From Leucoraja erinacea (taxonomy: Eukaryota), in NCBI RefSeq assembly GCF_028641065.1, contig NC_073388.1, forward strand, positions 25,110,001 to 25,174,000: DNA of 64,000 nt, written 5' to 3'. The position numbers were made by a program, and so were the translations under genes. Positions 1 through 64,000 of this stretch are shown piece after piece (the first letter of the stretch is position 1; each line of letters begins with the position of its first letter). Under the pieces are notes generated by a model that was not told the DNA's origin, ran no database searches, and was given only the letters and a program-made list of their open reading frames with translations.

Positions 1-2539
1 AAGTAAGTATGTTTAACGGGTGGTCTCCAAGTTGTCCTGAATACTGAGATATAGTGTTATTGAAGTGCCCATTAGACGGTTACTTTTGTGCAAAAACCCA
101 GAACATCTGCCCTTTCTGAAGAATGGAAGAGGCCCGTTGCAAAACATGGAGTCATGCATGTGTGTGGCAAGCAACATGGATTGATGGCAGTCTTGGACTG
201 TTTTAGAACAAGAATCAGTCTGTGACACTTTGTATTATAAGGATTATGACAATCCAAATGCAACATCACAGGAACTAATGAAATATATTGTTAGAAATAT
301 GGTGCAAATATTTTATAAACCATTCTATAGGTCAGGCAACATCTCCAGAAGGAGAAATAAGGAGAATATCTCACGTCAATCATTCATCTGAGTGGGTCAT
401 TTTGATCGGAGAGGATGGTAAAAGTATTTTTAGTTTTAGTTCCAGAGATACAGTTTGGAAACAGGCCCTGGCACACTGAGTCCATGCTGACCAACAATCA
501 CCCACCCATGCACTAGTGCTATCCTACACACCAAGGGAAAATTATATGCCAATTAACCTACAAACCTGCACATTTTTGAAAAGTAGGAGGAAACCAGAGC
601 ACCCAGAGGAAACCCACGCGGTCATAATCACATATGACAAACTCCGTACAGACGGCACCCATCAACAGGATCAAACCCAGGTTTCTGACGCTGCAAGGCA
701 ACAACTCTACCACTACTTCAGTGTGTGATTTTTTTTGATATTTTCCACTCTTACGTGCTAATTCTTTGCATCCTCCCTATTGCCCAATTGTATTCTACAA
801 TCTATGACCTTAAATTTGTCAATCTACCAGCTGCAAATTGGAGTTAAACTCTGATATATCTCAAATGCTTCTACATCCTCTGTCAAAAGGAATGGACACA
901 AGGATGGTTGACATCACAAATATTCTACAGATGAAGGTCAGTGAGTGAAGGTAAATGTGGGCTCGACTGATAGTTCCTGAGAGAGTCTATACCTAAATAT
1001 GAAATAATTTTTCCTGCTTAATTGGAAGGCATTTATTTTTTATCTGATAAGCATGTTTCCCTAATGTTGATAATGCAACATGTGATTAGGAAAATTGGGG
1101 AAATGAATAATAAAACTACAATTATCAATGGCAAATATTTTCTGCTGCTATGAGGATGTGCAGTTTGCATATCTGGCAATCACCCAGATGCAGAACCTGC
1201 CTGCTCATTTATTTCCTCACTTATACCTTGCCCTATCCAATGTCCATCATGCTCGAATGAATAGTCTCTGCTGCAAATGGTGCTCTTAAAATACACTCTC
1301 AGGAAAGCCAGTCAAATATTTAAAAATACTCTCTCCTCCTGATGGTGTTGATACATTTGGACCTTTGCCCCATGTTGTCCTCTGCCTTAGCCTAATGGCA
1401 CCAACATTAATAGTGGGCAAGCAGTACAGTGGAGACCTGTTCTGCACACATGCCACCTGATTCTGCACACATGCTATCCTGGATCAGCTGATAGTAATCA
1501 GAGGTGCCATCCCTAGTCCTGGGGAACTGATTCAATTTCTACCACCGGAGTCTCATTCAGGCTGAAATTGACTAATACAGACAAGAGATTGATTTCCTTA
1601 TCTCTGTGGTTCACATCACTAAGCGCTGAGCAATGAGAAGTCAAGTGATCCATTAGTGGAAACATCGGTATTATTTTTTTCGTAGATGTGTAATAATTAA
1701 GTCATTGTATGCTTTCTGCTGTTTGATTCTGGTTGTGGATATTTATGAGTAGATTTCTTCAGTGTTCTCATCAGTATTAGCGAACATATTTGAAATATAT
1801 TATTTTATTAATTGCCCATGACTGGATTCAGTCATTAGTCACCAATTGCTTAATACACAATTTGAATCAATAAGGCGGGTTGAGGGATTTTGCTTTTGAC
1901 CTTCCCAAGCAGTGCGCTGGCCTTTCAGCCCCTTCACTGCGTCCATGCTGACCATCTACCACCCTAATTCTATGTTATCTCACTTACACATCCACTCCCT
2001 ACACACTGGGGGCAATTTGCAGAGGCAACTTAACCTACAAACCCGCACGTCTTTGGGATGTGGGTGGAAACCAAAAACACATGCAAAGGAGAATGTGCAA
2101 ACTCCACACAGACAGCACCCAACTTCAGGACCAAACCCAGGTCTCTGGTGGTGAGAGACGCCAACTCTACCAGCTACACCACTGTGTCCCCACTGTTGGT
2201 AATATTCCCCCTTTGGCGGTGAAAGCTTACTTTTGGTTCATCATACGAATCAATGAAAAGGCCACATTGCAACAGTTGTCACAATTTAAAAACACCGAGC
2301 TGGCTGTAATGATCTTTGGGCCGTATATTCATGTGTAGGAAGGAACTGCCCCGCTGAGTTACTCCAGTTTTGTGTGTCTATTTTCCGGCTGTAGATTGAT
2401 GTGCTCTTCCCCTCTAGCGCTTGAATCCAGACCAGATTTTGCAGTCGCCCTGCTCATTGAAATCTGTACTTTGTGTCAGTGAATACTGATGGGACTGGGG
2501 CAGAATAAAGTGCCAGACCAATGAAAAGCTCTTACATTG

Positions 2540-2900
2540 CAGCTGGGGATTGACGGAGGGAGCGCGGCGCGGACAGGAGCTCATGAGGCGTCGATCATCC
2601 TTCACACCGAGGTAGTCTAGCACCGGAGTGAACTCCCGGTAACTCTGCCTTCGTTGGGACACCGAGCGGGAGAAAATCTGCGCTGATATCCTTCTCGCTG
2701 CAAGTAATTGACATCGTTATATTTAACCGAGCGGCTGGAGCCTTTGAAGGACACATTGGGTTGTGAGCTGTCTTGCTGAGCGCTCCGGACAGCGGCAGTG
2801 TGGGGGGGATAACGGCACCGTAGCTGGGCAATGACGAGGGGTGTGGGGAGTGGGGGGGACGAGGGAGTGGGATGGGAACTTGCACCCTACACCGGATCAC
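2540..2900 (+). promoter_or_regulatory. CpG/GC-rich region, probable CITED1 promoter or 5' exon region
   Basis: Local CpG enrichment in non-repeat sequence about 3.5 kb upstream of the CITED1 coding exon. Confidence 0.45.
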
Positions 2901-3157
2901 GTTTGCAACAGAAATCGTAAGACATTAACCCAGGGCATCCGATGACCCAACTCACGTGGATCACAGACCTCCCCCCCCCCCCCCCCCCCCCCCCCCTTCT
3001 CCTTTCCTTTGTTTGACGCCCTGTGCTTATTCACAACAATTTAAATTTCGGACAATTATATATGTCAAAGCCAATGGAAAGGGCTTCCAGCTTGGTGTTT
3101 TTTTCCCGCTGCCGCAGCTTTCGGCACTCTGTTGAAGATATATATATATATGGTTAA

Positions 3158-3220
3158 ATGTTTCCAGTGTGTGACACGGCTGGAGCCGGGCCGATCAGAT
3201 CCTGTTGGAGTTTAAAGCAA
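3158..3220 (+). CDS. Candidate first coding exon of CITED1 (MFPVCDTAGAGPIRSCWSLKQ)
   Basis: ATG at 3158 follows a (TA)n run and a GC-rich region. It gives 21 codons and then a weak phase-0 donor caa|GTGAAT that fits the 6345 acceptor. No recognisable sequence similarity. Confidence 0.25.
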
Positions 3221-4391
3221 GTGAATATTTATGAAAAGGTCAAAATAAGTCCAGCTGCCTGGAATGGGGGCACTGTCAACATGTCCCCACACGCCATTCT
3301 GTACAAGTTTCACATGGTGCATGCCAACCATATCGTATCCCGTGCTCTCGTTAAAAACTCGTAGGTCTCTGACTTTCCCCACCCAAGAACATCCCTCATC
3401 TGTGTAAATATCTATATTTAATTCTTACCGATTATTATGTTTTTCTAGCACTCTGCGCGCGGTTCCTTATCACTAAAATATGATCTTACTAAAATAGTAC
3501 ATGAGGGTCAGGTGCTGGAATCTGGAGCAAAACACAAAGTGCTGGAGGAAATTCAGTGGGTCGGGTAGCAGCTGTGGAGGGAATGCAGTTCATACGTTTT
3601 CGGAACAGAATTAGGCCATTCGGCCCATCAGGTCCACCTCGCCATTCAATCATGGCTGATCTATCTTTCCATTGCCATCCCATTCTCCTGCCTTCTCCCC
3701 ATTACCCTGGCCATCCTTATTGAATGAATAGGCGACATTTCGGGGCAGGATCCTTCTTCAGTCTGACGAAGGTTCCCCACCCGAAACTTCGTGTACCTGG
3801 TACTGTGTGTGTTTTGCATTAGAAAATTAGAAAGTTACAGCTAAGCACAGTGTCTTTCACACCTCGAAAAGTTCAATACAATCACGGAATGTAAAAATTG
3901 AAGAGGGCCCAGTAGAAGTTTAAAAAACGCCCAAGAAATGAGTAAAGTGTACAATGGTAAACATAATGCAGGACAGGTCTGGGTGGTCCAACAGGAGGTC
4001 TGGGTGGGGGTCCAACAGGAGATTACTTCTGTAGTGGCTGGGGAGAGAATAGGAGAGGGTTGGATGCTAGTGGGCAGATGAGAGAGAACGGATGACTGAA
4101 GTGATTGGATTGGGTGAGAGCTGGTATAGATTCAACGGCCCGAACAGCCTCATCCTGTGTCTTAGGAAAAGACGGAAGGTGGAAGCTGAGAGAATTGAGA
4201 GCTGAGGTTGCTTCTCATGTGGAGTTTATAGTCGTATAGGACAGAAACAGGCCATCAGTCCCATTTATCATCAGCCCACCCCCCCCCCCCCCCCCCCCCC
4301 CCATTGAAGAGATCGCCTCCATACGTTTTTTAATCTGAGCGTTTATGGGGACTGTCGATGCTTTCGACCAATAAAGACCCATCTGATTGTG

Positions 4392-4662
4392 GTGTAGGAA
4401 GGAACTGCAGATGCTGATTTAAACCGAATATAGACACAAAATAATGGACTATCTCAGCGGGTCAGGCTGCATCTCTGGAGAGAAGAATAGACGACGTTTC
4501 GGGTCGAGACCCTTCTTCAGACTGTCTATCCGTCTATATCTCACGTTTCCTTTTCCCCTGGCTGGTCTGAAGAAAGGTCTCGACGCGAAACGTCACCCAT
4601 TCCTTCTCTCCAGAGATGCTGCCTGTCCCGCAGAGTTACTCCAGCATCTTGTGTCTATCATC
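4392..4662. mobile_element. Inverted pair of Penelope-like terminal repeats with hammerhead-like cores
   Basis: The reverse arm is 4392-4523, with an intact core on the - strand at 4493-4520. A ~42 nt pyrimidine-rich spacer follows, then the forward arm at 4565-4662. Confidence 0.75.
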
Positions 4663-5811
4663 TGATCGAGTAATTGATTAAATACGCTGCAATGTTGTTA
4701 TTGGTTTTCGGGAAGGGATCTTTGCTGCTATTTTTAGTAGCGTAGTGAGTTAACCCATGTTCCCGAGAAAACTGCAAAACTGTGTCTTGGTAACACAATC
4801 TAGAAGGTCAATGCAAATGTGTACAAAGGAACAGAAGAAAGGTCACAACCCGAAACGCCACCCATTAATTCTCTCCAGAGATGCTGCCTGTCCCGCTGAG
4901 TTACTCCAGCATTTTGTGTTTATCTTAAGTCAATACAAATACCTGAAATCCAGAAACCACTTTTAAATCAAGCAAGAAAAAAAAGTGGACATGGAATAAG
5001 GGAAAGGAGCGTAGGAAGGAACTGCAGATGCTGGGTTAAACCGAATATAGACACAAAAATGCTGCAGTAATTCAAGGGGACGGGCAGCATCTCTGGAGAG
5101 TCTGAAGAATGGTCTCGACCTGAAAAGTCACATATTCCTTTTCTCCAGAGATGCTGCCTGTCCCGCTGAATTACTCCAGGATTTTGTATCCATCTATGGA
5201 ATAATGAAAGGTATAAACATAAAACAATTACAGCATGGAAACAGGCCATCTCGGCCCTTCTAGTCCGTGCCGAACACGTACTCTCACTTAGTCCCATCTA
5301 CCTGCACTCAGATCATAACCCTCCATTCCTTTCCCGTTATATTTTGAAATTGTCACTCAATAACTTTATTTAATTTTGAAAATATTTCTATGGGAGGTAA
5401 AGAAAACGGAATACCATCGGAGAGCTGGAGCCGGATGGAAGAAAATGTTGAGAATCAGTTTTAATATCTATCGAGTTACTGTGGAAGGGTAGTTCGTGTT
5501 AGTTCCACTTTCATTTATATTTCAAGGTCAATATTCAGCGTGGTCCTCAGTCTATAAAATCGACCACGGTCAGTTTCAAGTGAGATACACCTTGCCAAAT
5601 GTCGGACGGTCAACTTAGGGCCAATGTAAAACGGGTTGGAATTGCTTGTACATTATCGCAAAAGGCAAAACCCGAAAAAAAGCTTGTGCCAAATGTGTTG
5701 TTCCCATATGTTGTTTGTAGAATCCACTATATGCAATTTACAGAACATAAAGTTAAAAATTACACGTTGCAACATTGCGATTAGAAACATTAAGCAGTAC
5801 AACTACTAAAG

Positions 5812-6222
5812 TCATAGAAACAAGGTGCAGGAGTAGGCCATTCGGACCTTCATCCCTGCACCACCATTCGATATGACCATGGCTGATCATCCAACTCCGT
5901 ATCCCCTCCCTGCCGTCTCTCCATACCCCCTGATCGCTTTAGCCACAAGGGCCACATCTAACTCCCTCTTAAATATAGCCAATAAACTGGCCTCAACTAC
6001 CTTCTGTGGCAGAGAATTCCACAGATTCATCACTCTCTGTGTAAAAAATGATTTTCTCATCTCGGTCCTAAAATACTTCCCTCTTACCCTTAAACTGTGA
6101 CCCCCTAGTTCTGGACTTCCCCAACATCGGGAATAATCTTCCTGCATCTAGCCTGTCCAACCCCTTACGAATTTTGTACGTTTCTATAAGATCAATCTTC
6201 TGAATTCTAGCGTGTACAAGCC
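5812..6222 (-). mobile_element. CR1-type LINE 3' fragment
   Basis: GHSLRVRGKYFRTEMRKSFFTQRVMNLWNSLP, the CR1 ORF2 C-terminus, plus the 3' UTR stem. Confidence 0.9.
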
Positions 6223-6344
6223 GATGAAACAGCAGTCCTGGGATTGACATATCTGTTACGGTCTGTTTCCTAATGAAAACCGAATGCGATTTATCCTCCT
6301 TGCTGGAGTTAATTTAAAGTTGTTTTTTGCTCTTCACTGTTCAG

Positions 6345-6842
6345 GACCCTGCCTGCCTGTTGTCCAGGAAGCCGATTAGTTACCCGGGACTGAAGGAGCG
6401 TGAGGCAGTCGCGATGCTTCACTACGGAGCTTCGGTGGTCCGGAGCAGGGTCCCCAGCGGTTCCAGCGGGCAGTTTAACCCGGGGCTGCTCGCTTCTTCG
6501 TGCGGGGTCCAGAAGCAGTCGTTCGCCCTGCACGGCCCGCAATTGCTGGCCAGCTTGCAGCTGCAGAAACTCAACAGCCAGTACCACAGCTCGGCGCTGC
6601 CACCAGCTCCGCTGCCCGGGGACGGCCAGGCCCTGGGGGATGTGCAACCCTCGGCTCAGGCCACTGCGGGGACCCCGGCCCCTCACGCACCGGGCATCAT
6701 CGACACCGACCTCATCGACGAGGACGTGCTCATGACCCTAGTGTTGGAGCTGGGCTTGGACCGAGTGAACGAGCTGCCCGAACTCTGGCTGGGCCACAAT
6801 GAATTTGACTTCACCTCGGACGTGGCGTCGGTCACTTGCTGA
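6345..6842 (+). CDS. CITED1: CITED1-like transactivator, main (last) coding exon
   Basis: The translation has the CITED motifs QLLASLQLQKLNSQY and IIDTDLIDEDVLMTLVLELGLDRVNELPELWLGHNEFDF. SYPGLKEREAVAMLHY resembles the CITED1 segment (human AYSNLAVKDRKAVAILHY, from recall). Acceptor ttcactgttcAG ends at 6344 (phase 0); stop TGA at 6840-6842. It lies upstream of RPS4X on the same strand, as in human Xq13.1. Confidence 0.9.
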   Translation, partial: DPACLLSRKPISYPGLKEREAVAMLHYGASVVRSRVPSGSSGQFNPGLLASSCGVQKQSFALHGPQLLASLQLQKLNSQYHSSALPPAPLPGDGQALGDVQPSAQATAGTPAPHAPGIIDTDLIDEDVLMTLVLELGLDRVNELPELWLGHNEFDFTSDVASVTC

Positions 6843-7436
6843 CAGCGGAGCAGCCTGGACACTGTGAGCGGACTGACCTGATCTCAACAGCTTCCAACTC
6901 ACCCCAACTGACAGGTCGAGAGAACGATAGCAGTCAGTTTCTTACCTACCATCTGTGTTACAGACTCGGGTAATGTACCGGTCAGAGTTGCACCTTTATT
7001 CAAAGAGGTTCGTTCAGCTTTCAAGGAAACACCTCCACTGACAAGCCGAACCGATTAAAGAGCATCATTATTCTGCCCATGGACAATGACACGAGGTAGC
7101 GGCGCTCAATGTATTCATTGGGAAGTGCAGGTGGGGATTGACGACCTCAGACGTCCTGCCTTAAAACAGCCCACGCGTGCGGATGGTTCCTGCTGCTTTC
7201 TTGAACTGGAGATATTGAAACAGGGTCTCGGAGCTGCCCTTAAATACCACCGGTCAAATATCTCCTATTTCCTATTTCATTTCCTTTCATTTGGGCTCTG
7301 CAGAAAATCTCGGGGTTGGGTGGAAAACAGCGGCGTGCTGGGCGGATTTGTGCAGTCGCTGATGGGTGGTCGGCACTGGGGTCGGGACTCCTCGCACCCA
7401 CCCACCCACTTTGCCATGTACACTGACACTTGATTA

Positions 7437-7688
7437 TTTTAGAGATACAGCGCGGAAACAGACCCTTCGGCCCACCGAGTCCGCGCCGACCAGTGATCCC
7501 CGAACACTAACACTACCCTACACAAACTACGAAGCCAATTAACCTGCAAATCTGCACGGCTTTGGAGTGTGGGAGAAAACCGGAGCACCCGGAGTAAACC
7601 CACGCGGTCACCGGGAGAATTCCAAACTCCGTGCAGACGGCACCCATAATCATGACCTCTGGCACTGTAGGCAGCTGATCTACCGTTC
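7437..7688 (-). mobile_element. HE1/V-SINE-type SINE
   Basis: Reverse complement of the 28352 family. Further copies lie at about 430-716, 1915-2192, 11014-11228 and 12879-13172 (-), and 35170-35415 and 39620-39980 (+). Confidence 0.8.
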
Positions 7689-8479
7689 GGTGAAAACACA
7701 GGAGTGAACCTAAATTTCAACCGGGCCAAAGGTGTTTGTTTGCTCAAGGATCCTAGCGTTTGCAGTCTATCCACAAATTACACTTGGTTTCTGCTACCCT
7801 CATAATGCCGCAGCGCTGGGCAGGGCAGACAAGGAGTCCGCTCCGTCCCACCGTCTCCACGGTTCTGGGGTTTGTTAATCTTCTTCCCCAACCCTATTTT
7901 GTTTGTTGCTTAAACAAAGGTGGAAAATCGCCCAATGGAGGAGATATCGGAGGGGCAACATGAAATAAACGAATTGTTGCCAGATCTCACCTCAAGTCAA
8001 GTCCCTGAACTGGTATGCCGATGATTTAAGTTGTTGTGGTGTTTACATAGCTCACTATATAAAACAAGCACCGGTTACTATATTTTTATTTCCCCCTCGC
8101 CCTGTCTGCCAGGGAAGGTGTAAGGTCACTTCTTGCCAGGGAGGGAGCTCTCTTGCATCCCCTTGTGGCCAGGACGCGAATGAAATTGGCGAAACTGAAT
8201 TTCCCTTCGCCTCCCCTCGTGAGCGATTCATAAAACGACAGAATGCCAACTGGTCTTACATTAGAAAAGACGTTAGAGCTGTGCTTATGCATCTATTAAG
8301 GATAGTAAAATAAAGGAAACAATTGAGAAGTAATGGACTGCAATTCAATACAGAACACTTTTCGCCAGAGGGTGAATTCTAGCACCCAAAGCATCATCAA
8401 TTAGCCTGAGAACACGTTCGTTCACAGAGTGTGACGCAAAATGCACCACATCACATACAAGGGTGGAAATAGCATAAAA

Positions 8480-9400
8480 ACAGGAGAGATTGGAGTAGGA
8501 ACTGGCCTGAAAACCACTTGATGCCTGCTTCATCATCCAATAAGATTGTGGGTGGTCTAGTCTTGACCCAGAAAACCAATTTTCCCCATGCCCCTCTACT
8601 TCAGTGTAATTCAAATCTGAGTGGAACCCTGTCTTGGATATTCAATGACTGCTTCCACATCTCGCTAGGATAGAGAATTCTAAAATGTCACTGACCCTCT
8701 GAGAAAGTAAATAGATGACCCCCTTATTGTGAAACAGCGCTTCCAAGCTCTGGACACCTCCTCCTTCCAATTGAGTAATCATCCTCTTGGCATCGTACTG
8801 TGAATCCCACTCACAATCTTACTTGTATCAATAATACCATCCCTTAATTTTGAAACACCAATAAGTCCAATCAGTGCACCTTTCTTCATACATCAATCCA
8901 TTCATTCCTTGTGAACCTTCTCTGCATTGCTTCCAATGCATGCACACACTTCCTTAAATGTGGAGCCCAAAGCTGAACACTGCTCCAGGTGTGTTGTCAA
9001 GAGTATCCTTTAAATTGGCATCAACATTTTGATGTTTGCTCCCCATGTCCTCAACAACAAGGCAAGCAGTTGCTTGATCTTTCTAATAACTTGCTATTTC
9101 TACACACTGACCTTTTATGTTTCATGTACTTGTAACCTGTAGATCATTTTCCTCTGTAACATTTAAATAAATACTTTCCCATACTGTACTCTATCTACCA
9201 ACTCGTTGCCACTCATATAACCTATCCATATCCCTTTACAGGTTTGTTATATCTTTATCACAACTTCCTAATCCTTCCAATTTTGGATCATCAGCAGATT
9301 TGGCAACTGCATACTTTATCCAGGTTTTCAACATGTTTTGTAAATTGTTAAGGGCCTTAGCAGATCCTTGTGGTAAGTCGTTACTGGCTCGTTGTTTTCT
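8480..9400 (-). mobile_element. Old, degraded CR1-type LINE fragment
   Basis: Recognisable CR1 ORF2 segments (gtgaaccttctctgcatt, aaagctgaacactgctccaggtgtg, atcatcagcagatttggc). Confidence 0.6.
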
Positions 9401-11605
9401 GCTAGTTAGTTGCTAGTCTATCTACAGTATGCCAATATATTACCCCACCCTGTGCATTGTTAACTCAAAGAATGAAATCATAAAATAGTTGGGGCAATTA
9501 TCGGGAGAAAATGACTTCCAGCACCATCACAAAAGTAATAAAAAAAGATTCTGTATAATCAACAGATTAAGTGCAGCAATATTTTTAATAGGGAATAGTT
9601 TCCTGGAAATTCAGCGAATGCAAATGAGTCAATTCACATTGAAATGCACCAATGTATTCATTGAATGCTTGAACATGGCGTCTTTGTGATGGAAATAATA
9701 TTCAATTCTTCTCTGCCATAGGTTAAATGTAGCTACTCCGGGACACACAAAATGTGTAATGTTCACACTTGTTTAGTAATTGAGTGGCTGTGCACTTATC
9801 TTGCTTCTTTTTTTAACTTTGTATAACAGAAATAAAATAAAGGATCCAACTAATCTACACCACAGATGTAAAATATTCCCAGAGCTATCTTTGGAGGAAA
9901 TTCTGTAAATTCTTATGATCTTTACCCATTGGAACAACCATTCAATGGAGGAACATCATCCTATATAATATAGCATTGTCAATTTACATCTTTTCATTAG
10001 GTCACTTGCTGGTGCTGTTTAATAAACGCACATTGTAAAAAAATTGACCTAAACTGTAGCACTTTTGACATTCTGGGGAGCATGTTGTAGACTTGTATAA
10101 CATCCACCAAAATTACTTTACCAGCACTGATACTTAATAAACATACGATTTGTTATATTCAAGTGAAAGAGTATCAGGTGTTTCATTTCATGGAGTTGCC
10201 TGAGCGATGTAAGATTTCACTTTGTGGTTCAGAATTCTGACTGACAGTATGGGGTGATCGCTGGTCAGCACAGACTTGGTGGGCCGAAGGGCTTGTTTCT
10301 ACACTTTATCTCGAAAGTCTGGTCAGAATTTATTTGTATGAAAAATGTGTCATTCAAAGAAGAAATGGTGCAAAAAATAATGAATACTTATCTTACCTTT
10401 CAAACTATTATTTCCCTTCATACCTCCATATTTTATAATGTAACTTTTTTTTCTGCTGCCTACTCTTATTTGTTTATTATCTTTGTCTTCTCAATTGCAC
10501 CCTTGTTTTGCCTCCTCATCTCCTTTAAGGTATTCACTGCTTTGAAATGTATTAGGCCAGGGTTTCCTCATTGTAAGCATGGATCTCCAATCACAATGCT
10601 TATGACAATTACTGAGTTAAAATACTTTAAAAAAAAAGTTAATTCACCTGTAAACAATTCAAAAAAATATTGGTACAGCATATTGGAACCACCATTCTAC
10701 CCTCATGAAGCTTCAAACAGGTAAATGGCACATATTGTTAGAATTGCCAGCCTTGAGAGAGAATCTGAAAAATTTAACTCAAAAGTGATGATTAGTGTAC
10801 GAGGTGTTCTATCTCCTGTACACTGAGTCATAATTCAGCATGGTGAATTTTAGATGGCATTGGAGTTGCGTGTATCCAGACAGCCATGGTGTTGAAAGAG
10901 TAAAGCAGGAAGTATTGAGGTGCACCAATTCAAGTTAAGTCTAATTTATTGTCCTATGCTCAAATTCAGTGAGGTACAGGTACAATGAAAAGCTTGCAAC
11001 ATCACGGGCACATTTTAGCTTAGTTTGGTTTAGAGATACAGTGCGGAAACGGCCTTCGGACTACTGATTACGCACCAACGAGCGATCCCCGCACATTAAC
11101 ACTATCCTATACACACTAGTGACACTTTTACACTTATACCAAGCCTACAAACCTGTACGTCTTTGGAGTGTGGGAGGAAACTGGAGATCTCAGAGTAAAC
11201 CCACGCAGGACATGGGGAGAACGTTCAAACATAAATTCTACGTAAAATTATTCATACATTAGGAATACATTTTGCAAGACAGTAAAAAAAAATATTTGTG
11301 AAAAGAGATTTGTGAAAAATACAATCTGGTAGTGCTAGAGGTTGTCCACAGAGTTCAGTTAGGGTTGTACAGTCAGTTCAAGAATATGATAGTTGTAGGA
11401 AAGTATCTGTTCCTGAGCTTGGTTGTCATCAACTTCAGAAATCTGCACCTCTTGCTTGACATTAGCAGCAAGAAGAGGTCATGGCTCAGATGGAGGTGAT
11501 CCTTGATAAATTCATAGTCAAACAGCACAGAAATAGGCCCTTTGGCCCAACTTGCCCATGCTAACCAAGATGTTCCATCTTCACTAATCTCATATGCCCG
11601 CATTT

Positions 11606-12720
11606 GGATCCAGTGACAGAGAGGGCGCTGATTCCTATTTCTAAAGTTTGGAGATAATTTTGCATCTGATTTCAGATTGGAAAACAAAGTTATAGTCAGT
11701 ACAGAAATCTAATGTGGGAGTCCTTGTGGTCCGAGTGTTCCAGAGATGAGTTCAGTGACAGGGAAATGGCGTCTGTTGTGGACCTGTTGTAAAACTAAGC
11801 AAACAGTAGATCAAAGCTGTCCGGGAGTTAATAGACGCCATTGCCAGTCTCTCGAACCTTGTGACGGTGGATGTCAGAACCACTGGACAGTAGTCATGAA
11901 GGCACGCTACCTTAAATTTCTTTGAAACTGGGCTGATAGTGGTTTCCTGAAGCAGGTAGGGATCTCAGAATGGAGCTATGAAAGCAGTTATAGATGTCTG
12001 AATACCTTTACGGGCTAATTCGCACATGTCCTGAGTACACGGCCATGGACTTCATCCGGGCTAGTTGCTTTTCACGGATTCACTCTGCCATTGGATCCTC
12101 AACTTTCTGACCCACCGCCCACAGTCAGTGAGGATAGCTGACAGCACCTTCTACACAATAATTCCCAACACCTGTGCTCCGCAAAGTAAGTAAGTAAGTT
12201 TATTGGCTAAGTATTCACATACGAGGAATTTGCCTTGGTGCTCCACCGACAAGTAACAACATGACATACAGTGACGGTTACGAATGACTCAGATAGCACT
12301 AAACATTAATAATAATACATTAATGATAAAACACCATTGATCAAGCATGTGAACCAACAAAATACCAGATCAAAGGGAGGCTACAGATTTTTGGCTGTTG
12401 AGTAGAGCAACTACTCGTGGATAAAAAACGTTTTTATGTCTGGCCGTGGCAGCTTTGACAGTCCGGAGTTGCCTTCCAGAGGGAAGTGATTCAAAGAGTT
12501 TGTGGTCAGGGTGAGAGGGGTCAGAGATGATCTTGCCCGCTTGCTTCCTGGCCCTTGCAGTGTACAGTTCATCAATGGAGGGAAGGTTGCAGCCAATAAT
12601 CTTCTCTGCTGATCGGATGTTTTTAGTCCCCTACAAAAAAAATGTTTTTAGTCCCCTACAATACTCCCTCTGTACTCATAATTGTGGAGCAAAATTTGAC
12701 TCTAACTCCACCTTCAAAAA
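11606..12720. mobile_element. Degraded Rex1/Babar LINE with an inverted 5' part, interrupted by another LINE 3' fragment (12184-12616, - strand)
   Basis: The - strand of 11606-12087 encodes RT motifs CLHDYCPV and TTDAISL. The + strand from 12088 encodes HWILNFLTHRPQSVRI...APQ. The insert begins with an (AAGT)n reversed tail. Confidence 0.7.
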
Positions 12721-13355
12721 AGTACTAGTTAAAACAAAAAAGGTCCTCAAGACATATAATTTTGTTACACATTGAACATGTTTCCACATCATTCCTCTTG
12801 TATCTCCATTAGTTTATAGCTACAATATTTGTTTCTCTGTTAACTATTAACAGCTAAAAGAACATTAAAAAAATTGTTTAATTTAGTTTAGATACAGCAC
12901 GGAAACAGGCCCTTCGGCCCACCGGGTCTGCAACCACCAGCAATCCCCGCACACTAACACTATCCTACACAACAGGGACAATCTACAAATTTACATTTAT
13001 AGCAAGCAAATTTTCCTACAACTTGTATGTCTTTGGAGTGTGGGAGGAGCCTCGCACACAACAGAAGCTTTTCACTGTACCATGGTACACGTGAGAATAA
13101 ACAAAATGAAAATAACAGAGAACCCGGGGAAAACCCACACAGGTCACGGGGAAAACGTACAAACTCCGTACAGACAATAGACAATAGGTGCAGGAGTAGG
13201 TCATATGGCCCTTCGAGCCAGCGCCGCCATTCGCATGGTTGATCATCCACAGCATCCATAGTCTGGATCTCCATTCTTCTATATTTGTTGCTCTCATTTT
13301 GAACTGGTTACATTCACTGGGATATATAAAATATAAGAACGTGCAATACATTGAA

Positions 13356-13632
13356 CTGAGACAAAAGTGCTGGAGAAACTCAGCGGGTGCGGCAGCATCT
13401 ATGGAGCGAAGGAAATGGGCGACGCTTCGGACCAAACCCCTTCTTCAGACTTCCGAAACGTTGCCTACTTCCTTCACTCCATAGATGCTGCTGCACCCGC
13501 TGAGTTTCTCCAGCACTTTTGTCTAAATACAATGTATTGCACGCTCTTATATTTTACACAGGATTATTTAATCCCAGTGAACTCAACCAGTTCAAAATGA
13601 GAGCATCCAGCATCTGCAGTTTCTTCTTAAAC
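13356..13632. mobile_element. Inverted Penelope-like terminal repeat pair (second subfamily) upstream of RPS4X
   Basis: agacaaaagtgctggagaaactcagcgggtgcggcagcatctatggag and its reverse complement meet near 13450. Confidence 0.75.
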
Positions 13633-13659
13633 AATACATTGCACGTGGCTGTTATGGTT

Positions 13660-14439
<780 letters not shown>

Positions 14440-15500
14440 TGAAGTGACAGCACAGCCAAGCTGCAATGTGTTTTTTTTTAATTTGGGTAGATGGTGTTGG
14501 TACATGCTTGTACTGTCTACTCTGTTTTAATACAGTTGTGGGAAACACACTGATGATAAACAACACAAACTTGATTTGGGAACAGCTTTGCCCGCAAATT
14601 GCAGAGTTGTGGATGTAGAAGTTATGTGATGGTGTAGTTATGTGATGACCCCATCACATGGACCAGACATGCTATCTCAGGAGAGCAGCCAACATAATCA
14701 AGGACCGTTCCCATCCTAGCTATTCCTCTATTTCCCTGCCTTGGGCCAAAGATAGAGAAGCTTGAAAGTGAGCACCACCAGACTAAGTGTAGGAAAGAAC
14801 TGCAGATGCTGGTTTAAATCGAATGCAGACACAAAATGCTGGAGTAGCTCAGCGGGACAGGCAGCTTCTCTGGAGAGAAGGAATGGGTGACGTTTTGGGT
14901 CGAGACCCTTCACACCTGAAGGGTAGAGCATTTCTCCAGCATTTTGTGTGCCACCAGACGAAGGAACAGTTTCCTTCTCTCTGTTATTAGCCTTCTGAAC
15001 AATACTTCCATAAGCCAGGGCACAGTCCTGATTATCCAACCTATCTCATTACGGACATTGGATATTTTCTCTGGAACCGTTATGCTATATTTCTGTGGAA
15101 CCATATTCTGTAGTCTTGTAGTACATGTGACTAGAATAAACCTAAATCTGAAGTAAGGTTGCAGTGATCACAGAAGCTTTGGCCATTTGAAAGTTGACTG
15201 GATGTTTCTCCTTGATTTGCTGTTTTACAATTATCTGCAGTTAATGTCCTACATGCAGAGGGCCACCATTGATTTATTTTTGTTTTCCGGCACCCTTGGT
15301 TCCAGAGCCTTCCTGAATTATCAGTTTTGCCGGATCAACGGAGGTCAAGGAGGAGTTGGAACAGTCTGCTTAGACCACGGGGGGGGGGGGGGGGTCTGAG
15401 ATACCCGTCTACAAAGTTGGCTGTGGGAATCCACCGGCTTCAGCCAGGCCGGGGTTCTAAGGTCCCAGCCGCAGGGGACACATTCTGCCCACTGATCAGT

Positions 15501-15782
15501 CTAGTTTAGTTTAGAGATACAGCGCAGAAACAGGCCCTTCAGCCCACCGAATCCGCACCGACCAGCGAATCCCGCACATTATCACTATCCTACACTCACT
15601 GGGAACAATTTACAAACACTCACTAGGGACAATTTACACATACATCAAGCCAATTAACCTACATAACTGTACGTCTTTGGAGTGTGGGAGGAAACCGAAG
15701 ATCTCGGAGAAAACTCATGGGGAGAATGCATAAACTCTGTACAGACTGCGCCCGTAGTCGGGAACCTGCTGTGCCACTGTTG
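15501..15782 (-). mobile_element. HE1/V-SINE-type SINE in RPS4X intron 2
   Basis: Reverse complement of the 28352 family, with a short internal duplication. Confidence 0.8.
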
Positions 15783-16474
15783 CCCTGGCCCCGGAAGTTG
15801 GGTATGGGAACTGAACCGCAAGCTCTGGCCGGGCCAGAATCCCAGCACCCCGTCTGCAGGGAGCAAATTTGATCCGCTGATGGGTAGTCCAGATTAAAGG
15901 AGGTCCTAGGAAATCGGTGGTGGATCTGTATAATACATAAATAACATTTGTGTTTAACAAGTACAAGTAATGTTACCTCATTGTGGGTTGAAACAACTTT
16001 AAAAAAAATCTTGTGATGTATGCTACTTGGGTTACAGTAAAGCAGAATGAGTTACAAGGAGTTTCTGTCAATGTGTTTATATAAAAAAAAAAAAAATTGC
16101 AAATAATCACCAGTTCAGCATTGAGAAATATTTAACCATTTGGTCTGCTGACCTTTCAATGGAATTGGGAAAAGTTCTGTATGGCAGAAAATATGGGAAG
16201 AGGGACGGAACAAAAGGAGGAAGGGTTTACATGGAGAGAGGTACAGTGCTGAGAGTATAATAACACTTTTGAGAGCTGGAGATTCACAGCACTATTAATG
16301 ACGTGAAGGCAGAGAGAAAGGGTGAATAATAAAATATGGCATGTTGGTTAAAGAAAAAACTAAATAATAGTTATTTTTATTTTTTATATAGTTTTCAGAT
16401 TTTTATTGGAACATACTGTCTTAAGTTTTTTGAAATTCTGATTTATGTTGAATTAATCTGTAAAAAAATTTTAG

Positions 16475-16663
<189 letters not shown>

Positions 16664-17474
16664 TAGGATTTACCATACCTGGGATTCTAAATGCAGTTGG
16701 TGTCGTTTGCATGCTTTGTTTGACGTACATTGTCTTTGGCATGTTTCCGTTTCCAAGAGCTTCTCAATACTATTAATTGCTATTTCTTGGTAAATAAGAT
16801 CAAATTGCATGTTTCAGAGGTTAAAACCCCTAAACTAGAGGCCATCCAAATATCTGCTGGCCATGTTTAAAGTTCTGTTTTGGAAATTTTTGCTTCCTGA
16901 CATGTTGTATTTTGCGCCAACACTGGCTTGTGCTTGAATATTCTTTTTTCCTTTTGTTTCAAGTTCCTGCATAGTGGCTTCCACTTAATTTCTAATCTCT
17001 GCACCACCATTCTGCCCTAATTGTCATTACATTAGTAATGCGTAATCTGACAAGCTAAACTGGAAATATCCCCTTTCATTGCTTCCATCCCTTGAGATGC
17101 TTCTTAAAATGTATCCCTTCGGCAAAGTTTTTGGTCTTCGGTTATGATGAATTTTTAATGTGGCTTAGTGTCAAATTATATTTGTTAATATGTATTGTGC
17201 GATAATTTACGGCAGCAAAGATACTCAAACACTTGTTTGAGTCTGTCTAAATTCAGACTAAGAGGACACCTGAAGAATTTACCTTTGACTATTATATTCC
17301 GCAGACTCAATGTATGGTTTGGATATCTCTCTAGTTGATGTGTTTTTAGATTATGTAAATAATGCATTTCTAAATAATGGACACTACCATGAATTGGTGG
17401 AGTGCGGAAGCTTGTATGTCCCTACACCATGAATTCTGGTTTCTAAAATTCTGCATGTTTTTATTAATTTTCAG

Positions 17475-17572
17475 ATGTCATCAGCATTGATAAGACAAAT
17501 GAGCATTTCCGTCTGATCTATGATACAAAAGGTCGTTTTGCTGTGCATAGAATCACTGCTGAGGAGGCAAAG
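17475..17572 (+). CDS. RPS4X: RPS4X exon 4 ([33 protein letters not shown])
   Basis: ttcAG acceptor and GTAGCT donor; 98 nt. Confidence 0.97.
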
Positions 17573-18479
17573 GTAGCTGTTCCATTGTGGATTGTTATGC
17601 AACCATGTTTTAGCATGATGTGTTCAAGAGAAACCTGGATATTGTGCTCTTTTCTTTTTGAAACAACCCATTTCTCATTTGTGCAAAACAGTTCTGGCTG
17701 CACTGTTGGCTGTTGGCAGTGTTTTGTTTAATGCTTTATGCTAAGAAAGCGAATCTTTGGTCAAAATATGGAATGACCAGCAAGAGCTAAGGTTCAATGA
17801 GTTTGGATCATCTTTCATGGATTTCAATTGAATATGTGCTGGATACATGAAGTGAGCAAAAGCTTGCATCTTGGGCTGCCACCATTGCTGTGGCTCATGT
17901 TGAAAGACTGCAAAGCGGTCGGTATTATTTTCTAAATTAATTATATGGTTATCGACCCAGCAGAAGCCTCTGATTTTCTCTATAGAGTGTTGTGTTTTTG
18001 TTTGGACTTTTAAGTAGTTGTGTTTTTCAGTGGAGGAGCAAAAGGTCAGATTCACTGACTCAGAATAGTCTGGAAATCTTTGTTTCGAGTGCAAACTCAA
18101 AAATATGCGGAATGTTAAATGGCTGGATCTGTTGGGAAGTGCAATTTAATGCAGTGTGTACTTGATGTTGACATTGAATAGAAGTTGATGGGCCTGTCTG
18201 TCTTTTTATTATGTTTATTCAGAAAGAGCTGTTTAGGGACCCAGTTGTCCTTTAAGAGATGAAAATAGTTGATTTAAAGATTGCATGATATTGTTTATAG
18301 TATGAAATTAATTGTAATGAAAAAATCAATTTTCATTAATCAGGAACTTATCACCGATAGTTCTCCATCTCTTAAATTTGGGCTAGTCATACAAGATTGT
18401 TGAACCCCGCAGTTCTAGCGAGGGAGAATTGAATTATTTCCAAGAAAGACGTGATGTACTGCAAGGCGCACTCACAGAT

Positions 18480-20306
18480 TAAGGCCAGGTCTGCTGCATA
18501 CAAGTCAAACGATCCCGAGCGGTACAAAAAAGCCCGCTATGATCTCTGCAAAGCCATCAAGGATGTTAAGTGACAATGCCGGGACAAACCTGAGTCCCGG
18601 TATAATCACTCACCACATATGGAGAATGTGGCAAGGTTGAATAAGATAACTGGCTGCAAAGTAAGGGCAGGCAACATCATTGGTGAAAGTATGGCCCAAC
18701 CTGATAATCTGAATGCTCTCTGTTTGCTTTGAGCAAAAAACCAACCGGGCTGTGACACCTGGCCCTTCAGACTCTAGTGTGACTACAGCGGAGGTTAGAT
18801 CGGCCTTCCTGAGGTAAACCTGCAAAAAGCAATTGGCCCAGATGGAGTTCCTGGCCAAGTCCTTAGTAGCTGCATAGACCAGCTAGCAGGAGTATTCGTG
18901 GACATCTTTAATCTCTCCCAACACCGTTCTGAGGTACCCAACTGCATCAAGATGACCATCATTCCAGTGCTGAAAAAAAGCAAGACCTCATGCTTAAATG
19001 ACTACTGTCCAGTGGCCTTGACATCCACCATCAAATGTTTTGAGAGGCTTGTTATGGAACGCATTAAATCAAGTCTATCCAGTGGCCTTGACGCACTGCA
19101 TTTTGCCTACCGCCTCAAGGGTCCAGGGACGATGCCATTGCCCTAGCCCAACACTCACCCCTAGAACATCTGGGTAAGAGAGACACCCATGTCAGACTCT
19201 TATTCATAGACTACATCTCTGGCTTTAATACCATTATATTGTCTCAGCTCATCACCAAACTCACAGGACTTGATGTTAGCACTCATCTCTGCAACTGTCT
19301 CCTCGTCTTTCTGACCAACAGACCCGAATCAGTGAGGATAGAGGACAGATCATCCTCTACAATAATCCTCAACATGAGGGCTCCGCAAGGATGCGTTCTC
19401 AGCCCCCTTCACTCCTTGTCCACCCACAACTGCAGTCATGTACAAATATAATTCAATTTTCAAATTTGCAGACGACATCACCGTTGTGGGCCGGATATCA
19501 AATAATGATGAGACGGGAGTATGGAAAGTAGATCGAGAACCTTGTATCCTGGTGTCAAGACAACAACCCTTCTCTCGATGTTAGCAAGACATTGAGATGC
19601 TGATCAACTTCAGGAAGCAAAGTTTGTGGAATGCATTAAATCTAGTTCGTGCCAAAGCAGAGATGGTTGAAAACTTCAAATTTGTAGGAGTCAATATCGC
19701 AAACAGCGTCTCCTGGACCAACCATATTGAAACAATGATCAAGAAAGGTTTCCTTTGAAGCCTTAGGAATGTCCCCTACTACTCTCACCAACTTCTACAG
19801 ATGGACCACAGAAAGCATTTTATTAGGGTGCATCATAACTTGGTTTGGGAACAGTTTCATCCAAGAAATTGTGGACGCAGCCCAGACGATCACGCAAACC
19901 AACCTCCCTTCTATTGACTCCATTTATACCTGGTGCTGCTTTGGCAAGGCCAGCAGCATAATCAAGGACGAGTCACATCCTGGCTACTCCTTCTTCCATC
20001 TCTCAACAGGCAAAGGTATAGAAGTGTGAAAACGCACATCTTCAGATTCAGGAACAGTTTCTTCCCAGCTGTTTTCAGGCAACTGAATCATCCTAGTGTT
20101 ATCAGGCAACTGAATATACCTCTTTGGTGACCCTCAGACTATCCTTGATTGACTGCTGGCTTTGCCTTGCACTAAACATTATTCGCTTGTGTATCTCTAC
20201 ACTGAATGGGTCGATTGTAATCATGTACTGTCTTTCTGCAGACTGGATAGCACGCAACAAAGGTTTGTCACTGTACTTTGGTACACGTGATAATAAACTA
20301 AACTAA
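18480..20306 (+). mobile_element. Rex1/Babar-type LINE RT fragment (5'-truncated, degraded) in RPS4X intron 4
   Basis: Motifs [36 protein letters not shown] and TNFYRWTTESIL; 3' tail aataaactaaactaaa. Confidence 0.88.
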
Positions 20307-20541
20307 AAACCTTGGGCAAATCAATCACACTATGCTTAACAGTGACCCCCTTTCCCACCAATATCCTTAAATTCCTTATTATATAATGGAATCTATAATA
20401 TCTTAATAGATTTGTACAGGAGTAGGGGCAATGTTGCAAAGTTATCAAAAGCTCCATGGGAAGACATTGCAACTGTGCAGTTTTAAGTTCTTTCCCCATT
20501 TGGTGTTTGTGTGTAATTAATTATTTTCATTTGTTTTGCAG

Positions 20542-20713
20542 TACAAGCTGTGCAAAGTGAGGAGGCTTCGAGTGGGCACCAAGGGAATCCCACACCTTGT
20601 TACACATGATGCGCGAACTATTCGCTATCCAGATCCTCTAATCAAGGTCAACGATACTGTGCAGATTGATCTGGATACTGGCAAGATCACAGACTTCATT
20701 AAGTTTGACACAG
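20542..20713 (+). CDS. RPS4X: RPS4X exon 5 (YKLCKVRR...[10 protein letters not shown])
   Basis: tgcAG acceptor and GTACCT donor; 172 nt. Confidence 0.97.
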
Positions 20714-21519
20714 GTACCTGGATTGTTACAATAGAATGGACAATATTTTGAGTTGAGAGATTTACAGAAAATGCTCAAATGTGCAGCATATGTGCAGATA
20801 AAGGAAGTCCATGTTGCTGGTCAATGAAAGGTCTACTTATTTGAAAGATTTATCAATCCCTCTTGATGTTCTGACCAGCTGAGTATTTCCAGCATTTACT
20901 ATTTTTAATTTTGATTTCTAGCAATGGCACAAATTCACTTTTATAATCATGATGCTCCTGGCCATCTCTTCTCCTGACTGAGCATTTGGGGAAGGGTGGA
21001 CATATGGTACAAAACGCGTTTGACAAAGCAGAAGCTTAAATAAAGATTCCTCTCATTTCTTCCAGGCAAAAAAATAATGTTCCATTTTCTTGCAAACGTG
21101 TACTGAAAAGAATACAGAAGTACAGTACAGGTTTCCCTTTCATGATTTATTTTGTAATTCTTTGGTTAGATATATCAATTGCTTTGATGCAGAATATATA
21201 TAATGATATAATTAAGTCATTGATTGATTGAAAGATGCAGCACGGAAGTGTGCCTTTTGGCCCACTGAATCCTCGCTATCGTTCATTAATTTGCACTGTT
21301 CTATGTTATCCCACATGCATCCACTCCCTATACACGAGGAGCAATTGAGGCAAATTAACCCACATGCCATGAAAGTGGTCTGGTGCTATGTCATATTTTT
21401 GGCATTTCAGTGAGAGTTGGCATGAAGTAAAGTGGTGTGCAATATGATCCAGGATACAAGGTTAACAGTAATTTTGGCCTTTATTCTAAAAAAAAATTAA
21501 AAAGCTTGTCTCCCATTGA

Positions 21520-21744
<225 letters not shown>

Positions 21745-21833
21745 TAGTGATAATTGGAGGTCATTTTGTTACTGAAACTGTAGACCACATAAATAATTGT
21801 TGACCTATGTATGACTTGTTTTCTATCACTCAG

Positions 21834-21935
21834 GGTAACAAGCCATGGGTTTCCCTGCCTCGTGGGAAGGGTATCCGCCTTACCATTGCTGAAGAGAGAG
21901 ATAAGAGGCTGGCTGCAAAACAGAGCAGCGGCTAA
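21834..21935 (+). CDS. RPS4X: RPS4X exon 7 ([33 protein letters not shown])
   Basis: ctcAG acceptor and TAA stop. Exon lengths sum to 792 nt = 263 aa + stop. Confidence 0.97.
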
Positions 21936-21975
21936 ACATGTGAAATCAACAGTGGAGGTGACACAATGCAAAGAA

Positions 21976-21981
21976 ATTAAA
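21976..21981 (+). terminator. RPS4X: Probable RPS4X polyadenylation signal ATTAAA
   Basis: 40 nt after the stop codon, followed by a GT/T-rich tract at about 22000-22020. Confidence 0.65.
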
Positions 21982-22704
21982 AAGAACCTTTATGTATACA
22001 CTGTGTAGTTTTTTTTGTACAAATGCACTGTCATTAACACTACTGATGCACAAGATAAAGGTAGCAGCCTTGCAGAACTGCAATGGCATTGATATTGTGG
22101 AATATATAAAACTTTTTACAACTGTTTTATGGAGCACCTTGATGGAAACACTCAATGGCCCGCCTTGTAGCATACAGTTGGGAGACTGAACTGTATTTAC
22201 AAGAGTCAGATTTGTATATTTCTCAAAGACGATTATTGGTGTTTCCTGGTGTCTCAGACAACTTTTTTTCTCAGGTGTGGATTATGGAGTTATAGATTTG
22301 TGACAAGCTGCTCACTACTGAGTTTCAGGTTTTGGACAGAGCATGGGCAGGAATGGGGTTGGGTATGCATGGTTCAGGGGTGGTATTTTGGCATAGGTTT
22401 GCAGCTAGGGCTGGAGTCTGGCTGGGAATGGGAATTGGGACAATGCTTGTGAGCATTGTGGTAGCAATAATGTAGGACCCGGGTTGGAAAAAGGTTCACA
22501 TTTTCATTTGTGAATTGCTGGATTTAATGGACATGGATTTAAGGATGTAAATTAAATTCATTCTGCACCTCCATCATTCTGTATCCACCATTTTGCTCAA
22601 GGCAAGAAATGAGAATTGGAATTGAAAGGATCCAGGAAAGCGAGGAATTATAAAAGGACATAAGTCAAGATTAATGTTTGGGGACATGAAAGTATATAAA
22701 ATCA

Positions 22705-23045
22705 TGGGGGGGACTGGAGGGCCGCAGCTTCGACCACCCTGGGCCGCGGAGTTTGAACCGGCCCATTCGCGGCACTTGGATTCAGCCGCGGGACTGACAT
22801 TACCATCGCCCGGCGGGGTCACAACATCCGAAGCCTGGATCGCCTCGGCGCAGAGGGAGAACAAGGAGGGAAGAGACAAAGACTTAAGACTTTTGCCTTC
22901 CATCACAGTGAGGAGGTGCCTGGGTAAACTTACTGGTGGATGTTAAATTTGTGTTGTGTGGTTTTGTCATTTTTATTATATGCATGACAGCAAGGCAACA
23001 AAATTTCGTTCAGACTGAAAGGTCTAAATTCAATTCAATTCAATG
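22705..23045 (+). mobile_element. GC-rich SINE-like element with a LINE-type (attca)n tail, inserted in a CR1 remnant
   Basis: CpG-rich body, then aaatttcgttcagactgaaaggtct and (attca)n. Confidence 0.5.
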
Positions 23046-26000
23046 TGACGTGAGGAGGATCTTCACCCAGAAAATGGCAAGTATCCGAGGTTAGGTTTTC
23101 TGACGGCACTTGGGTGTAAAGTTGAGCACTTGAATTGCCATGGCATGGAAGGCTATCGATCAAGTAATGGGTGATGGGATTAATATAGAAGGATGCATAG
23201 TGGTCAGCGTGGATGAGTTGGGCAGAATGACATGTTGCTGTACTATGATTCAAATAATTACATAATTTTTAATTCCACTCCCCAAGCACTTGCATGAGCA
23301 AATTGGATAACAAAAAATAGATTTTGACTTGCCACACCGAATTACAAAATCATGTTCTGGAGAATTGGTTTTATCTTTGGAACCATTGGAACTTTCCTCA
23401 GTAATTAAATGGGAGGGTCTGTGTCCATTAGTTTAACTAGATTGCACATGATTAAATGCCATCTTCATAATCAATGCTGACCTATGCTTTATTTTAATAT
23501 TGTTTAAATAAACTTTTTGCACTATTTGAAAAAGAATAGCAATGGCAAAACGGTCATCAGCTTGAATTATCCTGCATTTAAATAGCTTTATCTTTCTTCA
23601 ACAATTTTCTGCAACATGCCTAACTCTTGTTCTGTGTCAAGATTTTTTTAATCAAATCTAGACACGTGGCTTTTTGAATTAAGGAGGGCAATTACTACCT
23701 GGAGTGAGCAAATAAACTACCTGCATGTGATGCATTGCCTTTTGATGAATGGATTAGTTTTACATAATCTTAAAACATTACACTGAGAAACATAAATTAG
23801 AATTTCATTCCAAGTAATACAATAGTATGAGATTTGGTCTATGATTAACCTGTTCAGGAATGCAGCACACACAACTGATACAGCAACAATGACGGAACAT
23901 TATCCATCATTGGAAGAAAATGCTGACATTAATGAATAAACATATAAACTACACTTCTCCTGAGAGACCCCCAGAATGTTAATTGTGATTATGGTTGATT
24001 TATTTCCAGTTTCTGAAAATATACCCAATTGACATGGTTAGAAGAGAAATTGCATTTTAATTTTCCAGAAGCTCAAACAAATTCTTTGGAATGCATTTGG
24101 AAGTTGCTTCAACTGAACTGACAAAAACAAATTGTAATTTGTAATTTAAAATTTAAAATATAATTTATTCATAATAATATACTGTATGGAAGTAAAGCAA
24201 TTGGTATGTCTTTACCTATTGTACTTTTTTTTCTGGAATGTATTAATGCTACTCATTTCCTCAAGCAATACCTCATAAGTCAAACAAGGAACTGCAATTG
24301 CTGGTTTAGGAAAAAAGACAAAGTGCTGGAATAACTCAGCAGGTCAGGCAGCATCTCTTGATAAAATGGACAGGTGACGATTCGGGTCGGGACACTTCTT
24401 CAGACTGAGCATTTGAGAAGCTGTTACACAATACCCTCAATATATAATAGCACAGAACCATAAACAAAGGTCTTGCCTATAAAGTATTTACCACAGCTAC
24501 TTTCCACTTCTGCTTCCTTCAGCATGTACTCCTGCATCCGGGACTGTGCCAGTCTGCGATTCTACAAGAGGTTCTCGATACACTTCAAGTTACAAATGTC
24601 AAAGGGGTGCAGTGTGGCAGAAAATGTTTGGGTGGGCAGGGTCTTGGTCTTTTGACATACCAGTTGCTGCCAGGCTTGGATGCCCTAAGAGGCTTTTCCT
24701 TGCTTTACTGTTGGAATGAGCACAGGCATCAAATCTGGATGTTCAATTGCAGTTTTTTTCTGCATAATGCAATTGAAATATCTTCATGGAATGGGCATGA
24801 TTATATTCATTTCATTATCAAGGTGCAAAATCCTTCAAGCAATTTCTGCACCAGGACCACATTCCTCATTCAATATGCCTATGGGAGCACTATGGGGGTA
24901 CATGGGTCAGTTTACCTTGGACAAGATTTCTGCACTGTTGACACAGTCCCATCTTGAAACTAGCATCCATCTAGCAGGTCAAATACATACGTGCATCTTT
25001 GGGTACTTGAAATCTCCTGATCTGCAGTCCATACCCAATCGATCCCCTTTGTCCCACAAACCCGAAAATAACATTCTGGCTTCCAATGCCTCAGTCTTCG
25101 TTAAATTCCAGGCCTTACCTGTCATTCCATGCATATACAAGGGAAAAAGAAAGTCATTATTTCCCTCCTGATGTTCAGATCAGTCCCCATCCCCTGACCC
25201 CACACAAAATTGTTCAGAAACGGCAATTTAATAATTTTTTGCAGGAAAAGTGAAGATGTAGAAAATCAATCAACATTCTAGCCTAATTGCAGGAAATGTA
25301 GATTTTCTGCACAGTGTCCATTACTTCAGTGTACATACGGTAGTTTCCCACCAAAATTGGCGGCAGACGGAATTTAATCCAGACACATGTGAGACACGTG
25401 CACTTTTGGGTCTTTAAGTGCAGAATAAAGAGCAGGAACTTAGGAGCAATGGTGTACAGAGAGACCTTAGAGTGCAATTTTCATAGTCTCCGAAAGTAGT
25501 GACATAGGTAGATAGGGTAGTGAAAACGGCATTTTGTCTGTTTGCCTTCAGAGGCCGAGGCATTGAATGTAAGAGCTGGGACGTCATCTTGCAGTTGTAT
25601 AAAACATGAGTTAGTCCACAATTGGATATTTTGTGCACTTCTGGTTGCTACACTAGGGAAGGATGTGCTTGAAATAGGAGAGTGCAGAAGAAATTCACCA
25701 GGAAGTTGCCTGGAATGGTGGGCTGTAGTTGCAAAGAGAAATAGCCTGGTTTGGGTTTATGAAGGTTAACTTTATAGAGGCTTATAAAATGAGGTTCATA
25801 GGTAAGATAGTCAGAATCGTTTTCCCAGGGCAGAGAGACCCAGAACCAGAGGGCAGAGGTTTAGGGTGAGAGGGGAAAAAAAAAAGATATGAGGTCGACA
25901 AAAATGCTGGAGAAACTCAGCGGGTGAGGCAGCATCTATGGAGCGAAGGAAATAAGCAATGTTTCAGGCAGAAACCCTTCAGACTATGTTTTGAATGCAA

Positions 26001-28351
26001 AGGGAAGTCAATATCTGAAATGACCTGCCAAATTACAACAATTACAGCATTTAATACATGCTTGAGGGGGCAAGTATTTGGACAAGAAAGCAAAGATATG
26101 AGCCCAATGTGGACAAATGGGATTCATGTAAATAGACATCACGATCAGCATGGAGAAAGTTGACGAAAAGGGCTTGTTTCTGTGCTGCGTGTTTCTCATT
26201 CCAAGATTCTATGAAAAGGGCTGACCTTGCAACTCTAAAGCATAAAACTGCTGACTTGACCCCCGATCACACACAAACCACTTGCGCCACTAACCTCCTC
26301 CTACTCTCTCTCAACCTCCCTCCCCATCCCACATTAACCTGCCCTCCAAGGACCCCATCTGACCCTTATTCTTTGTGCCCCCATTCTTGGGTGATGGGCC
26401 TTGATGCACCATATGATTGCGGAGGGAGGGAGGAAGTAGGTGGAGAAATTTCAATCAGCAAATTAAGATGATGTACCTGATGTTAAATTCCTATTAAAAA
26501 TACGGTGATTAGCCTATTTAAAGTTAGATTGAAATTCCAATGATATATTCAAAACATTTTGAAGTAAAGTAGGTTTGATTTTAAAGCTAGAAAACCTCCA
26601 AAACACTGGAAAATGAATGAAGTTTGCCACTCAAGAAATGAAACCTTATCTCCTCAGCATTCTAATCTTTGAATGACTTTTAACATACATACTATGAAAT
26701 GTTTGGTTTGTGTCATTTTCTGAGCCTTGGGTGGACTTTCAGCATCTATTAAATTTAGAATGTTATTTCTCTGTGACTATCACGATTATTCTCTATACAA
26801 GGATTACGTTTTTGGTAGGCTGCAGGTAGTTTTTTCATTTGGTATTTAATGGGTTCGCCAACATTTTCATACAGTTTTGGAAGACTTTAACTTTTATTTC
26901 TTGGATGAAGACAAATATTTCAGTTTTGAGCATTAGACCAATTTCTGGTTTACAACACATCTAAGGCCACCCCCATTAACAGTCTTTCCTAACCTGTGAA
27001 GATATATTTAATGGTGAGAATTAATTGATACTATCTGCTGGTGGATATGGTGCTCAGCGAGGCACCAGTGAGGTTCAGATTAGAGGATAATTACTGTTTA
27101 GTCTGTTTGGAGGCTGCTTTGATGCTGGATTTGAAGGAGTGGATGTTTAAAGACAGCTCAACTACCCAATGTAAACATAACAGAACCCAGCTGAGATCCT
27201 GGTGGATCGCATGTGTAAAGGTTCATTCCTGCTTAATGAGCTAGTATTAAGAGATAGAGTTTACCTCAAGTTGCCTCACCCTTGAGATGTCTGAAGATAA
27301 TTGCATTTGCACCTCGATATGGCAAGAAAAAAGCCTTTTACAAACTTAATTTATATTATTACCACAAATGTGGAAAAGGAAGAAATAATGTAATCTATGG
27401 CCTTCCTGGTCTTTATGTGCTGGTTTAGATTCAGTGGTAGAACTCTTGCCTCTCAGGCTCCTGATCCAACCAGTTTAGCAATAATCTAGGCTTTGTTACT
27501 GTGGGTTATGGTAAGAAGACTCTTGGCATCATTTAAAGAAGAGCAGTAGTGTTAGCAGGGGGCAGCTTCATACAAAAGGAATGTAATATCACAGCCACAG
27601 TATGTTGTAAGTAATTAAATGGACATGTAATGGTTTGGAATATTCTGAACTCATGAAATGAATGCGTTATTGTGTAAATGTGCAGGGGGTCTTTTCATTC
27701 TGAAGATTACCCTGTCTTTTTCTGTTTTTGAGGTGCTGGATATCCTGCTCTGCTCCGTTTACTTGTGTTTCTCACATCTGGAGGTTAATTGAAAGGAATA
27801 TTATGGGGTTGAACAAAGTTCCTGCTTGTTGCTGGGTGCAGGGTCTGTTTATTCCATGTGTGCTGGAATGCAGCCTGGTGTTATGTCCCATTGTACTTAT
27901 CGGCAGCTCAATAAAATTATGTTGCTCACCATGGTAATCCTGGATTAGTAAATTCAGGCAAACAAAATTCTGTTAAAAGACACACTATTTCTCCATACAA
28001 TTGTCGTGTTCAATTAGTTATTAGAGTAGATTATGACATAAATAATAATGCCAGCATCAGCTTTTCCCTACCCTGTTTGATCAGGGAGTGAAGTATGAGA
28101 CTACTACTCTTGATTTAAGATTTGGCACCATGTTAACTGATATGTACCAAATTAGTATTGTGGTGAAATCAATGCTTAAGGCATTATGGCCCAACCATGC
28201 ATCATTGGATCACTGGAGTTTAACGCAGATACAAATCTCAGAAGACGTCAGCATCATTATTCTTCTTGGTTATAACATGGTAATTTTCTAATATGAATCA
28301 CAATTAAGGCTGTTAAGAGATGAGTGCAGTGAGAAAATAAACATTGCGTTA

Positions 28352-28659
28352 TGGCGGCACAGTGGCGTAGCAGTCGAGCTACTGCCTTACAACGCTAGAG
28401 ACCCCGATTCGATCTAACGACGGGTGCTTGTTTGTACGGAGTTTGTACGTTCTCACCGTGACCTGCGTGGGTTTTCTCGGAGATCTTCAGTTTCCACCCA
28501 CACTCCAAAGGAGTACAGGTTTGTACGTTAAGTGTCTTGGAACAAAATGTAAAATTGTCCACAGTGTGTGTAGAGTAGTGTTAATGTGTGGGTATCGCTG
28601 GTCGGCGCGGACTATGTGGGCCGAAGGGCCTGTTTCCGCGCTGTATCTCTAAACTAAAC
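28352..28659 (+). mobile_element. tRNA-derived HE1/V-SINE-type SINE, near full length
   Basis: tRNA-like head (ggcggcacagtggcgtag...gattcgatc), central gtacggagtttgtacgttctc...gtgggtttt domain, and CR1-like tail gggccgaagggcctgtttccgcgctgtatctctaaactaaac. Confidence 0.85.
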
Positions 28660-29442
28660 ACATTCAGAGATTTCCGTTTAAAATCGCCATTAACTTTTGG
28701 AAACTCCTGGGTTAGGTTTCTCATTCAAAATGTAGGAGCATTCAGGATGGAATGGCGACTTTGTCCAATTGATCAGAGCACTCAAAAGTCCAGTGCAAAC
28801 AGCAGATGGAGTACCACTTCCCATCTTCCCAATCAGAAATGAAGACGTTTTTATATATTAAAATGGATTAGTGATGTGAAGGTTTTGCTAAACCAAAAGA
28901 CTGCCATTATCTTCTTGAATGAGACAGCAAGCTGTCGCAGATGAGTGGGTTATGCCTCCTCTCATTGTTATGATTATTTCTACCCACTGTGCCTGAAATA
29001 CTTGTGGCAGAGTTGGTGCATCTCACAGTCCCTCATTAGATTGAACCCCAAGAAATGTTAAAGGAGAAACATATCATTCTCAGCCCTGGGGGTGGGGCTA
29101 AGAAGAAGCCTAGATGTGCCTTTTTACATTGTGATCCTGGACTTGCCTGCAGTAAAATAGATTATTTGAACTTCCACCTCCCCCCACCTCTTGCTTTAAA
29201 CAGCAAATAGGCCTCTAATGCCCTCATTAATTGCATTTAACAGCTCTGCCCTAAAGCTTGGTGTTTTGTCACAGATGGTGCTTACATTTTCCTCTTCACA
29301 TTTTCTTTATCACCCCCTCTTCTGAAAGTCTTTCTCTTCTTACTGGGCTCCTGTTTATTCAACTGTGTTAAATTTCACACTGAAACCCCGGGGATGCCAG
29401 TACACAACAGGAATTATTCATGATCTCCTTTCTCAAAGAAGT

Positions 29443-29449
29443 TATAAAA
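29443..29449 (+). promoter_or_regulatory. RIPPLY1: Candidate TATA box of RIPPLY1 (TATAAAA)
   Basis: Consensus TATAAAA 130 nt upstream of the predicted ATG. Confidence 0.45.
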
Positions 29450-29572
29450 TTCCAGTTCTGCAGCACAAAGATTTGCCAGCAGAGAGAAAGGGTTCAGAGA
29501 GACTTGCCGTAAGCTTCCTCTTGTTGAAAAGTTGGGAATTTGTTTGGATGTGGGCAAGATCTGCTCACAGTT

Positions 29573-29670
29573 ATGGAAGTGGCTTTGTGGTCTGATCAAA
29601 ACATCTTCTACAGTCCAACGCAGGATCTCAAATTCACTCAAAATCGACCGATTTGTGAAATCCAAGCCAG
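29573..29670 (+). CDS. RIPPLY1: RIPPLY1 exon 1 (MEVALWSDQNIFYSPTQDLKFTQNRPICEIQA)
   Basis: ATG in gttATGg context and open frame to ccag|GTAAAT. The phase-2 end matches the WRPW exon. The peptide itself is not recognisable, so the call rests on splice logic. Confidence 0.7.
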
Positions 29671-30863
29671 GTAAATTGCAATTATGCTATCTAGAGAGGA
29701 AGGTCTTTGAGAGAAATGTTGGAATCACAATTCATATGCATTTCCTAATTCTCATTAAATATCAGATGTAAACGGAGCTCAATTGTAAGCTAGTGATCAG
29801 AAAATGTATCTAATTGATTACAGCTAATTATTTTACTTTGTGGGTTAGAACGGTTAAAAAAAAGGCATCCTCTTTAGATTTGTTACGTTTTAACAAATCT
29901 AAAGAGGATTAGTCCTTTTATTTCTTCAACCAATGCAAATCATATTTTTCAGTCAAGAGTATTTAATTGTCACATGCACTAGAAAGTGAACATTTAAATT
30001 CTTACTTGCTGCAGCTTGACAAGCACATTAATGTGCTTTCAAATATATATATATTTTTAAAGTCATTGCTAAGGGAATGATTCAAAGTTTTAGTTGCAGT
30101 CTAATATATTTTTCCAACTGAATATGTAAGCCTAGCCAACAATTGGTAGCAGACTAATTGGACCATGATGCGAATCATTACTGTGCCTGAATCTGTCTGT
30201 AACTGACTAGAAATAATAAAATAAAGTAGAATAAGCTCCTCCTATCTCATCTGCTACAGTTAATTTAAATATAAATATAACTCTAATATTATAAAAAACA
30301 AAATCTGACTGAAGCTGGAAATTTGAAATAGAAATAGAACGTTTTGGAAATACCCACTAGATCTACAGCATCTCTGATGAGTGAAACAAGAGTATTTATG
30401 CTTACAATATTCTGTTGTGCTGCAGCAAGCAAGAATTTCATTGTCCTATCTGGGACACATGACAATAAACTCTCTTGACTTGACTTGAGAGTTAAGGTTA
30501 CATTTCAGTTTAACCTTTCATTGGAAATGAGCATTCAGATTACTGAGTTGGCATTTGTTTTGTCCTGTGTTTGTTGGAATATGAAACGGTAAAACTGATG
30601 GTATTTGAACAAAACCTTTTTTAAATTCAAATATTCCTCGGTTCAGTGCTTGTGAGAACGTGGCTGTTCCCATGCTGTGCCTTTGAGTCTTTGGGGCATG
30701 CCCATCAAAACATAGAACATTTCTGTGACTTTCTGTGCTATGAAGGCGAGATTTCCTCACTCTGCTGCTTTGATCCTCCGACAGTAGAGACAGCGAGATA
30801 AACCATCTGTTTTTACTCTTCCATTTGCTTTTAATGCCATTCCTTCCTTTAACTTTCCTTCAG

Positions 30864-30936
30864 TTATTCACCTCCCTGGAGACCCTGGATAATGACATCC
30901 AGAGACCTGGAGAGGCAGTGGTGCAGACAAAATTCA
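30864..30936 (+). CDS. RIPPLY1: RIPPLY1 exon 2 with WRPW Groucho/TLE-binding motif (YSPPWRPWIMTSRDLERQWCRQNS)
   Basis: Polypyrimidine tract plus cAG acceptor, GTAAGT donor, WRPW at 30877-30888. Confidence 0.92.
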
Positions 30937-30984
30937 GTAAGTGATTATTTACCCCATGGCAGGCCCGTACGAAGCTTTTCAGAA

Positions 30985-30987
<3 letters not shown>

Positions 30988-31021
<34 letters not shown>
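30988..31021. repeat. G34 homopolymer (C26 at 2971-2996 and C24 at 4279-4302 also present)
   Basis: Read directly from the sequence. Confidence 0.9.
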
Positions 31022-31022
<1 letters not shown>

Positions 31023-31409
31023 GGCATGACAGGATTACAAAAGCTCTGGGTTTTAGATCCTCTCTGGTGCATTCTGAGCCTTATTTTGAAGCATTTTTGC
31101 ACCAGATTTATGACCAATATTTCAGAAATAATTTTGGTTGAGTCAAGAATAATGAGTGGGTGGAATGGGATGATTAGGGTCATTGTTGTATCATATGTCT
31201 ATTGAAGCTGTGTGTGTGTGCATGTGAAACGTATGTGCAATTGGAATCTAAAATTCACTGCCTGCAGGTTCCATAGTAGCATTCACAAGGAGAAATAGTC
31301 TATGGGTGGAAGTTGTTCTGGTTGTGCTGTAACCATTTTATAATTCTAGTATTCATACACTATAACTTAAGAACTGGAGAAACTACAAAAAAGCTGGAGA
31401 AACACATCT

Positions 31410-32060
31410 TTTCCAGACAGGAGTGATGATTGTAATTTTTTATTGTTGGCTCCTGGCAGATATAGAAGTTATAATTGTGCAGCAGGAACAGGAGTTGTAA
31501 CTGTGCAGAAAGATATACGCAAAAAGCTGGAGTAACTCGGCAGATCCAGTAGCATCTCTGGAGAAAAGGAATAGGTGATGTTTCAGGTTGAGACCCAATG
31601 CAGGGAAGATGGAAGTTGGGACTCTTCAGAAAGGTCCTAGCAAGTTAGAAGTTGTAACTGTGCAGGAAGGTCCTGGCAGCAGTGGGAATTGTGTCTCAAC
31701 AATCAGATACTGACAAGGGTGACAAAGCCAACTCAACAAACAGGTGTTGTGTAGGAAGAAACTGCAGATGCTGGTTTATAGTAAAGATAGACCCAAAATG
31801 CTGGGTTCTGTCAGGAGTAGGAATTGTAACTCAACACGTGTGTCCCAGCAAGAGTGGTGATTCTAACTCTACAGATTGATCTTGCCAAGAGTGGGAATTG
31901 TAATATCAGAGATGGGCTCTGAAATGTGTGGCAATCAGTAAATCTGCAGCAGTCCTGTTAGAAATGGGAATAGGATAGATAGTTGTGGTATTAGTAATTC
32001 CACAGTCCTGGAAAAAAAGTGGTAATTGCAGCTCTACAAATTGATCCTGGCAGAAGAACT
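31410..32060 (+). repeat. Degenerate ~36-nt tandem repeat in RIPPLY1 intron 2
   Basis: Recurring unit resembling tcctggcag-agtgggaattgtaact-(c/g)tacag, interrupted by Penelope-like arms. Confidence 0.55.
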
Positions 32061-33959
32061 GTTTCTAAAGGCAGAGTTGCAGCTGAACTGTTGGCACTTG
32101 CCTCCTTCCCATTAGTGTCAAGAAGTTTGTGGCTTGTGCTCGAAACAGGGTTTCCAATTTGCTGGCCAAGGTCCGCTGGTGACTTTCCACATGGAGTCCA
32201 GCATCAGAGCATGTACTTGCTGTAACTCCCCAGCAGTTGCCCCGAGAAATCTGTCCATGAATACCTACTGAATCAATTCCCTTTAATGGAGAGGAAATGC
32301 AGCAAGTGAGGAAGATAACTTGTCTTTTTAGACAGAAATAGTTTTTTTTTAATTTTAGTTTTAACAATACTTTCATTTTTAAATTGTTCCTCTGATTTTT
32401 AATGTCTTTTGAATGTTTTTAATCTTTCAAAGTCTTCAGCTGCCATGACTGCTGACAAAGTCTGAGCGTGTGGTATGGCAGGCTGTGAACTGCACCTCAT
32501 ATCTGGCAGGCACTAGTGCCAGAGTGAATTTCACATGTTTTGTGGAGTTATAATATGTTTGTGCTTTATTTTCAAAAACTTCAGCTCTGCATCGACTCAT
32601 GCTTACCCAAGTTTCTAGTCATTGGTCCTTCCATCATCCCATGTGTAACTCACCTGTACCTGAACATTAGCTGTGTGTGACACTCCCAGGGGACTAAGTT
32701 AGGGTGTTTCATGCTATTCCTCTTATTGTTGTGGGTACAGTTTAAAACAAAAATAATTTTGATTACAAATTGTGAGCAGTTATTTGCACAACTCTAACCA
32801 CTCAGCATTTTAGCACAATGTAATGAATGTAATGTAATGTTGTACATACACTTCTGAACTTTGGGAAGTAGGAAGTTGCTTTTGTCAACCATTATGCATT
32901 GTTGATTTGGGACAAGGATGAATAAATTGGCTCAAGGCAATATGTATCATACATTAGAAATATAGTTTTAGCACTATTTAATCATTCTTTGGTTATGTAG
33001 TTTGCTGAGAATTGAGTAACTCTCCAAGAAGATGGTGGCATATACAATAGGTTGTAGATGGTGGACACCGGTCCAAACTGCTTTGTAGTGAAAATCCTCA
33101 CATTTTGTACCCTTGCTTTCACCAGACTAGACTGAGTTATCATTGCCTTCCAGTGTGTATCAGAGACTCTCTGCTCCAGGATCATCACCTTTCACCCGAT
33201 TCCTAAGTTCAGTTAGGGGTACTTGAACAAGTGCAGAGTATTCTCACAATGGCAGCAATGTAGCCATCTAAGTAAATGTGGAGGCCACCAGATTCTTGCC
33301 GTGACTGCTCTAAAGCATATTGCTAAAATGGCCTTTCTCTTTCCGGTAGCTTGCTGCAGCAGAAAAACTTGGCCTTCATGATGACGTGGTCTCCTCCCAG
33401 CAGAGGATGAGTTGAAGGTGGAAGGTCTGTCTGGCCATGCTGTGAATGAGTGATTAAATGCCCATTAATATCTGTGATTTGTCAGAATTAGTCTGTGCCA
33501 GTCTGATGCAACACCTAGAGAACACCTGGGCTTGAGCTAATAAGTGCCACACAATAGAGAGACAACAACAAAAACGCCCTGACCATCTCCAATTAACATT
33601 TATCACTTGATCATAGTTAAATCCCTTTACATCCCAGAGGTCCTGTGGAACCAAACACCGGATCATTGCAATACTAGATTGCTTGCAATACTCGCTGCAA
33701 TAAGTGACGTTTCAGGTTGGGAAGAATTCCGATCAGAAATGTTCTCCAGAGATGCTGCTCAACGCCTGAGTTACTCCAGCATTTTGTGTCTTTCTTTGGT
33801 AATTCGGCATCAGCAGATCCTTGCTGTTATATCTTACTGATCAGTCGGCTACAATTGTTGAATGCAAGACAGCCAAATCATAATTTCAAACCAGATTTAG
33901 ATATTTAACAAGAACGAAAACATAAAATCCTTAGTTGATCATCTGTTTCCACAACGTCC

Positions 33960-34963
33960 AATAGACAATAGACAATAGGTGCAGGAGTAGGCCATTCGGC
34001 CCTTCGAGCCATTCAATGTGATCATGGCTGAACATCCCCAATCAGTACCCCGTTCCTGCCTTCTCCCCATATCCCCTGACTCCGCTATCTTTAAGAGCCC
34101 TATCTAGCTCTCTTGAAAGTATCCAGAGAACTGGCCTCCACCGCCCTCTGAGCCAGAGAATTCCACATTCTCCCAATCTGTGAAAAAAAGTGTTTCCTCG
34201 TCTCTGTTCTAAATGGCTTATTCCTTATTATTAAACTGTGGCCCCTGGTTCTGGACTCCCCCAACATCGGGAACATGTTTCCTGCCTCTAGCGTGTCCAA
34301 ACCCTAAACAATCTTATATGTTTCAATGAGATACCCTCTCATCCTTCTAAACTCCAGAGTGTACAAGCCCAGCTGCTCCAATCTCTCAGCATATGACAGT
34401 CCCGCCATCCCGGGAATTAACCTTGTAAACCTATGTTGCACTCCCTCAATAGCAAGAATGTTCTTCCTCAAATTAGGGGTCCAAAACTGCACACAATACT
34501 CCAGGTGTGGGGTCACTAGGGCCCTGTAGAACTGCAGAAGGACCTCTTTACTCGACCTCTCTTGTTATAAAGGCCAACATGTCATTTGCTTTCTTCACTG
34601 CCTGCTGTACCTGCATACTTACTTTCATAGACTGATGAACAAAGACCCCCAGATCCAGTTGTACTTCCCCTTTTCCCAACTTGACGCCATTTAGGTAGTA
34701 ATCTGCCTTCCTGTTTTTGATACCAAAGTGGATAACCTCACATTTATCCACATTAAACTTCATCTGCCATGCATCTGCCCACTCCCCCAACCTGTCCAAG
34801 TCACCCTGCATTCTCATAGTATCCTCCTCACAGTTCACACTGCCACCCAGCTTTGTGTCATCTGCTAATTTGCTAATGTTACTTTGAATCCCTCATCCAA
34901 ATCCTTCATGTATATTGTAAACAGCTGCGGTCCCAGCACCGAGCCTTGCAGTACCCCACTAGA
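33960..34963 (-). mobile_element. CR1-type LINE 3' ~1 kb fragment in RIPPLY1 intron 2
   Basis: WQMKFNVDKCEVIHFG, PHLEYCVQFW and RTRGHSL; (CTATTGT)n tail. Confidence 0.92.
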
Positions 34964-35714
34964 CACTTGTTTTTTTCCCAGGGCCTGGCCTTCTTCTGTT
35001 CTGACACAATGTGGTGGAATAGATTACTGGCAAAGGTGGAGGCAAGAACCAGAAAATCTCTGGCCTCACAATACACTGATTTGGAAGGGCTACAGGTTGG
35101 GCAAGTTGGCTGATAGACAGCAGCAAGATGGGAAAAAAAATCAATGACCTTGCTCCAAATGCTCCCTGTGACTAAATGGGTTGTCTCCAGATGCCGCGGT
35201 TTCCTACCACATCCCAAAGATATATTGTTTGAAAGGTCAATTTTTCACTATAAATTGTCCTGAATGTGTAGGTGAGTGTTAGAATCTGGGAGAATTGAAG
35301 AGTATATGGTGAGAGTAAAAATTGGGATTCATGTAGGTTCATGTAAAATATGTAGTTAATTGTTGATATAGACTTGATGGGCCAATGGGCCTGTTTCTGT
35401 GTTGTATCGCTCTGTAGCTTGACTTCTGTTTCTTGCTGCACCATTAACCAAGACATAGGTCATCACATAATGCATTTTGATTGTATCTACAAATGTTGAA
35501 ATGAAATTGGAAATCACTTCCTTGCTAGAAAGATTGGAAGAGGCTCTATGAAAACACACTTACATTTGGTGCTGGGCTCTCATATGTTCCATAGCCATTT
35601 GTAGAGACTTTTAGGCAGGTTTGCCAAGTCACAAGACATTTCACTGTGTAAACCCATCTGTAGTTTACTGCATTGAAATCCATATGTTAGTCCATACGAT
35701 TTGATAAAGCAAAG

Positions 35715-36522
35715 ATGAGTCAGCCTACAGGGAAGAGGTCCAGCACCTGACAACCTGGTGTGCCAACAATAACCTCGTCCTCAACTCTAAGAAGACAAAG
35801 GAAATTATTGTTGACTTCAGGAAGAACAGAGGGGGCAAACATATACCCATCCATATAAATGGGACTGAGGTGGAGCGCGTCTCCAACTACAAATTCCTCG
35901 GGGTACACATCTCGGAGGATCTGTCCTGGTCCCTCAATACCTCCAAACTGATCAAAAAGGCGCAGCAGCGCCTTTATTTCCTGAGGAGGCTCAAGAAAGC
36001 TCACCTGTCCCCCCAGATCCTGACCAACTTTTACCGCTGTACCATCGAAAGCATCCTGACCACCTGCTTCACCGTATGGTACAGCAGTTGCACCATAGCT
36101 GACAGGAAGGCACTACAACGGGTGGTGAAAACCGCTCAGTACATCATCGGTGCCCCGCTCCCTGCCATGGATGCCCTCCACCGAAAAACGGTGTCTGAGA
36201 CGGGCCGGGAAGATCATCAAGGACCCCTCCCACGCTAACCATGGACTGTTTGCCCTCCTCCCATCAGGGAGGCGGTACAGGAGCCTCAGGTCTCGTACTA
36301 GTAGGATGAGGAACAGCTTCTACAACAACACTATCACATTGCTGAACTCGGAGTCCCGCCGATAGATTTCTCCAGTCTCTCCGTCCACATTGTTTGCTTC
36401 TTCTGTATTTTTATTTCTATATTGCACTATTACTACGAACAGACGCTAAACTGCATTTCGTTGTAGCCATACTTGTATCTGTGCAATGACAATAAAGTTG
36501 AATTGAATTGAATTGAATTGAA
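35715..36522 (+). mobile_element. Rex1/Babar-type LINE 3' fragment (relatively young)
   Basis: YKFLGVHISEDLSW, KKAQQRLYFLRRL and LPSGRRYRSL; ends in caataaag(ttgaa)n. Confidence 0.9.
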
Positions 36523-37798
36523 TAGACAATTGTGAAAGGGTGACTAAATCTTGGTTGTAGATATTTGTTCTGCTGCCCTCTAAAAAGGCTGATATCAGAA
36601 GAAATAGAGGCAATTTAGTAATGCCAGTCGTACGAATATGATAATTAGTGCTTATCTGTTGTTCTACTTCATATTATCTTCATATATTCTTGTAACATAT
36701 ATACTGCACTGACCAGGAAAACAAATACACTGGTACTCTGATTCCTGTTTTTTTCACTGATATTCATTTAAAATATGAATTGTATCGAAACATTTATTTT
36801 TAGTGGCCATGTTTATTCCATCAGTCCTGTTCATTGATGAGCTGTTTTAAATTATGTCTTCTGGAGACAATAATGTGCTGGGATTAACACTGGAAAACAG
36901 ATGGCTAAAGGGCTACAATGCCAGACGCAGAGCACACACACCAAACTCCAGCCAGGTTTCTGATGAGTGTGGAATCTCTCCAGTTGTGTCTAATGTGGCA
37001 ACTTCACTTAACTCTCAAGCTTGCAGGAGGATGATACTCTTGCATCGTTCTCCCGTATCTGCCCCCAAACCGTGCAGCAAACCTCCGTGTACACAGACAC
37101 CGCAAACTCTATCCTATCTGTTTGATTCTTAGTTTAGGGCATATATGCAGTGTACACATATTTAAAGCACTAAGTTAAATGCAATGTCCGAACACTGTGA
37201 CTGTTTTTCCTGTGACTACTGTTTGTCACATCATTCTTGATTATAATATAGATAAAGCAGAACCATGCCTTACTGGATCACTGAGAATGGATTGTCGCTG
37301 GAAGCCTTTGCCATTATATATTTATGTTAACACACAAAGAGGTAATTGTTTTTTAGTTTACGCCCTAGTCTTAGGAACACTGTTCTCGCCTTTCTTTTGC
37401 TCTTATGAATGTATTTTGAAAACTTTAAGGAGCCCCTTTCCTTCTGTGCTGTTATTAAAATAAGTAGTTGATGTAATTAGGATTAAAATGATATCTTCCC
37501 ACAGTGCAATTTCCCATAGATGAGTGTCAAGATATTAGGAGGTTCGATTGGATGGATAGAGAGAAACTAGCTTTGTTGATGGGAGAAACCTAAGAATTTG
37601 TGACATAAATTGAAGATCATAGTCAGGATGTTCATAAATTAAGATAGCAGATTGTTCTAAAAAAAGGATTGTACTTGCATGCAATCTTTCATTTCTTTAC
37701 CTTGTCCTCTAATGCCTCACACTTCATAAAATAAGTGTAGTGCTGTTATCGGAAACATAGCAGCCCATATGCACCTGGAATTTTTTTTACAGAAAACA

Positions 37799-37799
<1 letters not shown>

Positions 37800-37838
<39 letters not shown>

Positions 37839-37880
37839 CTGATATGTGTGGGTGTCTGTGTGTGCCCGTGTGTGTGTGTG
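37800..37880. repeat. (GT)n microsatellite
   Basis: Perfect TG run at 37800-37835, then degenerate. Confidence 0.95.
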
Positions 37881-38419
37881 CAAACAGTAAGATTTCCGGT
37901 AAATATAAAACATTTTATATATTTTATTTAATTTAGCTCTTGACCAGTTTACCAGTTTAGTGAATAAGTAAAGTTTTAAGAAGCTTCAAAAGGAAAACAA
38001 GATAGATTGAAAGACAGAGTGGTTCCGAGTGGTAATCGAAGGCTGAACACGGAGAATACCTGACAGGCCAAAAGAAATGGAGCACTTTGTGAAAGTTTTG
38101 TAACTAGAATGGGCCATAGAGAAAGGGAGAGTAGAATTTGAAAACAAGAAAACAAACTCAGGCATAATGTTACTATTTTGGTCAAGATCTTAATTCTTAA
38201 TATAGTGGGGTCACTTCATAAAATAACCCTTTGGGGAATTTTGCGATCTGAATGCTTTTAGTAAGAAAAATCACACAAAGTTACTACATGGTCTCTAAGA
38301 AGGAGTATTTATACTAATTAAAATAATTAATTACTATATATTAAAAATGAATATTTTACTTTAAGTGGCCCGCAACTCACCATCTTTTTCCACATTTCGC
38401 TATTGGCAAAAGAAAGGGT

Positions 38420-38845
38420 CGACTGGGCTTGCATTCTCTGGAATTTAGGATGAGAGGGAATCTTATAGAATAGAAACATAAAATCCTTAAAGGATTGGAC
38501 CGGCTTGATGCAGGAAAAATGTTCCCGATGTTGGGGAATCCAGAACCAGGGGTTACAGTTCAAGAATAAAGGGTAGGCCATTTAAAATTGAAATGAGGAA
38601 ACCCTCTTCACCCAGAGAGCCGTGAATCTGCGGTATTCTCTGCCACAGAAGGCAGTGGAGGCCAATTCACTAGATGTTTTCAAGAGAGAGTTAGATTTAG
38701 CTCAGGGCTAAAGGAATCAAGGGATATGGGGAAAAAGCAGGAACAGGGTACTGATTTTAGATGATCAGCCATGATTATATTGAATGGTGGTGCTGGCGTG
38801 AAGGGCTGAATGGCCTACTCCTGCACCTATTTTTCTATGTTTCTA
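38420..38845 (+). mobile_element. CR1-type LINE 3' fragment
   Basis: Same family as 5812-6222; ends ctcctgcacctatttttctatgtttcta. Confidence 0.88.
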
Positions 38846-39186
38846 TTACAACTATAACATTTTCAAAGTAAAAAGAGCTTTTTTTTCCATTTCACTCTCT
38901 GCAGATGCTGCTTTACTTGCTGAGTATTTTCAGTATTTTCTGTTTTTATTTACAGTATTTTGTTTGATAATGCCCATGTAGGCACTTCAATATTTTATAA
39001 TGTTAAATGGACTATTAAGATGATTGGATATCATTGATGTTGGGGTTAATCATTTACTTTGTTCACTTGCATATTTATTAACTTACCGTTTTACTTTTTT
39101 TCCATAATGCAATATGGTAGAATATTGAAAAGGTTTTTATTTTATATTGATTTTGGGATATTTCTGCATTATCTTTTTCTCAATAG

Positions 39187-39257
39187 TCTCACTGGGCACA
39201 AGCTAATGCTGGCCTTATAGGAGAGACCTTACATTCCTTATTTACTCATCCAGTCAG
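39187..39257 (+). CDS. RIPPLY1: RIPPLY1 exon 3 (SHWAQANAGLIGETLHSLFTHPVR)
   Basis: ttctcaatAG acceptor and GTAAGA donor; phase 0 to 2; Ripply FxHPVR motif. Confidence 0.92.
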
Positions 39258-40121
39258 GTAAGATCAATCTCAGTGTTTCAAGTTTAAGATCTGCCTTTCA
39301 TATTCTCTTGGAAGCAGCAATGATGCTGGTTATCTGGCATTTATGTCTGTCACCACTCTATATGTAATAACACAGCAGCATAATCCAGACAATAATCCCT
39401 TGTGATCTGAACTGCAGAGTGTGTTTGTTCCATTTGCTCCTGTTTTGTTTCTCCATTTAATTTCCAAAAGCCGTCAGAAACACTTGGTCAGAAATACACA
39501 CAAATGTTTAGGACATTTTCATATTACAGATACAGGAAATGGAAAATCCACCTGGATTGAATCAATATGTCTTTATAAAAAGGAAACTGTGTTTGGAAAA
39601 TCTATGTTTAGTTTTTCGAGGGCAGCACAATAGAACAGTTGGTAGAGCAGCTGACGCACGGCTACGATGATCCAGGTTTAATCTTCACCGGTGCTGTCTA
39701 TGTAGATGTTACATGTTTCCTCCACGTGCCAAAAATGTATGGCTTTGTTGGCTAATTGACCAATGTACAATTGCTCCTAGTAGGTGAGTGGTAGAATTCG
39801 GGGAGCCTTTATGTGAATGGAAGGAGAATAAAAAATAAGATTAGTGTAAATGGCATTGGTAGATACAATTACTACATTTAAAAGGCATTTGGATAGATTC
39901 ATATACATAAAAGGCATGTAAATATGTAGGTAAGGAAGACACCTTGGTCGGCATGGATGAGTTGGACAAAGGCTTGTTACCGTGCTGCTTAACTCCATGT
40001 TTCTATAAACATAATAAAAAGTTATTGTAAATAGTAGTTCTATGATTTCTGTTTTCTAATTTTTCAAATCAAAATGTTAAAATATATTGTTAACTGAATT
40101 AATTGCCTTGGCAATACCGTA

Positions 40122-40426
40122 TTTAGTTTAGTTTTGTTTAATTTAGAGATACAGCGTGGAAACAGACCCTTCGGACGACCGAGTCCGCACCGTCCAGTGA
40201 TCCCCGCACATTAACACTATCCTACACACTAGGGGCAATTTACACGTATACCAAGCCAATTAATATACAAATCTGTACGTCTTTGGAGTGTGGGAGGAAA
40301 CCAAACATCTCGGAGAAAGCCCACATGGTCACAGGGAGAACCATACAGAAAGCACCTGGTCGGGATCGAACCAGGGTCTCCGACGCTGAAAGCGCTATAA
40401 GGCAGCAGGTCTACTGCTGTGCCACC
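40122..40426 (-). mobile_element. HE1/V-SINE-type SINE
   Basis: Reverse complement of the 28352 family. Confidence 0.85.
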
Positions 40427-41582
40427 CAAATATGCCTGTGTGTTGTGACGTGTTATTTTAGGAATGAAATAAGGGACTTGCTTGCCTGTTTTGATGTGAT
40501 TGAAAGCATAATCTGTTCAAACATAAATGTCATTTTACAACATGTTTAGAAATATAGAAGAATGACTTTTAACCTATTTAAATATACAGTGCACTCCATA
40601 ATGTTTGGGACAAAGACCCATCATTTATTTATTTGACTCTGTACTCCACAATTTGAGATTTGTAATCGAAAAAAATCACATGTGGTTAAAGTGCAAACTG
40701 TCAGATTTTATTAAAGGGTTTTGATATACATTTTGGTATCACCATGTAGAAATTACAGCTGTGTTTATACATAGTACCCACATTTTAGGGCATAATAATG
40801 TTTGGGACACCTGGCTTCACAGGTGTTTCTAATTGTTCAGGTGTGTTTTTAATTGTGTCCTTCATGCAGGATGCAAGAGGACTCTCAGCATCTAGTCTTT
40901 CCATCAACTTTGGAAACTTTTATTGCTGTTTATCAACATGAGGACCAAAGTTGTGCCAATGAAAGTGAAAGAAGCCATTGTGAGACTGAGAAACAAGAAT
41001 AAAACTGTTGCAGATATTAGCCAAAACTTAGGCTTACCAAAATCAACTGTTTGGAACATCATTAAGAAGAAAGAGAGTACTGGTGAGCTTACTAATCGCA
41101 AAAGGACTGGCAGGCCAAGAACAACATCCACAGCTGATGATAGAAGAATTCTCTCTATAATAAAGAAAAATCCACAAACACCTGTCCGACAGATTGTCAA
41201 TGACCACTGTCCGCAGACGATTTCATGAACAGAAATAAGAGCAAAATATGGAGGAGAGAAGGAACTGCCCAAGATCCAAAGCATACCACCTCATCTGTGG
41301 GGGGTGTTATGGCCTGAGCATGTATGGCTGCTGAAGGTACTGGCTCACTTATCTTTATTAATGGTACAACTGCTGATGGTAGTAGAAGTGAATAGACACA
41401 TCCTATCTGCTCAAGTTCAAACAAATGCTTCAAAACTCATTGGCCGGCGGTTCATTCTACAGCAATACAATGATCCTACACATATTGCTAAAGCAACAAA
41501 GGAGTTTTTCAAAGCTAAACAATGATCAATTCTTGAGTGGCCATCAATCGCCTGATCTGAACCCAATTGAGCCTGCCTTTTA

Positions 41583-43197
41583 CAGTGCATTCAGAAAGTA
41601 TTCAGACCCTTTCACTTTTTCCACATTTTGTTACGTTACAGCCTTATTCTAAAATGGATTAAATTCATTTTTTTAATCAGCAATCTACACACTATAGCCC
41701 ACAATAAAAAAGCGAAAACAGGTGTTTAGAAATTTTTGCAAAATAATAAAAAATAAATAACTGAAATATCACATTTACATAAGTATTCAGACCCTTTACT
41801 CAGTACTTTATTGAGGCACCTTTGGCAGTGATTACAGCCTCAAGTCTTCTTGGGTATGACGCTACAAGTTTGGCACACCTGTATTTGGGTAATTTCTCTC
41901 ATTTTTTTCTGCAGATCCTCTCAAGCTCTGTCAGGTTGGATGGGGAGCGTTGATGCACAGTAATAGTCAGGTCCCTCCAGAGATATTCGATCGGGTTCAA
42001 GTCCGGGCTGTGGCTGGGCCATTCACGGACATTCACAGACATGTCACAAAGCCACTCCTGTGTTGCCTTGGCTGTGAGCTTTGGGTTGTTGTCCTGTTGG
42101 AAGGTGAACCTCTGCCCCAGTCTGAGGTCCTGAACGCTCTGGAGCAGGTTTTCATCAAGGATCACTCTGTACTTTGCTCCGTTCATCTTTCCCTTGATCC
42201 TGACTAGTCTCCCAGTTCCTGCCACTGAAAAACATCCCCACAGCATGATGCTGCCACCACCATGCTTCACTGTAGGTATGGTATTGGCCAGGTGTTGAGC
42301 GGTGCCTGGTTTCCTCCAGACGTGACACTTGGCATTCAGGCCAAAGAGTTCAATCTTGGTTTCATCAGGCCAGGGAATCTTGTTTAGGTGCCTTTTGGCA
42401 AACTCCAAGCGGGCTGTCATGTGCCTTTTACTGAGGAGTGGCTTTCGTCTGGCCACTCTACCATAAAGGCCTGATTGGTGGAGTGTTGCAGATATAGTTG
42501 TCCTTCTGGAAGGTTATCCCATCTCCACAGAGAAACTCTGGAGCTCTGTCAGAGTGACCATCGGGTTCATGGTCACCTCAATGACCAAGGCCCTTCTCCC
42601 CGGATTGCTCAGTTTGGCTGAGTGGCCAGCTCCATGAAGAGTCCTGGTGGTTTCAAAGTTCTTCTATTTAAGAATGACGGAGGTCACTGTGCTCTTCGGG
42701 ACCTGCAATGCTGCAGAAATAGTTTCATACCCTTCCCCCGATCTGTGTCTCAACACAATCCAGTCTCGGAGGTTTACAGACAATTCCTTCATCTTCATGG
42801 CTTGGTTTTTGCTCTGACATGCACTGTCAACTGTGGGACCTTATATAGACAGGTGTGTGCCTTTCCAAATCATGTACAATCAATTTAATTTACCACTGGT
42901 GGACTCCAATCAAGTTGTAGAAACATCTCAAGGATAATCAATGGAAACAGATGCACCGAAGCTCAATTTTGAGAGTCACAGCAAAGGGTCTGAATACTTA
43001 CGTAAATGTGATATTTCAGTTATTTATTTTTAATTATTTTGCAAAAATTTCTAAACACCTGTTTTCACTTTTATATTATGAGGTGTTGTGTGTAGATTGA
43101 TGATTAAAAAAATGACTGTAATCAATTTTAGAATAAGGCTGTAATGTAACAAAATGTGGAAAAAGTGAAGGGGTCTGAATACTTTCTGAATGCACTG
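41583..43197 (-). mobile_element. Tc1 DD34E-type transposon (inner, IR/DR type, 1615 bp)
   Basis: TA duplication at 41581-41582 and 43198-43199. TIRs of about 215 bp begin CAGTGCATTCAGAAAGTATTCAGACCC. Transposase is on the - strand. Confidence 0.95.
41800..42798 (-). pseudogene. Disrupted Tc1 transposase of the inner element
   Basis: Motifs [44 protein letters not shown] and KGASIKY*. In-frame stops and a deletion before the first catalytic D. Confidence 0.92.
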
Positions 43198-43742
43198 TAT
43201 ATGCTGAAGAGAAAACTGAAGGGGGCTAGCCCCCAAAACAAGCCTAAGCTATAGGATGGTTGCAATACAGACCTGGTAGGGCATCACCAGAGAAGCCAAC
43301 CAGCAACTGGTGATGTCCATGAGTTGCAGACTTCATTGCATGCAAAGGATATGCAACAAGATACTAGACATATAAACATCACTACTTTCATTTACATGAC
43401 ATTGCTGTGTCCCAAACATTATGGTGCCCTGAAATGGGGGTACTATGTATAAACACTGCTGGAATTTCTACATGGTGAAACCAAAATGTATAAAAATGGC
43501 CTTTATTAAAATCTGACAATGTGCACTTTAACCACGTGATTTTTTTCTATTACAAATCTCAAATTGTGGAGATCAGAGGCAAATAAATAAATGATGGGTC
43601 TTTATCCCAAACATTATGGAGGGCACTATACTGATCTAATTGTCAATTCTTTCATCCATCAAAAAATATCAATGGGAGACTTGCTTTTTAATGGCATTTT
43701 TGGAGCAGGGATTCATTTAACTTTTCCTTAATTTTGCTACAG

Positions 43743-43965
43743 GCTGATGTGGCCCAAGAACAAATGCTTTGACTATTTGTACAGTGAAGGGCAGGAACTT
43801 TTGGCAGCATTCCCTGTACAAGCCACAATCACCTTCTATACTGAATCAGACAGTGAGGAGGAAGAGGGGGAATCTGAGGCGGAAAATGAATCGGAAGAAG
43901 AACCAGTCATGGCAGAAGAGTACTTTGAGCGAAAAGAAATGAGCGATGATAGACTAAGACAGTGA
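43743..43965 (+). CDS. RIPPLY1: RIPPLY1 exon 4, Ripply homology domain (LMWPKNKCFDYLYSEGQELLAAFPVQATITFY + acidic tail)
   Basis: tgctacAG acceptor; FDYLY and FPVQATI motifs; total CDS 465 nt = 154 aa. The paralogue call (Ripply1 vs 2/3) rests on linkage to human-X-orthologous genes. Confidence 0.9.
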
Positions 43966-45492
43966 CATAATATATTAAATCGCAAAGATATTCAGCTTTC
44001 AATAGTAGAACATTGTCTTTAATTTATAAACATAGTACATTTTCTGTACTTTTTGTACATACTGCAGAAATACTTTTATTATTAAAATATATTTTTACTG
44101 TTTTTACATTAAAGAGATTTTCTGTGCATTTGAGTAAGCCGCGTTAAGGGTGAAAAAGAACAAAATGATAAGAAAACTCATTGCTTAGGCTGACGAATGA
44201 AAGAGGAAAGAAAACTGGGCCAGGGTCAGAGAAGGACAAATGAGAAGAAAACACGGTGACTGATTCGAGATTTGGAAATATAAAAGAGATAAATAATCCC
44301 ATGTCAAGTATTGGATTATTCGGTAGTCTCTTTCTATTAAATCAAATTACATTGAGTTTAATGTAATAAGCACAAGGTGGTGTATGTAGTACAGCAACAA
44401 ATCTTGCTTGCAGCAACATCGCAGGCACATAGGCTCAGACAAATATACAAAAACAAATAATGCATAAATAACATATAAATGACACATAACTTTTTCAATT
44501 ACTGAATGACGTTGGCCAAATTTCAAGGTGGACATCAACTCTGGGGCTATTGCCTCGGTTTATCTTCCATTTTTATATGGTTATGTTTGCAACATATTTC
44601 CCTGGAATATAAACATGCTGTGTGTAATGGGATAGTTGAGCCCTTCTATGACCTGTGAATAGTCAAGAGACGTGTGCATATTTAATGAAAACAATTGTTG
44701 GGATTTTATTTTAGTTGTAATTTGAAGTTAATTATTTTTTTTAAAAAGGACCACTTTGTTTATAAGATTTTAATTTGAATGAATGTCTTAAATGTAGGGT
44801 GCATAGCATTCAACTCATTGCCAGTGATCCACTTGGGAAGTTTGACTCAAAATTATATTCCTTTGATTTTCTGCAGTTTTATAGAAATGCCTTAGATTCT
44901 CTTGAGGATCATTCTTCTAATACCTTCATCTTGTTGATAAATGATACTTAAATGTGCTGAGATGAGCAACGCATTTCCTCAAGATGCATTGTGAAATGTA
45001 ATGTCATCATACTGAGCTATCCCAGCACTTGATCTCCAGGTTGTTCTGTACGTCTGTGAAGCGGTGTGGAGCTGTGGATGGTGGTATGGTGGAGAGGGGG
45101 GCAGAGGGTGTGGGGGTTGTGACAATCCTGTTAGTCTTTGTCCAAGAATGGCTGCCGTGAAGAGAGAGTGGACGCTGGCGCGCTTTAACTGCCGCTGTTC
45201 TCTCTTCACATTGTGTTTTTGATTTTTTGTTTTTGGACTGAATTCTGTTTTTAATTTGTGTTTCTGTGATGTCTTTATTATTTATTTTATTCTGATTATA
45301 TGTTTTTTATTCCTGTTAATCTTTGTAAGGTGTCCTTGAGATGTCTGAAAGGCGCCCAAAAAAAAAAGAAGAAAAAAAAAAGGGAAACATCCTTGACACA
45401 CGCAGCCATTGGCTCCCTGTCAAACTATTGCCAAGTTATCAGCGCAACCCAACTGGACGAATAAAAAAAAGCTCGTCCAATCTCTCCTTTTG

Positions 45493-45750
45493 TTCATATT
45501 CCGCCTGGGTTGCTTGCGTCCGGATGGCATGAACGTGGAATTCTCCCAATTTTGCTAGCCCTTGCTGTCTCCTCCCCTTCCTTAACCCTCGAGCTGTCTC
45601 CTCCCATCCCCCCGCCCTCGGGCTCCTCCTCCTCCTCCCTTTTTCCTTCCTTCTTCCCCCCACCCCCCATCAGTCTGAAGAAGGGTTTCGGCCCGAAACG
45701 TCGCCTATATCCTTCGCTCCATAGATGCTGCTGCTCCCGCTGAGTTTCTC
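45493..45750 (+). mobile_element. Penelope-like element 3' end: endonuclease-domain C-terminus plus pLTR with a hammerhead-like core
   Basis: 45493-45558 encodes FIFRLGCLRPDGMNVEFSQFC*, resembling the LIFRLGTLxPxGMN C-terminus of vertebrate Penelope-like GIY-YIG domains. A pyrimidine tract follows, then CTGAAGA-A-GGGT-TTCG-GCCC-GAAA-CGTC at 45675-45702. Confidence 0.75.
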
Positions 45751-46111
45751 ATCCCTTTGTTCATTAATTTTAAAATGATTGTCAATTCTTCAATCAGAGG
45801 ACACAATCATCATAGAAACATAGAAAATAGGTGCAGGAGTAGGCCATTTGGCCCTTTGAGCCTGCACCGCCATTCAATATGATCATGGCTGATCATCCAA
45901 CTCAGTACCCCCATCCCTGCCTTCTTTCCATACCCCCTGATCCCTTTAGCCACAAGGGCCACATCTAACTCCCATCCTGTATTCACTGTGTCAATGGTTG
46001 AGAAATGTTGTCATTGAACCCTTTCTGCACTCTTATGGAAATAATAATGGCAGTATCAGTTATTTGGCCAACTTTCCACAAGCTAAATTAAGCAATCTAT
46101 CATTGCATTAT

Positions 46112-47130
46112 GTAGCAATGTTACAAAATTTTGAGATTTTTAAAATCAAGTCTGCAATTTATCCCATCAGATAAAGCATAAAAATAAGTTTAATTTGACA
46201 CCTAATTCACTTTCATTTCTCAAGTATTAAAAAGGTTATGGCCATTTTCATACTCGGAAATTAGCATCTTGTTCCCTATTGATTTTCTATGGACATAACA
46301 AAAAAGCTGTGATCGTGGACAGTCAAAAGCCCATAACTTTCTTAAAAATTAAGAGAACTAAATGACATTTTCACTTATCATAGATTGAAGCATTCTGAAA
46401 CAAATATAAAATAATCTTACTTGGATGACCTGAAATTAAAGCATATAATTAGTTAGTTACCCAAATGTAGCTAATTCCAAACTTCAATTACTAGATCTAA
46501 ACATCTATCCATTTCTTAAGAAAAGATTAACATTTTTAAATAGCCTAAGTGTCCAAATAACATTCACAAAGAATTCACGATAAAACATGATTTTTAAATC
46601 TCATTTACATTAATTTATAGACCAAATGGAAGGAATTTAGTGTTCAATTGCTGTAAATTAATGGCCATTTAAATCAGCTTTCGAGTGGGATCCTGTGGAA
46701 CGGACTGGTTTAGAACGTTTCCATTGCAGTAGATTTGAAGCCCAAATGCCCAGAAAAATACTGTGGGATTTAATGGGGCCCCAAATTAGCTACTCGCAAC
46801 ATTAAACTTTGTATAAAGGGCTCTTAAGAAGCGCTTTTTAATGTAAAAATAAACAACCTACCTTCCGTTGTCCCCTGTATGAGATCCGGCCCGTGGTCGG
46901 CGGACGCGGGTTTGGAGGATAATTTTTAAACTACTATAATAATTAAATAAACCCGCTAAATGTAAAAATATCTCCAGCGAACAAACCTCCAAGCGATTTT
47001 TCGTCAGCAACTCAGCAGGCTGAACAAGCTCGATTTGAACAGCCTAGGGAAAATCGCGTTTTAAACCCGCCCCCCTCTCAACGGCGCCAAAATCGCACAC
47101 ACGGGCTGGGACAGATCTGCAGCGACGACC
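46112..47130. repeat. Unclassified ~1 kb non-coding element, probably a non-autonomous DNA transposon
   Basis: AT-rich left part with internal inverted motifs (aaggttatggcc / gcccataacttt) and a CpG-rich right part. No ORF and no clear TIR or TSD. Confidence 0.4.
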
Positions 47131-47191
47131 CACATAAAATGTTGCATTTTAGATACATCTCCACTCTCTGGCTTTTGCATATAGTAATACT

Positions 47192-47642
47192 ATGAAGAAA
47201 GACTGGATAGACTCGGTTTGTACTCGCTAGAATTTAGAAGATTGAGGGGTATCTTATAGAAACTTACAAAATTCTTAAGGGGTTGGACAGGCTAGATGGA
47301 GGAAGATTGTTCCCGATGTTGGGGAAGTCCAGAACAAGGGGTCACAGTTTAAGGATAAGGGGGAAATCTTTTAGGACCGAGATGAGGAAAACGTTTTTCA
47401 CACAGAGAGTGGGGAATCTCTGGAATTCTCTGCCGCAGAAGGTAGTTGAGGCCAGTTCATTGGCTATATTTAAGAGGGTGTTAGATGTGGCCCTTGTGGC
47501 TAAAGGGATCAGGGGGTATGGAGAGAAGGCAGGTACAGGATACTGAGTTGGATGATCAGCCATGATCATATTGAATGGCGGTGCAGGCTCGAAGGGCCGA
47601 ATGGCCTACTCCTGCACCTATTTTCCATGTTTCTATGTTTCT
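47192..47642 (+). mobile_element. CR1-type LINE 3' fragment
   Basis: SRTRGHSLRIRGKSFRTEMRKTFFTQRVGNLWNSLP; (tttctatg)n-like tail. Confidence 0.9.
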
Positions 47643-49597
47643 CTGTTACTTGAAATAATTCATCAATTATTTGTATTTTACAAATAAATCAGAAGTAACA
47701 AATAAATGAGAAGGAATACATTAGCATGGTAAAGACTAAGCCTAGTATCAGCATAAATGTTTTTGACCGAATGCCATTATTCCAAAACAATCCTGCAAAT
47801 ATGTGATTACAGGCTGCTGTGTAGATGCTTATAAGTTACATAAAGCAAACGCATTCACACCATCTCTAGCAAAAATGATGCTTTCAATCTGGGGAAAATC
47901 CATTTACAACTGAAGAAGACTGAATGAAAAGTAAACATTCAAGTTCATAATGCATTGGAAAAAAAAGATTTATTTATATACTTTTTTAAAAGCTGTACAT
48001 TAAGTTGATTAATTTAAAAAAAGGTAATAATACAAAAGACAGTTTCCATTCTTAGATTTCTTTTCCCACATTTCCCTCCATACATATAAAGGCCCCAATT
48101 GGCCCCAGAGGCAGGCAAAGGCTATTAGAACTAAACGAAAATAAGGCATGTTCATTATTATTCATGTTAAATTTTGACCAATGCAAGCACCAGCAGATTA
48201 CAAATCTTCTATCCCTGTCCATTTTTGGACAGGAGACAGATAGAGCTGTGTTAATTTTGAAATCATGGTTTGAATTCTGAAAAATACTTATTAATAATGA
48301 AGATAAATGAGGGATATTATTAGTCTTAAAAATAAACAGACAGCAAATTGTATCTGTCGTCCAGATTTAATTTGAGAAAATTATCAAATGGACGATTAAA
48401 AAAAAGACCAAAACTGAACGATCACAAATCCTGGAAGAAGACTGTGATATGGGAGAAGGTAAAAATGTTAAGGAAGGAATCATAGACAAGCAAAATTTGG
48501 AAGAAAATGGATAAAGAGCAGAGGTGGTTTGTGCCTGCATCAACTGCAGGTATGAGCCTTTGCATTGGCTAGTAGGAACCTTTGACAGTACCAATATGAG
48601 GAGAAAATGGACAAAACACATTTTCTATCCAAATTGTGGGTTGTGGTGGCTTACCAGCAGAACCCACTCTTGGAAATTCCAAATGAGAGTTACCAACAAC
48701 ACTGCTAAATTCTGAACAGAGAGGACTGCCGAATCTAATTTAATTTAAAGTACAAAAAATAAAGTAGAGGAGGGCAATATGTGGTATACATACAACACAA
48801 ATAGGAAGATATTTTATGCAGCAATATTCACTGCTGGGGAGACCAACTCTTGGACATGTAGTTGCATGATTTGATGCCCTTTATATCATCATCCAGGCAG
48901 GACTGAGTTTCAACCCACTATCTTATGCGGTTCAGATGGAAATTCAGATGGATTGTGGTAAAAGGGTGGGATAACATTTTAGTCGACTTTGCGCTTGTGA
49001 GAAGAGGGTCTCCATCCAGCTCAAGCAAAGTCATTGATGAAAGAGGAGAGGGTTAGGGTTCATCAACTCCCACTCACTAAGGGCTTCTGTACCATGGAGT
49101 GGCAGAAGGCAGGTGAACAAGGCTCTCAAAAGGTGATTGTATGATTCACTGTTTGCCATGAATCCCTGAATATTTAACATGTCTAGACTTTCTCACAAAA
49201 AGCTGAAAGGAAAGCATATGGCACAGGAGATTGGACACTCACTTCACCCGACCCTATGCTCTGGAAGGCAGCCATCTTATAGGAGGTTAAAACGCACAGC
49301 GTCACCATGGCAACTCATTGTTCACAGGGTGATTATAGGACCTCCACCAAAGGCCCCAAGCTGTGTTTATGTTAGCGCTAGAGAACACTGATGGATACTT
49401 CCTCTTACTTATTCTGAGATTTTACCCCCTCCCCCTCATAGGAATTGGCACCACGTTTGAAATTGCTGAATAAGAAATAATTATAAAAAAAATAATTAAT
49501 GCCTACAAATAAATAGTTTACAGTCAGGGTGGACATTAGGAAACTGTGGAAAACTCACAATCCTCTGTTTATTCCAGAAGTTGCATGCATACATGCT

Positions 49598-49808
49598 TAA
49601 AAACAAAGTGCTGGAGTTACTCAGTGGGTCAGGCAGCATCTGTGGAGGGAATGGACAGAAGATGTTTCGGGACGGGACTCTTTCAGCAGTCTGAAGAAAT
49701 GTCCCGACCGGAAACATCATCTGTCCATTCCTTCATCACATGCTGCCTGACCCACTGAGTCTCTGCAACACTTTGTCTTTTGCTCAGGATTGCAAGATCT
49801 GCAGTTTC
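49598..49808. mobile_element. Older inverted Penelope-like terminal repeat pair
   Basis: Same architecture. Other copies or arms lie at about 2333-2380, 3505-3790, 4833-4925, 5010-5195, 14787-14950, 24286-24408, 25895-25985, 31510-31600, 33740-33825, 50150-50310, 53806-53889, 56504-56636, 59199-59386 and 59819-59935/60424-60508. Confidence 0.7.
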
Positions 49809-51849
49809 ATATGTTTCCATGCGAACGTGCTCTCTACATACATCACCAGCAGGTGATACTCTTCACCACATTTAGGCCACTAATATTAATCAATGAGCAA
49901 ATATTCCAAGTTAGGAATCAGATTGATTACAAGCATGAACATTAATGAATAGTCGAAATGAATGTTCCTGGAATGATTTAAACTGGAAATATCACTGTTC
50001 AAATCCAACTGCTTTTTAATGTCCCTCTGTTGAAAGTTCAGTGCATCTATCACTTTCGGTGCTGGTGTTAGATTCTGAGCTTAATGAAGCACCGTGAAGC
50101 ATTTTATGGTAGATTAGCGTCTCCCAACTTCATCTGTGAAAATGTAACAAAAAGGAACTGCAGATGTTGGTTAAGACCAAAGATAGACACAAAATGCTGG
50201 AGTAACTGAAGCGACCGATTCAGTCTGAAATAGGGTCCCGATTTGAAACATTACCTATCCATTTTCTCCAGAGATGCTGCCTGACTTACTCCAGCATTTT
50301 GTGTCTCTATTCACCTGTGGTGAATTAAACAAAATATTATAACCAGTGGCAAATGGTTTTTTGGTATTCATTCATCTCTTGGGTGGTATTGTGTCATATC
50401 TTTCTCGGAGCTGGAGGGTTGTTATCATTCTTCTGTAAGCTTAGGAATTCCTATATCTCCAACACCTAGCAATCTGCCTATAACTGGCTAATGTTTGGGT
50501 TACTTGTTGACTGGATGTGTACTTATATCCCTCCTCAATTCAACTTAAATTGTGTGAAGGAAAGTGACTGTTGGGATCAGAAGGACTTTGTGCTTTTAAC
50601 CATCAGACAACACCAATCTCAAACATGGATGGAACAGATTGGACAAACATTAAAATTCCCTCAACATGGTTCATAATCATTTTTTTGTTGGATGTAACAT
50701 GAATCAGTTGAGATCTGAAGTTGTTTCTTAAAGGTCTCTTGAATTTCATTCAAATAACGTGAAACAAAACATATTAAAATAAACATCTCTACGCTGCCAC
50801 ATCAGCTCAGAAAGGAAAGGTAAAGGTCTGTCTGCTTTGCCAGGTTAATCAGATTTACATGATCTGAAGATTATGGCTATTTGTTTTATAGAAATAAAGC
50901 TTTGATACCAGCAAGTTTACAAGTTCTTAGAAGAGAAATACAATCCCAGTCTCTTGTGGTAAATGCTTAATATATAAGCACCTATACACTGTTCTGAAAT
51001 TCAATGCAATTGACATCAATAGATCATTATATGTTGAATTAGCACCCAGTAGAGATTTTCGCAAACTACTTCTCTCAAAAATCCTTTCTCTCATCAAGGT
51101 GGGCAATGTGTGAAATCTTTCATACTTTAAAGGAAAATTTTTATTCATGAGCGCTGAAGCTTGTTATGAAGCATCGAGTAATTTCCTTTCTAAATGTTTT
51201 CTCCATAAATTTGCCATCATTCTGCTGAGCTGAATATGATATATTTGGTCATTTCACAGCGCAAGGAAACACATTCAATGTTTGTTCAGCACAAATAATT
51301 ACAAATGAAAAGGAAAGAAGGGAAATTGTCACAATATTTGATTCCTCATATTCGTGGAAATACATGAAGAGTCACATTCTTGACATTGTGATTTCCACAT
51401 CTAAGGCAGGCAATATTGCACCTAATGTAAATTAATTGATACAGTCTGCAGTGGAATCTCAACCACACACCTTGGGAAATGTTCTTAGTCACATGTTTTT
51501 GTTATTTGCATTCTTGCATTCTTCTACAGTTTCCTGAAAAGACGTGGAAAAGGCAACCCAAATTGGACATAAGAAGAGTTTTTTCTATCCCTTTTCACAT
51601 TTTCAGAGTAAAAATGGTACTATGTCTAACATGTACCAAGGAAAATACACTAGGCTTGATACATTCAACAGATTGTAGTTACTTTGAAAATTATTATTGT
51701 GTACTCATTGTTTATGTGTTTTACTTGAGGCCTGTACTAGAAAACAATTGCAGGCTTTTAGGACACACAAATGTATGCATTATCAAGAAAAGTCTTCAAC
51801 AAATGAGAGTTGTTGGTTATATCAATATGATCAATAAATCATAAGGCAT

Positions 51850-53070
51850 TGACCATTCCCAACAGTACAAGACAAAATTTCATATACGATGTTCAAAGAT
51901 ATCCAATATTTTTTTATCTTTTGGAGCTAACTTCAAACAGTTATCTTTACATTCTCTTTGCCAATATCACTAAAATTCATAATATTGAATTTCACAACCA
52001 TATCAATAAGTGTTCTGAGGAAAATGCACTTCAATATCTAGAAATACCCGAAAGACACATTATCACCTCAAAGGCAATTTCAAATCTTCTGTCTTGTAGT
52101 ACCCCAAAATACCTTTTAATATTTGAAAAAAAATGTATAAAGAACATACAATCCTTTAAATTGCAACCTCAAAGCACCTTCTACTCTATTTCACATCCTT
52201 TAAACTTTGGCTTAAAAATACCTAATCTTCAGTACTACAGTTATATAAATATCCTGTAAACTTCCATCCTGCCGCATCCAAACACTTTCCACCTTCCATC
52301 TCACAACGTACTCTAGCACATTTTATTATAAGCCTCATAGCATTGGGCCTTCTGATAATCAGTCATAATCTTTCAATATTGTTTTAAAATATACCAATAT
52401 ATCCTTTAGCTTTCTGTTTTTCAGAGTATTTCAAATCCACCAAAGATATCATATCATTAAATGTTGTTATTGTACCTGACTCAACCACCTCCTCTGGCTG
52501 CTTATAGTAACCTGTGAAAAACTTGCCCATCGTGTTCCTCTGAGGTATTTTTCCTCTCATCTCCCTAGTTCATGATTCCACTGCCCTGGGATAAAATAAA
52601 TCTGTGCATTCACACTTTCTATTCCCCTCATGATTTTATTGGTTCTTCAAAAGTTCAAACACACTACTTAGGTGCTCGCTTTCACAAGATTCCAGAAATC
52701 ACTTTCTAATCTGTTACATACAATATCCCATCTAAACTTCAATTTCACAACATGTCCAGACACATTAATCTTCAGTTTTTCAACACTTAAAGCCAACTCT
52801 TCCAATATGATATGTATTTCCAAAACCATGATATAATGGGGCGAGCAATATCAAGATCACACCTTACCTTCTTTTCAAAAGACAACTTTCAATATTCAGA
52901 GTTATAGAATCCAAAAGGAAAATTCTACCTAGTAGAAAGATGCCTTGGATTTTCACTTCTCACATTACTCACAAATGCACCTTATAAATCTTTCATATTC
53001 TTGCATCCCAAAGACACATTCTACCCGTCAAAACGTAAGAACTCTTTAATCCCTGAATACTAAGACCAAA
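51850..53070 (+). mobile_element. Possible highly degraded L1/Tx1-like ORF2 remnant
   Basis: LQYLEI and GLKIPNLQYY resemble the KYLGI and GGLxLPNxxxYY motifs of L1-clade ORF2, in the expected order. Confidence 0.35.
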
Positions 53071-55688
53071 ACTTTTTTTTAATGACAAGGTGCAAAGAAA
53101 TATAAATTTCCTGTTTCCAACTAAACTCATCAATGAATTTACTAGGACAATGCAATATATTACTACGTACATTTTCAGGTGTTGAAAGTACAGCTTATGT
53201 TCTTTTTTCTATTTCCCCCAATGGTGATGAGATCTTACCACAGAATGTATACTTTTTTTATAAATCACAACTTCATAAAGATGGTTTTAATTTGATGAAT
53301 GAAAAGTCTTGACATTTTATCCAAAGTGTTTTTCAGCATCCTTTATCGAACCTGCTCTTGATTTAGATTCTACCTTAGCTAGTTGATGGTTCCTTGAATA
53401 AGAAAACCCTTCAGATACCCCTAAATCCTCCTGCCCCTCATATTTCCACAAAATATTTCCCATTCATTAATTCTCACTTGTACTGCCGAAATATTTTTCG
53501 GTGAACAATTTCTACTATAAAATCATGTTTATATTAGGACTGTAAGTGGCTTTTTGGTGACTCAAGAAATAAAAGACAAAGTGAGTTTCTTTGTTTTGGT
53601 CGTCTCAGAGTTGGATGTTCTGGTTGGTGATTACTGGACTCACAAAACTAGGAGTTCACTGAATAATTGAGATCCTACTAAATCCAAGACCTTTGTATCT
53701 CTTCCAGAACCAGCAGGACCCAAATGGTTATATCCTGTGCTGGGTTATGCTTTTACACTTGAGCTTCAGTGATGGCGAGCTGGTTCCAGCAAAGGGATTA
53801 ATTCAAAGATAGACACAAAATGCCGGACTGGCAGCATCTCTGGAGAGAAGGAATGGGTGACGTTTTGGGTCGAGACCCTTCTTCAGACTGATTCATTCAG
53901 ATGTCTTCCATCATTTGTGTGTTCTCTTCAAGTGATTGGAGGATTCACCTGAAGGAAACATAAAAAGGAAGGGAAGAATAGCAAATCTTTCTTGAAAACG
54001 ATACAAGTTTATTTGTGTTTGTATTTTTTAACATGTTCAATAAATTAATAATAATTAAAAAAAATTAAAAAAAACTTTTATTGCCAATCAATTAACTCTC
54101 TTGGTGATGCAAAATATTACTCATGATTAACATCAATGAAAACATTGTGCAACCTTGATATAATGTGCCTCATTCCTTCGCAGTATTGAATAATGGAGAT
54201 TATTACGTCCCCCAACACAGAAATTAGGTAAATATTAATTTGATGTAGAATGTGGGTAGCTTATAAGATGGGTGTTTAGGTCAACCCCAACACTTGTGTA
54301 ATATCAAGGTTCCAATGTATTATTTTCCATCTACTTAGACTCCTCACTGGTTGGAGTTGCAAAACTGTCACAATGTGATATCTGCGGCCTGCACTCTCTG
54401 CTCACGGAGTTCATGATCTGGCCATGTTAAAATGGGAAGCTACTGAATGGAGAGGTCAAATTTCCCATGGAAGAAGGAAAAAATGAAGAGCAAGTCACTC
54501 ATGCACCTTACAGCTGCCATTTTGTTTGAGACAGGAAACAAAGTCAACCACCTGCTACCTAGATTGTGAGTGAAGAAATGGGATAACCTGAATATTGGGC
54601 TGTGACGACAGAAGCCGCACTTGCCTACGCCTGTCAACTATAGACATGTAGATAGGGAGCTATTCAGCTATCAAAACAGGCATTAAACTGCAGCCATGTT
54701 GGGGACCCATACCAATTTGCTCAAATACTTCTGGACAAAGAAATATTTTTGTAAAGTTATCGGTTATCGCTGGTTAGCACGGACTCAATGGGCGAGTGCT
54801 ACGAAAAGGTGCTGAGGTAGAATATAAGCCATGATATAGATAAATGGCAGAGTATTCATGAAGGGCCCTATGACCTACTCCTATTCCAATTTCTTATGTT
54901 GCAATCAATAAATCAAAAGTTATTTTCAATTTAAAATGCATGGAATTGGAACTTGTGGTTTTATGTTTTTGATGGCATAACCTGCTTGAAATCATTGATA
55001 ACTTTTGTAAGTCCAGGGGACTTGGTGCACAAACAACACCTCATAACTGATTTTAATATATTCATCAATTTACTTCATTTCCACCCAATATTTGATGCTA
55101 ACTTATTTTCTCCTTTGGGCCATTCAAATTTTTTACCTTTAAATTCACCAAATTAGTCACATAAATGAGCAAACGTTCAAGTATTTAATTTAATTTAATG
55201 TGTTTAATGAAACGACCCCTCCCCTCCCACACCCCATTCTTCAATCCATGCCCCAATTAATTTAAAGATTATGATTTTATGCAATTAGTACAGTGAAGTT
55301 GCACAAAGGTTGACAGGAAATATTCACAGGGCAACAACGAGAGGCTGTGGAACTATAGAATTGTTGTAACACAGAAGGTGGTCATTTGGTTCCCATTGAT
55401 TGTGACCTTTTCTCACCCCTCCATCCAATTCCCCCTTGATAGTCCTGTTCTCCCTGTCCCAGTGTAAACAGGCTTTTTTTAAATCACATACCCATTATAT
55501 TATACGCCTCAATTTCTAAATCTTTCACTCCTGGTTCTTGAAACATCCACCAATGGGAACATCTACCATCTTTTTACATGATATATTCTTCTCCACTCAT
55601 TCGAGAACCATCTAACGATTGGGTCACCCATAAAATGATGTACGTTCTTCATTAATTATATATTTTTATGCTCTGGAGAAGGACTTAC

Positions 55689-55781
55689 CTTTGGGGGAAG
55701 GAAATGAGTTCCTAAGCTGCTCCATTACATCCTCCAGATGCAGCACCATGTCTTGTGAAATAACTTGACAGTCGTTTCCAC
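55689..55781 (-). CDS. Putative internal exon of the same unidentified gene (GGNDCQVISQDMVLHLEDVMEQLRNSFPSPK)
   Basis: Acceptor ctttgtactctcctAG and donor aag|GTAAGT; 93 nt. Only the phase-1 frame is open, matching the upstream exon. Confidence 0.55.
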
Positions 55782-57223
55782 CTAGGAGAGTACAAAGTCC
55801 ACAGAAGTCCAAACTGACATGTTGTGAAAACATGAGACATGGTTTTCATTTTATTTTTTATTTCAAGAATTCCAATAATTCTGCGGAACATGAAATGGCA
55901 TGAAACCAGCTAGGATATGAAAACGGCCAGTGGTCATTCACAAAGATTCCCAGAAAATGTTATTCTTGTTTTATTGATGGTGCCAAAATGAACAGACCAC
56001 ACAAAAGGGCTCTGCACCATTGTCAGCCCATTTGATACCTCCCTACCATCATTGATCCTCTTTTTCACCATGATTCTGGATTCTTGTTTAGGGTGGAAGC
56101 TGATCGTAAACCTTGCCCTCCCAGTACTAGCAAAGTATAACAAGCAAATGTGGTCCATTTCAAAATGGCTGTGGCCTTGTGTACCATACTCTGCTGATAG
56201 TTAATACTTTCAACACAAATCTTAGTCTGTTATGAAATTGTTATTGAAATAATAATAAATCTTCATGCCACCTTATTACTTCAAATCCAATTGAAGTGTT
56301 TAGAAAGATGATTCAATTGGTTAGATAACATTTCCCCCTGATTTGAGAAATCCAGGGGAAGGAGAAACATATTTATAAATGTATCAAGATAAGAAATAAA
56401 GAACTCCTTTTCACTTCAGAGGTTGAAAATCTCGGACTCTTCCCCACAAAAGCTTGTCGATGCTAGGTACAATACAATTGTCCTGCCTTGAAATTGATAC
56501 AGATGTAGGAAGGAACTACAGATGCTGGTTTAAACCGAAGATAGACACTAAAAGCTGAAGTGACTCAACGGGACAGGCAGCATCTCTGGAGAAACGGAAT
56601 AGGTGACGTTTCTTGGTCGGGACCCTTTTTCTGACTGATACATTTTAATTAGACGAATGCATAAAAGGATGTGGAGAAAATGTGGACAAATAGATGAGAC
56701 ACAGTTCAGGGAAGATCCAATTGAATAAGATCTAACTAAATAAGGAAAGAAGCACGCTGTGAACTGTTATCCTGCTTCTACAACAAACAGCTGCACTTAA
56801 TTATAATCAAATAGTTACCTTAAAACATCTATTTATGGTTATCTTGTAATATAAAAGATTTATAGCATTAGAAATTAGTGCTGGTGCTTGTAGTCCCAAC
56901 AGTCTCCTTTGTGTTATTTGTTGCACACGGAACTGATACAAGAATGCATCAAAGTCAAACCACATGTCTCACTCAGTTCTTAATGGCACAGTTACACATA
57001 TACGTAGCTGACAGTGACGTTAATAGATGATCAATTAATGCGATCAAATTATGTCTGTTCACTGGAGGAACTAACCCTTATACAAGAATAACACATATAA
57101 CAAGAAACTCAGAGAATAAAACAATAGAAGCAAAAATAATGTATTTTAGTTTAAGAAGTAGAAGTAACTTCTATATGGCAGCATGATATTGCTGTGGATG
57201 CATTTTTCACACAATACCCTCAC

Positions 57224-57399
57224 CTGCTTTCTCAGATTCTGAGCTGTTCCTTTCGAGTTTTTCTTGGTTGGTATCAGAGTGTCGGGAAACTGAGGAAGTA
57301 GAAGAGGTGGGTGATCCATTTCCCTCAGACTCTTGGGGCTGCCAATTGATAAGAAACACACTGTCACCAAAAGATGCATCCTGTGGTTCAGTAATTGGA
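57224..57399 (-). CDS. Putative internal exon of an unidentified gene (PITEPQDASFGDSVFLINWQPQ...SSESEKA)
   Basis: Strong donor GCAG|GTGAGG. Two possible acceptors give a start at 57399 or 57380. A Ser-rich open frame ends in phase 1. Confidence 0.45.
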
Positions 57400-57824
57400 C
57401 TGAGTCAAGCAATCAGTTGAAGGTTTGCCAAAAGGGTAGAGGCAGGCTTAGATCATCATTTAGTTTATGAAAATTTGAAGCTCTTCACCATTTGCTGATA
57501 TTTTATAATTACCAAAACGTTAACTTAAAAAAATGGACATGGTTTACAAGCAATTATTACCACATTGGACCTGAAATTATTTTGAGTGAACACAAACACT
57601 CAATATATTCTTTTGAAATGAATTTGTCTGATATTCTATGTAGGCTTTAGCCCATTCGGATTAACACCACGCTGGACTTTATTATGCAAAATGAAGTTGT
57701 CATGGAGCTAATAGGTTGCAATGTTAAAGAAATCAATGGTAGGCCTCTAAAAGAGGGATGAGAATGGTAGATTGGAAGGATAGGTGAACAATGTAAAAAT
57801 GTAAGAAAGGGAATAGGTTACACT

Positions 57825-58445
57825 GGAAAATAGGAGCAGGAGTAGGCCATGTGGCCCTCAAGTCTGCCTACCATCAATGTGATTGTGATTGATCAATGCT
57901 GGTCTCAACACATCTTTATTGCCAGTTTTCCCTAACCCTCAATTCATGATCTTTCAAATATTGATTCTATCTTCATTTTAAATATCTGGCCTAATCACCA
58001 GGCCTCCCCATCTGCAGTGATACAACACCCTGTGAGAGAAGATATTTCCACACCTCAGTTTTAATGACTGGCACCTCATTTTCTGACTATATCCCCTTGT
58101 TCATGCCTCACCCAGCGAAAACATCTTAATTTCTACCTTGTCATTCCCAACTGGGAATCTTATATATTTACATAAGCGACCAGTTTTTTCTTCTAAACTG
58201 CAAGGAATACAGATCCAATTCATTATCTGTAGATAGGATAATCCTCTCAGCCCTGGAATTAGCTAGGCAAATCTCCTTTGGACAGCCTCCAATGCCATCA
58301 TATCTTTTTTTTTAAGCAGGGGGATGAAAACCATGTGCAGTATTCCAGGTATGGCCTCTTCCACAACTGTAACAACATCTCCCTTTATTTGAACTCTAAC
58401 CTCTTCACACTAAAGGCCATAATGTGATTTGTCTTCTTAACTACT
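57825..58445 (-). mobile_element. Old CR1-type LINE 3' fragment
   Basis: Degenerate version of the CR1 tail (ggagcaggagtaggcc...) and ORF2 end. Confidence 0.65.
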
Positions 58446-59598
58446 TTTTGGACTTGGAATATCATCTCACACAGATACCAGGCAATCAGCAGTTAAATGA
58501 GTTGTGGAGCTGTACAGCATGGAAACAGACCCTTTGGCCTATCTTGTCCTTGTCAATTTAATTGATATACTGGGCAAATCCCATTTGCTTGCATTTCCCT
58601 CCTACCCCTTACCCCTTCCAATCCATCTATTAATATTTTGGGCAAAAAGTGATGGGATGGGGAAGTTTCTGGAAGCTGTGCTGTGGGAGACAGCAGCTTC
58701 CATTGTCCAAGAGATGAGCTCCTGCCTTCTAGTAACCTGGTGTCACTACCCCACCCCTCGTGCCCCCATAGTGATGAACCACCTCTTGGCTTATACTGGG
58801 GGAGGAGGGATTGGCAGTGTGCACAGTGTGGACAAGAAGGGCAGCTGCTCAGTGGGGGTCTGGGACACACTTGCACGAATGGGATTGAGTGAATGGGATT
58901 GAGGGAGGGTAAAGAAGAACAAAGAACAAGAGGCTTTGGCAACATTGAGTGATCTACTGGTTCAGGACTGGGTGCCGAGGAAAAGGGGTGGGATGGCAGT
59001 GTTGTTGGTGGGACTGGGATTCCTGGGGGAGGGAAGCCACAGAGGCAACTGAACTGCTGGATGATGACCTTACTGAGAAAGCTACCCACTTGCTCTTGCA
59101 TCTATAATTGGAGGTGAGCATGAAGGGAGAAATAAGGATATTGTCTTCATTTTGCTGATGGTCTCTGAAGTAACCCTTGATTTTGCATTGTAGAAATAAG
59201 GAACTGCAGATGCTGGTTCACACAAAAGGACAAAAAGTGCTGGAGTAACTCAGCAGGTCAGGGAGTATCTCTGGGGAATGTGGATAGGTGACATTAAGAA
59301 GAAGGGTTCCAACTCGAAACATCACCCATCCATGTTTTCCAGGGATGCTGCCTGACCTGCTGAGTTTCTCCAGCACTTTGTGTCTTCATGTTTGTGCATT
59401 GTTCTTTAATTATGTTGAATATTCTCAGTCATCGTGCAAATAAGGTAAGAGTTAATGTGCAATACATTTCTCATCATTAATTATTTTGCATCCAACAGTT
59501 GGAAAATAAACTGTATGTAATAAAGATGTAAAGCCAATCTTTGGCCAAAATCTCTTAACCTGCAAGTTGAATGGAAGATACCGAAACAAGCTGTGAAA

Positions 59599-59613
59599 CC
59601 ACCAGAGGGCAGC
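59599..59613 (+). promoter_or_regulatory. Candidate CTCF site CCACCAGAGGGCAGC
   Basis: Matches the CTCF core consensus CCASYAGRKGGCRS in non-repeat DNA. Confidence 0.4.
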
Positions 59614-59942
59614 AAGCAACACATCTCAACAAGCTCTTGTAGATATAGAACATTCTGTTCAATTGTACATGCTTTACCTTCAAGGGACACTGATGTGTTT
59701 CACTGAATGTTATTGAACAGAGCAAGGAGCTTGATACTAAAAACTACAGTGATGAGAAGTTGAGGTTGATTAGTCACGAGAAAAGAGAACTATCAACGAA
59801 CACGAAGCTATTTAAATTGTGTAGGAAAGAACTACAGATGCTGATTTAAACTGAAGATAGACACAAAATGTTGGAGTAATTCATTGGGACAGGCAGCATC
59901 TCTATAGGGAAGGAATAGGTGACGTTTCAGGTCGATTTCTTA

Positions 59943-60422
59943 ACATAGACACATAGAAAATAGGTGCAAGAGTAGGCCATTCGGCCCTTCGAGCCTGCAA
60001 CTCCATTCAATATGATCATGGCTGATCATCCAACTCAGTATCCTGTACCTGCCTTTTCTCCATACCCTCTGATCCCTTTAGCCACAAGGGCCACATCTAA
60101 CTCCCTCTTAAATATAGCCAATAAACTGGCCTCAACTACCTTCTGTGGCAGAGAATTCCAGAGATTCACCACTCTCTGTGTGAATTTTTTTCTCATCTCG
60201 GTCCTAAAAGATTTCCCCCTTATCCTTAAACTGTGTGACCCCTTGTTCTGGACTTCCCCAACATTGGGAACAATCTTCCTGCATCTAGCCTGTACAACCC
60301 CTTAAGAATTTTGTACGTTTCTATAAGATCCCCCCTCAATCTTCTAAATTCTAGCGAGTACAAGCCAAGTCTATCCAGTCTTTCCTCATATGAAAGTCCT
60401 GACATCCCAGGAATCAGTCTGG
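59943..60422 (-). mobile_element. CR1-type LINE 3' fragment lying between two inverted Penelope-like arms
   Basis: Closely similar to the 47192-47642 copy in reverse orientation. Confidence 0.88.
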
Positions 60423-62724
60423 TAAGAAGGGTCTCGACCCTAAACGTTACCCATTCCTTCTCTCCAGAGACGCTGCCTGTCCCACTGAGTTACTCCAGCA
60501 GTTTGTGTTTAAGCCATTTATATTTGTCAGTACAAAATGGAAAAACAGCTCTTAATTCAAGCTGATTCAATCGAAAAATTCGCTTAAAATCTTGGGATAC
60601 TGTACTTTCAAGATGTTTGTATTTTAGAGAGAATTCAGTACATATGGATGAACATAATTTCCAGACCTAGTAATGAATGTAAAGAAATATTAAAAAAAAA
60701 AATTATCTTGGAGATATGTTGCTGTGGCCTTAAATGCTGAAGGGCACCAATTATTATACATCATGCAAGACTAGGAAAGGTTGCTAAACATCCCTTCCCA
60801 CCTTCTTTCATTAAGGTGCCAGTCCTGGTAATTTCTTGTACAATAGACCAAGATTTCTAAAATTAAATCCACAAAACCTTCAACGTCAATAATGTTTTTT
60901 GTAAGGTGACTCTTAATGTCCTACTTAAATAACAGATCTGGCTTTTGCTATCTCATATCATTCCATAGCCTTTTGGTCATCTGCATTCAGATTCTAATCA
61001 AAAGGGATAACTGTGACAATATCCATGTAATTTATGCATGCGAGCTGTACTCATTCTCGTACATGCTCAGACTCGCGCATATAATTATGTAAATCAGTCT
61101 GTGATCTTTAACTTGGAAATAAATAATTCTTGCTTTTGATCCCAACACGAGTGTGTGTGGAGCCATCTTTCTCCTGCTAATATGTGCTAGTTTTACCTAT
61201 ATCGTAAGCAAACACATATCAAAACAATAACTGTAATGCTATTAGATACAAGGATGACTACAAACTTATATTGCTGTGACAAAAGGCTGTCATTTTTAGT
61301 TCTGGTACTTTAGAACTGAAGTTTCAGACCTTTTTGACCTGCAGATTTGGTAAAATATGTGCCTTCCTGCAAATGCCTAATTATGTCATAAGGTGGTCCT
61401 TGTAAGAACTCAGGTAGTTTCTAACTAAACTATCCCAGCGTCATTAAAGTCTGGACCCTTGCAATCCCAAAGGAATTGTGCATTCCAAGGTAGGGAACCA
61501 TTTGCTGGCAGATCTCTGATGAATTGTGTACATTGTGGTATTATTTTGGATCACCTTTCCACAATTACAAATGTTAATGGACTGAGGTTATTGAGAAACT
61601 GACAAGTTGCATCCAACACAAGGCAATGGAGATAAGCAAAGGCAAGCAGATGACACAATCAATCTATTACTGCCTACATAGGATACTATACCACAACCAG
61701 TGGTCAATAATTTGGATTAGCCTTACAATTTGATGAAAACATGTTGGGAACCTATATTGCTGGAAAGTGACAAAGTTGCAAAAGAATAGTAGATGAGATA
61801 AACAAAGTTAATGATTAAATAGGAGCAAACGTGGGCATTCAAAGCTGAAAAGAAACGAGGAATAATGGGAAATGGGATTTGATGCTTTTGAAATCCTCAG
61901 GAGGAATAAAGAATGTGCCACAAGTATTGAACTGAATATGATATGGATTCAGTGGTAAAGAAGAGAATAAACACATTTTTGGTGTAACACAAGAACATTG
62001 AATAGAGTGATAGGGCCAATGTGTATATGCCATAAGTGCACATATGTGAATACATGAGTGGACACATGTACATATGTAAGTGTGGTTGTTTGTGTGTTGC
62101 AGTGAAGTGAAGTGCCTATTTGCAATGAACACAATAAAAGTTATCTTGTGATTGTTCTGCAGAAATGGTAGGAATTATTTTTGTCTGAATGTGTGTTGAT
62201 GCCTTTGTTGGAAATCTGTTTGGGGAATAATACAAAGAAATTGATATGCAATGAAAGTTACACAATAACAGAGATGTCCTTAGTTAATAATTGTAAGAGA
62301 AAAAAAACCTAGAAACCCTTGAGGAAGCGATCAGTTGCTCTTTGATTACAGAGAGCATTACAAAAATATCCACTGAAACCTGTTACAGCATGGCAACATG
62401 ATATCTGATTTAACACTAAATTGGACAGTAAATGAACACAATATTGTTTTATTTGCTAATCCCAAGTGGCTCAAGGCCTTGTAACTGCAGGTACCTCGTA
62501 ACATAGAAATCCAATTTCAGGACTATTTATAACTTCTCCTGCATCTTTACATCTAACTCCGACTGAGCTGAACCTAGGCAGAGTTAATAGGCTAAAAATT
62601 AATATGTTTTCCAGTTTGTGGCACCTGTTTCAGGTTTATTAGTTTATATGGAGACACACGAGAACAAAGGCTAGATTCACGGGCAAATAAAGCTGTATCT
62701 GTTCTCGAGGTGAGACTTTTTGCT

Positions 62725-63030
62725 CTTGGGATGCAGCATCATATTCTTGCACATTTTCACCAGTTACAATGTGATCCCACCAGTCACATCTTCCCTTCCC
62801 CATCCATTTTTGGTTTCTGCAGGGCCTATTTTCTCTGTGATTCCTAGTTTGCTCATTCTTCCCCACACATCCCTCCCCTTTCCCTGGCATTTCCCCCAGA
62901 AATAATAGAAGGAATTACACCTTATCCCTACACTTCTTCCCTCAACTCCATCCAGAGTACTAAACAACTCTCTCAGGTAAGACAGAGATTCGCCTGTACC
63001 TCCTTCAATCTCATCTAATGCATTCACCTC
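62725..63030 (+). mobile_element. Degraded Penelope-like ORF fragment (linker before the GIY-YIG domain)
   Basis: PYTSSLNSIQSTKQLSQVRQRFACTSFNLI*CI resembles the Neptune-type Zn-linker followed by NLIYCI. Confidence 0.6.
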
Positions 63031-64000
63031 ACCTCGAGGATAGATGCAGCTTTATTTGCCCGTGATTCTAGCATGTGTAGTCTCCTGAGAACCCTTTTCC
63101 CAGCATGAAAAAATCAAATACTAGAGGACGTAGCTTTAAGTTAAGATGGGCAAAGTTTAAAGGAGATATGCCGGGGAAGTATTTTACACAGGAGATGATC
63201 AGTGTTTGGAATGCGCTGATGTGTTCGTGGTTCAGACTGATACGATAGTGGCATTTAAGAGACTTTTGGATAGGCATACGGATATACAGGGAATGGAATG
63301 ACATGAATTATGTGCAGGCACATAAAAAATTGACCTTGGCATCATGCTCGGCAAAAACATTGTGGGCCGTAGGGCCTGTTTTGTGTTGTACTGATCTGTG
63401 TTCTAGTCTGGGAAAGGTTGGTACAAGTATAGTTCCAAGGAGAACAATATTGGATTCCTTCACACTGTCATCACCCATCTTCTGAAATCATAAAAATCTA
63501 CCCTGATATAAAATCAACAGGATGATGATCTTGGAGACAGTCGGAATAATTAGCTGGAATGGTGAAGAAACTAGCAAATGGCATGGTCATACGCATGTAT
63601 TTTTTAATTGCAGTTAAAATTTCAAGTTGAACTCTTTTAAATGCCATTCGAATGAAGATGTAGCTTGCACCAATTAGTCCAATTGTTTGCATTGATCTTC
63701 AACAAATAACTTGTTTTTAGAACATTTATAGCAGAAGGCAATTTAGGAGCGTAACACCGAAATACCATTGTGCACCAAATGATGTCTCATTCAGTGCATG
63801 GAATGAAGTCTCTGGCGGGAGAAGACAAATAGTTTCAGAGCACTAGATAGAAAACCAGAATTCTATCTTCAAATAAGCCATTAATAAAGAGTCTATGTAT
63901 TACTTCATTAAATTAGTGAACTCATGGAATATGCAGAAGCTCCAGCAGAGGGAAATAAGAACTGGAGAGCAATTTCTCGCAGGGCTTTTTTTGTATTATC

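Follow-up and report, generated by a model that had tools for sequence, protein, structure and literature searches.

The window analyzed here is a stretch of 64,000 nucleotides from the 2.19-Gb genome of the skate Leucoraja erinacea (assembly GCF_028641065.1, contig NC_073388.1, positions 25,110,001 to 25,174,000 of the forward strand), and positions are counted from its first nucleotide. A preliminary description of this stretch had noted more than 15 short elements that share one arm sequence, often as a reverse arm followed by a forward arm. Arms were counted by blastn (25 copies) and by two successive profile HMMs (28 and 30 copies), and both statements were borne out, as the profile HMM placed 7 pairs in reverse-then-forward order; reversed-sequence controls gave no profile HMM matches. 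The features are listed in Table 1. The pair at 13349-13534 is enclosed by longer inverted flanks (105-nt and 35-nt arms; 13289-13605) that reach past the arm. Elsewhere in the window, an open frame with a CITED domain (6318-6842, plus strand; Pfam PF04487, E 2e-34) marks a CITED-family host gene ∼1.7 kb from the focal element, a Tc1/mariner-like DNA transposon occupies 41581-43199 and has inverted ends of 220 nt (93%) as well as minus-strand transposase remnants, and a reverse transcriptase (RT) C-terminal fragment with a Pfam ALKBH8_N match (E 5e-20) and a weak RVT_1 match at 35708-36238 (plus strand) is likely a LINE remnant.

Table 1. Features of the focal insertion, of further arm copies and of the parent-derived copy in the 64-kb window.
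Feature	Position	Strand	Basis or remark
Small degenerate head-to-head pair of core regions	3722..3793	.	Core pattern and HMM
Left target-site duplication, 12 nt (CATCTGATTGTG)	4380..4391	+	2 mismatches vs 4659-4670
Inverted 5'-truncated pLTR copy (arm and tail)	4392..4524	-	Begins at the preferred 5' boundary, model position 1
Optional ∼38-nt tail of the inverted copy, the longer stereotyped 3' end	4392..4429	-	Inner boundary approximate
Minimal type I hammerhead, core intact	4493..4520	-	CUGAAGA, extra A, 4-bp stem II, GAAA, palindromic ACGU, C17
Head-to-head junction filler, short repeated GTCTAT word	4525..4532	.	From sequence; boundaries approximate
Forward 5'-truncated copy: ∼30 nt of PLE 3' UTR, arm, short 3' end, no tail	4533..4658	+	
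Degenerate hammerhead of the forward arm	4567..4594	+	Two stem II pairs broken; fails the descriptor
Right target-site duplication (CATCTGATCGAG)	4659..4670	+	2 mismatches vs 4380-4391
Second head-to-head pair	5020..5201	.	HMM limits; 14-nt flanking direct repeat (4991 and 5196)
Head-to-head pair, young subfamily	13349..13534	.	Profile HMM and subfamily classing
C-terminal remnant of PLE GIY-YIG ORF and stop codon	45493..45558	+	85% identity over 20 aa to L036 fragment
Pyrimidine-rich 3' UTR, young subfamily	45559..45670	+	
Young-subfamily arm, intact hammerhead core at 45675-45702	45671..45750	+	
Head-to-head pair, older subfamily	49575..49806	.	Profile HMM and subfamily classing
Head-to-head pair, reverse arm strongly truncated	50157..50312	.	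Profile HMM
Solo arm, GAAA to AAAA at 53863-53866	53796..53890	-	Change fits CpG decay
Head-to-head pair	59202..59389	.	14-nt flanking direct repeat (59178 and 59389)

The focal unit at 4392-4658 is one insertion, made up of an inverted copy with a tail of ∼38 nt and a 5'-truncated forward copy, and bounded by a 12-nt target duplication. The preliminary extent of 4392-4662 was correct at its start but not at its end, as the element stops at 4658 and the nucleotides from 4659 to 4670 are target duplication. The inverted arm was assigned to subfamily A with a posterior of 0.93. By eye, the first ∼30 nt of the forward copy look like the 3' UTR ends of three other loci (L226, L224 and L075). In the predicted fold of a transcript of the whole unit, the core of the inverted copy was fully paired with the opposite arm.

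Both hammerhead cores lay where they had been placed, the minus-strand core running from C3 at 4520 to C17 at 4493 and the plus-strand core occupying 45675-45702, and the copy with a GAAA to AAAA change was also found. The motif is a minimal type I hammerhead with the core boxes, an extra base at 9/10.1, G10.1-C11.1, a palindromic 15.2/16.2 and an NUH triplet. The extra A after CUGANGA, which had been entered as a caveat, is part of the published motif and was present in all 46 arm copies that matched the descriptor. Stem II had been said to be kept paired in two subfamilies; it does stay paired in the second, but through a U-G wobble and with no compensatory change. In the focal hammerhead, stem I consists of two G-U pairs only. 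The strict minimal-hammerhead descriptor found a palindromic loop together with stem I in just the 4493-4520 and 45675-45702 copies of the window, and a third match at 50864 was unrelated to the arms and had neither feature. A loose core pattern gave 8 matches in the window versus 1.9 expected, and none of 100 shuffles reached at least 8. The hammerhead descriptor check proposed in the preliminary description, carried out on 1.2 Mb, returned 47 matches, of which 46 lay in arm copies, and 1-2 matches per shuffle (5 shuffles). An Rfam scan of the window gave no hammerhead match at E ≤ 1. Rfam matches to MIR1507 and mir-H1 were far under the gathering score and were rejected; the two MIR1507 matches make up the inverted pair at 13376-13507.

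The abundance of the arm was estimated from 120 stretches of 10 kb (1.2 Mb) taken at round coordinates on large contigs. The profile HMM detected 513 arms, spread over 110 of the 120 stretches, and matched nothing when the sequence was reversed. This is a density of 0.43 arms per kb, or 3.9% of the sampled bases, and would amount to ∼0.94 million copies if extrapolated. Mixture clustering, which covered 348 of the 513 arms, resolved subfamilies that diverge by 4.5% to 26% from their own majority lines, a series that speaks for activity in repeated waves. At 4.5% divergence, the youngest subfamily (with L096, L043 and L214 as examples) has a U at position 17, and thereby a GUU cut triplet, and a U-G pair closes its stem II. 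Tandem arrays were present in L138 (2031-2593, 3271-3604 and 6982-7504), with units of ∼67 nt that correspond to arm positions 25-92 and mix two subfamilies; since the units begin at GAAA, without the hammerhead's 5' half, they form a pLTR-derived minisatellite rather than a retrozyme. A smaller arm-derived tandem array was seen in L190.

The arm belongs to an autonomous Penelope-like element (PLE) of the Neptune/Nematis type, which encodes an RT and a GIY-YIG endonuclease (EN), and forms the pLTR end of this element. The Penelope origin proposed earlier was thus confirmed, as RT and GIY-YIG frames carry the arm behind their stop codon. Among 20 loci chosen for their long frames, each of the 19 RT-GIY-YIG frames listed had an arm on the same strand, ∼110-130 nt downstream of its stop codon. 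Within the window, the core at 45675 lies ∼120 nt downstream of the C-terminus of a GIY-YIG frame. GIY-YIG remnants also stand directly ahead of both stem II types in the sample stretches L036, L037, L105 and L107, with RT-thumb sequence additionally ahead of the arm in L036 and L037, and a core match lay within 420 nt of 23 of 43 GIY-YIG-end matches (some duplicated). All main arm subfamilies occur behind GIY-YIG ends; together with the arms behind the ORFs, this identifies the arm as a pLTR end and not an independent element. The 3' UTRs (∼80-260 nt) differ freely between arm types, and similarity starts at TCAGT. Genome searches with a GIY-YIG-end fragment and with an RT-proximal part gave 110,859 and 6,833 first-look candidates, respectively (150 scored in each; candidates and not copy numbers), a 16-fold 3' bias. 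In the search with the RT-proximal part, open frames reached 1052 aa.

In Pfam searches, RVT_1 and GIY-YIG matched within the same frame; RVT_1 scored 32.8 bits (cut-off 29.6), and GIY-YIG had an E-value of 6e-4, its score of 20.5-21.6 being just below the cut-off of 22.6. The CCHH motif, whose two cysteines fall between GIY and YIG, was recognized by eye in the translations, and the long-ORF translations have a C-X4-C-X2-C linker between RT and EN. By the criteria given in the available text of PMC8557442, these sequences suggest a Neptune- or Nematis-type placement, based on one motif that does not part the two types. A PDB sequence search returned no relative at E ≤ 0.01. L182 holds a full-length but frameshifted partial tandem, in which direct arms stand 3.85 kb apart around the ORF: a truncated copy is followed by an arm and tail that lead straight into the ORF 5' region, and then by the second arm. 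The first in-frame ATG of L182 is at model position 168, past the tail. A coding constraint on the arm might be read from L182, where the young-subfamily frame stays open across the arm and on into the ORF, but subfamily A reads differently past the core. The parent ORF (L182:2929-4100 and L188) has a long N-terminal region, proline-rich and with short repeated segments, ahead of the RT, and totals ∼1180 codons. A weak match to a PLE linker region in the window (62926-63033, E 4e-6) lies inside a 51-nt inverted pair (62664-63078) unrelated to the arm and possibly belongs to another PLE family.

The inverted pLTR layout noted for the window was also found in the sample, where arm pairs within 100 nt were head-to-head in 99 cases and tail-to-tail in 12 (p 3e-18). 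When pairs within 500 nt were counted, 232 of the 513 arms stood in 116 head-to-head pairs and 281 outside such pairs. A tail was combined with a short end in 71 of the 116 pairs, and two tails occurred in 7. Among the 92 pairs with both outer ends, flanking repeats of at least 10 nt were present in 40 (swapped flanks, 1.5%) and of at least 12 nt in 31 (swapped flanks, 0%), while 52 had no clear duplication; the duplications were 10-18 nt long and variable in sequence. Thirty pairs flanked by target-site duplications (TSDs) were examined for the subfamily of their arms, and both arms belonged to the same subfamily in 26 of the 28 that were confidently classed (7.2 expected), as they did in 54 of 66 classed pairs overall. 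The 116 pairs had 111 distinct junction classes, so that each unit is a separate truncation product. The TSDs, the same-subfamily arms and the distinct junctions indicate that each pair is one insertion event, made anew in each subfamily. Two different RNA templates per pair, which L037 had suggested, found no support, given the subfamily agreement in 26 of the 28 pairs. A layout of an inverted truncated copy, a 30-40-bp tail and a TSD has been published for PLEs (available text of PMC8557442 and PMC3846280).

The ends of the copies were mapped on the arm model. The 5' ends of 419 arms were scored against 30 references with full 3' UTRs, and 94 arms were dropped for short or weak alignments. 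Model positions 0-5 held 124 of these ends, -9 to -4 held 5, and 30-35, where the cut site lies, held 12, with 83 further upstream; in older subfamilies the ends may be biased to the arm start where the 3' UTR is absent from the references. The peak persisted in the young subfamily, for which the references cover the UTR well (24 ends at -2 to 11, 16 far upstream and 17 later, one of them at 33). The 5' ends pile up at the 5' edge of the hammerhead and not at the cut site. Among 57 young copies, 18 had their 3' end at model positions 95-96 and 14 at 133-136, giving two fixed 3' ends 38 nt apart. In L182 (2762-2900) and in the 3' pLTR of L181, a predicted 9-bp stem between arm positions ∼52-60 and the tail encloses the short 3' end and is a candidate RT-binding or start structure.

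The RNA reads examined came from four runs, which belong to 3 studies and at most 4 samples and whose source organisms may be relatives. Read depth was far higher over the arm than over the ORF, loose ends fell at model positions 2-3, 96 and 133, and 85-96% of the arm reads continued into unlike sequence. For these four runs no position was listed at which the starts or ends of many molecules coincide, and a transcription start did not show up; the cut site likewise had no listed pile-up, the fragment-based poly(A) and single-cell libraries being insensitive to such ends. No excess of a cap-derived G was present ahead of the 5' boundary (6 G, 6 A, 5 T and 17 C). The TCAGT at the arm start fits the initiator consensus, and it can also be read as a 3' splice site behind a pyrimidine tract. 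An Inr-like element is described in a rotifer pLTR in the available text of PMC3846280.

Mutated cores, which had been noted for several copies, turned out to be the rule, with just 33 of 165 full-span cores intact; in the youngest subfamily 17 of 23 were intact. The 10.1-11.1 pair was G-C in 201 and G-U in 60 of 335 copies. G12 and the 15.2/16.2 pair lie in CpGs and decay fastest. Helix I has 2 bp in the family, its third position is A-C in 147 of 166 copies, and its predicted pairing is ∼0. Helix changes between well-sampled subfamilies were one-sided and led to G-U only. In two old copies (L218:7306 and L044:7310), the sequence on either side of the core differs and would give a helix I of 3-5 bp, which may hint that helix I was shortened in the younger subfamilies. 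Conservation of the core above the flanking arm, to which the preliminary description had attached its reading, was not clearly found. Non-CpG substitution was 6.8% in the core and 9.0% in the arm (p 0.002), in rows whose selection favours intact 5' ends, and between subfamilies 1 of 11 core positions varied versus 12 of 47 arm positions (p 0.43; 0 of 11, p 0.10, with the CpG site discounted). In the tail block, 0 of 13 positions varied between subfamilies.

Folding predicted that the core of a whole inverted unit is hidden within a single long hairpin, with a stem II probability of 0, and that single arms also favour a competing hairpin. A designed dimer helix III, from which stem I was omitted and which is weak as a test, reached -13.3 kcal/mol versus -24.2 kcal/mol for the predicted cofold. 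Each pair carries one core per strand, so that the stubs, as the short copies are called here, cannot adopt the dimer fold. In vitro, minimal hammerheads of metazoan PLEs were inactive as monomers and had low activity as dimers (available text of PMC4209133), and the hammerhead of an Anolis PLE cleaves only with its own protein and is dispensable for insertion (PMC11167929, as far as available).

The preliminary description had read the elements as a candidate non-autonomous, retrozyme-like family. In a family of this kind, short hammerhead RNAs would self-cleave, circularise and be copied in trans by the PLE enzyme. This would agree with the match of the motif to the minimal hammerhead descriptor, with the abundance of arm reads in RNA, with a GIY-YIG end within 700 nt upstream of only 34 of the 513 arms, and with the pLTR derivation of retrozymes and their presence in one sampled chondrichthyan (available part of bioRxiv 10.64898/2026.07.22.740005). 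By the definition given there, however, non-LTR retrozymes are consecutive tandem units, each with a whole hammerhead. They share a type I hammerhead, a pLTR origin and short non-coding units with the skate stubs, which in contrast are solo or inverted and have TSDs, rather than the cut site, as their limits. No tandem run of whole cores was found in 1.2 Mb: core-spanning same-strand neighbours within 300 nt numbered 8 among the 513 arms, all at different loci and with no run of three. Moreover, the arm stands behind 19 of 19 listed ORFs, nearly all pair junctions are unique, most cores are decayed and not clearly better conserved than the rest of the arm, the cut site is not where units start, paired cores are predicted to pair mutually, and most arm reads run into unlike sequence like passengers in host transcripts. 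The retrozyme reading is largely refuted for the bulk of the copies and has a very small chance of being right. The warning that the family could be mistaken for MITEs was well founded, as the copies are short, high-copy and inverted. A MITE-type DNA transposon, whose terminal inverted repeats the arms would be, is nevertheless refuted by duplications of variable sequence and length rather than TA or TTAA, by asymmetric ends with a tail on one side and by the arm being the end of an RT-encoding element; more than half of the arms also lie outside head-to-head pairs, and the probability of this reading is negligible. It is also improbable, though less so than the retrozyme, that some inverted stubs were re-mobilised as units by PLE protein in trans, with pLTR sequences sufficing in cis. 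Movement in trans of pLTR-flanked cargo is reported from a rotifer (available text of PMC3846280), and one junction class was counted 4 times and two others twice each. The 4 recurring junctions, however, lie on a near-palindromic 7-mer at the arm start, three of them in different arm types (L046, L100 and L214), which suggests independent formation, and all but a few junction classes are distinct.

A further alternative concerns the fixed 5' boundary, which need not be a transcription start: it could instead be a 3' splice site, or the near-palindromic 7-mer could act as a hot spot for RT pausing or template switching. Ahead of the core there is a pyrimidine tract and then CAG, an intron of D. 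virilis ends at helix I (available text of PMC4209133), and junction palindromes are known (PMC3846280, likewise in part). On the other hand, no common upstream exon stood out, 260 of 341 stubs had no upstream match to another copy, and a pause at a structure would be expected 3' of the fold. We regard this alternative as unlikely, yet as a more serious contender than those above.

The elements are very probably best explained as a whole as cut-short insertions of PLE pLTR ends, in which the layout is seen directly and the integration route is proposed by analogy with the Anolis PLE. In the available text of PMC11167929, two internal RT start sites delimit the tail of that element, and its protein cuts and extends both target strands. 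By analogy with these in vitro results, the skate PLE nuclease would make a staggered cut in the target, RT would start internally on the RNA, either ∼96 or 133 nt away from the arm start, both target ends would receive a copy, and the two copies would meet head-to-head. On the simplest reading, judged from end positions only, most stubs may owe their shortness to an RT that begins on the upstream pLTR and reaches the RNA 5' end at the initiator-like TCAGT, where it runs off, and longer copies may derive from the downstream pLTR of a read-through RNA. The pile-up of 5' ends at the hammerhead edge rather than at the cut site fits such run-off cDNA. That most of the ∼0.9 million stubs are run-off ('strong-stop'-like) cDNAs, with RT start at 96 or 133, a 5' end at TCAGT and often both ends of a staggered cut used, is a tentative proposal that we hold at somewhat below even chance. 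The ribozyme, if it works at all, would act in the parent RNA, protein-assisted or as a dimer between same-sense pLTRs, and not in the stubs.

Similar to EN+ Neptune/Nematis PLEs, as described in the available text of PMC8557442 and PMC3846280, the skate family has an RT with a C-terminal GIY-YIG, the CCHH motif and the CX4CxxC linker, pLTRs in partial tandem, heavy 5' truncation, an adjacent inverted head-to-head copy, a 30-40-nt tail at one end and a TSD of variable length. It differs from the elements described there in its very high density, in most copies being 100-135 nt long with a sharp 5' boundary, and in the long proline-rich N-terminal region. The hammerhead shares with published minimal PLE hammerheads the CUGANGA and GAAA boxes, the extra base between 9 and 10.1, G10.1-C11.1 and the palindromic 15.2/16.2, and in both cases the motifs are mostly dispersed singly in truncated PLEs, with some opposite-strand pairs. 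Helices II and I are 4 bp and 2 bp in the skate versus 7-8 bp and 4-5 bp in Schistosoma, helix I of D. virilis also having 2 bp, and the U at position 17 of the youngest skate subfamily sets it apart from the published motifs. Two supplementary files of the published PLE hammerhead work contained no shark or skate term. The Anolis Poseidon element PAc resembles the skate PLE in its two stereotyped 3' ends bounding a tail, in the hammerhead within the pLTR and in the lack of RNA-seq ends at the cut site; in contrast to the skate PLE, it belongs to the Penelope/Poseidon clade, lacks the zinc finger in the linker and has an ORF that begins at stem II, whereas the first in-frame ATG of L182 lies past the tail (PMC11167929, available text).

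The PLE class, the hammerhead motif and the inverted-plus-tail layout are already published, and the finding is therefore mainly one of annotation. No description of the skate stub family or of its fixed 5' boundary was found in the literature searched; Repbase, Dfam and subscription journals were outside the scope, and the family could well be catalogued already. Stubs make up ∼4% of the sampled bases, and repeat libraries could mislabel them as MITEs, SINEs or microRNA hairpins. The main value lies in the end statistics: the two priming sites and the duplication length can be read from hundreds of thousands of independent insertions, together with a 5' boundary that is sharp and lies off the cut site. 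These bear on open questions of PLE integration and of the role of the hammerhead, and yield predictions for an in vitro assay of the Anolis type. If the run-off proposal is true, ∼4% of the genome would preserve, as a direct fossil map, where the RNA of a Neptune-type element starts, where its two priming sites lie and how its target is cut, and would show that the hammerhead does not set the template ends.
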